From IMG/VR virus record IMGVR_UViG_2695420456_000012: a stretch of DNA of 4,159 bases; one strand, given 5' to 3'. Origin of the DNA: a virus. Lineage: Duplodnaviria; Heunggongvirae; Uroviricota; Caudoviricetes. Below are positions 1 to 4,159 of this stretch, in pieces (the first letter of the stretch is position 1; every line of letters begins with the position of its first letter). The notes under the pieces are model-generated. The model saw nothing but the letters and a program-made list of their open reading frames with translations, had not been told where the DNA came from and ran no database searches. The translations under genes and the position numbers were made by a program.

Positions 1-2115
1 TACAGCGGCATCTGGGACGGCAGCCTGAAACCGGCATACAGCAACAACCCGGCCTGGTGCCTGTGGGACATGCTGACTCACCCGCGCTACGGCATGGGAA
101 AACGTCTGGTGGCGGCGGATGTGGACAAGTGGGCGCTGTATGCCATCGGGCAGTACTGCGACCAGACGGTCCCGGATGGTTTCGGGGGCACAGAGCCGCG
201 GATGACCTTTAATGCGTACCTGTCACAACAGCGTAAGGCGTGGGACGTTCTCAGTGATTTCTGCTCGGCGATGCGCTGTATGCCGGTATGGAACGGGCAG
301 ACGCTGACGTTTGTGCAGGACCGTCCGTCAGATGTGGTGTGGCCCTACACAAACAGTGATGTGGTGGCTGACAATGAAGGTGTGGGATTCCGCTACAGTT
401 TCAGCGCCCTGAAGGACCGTCATACTGCGGTGGAGGTCAGTTACGTCGACCCGCATAACGGCTGGCAGACCTCCACGGAACTGGTGGAAGACCCGGAAGC
501 CATACTGCGCTACGGACGCAACCTGCTGAAGATGGATGCGTTCGGCTGCACCAGTCGCGGTCAGGCCCACCGTGCCGGGCTGTGGGTGATAAAGACCGGA
601 CTGCTGGAAACGCAGACGGTGGATTTCACGCTCGGGTCACAGGGGCTGCGTCACACACCCGGTGACATTATTGAAATCTGTGATAACGACTATGCCGGGA
701 CCATGACCGGCGGACGTGTCCTGTCCATCGATGCCGCCAGCCGCACCCTGACGCTGGACCGTGAGGTGACACTGCCGGAGACCGGTGCCGCCACGGTGAA
801 CCTGATTAACGGCAGCGGTAAGCCGGTGAGTGTGGACATCACCGCACACCCCGCGCCGGACCGGATACAGGTCAGCACCCTGCCTGATGGTGTGGAGACA
901 TACGGTGTATGGGGACTATCCCTGCCGTCACTGCGCCGTCGCCTGTTCCGCTGTGTCTCCGTCCGGGAAAACACGGACGGCACCTTTGCCATCACGGCGG
1001 TGCAGCACGTACCGGAAAAAGAAGCCATCGTGGATAACGGGGCCAGCTTTGAGCCGCAGTCAGGCACCCTGAACAGCGTTATTCCACCGGCAGTGCAGCA
1101 CCTGACGGTGGAGGTGAGCGCGGCTGACGGTCAGTATCTGGCACAGGCGAAATGGGACACGCCGCGGGTGGTGAAGGGTGTGCGCTTCAGTCTGCGCCTG
1201 ACCAGCGGAAGCGGAGAAGACAGCCGTCTGGTGACCACCGCCATCACTGCGGATACAGAGCATCGTTTCAGTGGTCTGCCGCTCGGGGAATACACCCTGA
1301 CAGTCAGGGCGATTAACAGTTATGGCCAGCAGGGCGAACCGGCCACCACCACCTTCCGGATTAACGCGCCAGCAAAACCCGCCACGATTGAGCTGACACC
1401 GGGCTATTTTCAGATAACAGCGGTCCCGCGTCTTGCGGTGTATGACCCGACGGTACAGTTTGAGTTCTGGTTTTCGGAGGCAAAAATCGCAGACACATCT
1501 CAGGTGGAAACCTCTGCCCGTTATCTGGGGACCGGCAGTCAGTGGAGTGTATCCGGCCCGCACATTAAGCCCGGGAAGGATTTCTGGTTTTACGTGCGCA
1601 GCGTCAACCTGGTGGGGAAATCTGCTTTTGTGAAAGCCAGTGGCCGGGCCAGCAATGATGCAGAAGGGTATCTGGGGCTGTTTCGGGAAAAAATAGGAAA
1701 ACTGCATCTGGCTCAGGGGCTGTGGGAGCTGATAGACAACAGCCAGCTTGCGGATGAGATGGCGGAGATGAAGACCACCATCACCGAAACCCGCAATGAA
1801 ATCACACAGACGGTCAGTAAAACGCTGGAAGACCAGAGCGCCACCATTCAGCAGATACAGCGCGTGCAGAAGGACACAAATGATGACCTGGCTGCGCTGT
1901 ACATGCTGAAGGTTCAAAAAACGAAAGACGGCATTCCCTATGTGGCCGGGATTGGTGCAGGGATTGAGGATACTGATGGCCAGCCACTGAGCAACATACT
2001 GCTGCTGGCTGACCGTATCGCGATGATAAATCCGGAGAATCCGGGAAAACACGGACGGCACCTTTGCCATCACGGCGGTGCAGCACGTACCGGAAAAAGA
2101 AGCCATCGTGGATAA
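1..2115 (+). CDS. J: Host specificity protein J (tail tip / central tail fiber), 5'-partial. It reads in frame 1 from the window start through repeat copy 1, then shifts frame at the duplication junction (~2039) and ends after 25 out-of-frame codons at TGA 2113..2115.
   Basis: Frame 1 is open from position 1 ([36 protein letters not shown]...), upstream of the ATG at 70 reported by the ORF track. The translation closely resembles lambda gpJ from about residue 265 onward as I recall it (e.g. [99 protein letters not shown]). The tail ...MINPE|[25 protein letters not shown] is the out-of-frame reading of copy 2. Confidence 0.85.
962..2038 (+). repeat. Direct tandem repeat, copy 1 (1077 bp = 359 codons) internal to J.
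   Basis: Base-by-base comparison with 2040..3116 at offset 1078 shows identity except at 6 positions (1179, 1206, 1215, 1219, 1227, 1311). The ORF track independently shows it: identical 66-aa + ORFs at 1433..1633 and 2511..2711, and near-identical minus-strand ORFs at 1060..2145 and 2138..2995. Confidence 0.95.
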
Positions 2116-3116
2116 CGGGGCCAGCTTTGAGCCGCAGTCAGGCACCCTGAACAGCGTTATTCCACCGGCAGTGCAGCACCTGACGGTGGAGGTGAGCGCG
2201 GCTGACGGTCAGTATCTGGCACAGGCGAAATGGGACACGCCGCGGGTGGTGAAGGGGGTGCGCTTCAGTCTGCGCCTGACCAGTGGAAGCGGTGAAAACA
2301 GCCGCCTGGTGACCACCGCCATCACTGCGGATACAGAGCATCGTTTCAGTGGTCTGCCGCTCGGGGAATACACCCTGACAGTCAGGGCAATTAACAGTTA
2401 TGGCCAGCAGGGCGAACCGGCCACCACCACCTTCCGGATTAACGCGCCAGCAAAACCCGCCACGATTGAGCTGACACCGGGCTATTTTCAGATAACAGCG
2501 GTCCCGCGTCTTGCGGTGTATGACCCGACGGTACAGTTTGAGTTCTGGTTTTCGGAGGCAAAAATCGCAGACACATCTCAGGTGGAAACCTCTGCCCGTT
2601 ATCTGGGGACCGGCAGTCAGTGGAGTGTATCCGGCCCGCACATTAAGCCCGGGAAGGATTTCTGGTTTTACGTGCGCAGCGTCAACCTGGTGGGGAAATC
2701 TGCTTTTGTGAAAGCCAGTGGCCGGGCCAGCAATGATGCAGAAGGGTATCTGGGGCTGTTTCGGGAAAAAATAGGAAAACTGCATCTGGCTCAGGGGCTG
2801 TGGGAGCTGATAGACAACAGCCAGCTTGCGGATGAGATGGCGGAGATGAAGACCACCATCACCGAAACCCGCAATGAAATCACACAGACGGTCAGTAAAA
2901 CGCTGGAAGACCAGAGCGCCACCATTCAGCAGATACAGCGCGTGCAGAAGGACACAAATGATGACCTGGCTGCGCTGTACATGCTGAAGGTTCAAAAAAC
3001 GAAAGACGGCATTCCCTATGTGGCCGGGATTGGTGCAGGGATTGAGGATACTGATGGCCAGCCACTGAGCAACATACTGCTGCTGGCTGACCGTATCGCG
3101 ATGATAAATCCGGAGA
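2040..3116 (+). repeat. Direct tandem repeat, copy 2 (1077 bp). Its 3' end runs seamlessly into the downstream J sequence (GCGGCAACAGC from 3117).
   Basis: Same comparison as copy 1. Sequence flanking the pair is unique: 5' of 962 is ...CTGTGTCTCCG and 3' of 3116 is GCGGCAACAGCACG... A single A at 2039 separates the copies. Confidence 0.95.
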
Positions 3117-3787
3117 GCGGCAACAGCACGCCGTTATTTGTGGCGCAGGGGAATCAGTTGTTCATGAACGATGTGTTCCTGAAGCGGCTGTTTGCGGTGA
3201 GTATCACCTCGTCCGCCAATCCCCCGACGTTTTCCCTGACGCCGGAGGGCAGGCTGACCGCAAGAAATGCTGATATCAGCGGTAACGTGAATGCGAATTC
3301 CGGGACGCTCAACAACGTCACGATTAACGAGAACTGTCGGGTTCTGGGAAAACTGTCCGCGAACCAGATTGAAGGCGATCTCGTTAAAACAGTGGGCAAA
3401 GCTTTCCCCCGGGATTCCCGTGCACCGGAGCGGTGGCCATCAGGGACCATTACCGTCAGGGTTTATGACGATCAGCCGTTTGACCGGCAAATTGTTATTC
3501 CGGCGGTGGCATTCAGCGGCGCTAAACATGAGAGAGAGCATACTGATATTTACTCCTCATGCCGTCTGATAGTGCGGAAAAACGGTGCTGAAATTTATAA
3601 CCGTACCGCGCTGGATAATACGCTGATTTACAGTGGCGTTATTGATATGCCTGCCGGTCACGGTCACATGACGCTGGAGTTTTCGGTGTCAGCATGGCTG
3701 GTAAATAACTGGTATCCCACAGCAAGTATCAGCGATCTGCTGGTTGTGGTGATGAAAAAATCCACAGCAGGTATCAGTATCAGCTGA
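2078..3787 (+). CDS. J: Host specificity protein J, C-terminal portion in frame +2: repeat copy 2 (two fibronectin-III-like domains plus a helical segment) followed by the distal receptor-binding region. Probably not a free-standing gene; it is the continuation of J displaced by the 1078-bp duplication.
   Basis: Frame 2 is open from 2030 (just after TGA 2024..2026 and TAA 2027..2029) to TGA 3785..3787. The first possible start codon is GTG 2078, which has no Shine-Dalgarno sequence at a usable spacing. After the repeat, the translation continues with [25 protein letters not shown]...[24 protein letters not shown]...PFDRQIV...[15 protein letters not shown]...ISIS*, which matches the C-terminal layout of lambda gpJ as I recall it ([48 protein letters not shown]) but with a divergent extreme C-terminus. 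Confidence 0.8.
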
Positions 3788-3805
3788 ATTTTATAACCCA
3801 GAACG

Positions 3806-3832
3806 GGCGTCAGAAATGACGCCTTTTTTATT
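3806..3832 (+). terminator. Rho-independent terminator downstream of J.
   Basis: GGCGTCA (3806..3812) pairs with TGACGCC (3817..3823) as a perfect 7-bp GC-rich stem with a GAAA tetraloop (3813..3816), followed by TTTTTTATT (3824..3832). It lies 19 nt after the J stop codon. Confidence 0.8.
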
Positions 3833-3842
3833 GCAGAAAAGC

Positions 3843-3848
3843 GAGAGG
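3843..3848 (+). promoter_or_regulatory. Shine-Dalgarno sequence for lom.
   Basis: GAGAGG at 3843..3848, 5 nt upstream of ATG 3854. Confidence 0.6.
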
Positions 3849-3853
3849 TAATT

Positions 3854-4159
3854 ATGCGTAAACTTTATGCCGCCATTTTGTCCGCAGCCATTTGTCTGAC
3901 CGTATCCGGTGCGCCTGCATGGGCGTCTGAACATCAGTCCACGCTGAGCGCGGGGTATCTTCATGCCCGGACGAACGCTACCGGTAGCGATAATCTTAAC
4001 GGGATTAACGTGAAATACCGTTATGAATTCACGGACACGCTGGGGCTGGTGACGTCATTCAGCTATGCAGGAGACAGGAATCGCCAGATTACCCGTTACA
4101 GCGATACCCGCTGGCATGAAGATTCCGTGCGTAACCGCTGGTTCAGCGTAATGGCGGGG
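3854..4159 (+). CDS. lom: Lom outer membrane protein (Ail/Lom/PagC-family 8-stranded beta-barrel, lysogenic-conversion protein), 3'-partial. A predicted signal peptide occupies the first ~24 codons.
   Basis: ATG at 3854 with an upstream SD; the frame is open to the window end (102 codons). Translation: [24 protein letters not shown]|[78 protein letters not shown]. It has a basic N-terminus, a hydrophobic core and an AWA-type signal-peptidase site. It is near-identical to lambda Lom as I recall it, and sits immediately downstream of J as in lambda. Confidence 0.9.

Follow-up and report, generated by a model that had tools for sequence, protein, structure and literature searches.

A frame-breaking 1,078-bp tandem repeat in gene J of an Escherichia coli prophage contig: gene-inactivating duplication or assembly error

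The stretch of DNA analyzed here (the window, 4,159 bp) is the entire contig CYDC01000140.1 of the draft E. coli assembly GCA_001285425.1; its sequence contains no N, and both of its ends lie inside repeated prophage genes. Since the window amounts to a complete 4.16-kb contig from a fragmented draft, its structure has no support from outside the contig, and the possibility of an artefact is raised from the outset. The principal gene is a lambda-type J, as the initial annotation proposed: its product matches the solved structure of lambda gpJ with E=6e-300, and lom lies downstream. J enters the window at approximately residue 256 of lambda gpJ, and its frame 1 is open from base 1 of the window rather than from the ATG at 70. 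Pfam identifies Phage-tail_3 (PF13550, E=1e-37) followed by two J-specific Ig/FNIII domains (PF24421, E=6e-42; PF24489, E=1e-38), and a second ORF in frame 2 carries the fiber prism (PF09327, E=3e-23) and the C-terminal receptor-binding Ig domain (PF12421, E=4e-38). The features are collected in Table 1.

Table 1. Features of the 4,159-bp window, with positions counted from its first base
Feature	Coordinates	Strand	Basis or remark
5'-truncated J frame (frame 1)	1..2115	+	Translation; PDB 8iyk_J residues 256-907; Pfam Phage-tail_3, Ig_J, Ig_J_second, partial Phage_Tail_Tip
Copy 1 of the repeat, 1077 bp, 359 codons, approximately lambda gpJ 577-908	962..2038	+	Self-comparison, alignment, Pfam
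Patch with all six differences between the copies, 133 bp	1179..1311 (counterpart 2257-2389)	+	Clustering P=1.6e-4
Short palindrome CCGGA-GAA-TCCGG formed at the junction	2032..2044	.	Sequence
Junction base A	2039..2039	+	Unlike positions 961 and 3117 of the contig, which are both G
Copy 2 of the repeat (99.4% identity with copy 1)	2040..3116	+	Self-comparison
Frame-2 ORF, CTX03137.1 "host specificity protein", 569 aa	2078..3787	+	GenBank annotation, Pfam, lambda alignment
Intrinsic-terminator-like hairpin, then T-run	3805..3824	+	Directly after the J stop
lom, 5' part (Ail/Lom outer-membrane protein)	3854..4159	+	PF06316, annotation of relatives; cut by the contig end

An ungapped self-comparison at an offset of 1078 bears out the initial description of two direct tandem copies: identity is 99.4% within 962-2038 and about 25% elsewhere, and a repeat search found the first 300 nt again at the same spacing. 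The repeat is far beyond chance. The copies are arranged head to tail with one novel junction at 2038-2040, and share a perfectly identical stretch of 727 bp. TRF, run with a maximum period of 500, reported no repeat, because 500 is the longest period that it considers.

Since the period of 1078 (3x359+1) equals 1 mod 3, the J frame is lost at the junction: frame 1 continues through 25 out-of-frame codons of copy 2 and stops at TAA 2113-2115, while the remainder of J lies in frame 2, exactly as was first noticed. Open from 2030, frame 2 has GTG 2078 as its earliest start codon and ends at the J stop at 3785-3787; its annotated product, CTX03137.1, comprises copy 2, the remaining beta-prism fiber and the C-terminal receptor-binding domain. 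No uninterrupted J frame of about 1130-1160 codons is present in the window. Removal of either copy yields an unbroken J frame that is co-linear with all relatives.

The repeated unit contains Pfam Ig_J, Ig_J_second and the first half of Phage_Tail_Tip; these domains and the alignment with lambda gpJ agree with the earlier reading of the unit as two FNIII/Ig modules plus a helical segment. In the domain names used for lambda gpJ (PMC11101478), copy 1 spans about 33 residues before the first Ig domain, FNIII-1, FNIII-2, the alpha-helical shaft and the top of the beta-prism. The unit thus starts about 33 residues upstream of FNIII-1, at approximately lambda residue 577, and ends at position 64 of the 139 positions of the Phage_Tail_Tip domain (the beta-prism fiber). 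Two Ig/FN3 modules are indeed present, but the unit is not a clean block of modules: borders that precede FNIII-1 and cut Phage_Tail_Tip in the middle look like random breakpoints rather than the modular tail-fiber evolution mentioned in the initial annotation.

Comparison of J length with lambdoid relatives, as had been recommended, showed a single CDS of 1157 aa in which the unit occurs once in every relative. A search with the 359-aa unit against 1.84 billion representative proteins returned no close homologue (>60% identity) that is doubled or longer than 1,246 aa. These data bear on the proposal that a real duplication of 1077 bp (359 codons) was obscured by a sequencing or consensus error at base 2039, in which case J would be an in-frame protein that reaches about 1516 aa and has four FNIII domains and a second helical shaft. 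When base 2039 is deleted, a single frame does stay open across both copies as far as the normal stop, and the wider family does differ in its number of domains, with distant J-like proteins of 1,400-3,500 aa carrying many Ig/FN3 repeats (P0091, P0108 and P0135). However, the elongated protein would place half of a trimeric beta-prism, cut at 64/139, in front of the segment that precedes FNIII-1. In substitution-dominated short-read data, moreover, insertion of a base in a 2-nt run is rare. A search of 5.8 billion protein clusters for the junction peptide in both frames found none that spans the junction, a weak negative with 9 and 33 short candidates scored; the result for the in-frame peptide (33 candidates) speaks only weakly against an elongated J.

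The junction base itself is more informative. The junction as assembled reads GGAGAATCC, whereas the base-error reading predicts GGAGATCC; the junction 31-mer is GATAAATCCGGAGAATCCGGGAAAACACGGA, and the corresponding single-copy boundary sequences are GTCTCCGTCCGGGAAAAC and CCGGAGAGCGGCAAC. In four relatives (L001, L002, L004 and L009) an A occupies both positions homologous to the junction flanks, and at either site A is the common base among natural alleles. An A at both homologous flanks is what a templated 1078-bp duplication in an allele of the common type predicts, and it explains the extra base better than an error does. It points to a duplication of 1078 bp with 1 nt of microhomology, to which the frameshift is intrinsic, rather than to an in-frame gain followed by a base error. 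We therefore disfavor the "corrected" junction base of the initial annotation, and regard an in-frame elongated J as quite improbable.

The junction homology amounts to 1 nt (A) only, and requires a parent with the common A at 961 or at the 3117-equivalent position. As the outer flanks are both G and the junction is A, at least one more event, or a choice made by the assembler, is needed as well. TCCGG adjoins both breakpoints. Slippage between ATCCGG direct repeats near the breakpoints was considered and rejected: it predicts a period of 1069 bp and another junction, with which the sequence disagrees.

We also weighed whether the two halves of J could be functional as separate pieces, a hub piece and a fiber piece, produced by recoding within 2030-2112 or by restart at GTG 2078 or 2108. 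GTG 2108 precedes the frame-1 stop by 5 nt, and a G_GGA_AAA heptamer is present in the incoming frame at 2043-2049. However, a -1 slip at this heptamer leads to frame 3 and an early stop, whereas frame 2 is needed; the 83-nt rescue window contains no +1 recoding motif and no long A/T run; neither GTG is preceded by a convincing Shine-Dalgarno sequence; and the local RNA shows no remarkable fold (z=-1.9). With a junction that occurs in no relative, the arrangement is a singleton and lacks conservation. We accordingly rejected a programmed frameshift as a means of rescue, and consider a functional split J more improbable still than an elongated one.

Patterns of 37 nt and 23 nt were used to search for the junction. 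It was found in 0 of 5,426 complete E. coli genomes, and was absent from 50,697 phage records, GTDB representatives, IMG/VR and JGI metagenomes. The junction thus occurs in no other genome or database searched, which counts against a genuine duplication and is in line with a false one. The copy number of J points in the same direction: complete E. coli genomes carry a median of 2 J copies, at up to 15 places, and paralogues within one genome share SNP-bounded exact blocks of more than 1 kb, as in strain E2865, where such a block measures 1,676 bp. It is under these conditions that false duplications arise, which likewise counts against a real one.

The assembly of J paralogues into a false tandem duplication, with J intact and single-copy in each prophage, is therefore a serious alternative, although we judge it to fall short of likely. 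It would require at least two J paralogues that are identical over 962-2038 except within 1179-1311, and that carry G and A, respectively, at the sites equivalent to 961 and 3117; the left flank plus segment and the segment plus right flank would be placed in series, with the alternative allele then supplied for the single base missing between them. Several observations fit this scenario: the short draft contig ends within repeated prophage genes; both unit borders are A/G-polymorphic positions among natural alleles, and exact-match blocks between the window and its relatives begin at 962 and finish at 2038; and the spacer is exactly one base, the alternative allele. Variant copies of the same region placed next to each other have been documented as a class of assembly error (Kelley & Salzberg 2010, PMC2864568), and for a widely used bacterial pipeline 4-10 misassemblies per genome have been described, together with a warning about the false joins of greedy scaffolders (PMC5320598).

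The six substitutions between the copies, at 1179, 1206, 1215, 1219, 1227 and 1311, comprise five synonymous third-position changes and one D/N exchange. The copy-1 haplotype is matched at 99.5% identity in 200 records; the best match of the copy-2 haplotype in complete genomes is 97.9%, with four of its six variants recurring in other J alleles. Because the differences are clustered within 133 bp (P=1.6e-4) and biased 5:1 toward synonymous changes, we reject random mutation after duplication as their source. Their natural, allelic appearance and their clustering instead indicate input from a second J allele. Such allelic-looking differences, and a copy-2 combination that reaches at most 97.9% in complete genomes, also accord with a false duplication.

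The manner in which assemblers operate argues in the opposite direction. De Bruijn-graph contigs follow k-mers found in the reads, and it is established behavior of such assemblers that junctions missing from the reads are not produced; these assemblers, moreover, seldom output two contigs with a 1-kb overlap. GapFiller requires an overlap of at least 10 nt to join two sequences, and SSPACE needs about 15 nt, whereas the junction here offers 1 nt, so that a join invented without read support would be hard to obtain. No N marks the join, which is a called A, and we know of no verified set of tools that would fill a gap of one base with an A; we conjecture that polishers that resolve ambiguous bases by calling from pile-ups could yield one. 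A real duplication with SNP-marked copies would allow a short-read assembler to pass through the segment twice, but the 727-bp identical stretch probably exceeds short-read inserts, and the assembler was therefore probably blind to the tandem order.

On balance, we hold that the repeat is probably, if only just, a genuine duplication that has turned J into a pseudogene and that homologous collapse could reverse. We propose that a 1078-bp segment was duplicated head to tail inside J, the gene for the tip attachment protein (central tail fiber) of a lambdoid prophage, through illegitimate joining at a homology of only 1 nt (A). The resulting product would retain the hub domains together with the two FNIII domains and the helical shaft, and would lack the lower beta-prism and the receptor-binding domain; J would for this reason be a pseudogene, and the prophage alone would make no adsorbing particles. 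Because frameshifted J genes are common in E. coli, pseudogenization of J would be an ordinary fate. The six differences, together with the G/A/G at the three homologous boundary positions, may derive from another J allele carried by this genome, either by gene conversion or through collapse of paralogues by the assembler. Homologous recombination between the two copies would restore an intact J exactly.

The alternatives listed in the initial annotation (a defective prophage, an artefact or an elongated J) were sensible ones. The repeat is either a commonplace duplication that inactivates its gene or an error of assembly, and CTX03137.1 is either a pseudogene fragment or a product of assembly. 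If the duplication is real, it represents one more route of decay of a prophage structural gene, the exact recombinational reversal being its only unusual aspect. It is highly improbable that the duplication serves as an unstable, reversible off-switch for J, or that the two pieces form a split tail tip. As an off-switch, it would be relieved by RecA- or Red-mediated collapse, which would restore J, possibly in mosaic form, in some genomes at each induction; this would amount to a mechanism of bet-hedging or host-range shuffling. The repeat carries little biological weight and more as a lesson in data quality: a singleton of this kind, found in a short draft contig that bears a multi-copy prophage gene, is unfit for inference of tail-fiber domain evolution without read-level support.

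The window can be compared with four known systems. The false duplications of Kelley & Salzberg share with it adjacent near-identical copies whose only differences are allelic SNPs, in a region that here, too, may have had more than one variant in the sample; their cases involve diploid haplotypes and are usually gapped, whereas in the window one called base forms the join and prophage paralogues would take the place of haplotypes. Lambda gpJ (PDB 8IYK, 8K35, 8XCG-8XCK) has the same order of hub, FNIII-1, FNIII-2, alpha-helical shaft, beta-prism fiber and C-terminal Ig-like receptor-binding domain, matches the window over residues 256-907 (the E value of 6e-300 given above) and 847-1131 (E=1e-87), and is likewise followed by lom. 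It differs in that lambda gpJ has 1132 aa, compared with 1157 aa in single-copy relatives of the window allele; the helical-shaft region here is about 28 residues longer (query 580-607 unaligned); the receptor-binding end here is nearer to PDB 9wca "A8 gpJ 713" than to lambda; and the window gene is broken by the 1078-bp repeat.

The J genes of EHEC/EPEC Stx-converting and other lambdoid prophages (e.g. NZ_AP028094, gpJ WP_286352568; Stx1a phage EH182) are 97-98% identical in DNA to the whole window minus one copy, and stand in the same J-lom-stf neighborhood; the unit is single in all of them. Frameshifted or fragmented J genes are common in E. coli, complete genomes included (P0152-P0157), and the J pseudogenes of defective prophages resemble the window gene in being truncated with out-of-frame tails: one on a complete chromosome (P0154) carries the identical 24-letter out-of-frame tail, after a different upstream frameshift. 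Those pseudogenes arose by small indels, whereas J in the window is interrupted by a 1-kb tandem duplication that homologous recombination could remove precisely.

Comparison of the window with itself at an offset of 1078 shows that a segment of J, the gene for the tip attachment protein (gpJ), is present twice: 1071 of 1077 positions are identical between the copies, and identity is at background level (~25%) everywhere outside copy 1. The single spacer base, an A, differs from the G at each outer flank (positions 961 and 3117). The period of 1078 equals 3 × 359 + 1; the incoming J frame (frame 1), which is open from the first window base, so that J does not start at the ATG at 70, reads 25 out-of-frame codons inside copy 2 and then stops, and the remainder of J lies in frame 2. 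The repeat coordinates and frame analysis of the initial annotation are thus correct. The junction forms a small perfect palindrome (CCGGA-GAA-TCCGG), and TCCGG (ATCCGG in the A961 allele) adjoins both breakpoints, although it was not used as the crossover point.

Features of the duplicated J gene and its downstream flank (window positions)
Feature	Position	Remark
Repeat unit, copy 1	962-2038	
Spacer base	2039	A
Repeat unit, copy 2	2040-3116	
Frame 1 stop	2113-2115	inside copy 2
Frame 2	2030 to 3785-3787	first start codon GTG 2078
Junction palindrome	2032-2044	
Slippery heptamer	2043-2049	incoming frame
Copy-1 counterpart of heptamer	965-971	non-slippery register
Extended shaft region	1738-1821 and 2816-2899	
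J receptor-binding end	3117-3787	
Terminator-like hairpin	3805-3824	downstream of J
5' part of lom	ATG at 3854	downstream of hairpin, at contig end

The frame-1 product aligns to residues 256-907 of the solved lambda gpJ (E=6e-300) and the frame-2 product to residues 847-1131, with a better match for the latter in PDB 9wca ('A8 gpJ 713'); the Pfam domains Phage-tail_3, Ig_J, Ig_J_second, Phage_Tail_Tip and Ig_GpJ_C occur in the expected order. [quoted passage not shown] The repeat unit, first described as a block of fibronectin-like modules plus a helical segment, corresponds to about residues 577-908 of lambda gpJ; because it starts ~33 residues before the first Ig domain (FNIII-1) and ends at position 64 of the 139 of Phage_Tail_Tip (prism), it is not a clean module. 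The interval 3805-3853, between J and lom (an outer-membrane protein gene), contains a strong hairpin that resembles a terminator, GGGCGTCA-GAAA-TGACGCC with a T-run. Next comes a Shine-Dalgarno-like motif, GAGAGG, at a spacing of 7 nt from the ATG of lom.

If the duplication is real, the truncated J would extend through the helical shaft to the top of the prism and would have no receptor-binding domain, and the prophage alone would be unable to make adsorbing particles. The duplication does place a perfect −1 slippery heptamer, G_GGA_AAA, in the incoming frame (the same bases in copy 1 stand in a different register), nearly matching the lambda G/GT site G_GGA_AAG. A −1 slip there, however, ends in frame 3 rather than in the frame of the J continuation, no +1 frameshift motif was found in the junction region, and the local RNA fold shows nothing unusual; rescue by frameshifting is therefore unlikely, and we regard functional rescue of the split J by any means as extremely improbable. 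Removal of either copy gives an intact J frame, so that collapse by homologous recombination would make the lesion reversible in principle.

The unit is single-copy in every relative. The best complete-genome and phage matches cover the query of 4,159 bp with a record stretch of ~3,081 bp, and the window with one copy removed (3,081 bp) aligns co-linearly with the relatives. A 161-nt junction-spanning query was never covered beyond about half in 5,426 complete E. coli genomes; exact junction patterns gave no match in GTDB representative genomes, IMG/VR or JGI metagenomes; and a search of 1.84 billion representative proteins found no close homologue with two copies of the unit. Junction-peptide searches in both frames found no spanning protein, which is weak evidence, as few candidates were scored. 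The closest single-copy relative (L001, E. coli JNE132847, 11241-15082) belongs to a prophage in which the tail-fibre genes are followed downstream by nleL and espN, which encode type III effectors; this suggests an EPEC/EHEC-type source strain.

The six mismatches between the copies (1179, 1206, 1215, 1219, 1227 and 1311) all lie within 133 bp (probability 1.6e-4 if six sites were drawn at random from 1077 bp), and five are synonymous third-position changes, the other being D/N. The copy-1 haplotype is at most one mismatch from a haplotype found in 200 records; nothing closer than 97.9% was found for the copy-2 combination, although four of its six variants are seen one at a time in different alleles. 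Each copy has one private variant, C1227 in copy 2 and G1311 in copy 1. As judged from these patterns, the differences are allelic variants rather than errors or random mutations, and a second J allele therefore contributed, either biologically (gene conversion or paralogue recombination) or computationally (paralogue collapse or assembler path choice).

The junction base bears on whether the duplication is in frame. Four relatives (L001, L002, L004 and L009) carry A at both positions homologous to 961 and 3117, so a spacer A is what one would expect if a parent of the common allele type underwent a templated duplication of 1078 bp with 1-nt microhomology. The G alleles are also natural, each single-copy boundary context being 100% identical in hundreds of genomes. 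The A is thus not obviously an inserted error, which disfavours the earlier proposal of a lengthened J once the junction base is corrected; we consider it very unlikely that the duplication is in frame and carries a base error.

Exact look-up of the frame-2 ORF (GenBank CTX03137.1, 'host specificity protein') identified the window as the complete 4,159-bp contig CYDC01000140.1 of draft E. coli assembly GCA_001285425.1, the only contig with this ORF, both of whose ends lie within prophage genes (J and lom). We lean towards a genuine frameshifting duplication: the contig has no N, and de Bruijn contigs follow k-mers present in reads; the join shares 1 nt, whereas GapFiller, the gap closer checked, requires an overlap of at least 10 nt; SNP-marked copies are what would permit a short-read assembler two passes through a true duplication; and the G/A/G pattern could be explained by single-SNP bubble popping toward other paralogues. 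A false duplication made in assembly is a real possibility, although not the one we favour: the sequence stems from a short repeat contig in a fragmented draft, the junction is known from this contig alone, and short-read inserts are probably shorter than the 727-bp perfect stretch common to both copies. J is, moreover, multi-copy with long exact blocks shared: window-like sequences occupy a median of 2 places per complete E. coli genome (up to 15), and two J paralogues of E. coli E2865 (L004 and L005, NZ_AP018808.1) share a perfectly identical block of 1,676 bp (1-1676 in window-equivalent positions) before they diverge, which shows the mosaic, repeat-like nature of J genes inside a single chromosome. 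A documented type of assembly error sets variant copies falsely side by side (PMC2864568), and for a widely used bacterial pipeline 4-10 misassemblies per genome are reported, together with a warning of false joins (PMC5320598). Readings beyond those weighed here jointly share a small remainder. In a paralogous prophage of E2865 (L006, 5346-7076), an IS66-family element (tnpA, tnpB, ISEc22 transposase) directly follows J at the usual place of lom.

The observation first made is thus confirmed and its interpretation supported in part. Either explanation would be an ordinary outcome, prophage decay or draft-assembly error, and neither would represent a new evolutionary route for tail fibres. A J pseudogene is ordinary, since E. 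coli genomes commonly contain fragments of J with frameshifts. Among the short 'proteins' annotated in other assemblies of E. coli, several (P0152-P0157) are pieces of such frameshifted genes; one of them, P0154, encoded on a chromosome of 4.98 Mb, has the same 24-residue out-of-frame ending as the truncated product of the window, with a different upstream frameshift.

Compared with lambda gpJ, the alpha-helical shaft region is ~28 residues longer, query residues 580-607 being unmatched in the alignment to 8iyk_J. The receptor-binding end is closer to 'A8 gpJ 713' (PDB 9wca/9wcb, E=1e-110), with which it shares its terminal 17 residues, than to lambda gpJ (E=1e-87); the receptor may therefore differ from LamB, the receptor of lambda.

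Follow-up and report, generated by a model that had tools for sequence, protein, structure and literature searches.

A non-identical tandem repeat in a lambdoid prophage gpJ gene is probably a false duplication in a draft E. coli assembly

In O157 and other STEC genomes, co-resident lambdoid prophages are known to undergo mosaic recombination and gene conversion with one another, and recombination between prophages at different chromosomal sites duplicates, deletes or inverts the chromosome that lies between them. The breakpoints of illegitimate recombination are unrelated to allelic polymorphism, and there is often microhomology at the join. Genome assemblies can also contain false heterotype duplications, which are reportedly treated by Rhie et al. 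2021 as well. In vertebrate assemblies, these consist of diverged versions placed side by side, with a gap or unsupported fill between them (PMC9516828). They are diagnosed mainly by read depth, which per copy is about half of that given by a true duplication, and by read pairs that are discordant across the join. GapFiller extends sequence one base at a time, with majority voting or stalling at 'allelic differences' (PMC3446322), and both SSPACE and GapFiller were called greedy and prone to false joins in the Sanger pipeline paper (PMC5320598).

Here we analysed a window of 4,159 bp, which is the entire contig CYDC01000140.1 of the E. coli draft assembly GCA_001285425.1. The first base of the contig lies within J and its last base within lom, and between them are most of the gpJ gene (tail tip attachment / host specificity) of a lambdoid prophage, a hairpin and the start of lom (Table 1). 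The Pfam series Phage-tail_3, Ig_J, Ig_J_second, Phage_Tail_Tip and Ig_GpJ_C is complete, with all domains above the gathering cut-offs (E-values of 1e-10 to 1e-42); Ig_J, Ig_J_second and half of Phage_Tail_Tip are each found twice because of an internal repeat. The gene context matches that of lambda gpJ, with lom downstream and, in homologous loci, tail assembly genes upstream, in the order L, C40 peptidase, tail assembly protein, gpJ, lom and tail fibre. In its domain order and its neighbour lom, the gene resembles gpJ of lambda and of lambdoid and Stx prophages; unlike lambda gpJ, it contains a 1078-bp internal repeat and a frameshift, which were seen in no other J gene searched.

Judged from the sequence, this tandem repeat is probably a false 'heterotype' duplication that arose in the draft assembly and does not reflect the structure of the genome. 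The six differences between its copies and the odd base at its junction most likely represent genuine differences between paralogs, with the frameshift as a by-product. As in the false heterotype duplications of Ko et al. 2022 (PMC9516828), adjacent diverged versions of one locus would carry version-specific variants, spurious gene fragments and frameshifts result, and the copy boundaries fall where natural versions start to differ. In contrast to those cases, what would lie side by side here are paralogous genes of prophages in one haploid bacterium instead of diploid haplotypes; the join contains a single odd base and no N gap, and the likeness drawn here is one of sequence. Prophage mosaicism also has a counterpart here, as the patch that separates the copies is built from variants segregating among natural J alleles, and paralogs in one genome (strain 13E0780) are identical for 2 kb and then diverge abruptly. 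Mosaicism explains the coexistence of near-identical J versions but not a tandem, out-of-frame repeat. Unlike in typical illegitimate recombination, the breakpoints lie on polymorphic branch sites, with at most 1 nt of homology.

Table 1. Coordinates of features in the 4,159-bp window.
Feature	Position	Strand	Basis or content
gpJ left part, frame 1; putative contig X	1..2038	+	Pfam domains, alignment to complete-genome gpJ
Pfam domains of the gpJ left part	1..2038	+	Phage-tail_3, Ig_J, Ig_J_second, first half of Phage_Tail_Tip
Repeat copy 1, 1077 bp	962..2038	+	Self-comparison at offset 1078; repeat search
Patch in copy 1, haplotype T-C-A-G-T-G, exact common natural allele	1179..1311	+	Allele searches
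Junction base A, seventh difference	2039..2039	+	Offset-1078 comparison, natural alleles
Junction-spanning string CCGGAGAATCCGGGAAAAC			
Repeat copy 2, 1077 bp, J in frame 2	2040..3116	+	Offset-1078 comparison
Patch in copy 2, haplotype G-T-T-A-C-A, natural bases, combination not found elsewhere	2257..2389	+	
Out-of-frame tail of the frame-1 ORF, 25 codons and stop	2040..2115	+	
Frame-2 ORF, CTX03137.1 'host specificity protein', 569 aa; J C-terminal part including copy 2	2078..3787	+	
J C-terminal module: second half of Phage_Tail_Tip and Ig_GpJ_C receptor-binding domain	3117..3787	+	Pfam
Terminator-like hairpin and T-run between J and lom	3805..3834	+	
lom (Ail/Lom outer-membrane protein), 5′ part, cut by the contig end	3854..4159	+	

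Aligned to itself with a shift of 1078, the window pairs positions 962–2038 with 2040–3116, 1077 bp each, with only six mismatches. A sequence-only reading of this DNA had located six differences between the copies within one 133-bp patch, five of them synonymous and one changing Asp to Asn in the first module, and our comparison bears this out. The copies (copy 1/copy 2) differ at 1179 (T/G), 1206 (C/T), 1215 (A/T), 1219 (G/A), 1227 (T/C) and 1311 (G/A), with the copy-2 counterparts in 2257–2389. In the J frame, five of the six are synonymous third-position changes, and at site 1219 GAC (Asp) becomes AAC (Asn), giving SGSGEDSRL versus SGSGENSRL. There are two Ig-like modules, and the patch lies within the first, Pfam PF24421 (Ig_J).

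Two features had gone unmentioned in that reading, namely a period that shifts the J frame and a seventh difference at A2039. The repeat period of 1078 bp is 3n+1, and J is therefore frameshifted: the frame-1 ORF stops at 2115, 25 out-of-frame codons past the junction, the remainder of J (2078–3787) is in frame 2, and no uninterrupted J reading frame is present in the contig as written. Removal of one 1078-bp unit restores the frame and leaves a 3081-bp sequence, which aligns end to end with intact gpJ–lom loci at 97.6–97.8% identity. The best matches to the whole window all span 3081–3082 bp, that is, a single copy. The join has no N gap and consists of the lone base A2039, which lies outside the patch and differs from the contig's own base at both flanks (G961 and G3117). 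Homology at the join is at most 1 nt, and nearby ATCCGG repeats were not used, both being retained.

Next, we compared the two copies with natural J alleles, using a set of 85 (80 IMG/VR loci and 5 from complete genomes) aligned to the collapsed window. Each of the six copy-2 bases is present in 15–44 of the 85 alleles. Substitutions equally common make up 5.1% of all those possible in the unit, so that six of six would occur by chance with P ~2e-8. As all six are common natural variants, the differences represent imported allelic variation, not drift or error. The clustering had been judged unlike uniform drift, and rightly so: in 2 million simulations with six differences scattered uniformly across 1077 bp, a span of 133 bp or less arose with P = 1.45e-4. 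We also considered simple hypervariability of the region as the origin of the patch; the region is not markedly hypervariable, as natural alleles differ from the unit throughout 1326–2038 too.

Both patch variants were searched against J genes, and the idea of a distinct natural allele behind each one holds for copy 1 only. The 161-bp patch of copy 1 has matches of at least 99% in 222 complete-genome records and a 100% match in an Stx2a phage. The 161-bp patch of copy 2 was matched at 97.5% at best in 5426 complete E. coli genomes and at 96.9% at best in GenBank phages, never exactly, and its 71-bp core was not found in IMG/VR, JGI metagenomes or GTDB representative genomes. A degenerate 141-nt pattern covering all 64 six-site haplotypes on the copy-1 background retrieved only two of them from IMG/VR, TCAGTA (25 contigs) and TCAGTG (1 contig), neither with any of the five clustered variants. 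The T-T-A-C block at 1206–1227 is a linked haplotype of one allele type (L019), which matches copy 2 in this block only and carries extra differences at 1248–1275 that copy 2 lacks. None of the sampled alleles links G1179 with T1206.

At the scale of the whole unit, every sampled natural allele has at least 10 differences from it, 6 or more of them in 1326–2038. Both copies therefore share one private background and are the same allele except for the small patch. The suggestion of two slightly different J alleles thus stands as far as the imported natural variation is concerned, but the copies are not two independent alleles. Natural J alleles are themselves fine-scale mosaics. Two near-identical natural alleles (L056 and L057) differ from each other by a clustered patch of 4 differences in 58 bp.

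The ends of the repeat coincide with sites at which natural alleles branch. At site 961, the natural alleles have A (64) or G (20), and at site 3117 they have A (55) or G (29); the contig has G at both, and A2039 is the major natural base at both. Natural alleles with the exact 21–61-mer that ends at 2038 continue with A or G, and those with the k-mer that starts at 962 have A or G just before it, so both repeat breakpoints sit on G/A branch sites of natural J alleles. If the alternative base has to be present in at least 8 alleles, branch sites account for 1.7–1.9% of positions; if any alternative is counted, they account for ~7%. The chance of both breakpoints falling on such sites is 3e-4 to 5e-3, by a test devised after the data were seen. 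Most of the nearest complete-genome alleles (99.4%) align only from the second base of the downstream segment. Because their alignments start one base in, this suggests that the nearest relatives carry a base other than G at the equivalent of 3117, in which case the G of the contig would be the minority base even among them.

One of the two breakpoints also shows a sharp natural mosaic boundary in J, at window position 2038/2039 (equivalent to 3116/3117). Strain 13E0780, a complete genome, has two J paralogs (L085 and L086) that are 100% identical over collapsed positions 1–2038, part exactly at 2039 (A versus G) and have 178 differences downstream. Among the 85 alleles, only one position is a commoner right-hand end of identical runs of at least 300 bp than 2039 (41 of 1071). 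Site 961 is a common SNP, yet it bounds long identical runs in 0 pairs of the 85-allele sample. The boundary at 2038/2039 marks the start of an exchangeable J C-terminal module, the last 223 residues including the receptor-binding domain, and the J C-terminal module of the contig (3117–3787) begins at this natural mosaic boundary.

The junction itself is unique to this contig in the collections searched. With a 121-nt query, 5426 complete E. coli genomes gave 0 places covering at least 80% of the query, and the exact 40-nt junction string was absent from IMG/VR, GTDB representative genomes and JGI metagenomes.

From these observations, we infer two paralogs in the source genome and a software step that joined their contigs. 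The source E. coli would have carried at least two lambdoid prophages, the J genes of which were near-identical over ~1 kb and set apart by a few natural polymorphic sites. One contig (about 1–2038/2039) would have ended at a paralog branch, the start of the swappable C-terminal module, and the other (about 2039/2040–4159) would have begun at a paralog branch, site 961/962, and run to lom. Read pairs inside the shared 1077 bp could have linked both contigs with a negative gap, and a scaffolder or gap closer may then have abutted the overlapping contigs head to tail without merging them, such that the 1077-bp overlap was written twice. The single junction base could have been taken from the read majority, A in both contexts. 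The second paralog, with the copy-2 haplotype, is postulated, this haplotype being unseen in any other genome searched. If the repeat is an artefact, read pairs leaving 1900–2038 should continue only into GCGGCAAC or ACGGCAAC contexts, and J fragments with ...TCTCCA upstream of TCCGGGAAAAC and with ...CCGGAGA running into ACGGCAAC would support two paralogs.

As for the tools, an attribution of the join to Velvet, SSPACE and GapFiller would be a guess. The published closure rule of GapFiller, which asks for 10 nt of overlap or more, would not on its own give a clean one-base join (PMC3446322), and a pure de Bruijn contig would require the junction k-mers to be in the reads. A loop in a de Bruijn graph was considered and ruled out, as no natural k-mer links the unit end to the unit start.

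Several observations favour an assembly artefact over a rearranged gene. A contig built from multi-paralog reads ends at branch sites, whereas illegitimate recombination has no reason to choose them; the period of 1078 bp frameshifts an essential tail gene; and the junction is absent from all collections searched. A private background combined with common variant bases is the expectation for near-identical co-resident paralogs, and the contig is a short draft contig that starts in J and ends in lom, genes present at many places per genome (up to 14–15 J-like places per E. coli genome). The sequence-only reading had taken the non-identity of the copies as an argument against an assembly artefact. 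This argument excludes a trivial self-duplication only, as joined paralog contigs predict the same pattern; the joined-paralog model further accounts for the frameshift, for the junction base and for the fact that both breakpoints lie on paralog branch sites.

A real illegitimate recombinant is unlikely, even when its two variants are taken together. The first is a hybrid J pseudogene, in which a J allele broken after 2038/2039 was joined to a co-resident allele at 961/962, the partners being two prophages or a phage and a prophage; in essence, the idea of two alleles and unequal recombination put forward earlier is the same. It would account for copies with different natural haplotypes, several J paralogs per genome are usual, and the junction A would have had a template if the common A stood at 961 or 3117 in one parent. 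Paired reads could, moreover, have assembled such a duplication correctly, the copy-2 patch being 218–350 bp from the junction. However, both breakpoints would have to lie beside polymorphic branch sites by chance, one of them on the main mosaic boundary of J, and there is no usable microhomology at the join, with the nearby ATCCGG repeats both kept. The product would be frameshifted, its junction was seen in none of the collections searched, and exchange between prophages at different sites would also leave the chromosome between them duplicated, deleted or inverted, making a stable product less likely. Overall, we consider a real hybrid rather improbable.

The second variant is very improbable: here, one J allele would truly have been duplicated in tandem, and another J paralog would then have converted a short tract in one of the copies. 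It fits the one private background shared by the copies and the confinement of their differences to one contiguous patch of natural variants, and clustered patches between natural near-identical alleles are known (the L056–L057 pair). But an intra-allelic event puts G at the junction, and A would need an extra change at precisely that base. No single donor emerges either: the tract is contiguous, spans 133 bp and consists of natural variants, but L019-type alleles fit its T-T-A-C part only, and no allele carrying the whole copy-2 haplotype was found in the collections searched. The coincidence of breakpoints and branch sites applies to this event as well. That the six differences are random post-duplication mutations or sequencing or consensus errors can scarcely be credited; their small number is in keeping with it and nothing more, and against it stand the clustering, the five synonymous changes among six and the presence of all six among common natural variants.

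The repeat is most probably not a real feature of the genome, and the CDS of CTX03137.1, a singleton protein cluster, and its frameshifted partner are probably annotation artefacts in public protein databases. The case is a caution that non-identical tandem copies in a short draft contig of a multi-copy prophage gene do not prove duplication. A real recombinant would mean that both Ig-like modules and part of the tail-tip domain were duplicated, with a previously unseen J haplotype, and might represent a frameshifted intermediate in domain gain by tail-tip proteins; even so, a real duplication would be a modest curiosity (a J pseudogene) and not a new mechanism. A by-product of the analysis is a J polymorphism map with the mosaic boundary at 2038/2039, where co-resident paralogs switch from identity to divergence.

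We also asked whether the two flanks come from different prophage types, as a sign of chimerism; they need not, as the J pseudogene of strain 2013C-4974 matches both at 99.4%, and the flanks are therefore no sign of chimerism. In this pseudogene (L113; NZ_CP027587.1, 1151115–1154595), the 99.4% identity extends over window positions 1–1040 and 3127–4159, and the middle (1041–2048) differs from the contig by about 5%. Because the flanks and the middle differ in this way, the collapsed allele may itself be a mosaic, or the middle of the contig may come from another paralog.

The start of the window is shared with other drafts, as two unrelated IMG/VR draft contigs (L005 and L034) begin at most 10 nt from its first base. 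As these contigs start there too, assemblies of multi-prophage E. coli genomes appear to break repeatedly at this point, a paralog branch. Downstream of J, the hairpin at 3805–3834 reads GGGCGTCA-gaaa-TGACGCC(T), followed by the T-run, and lies between the J stop codon (3785–3787) and the lom start at 3854.

Finally, four IMG/VR alleles (L068, L070, L072 and L074; for example, L070:2501-3796) have an in-frame 73-aa insertion between Ig_J_second and Phage_Tail_Tip. Like the repeat described here, these alleles have sequence added to the middle of J, and they show that this region tolerates it. Unlike the repeat, which is out of frame and unique, the insertion is in frame, holds no copy of an Ig module and occurs in several contigs. 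It lies in a repetitive, coiled-coil-like-looking segment with recurring 'EITQTVS/EITSTTD' motifs.
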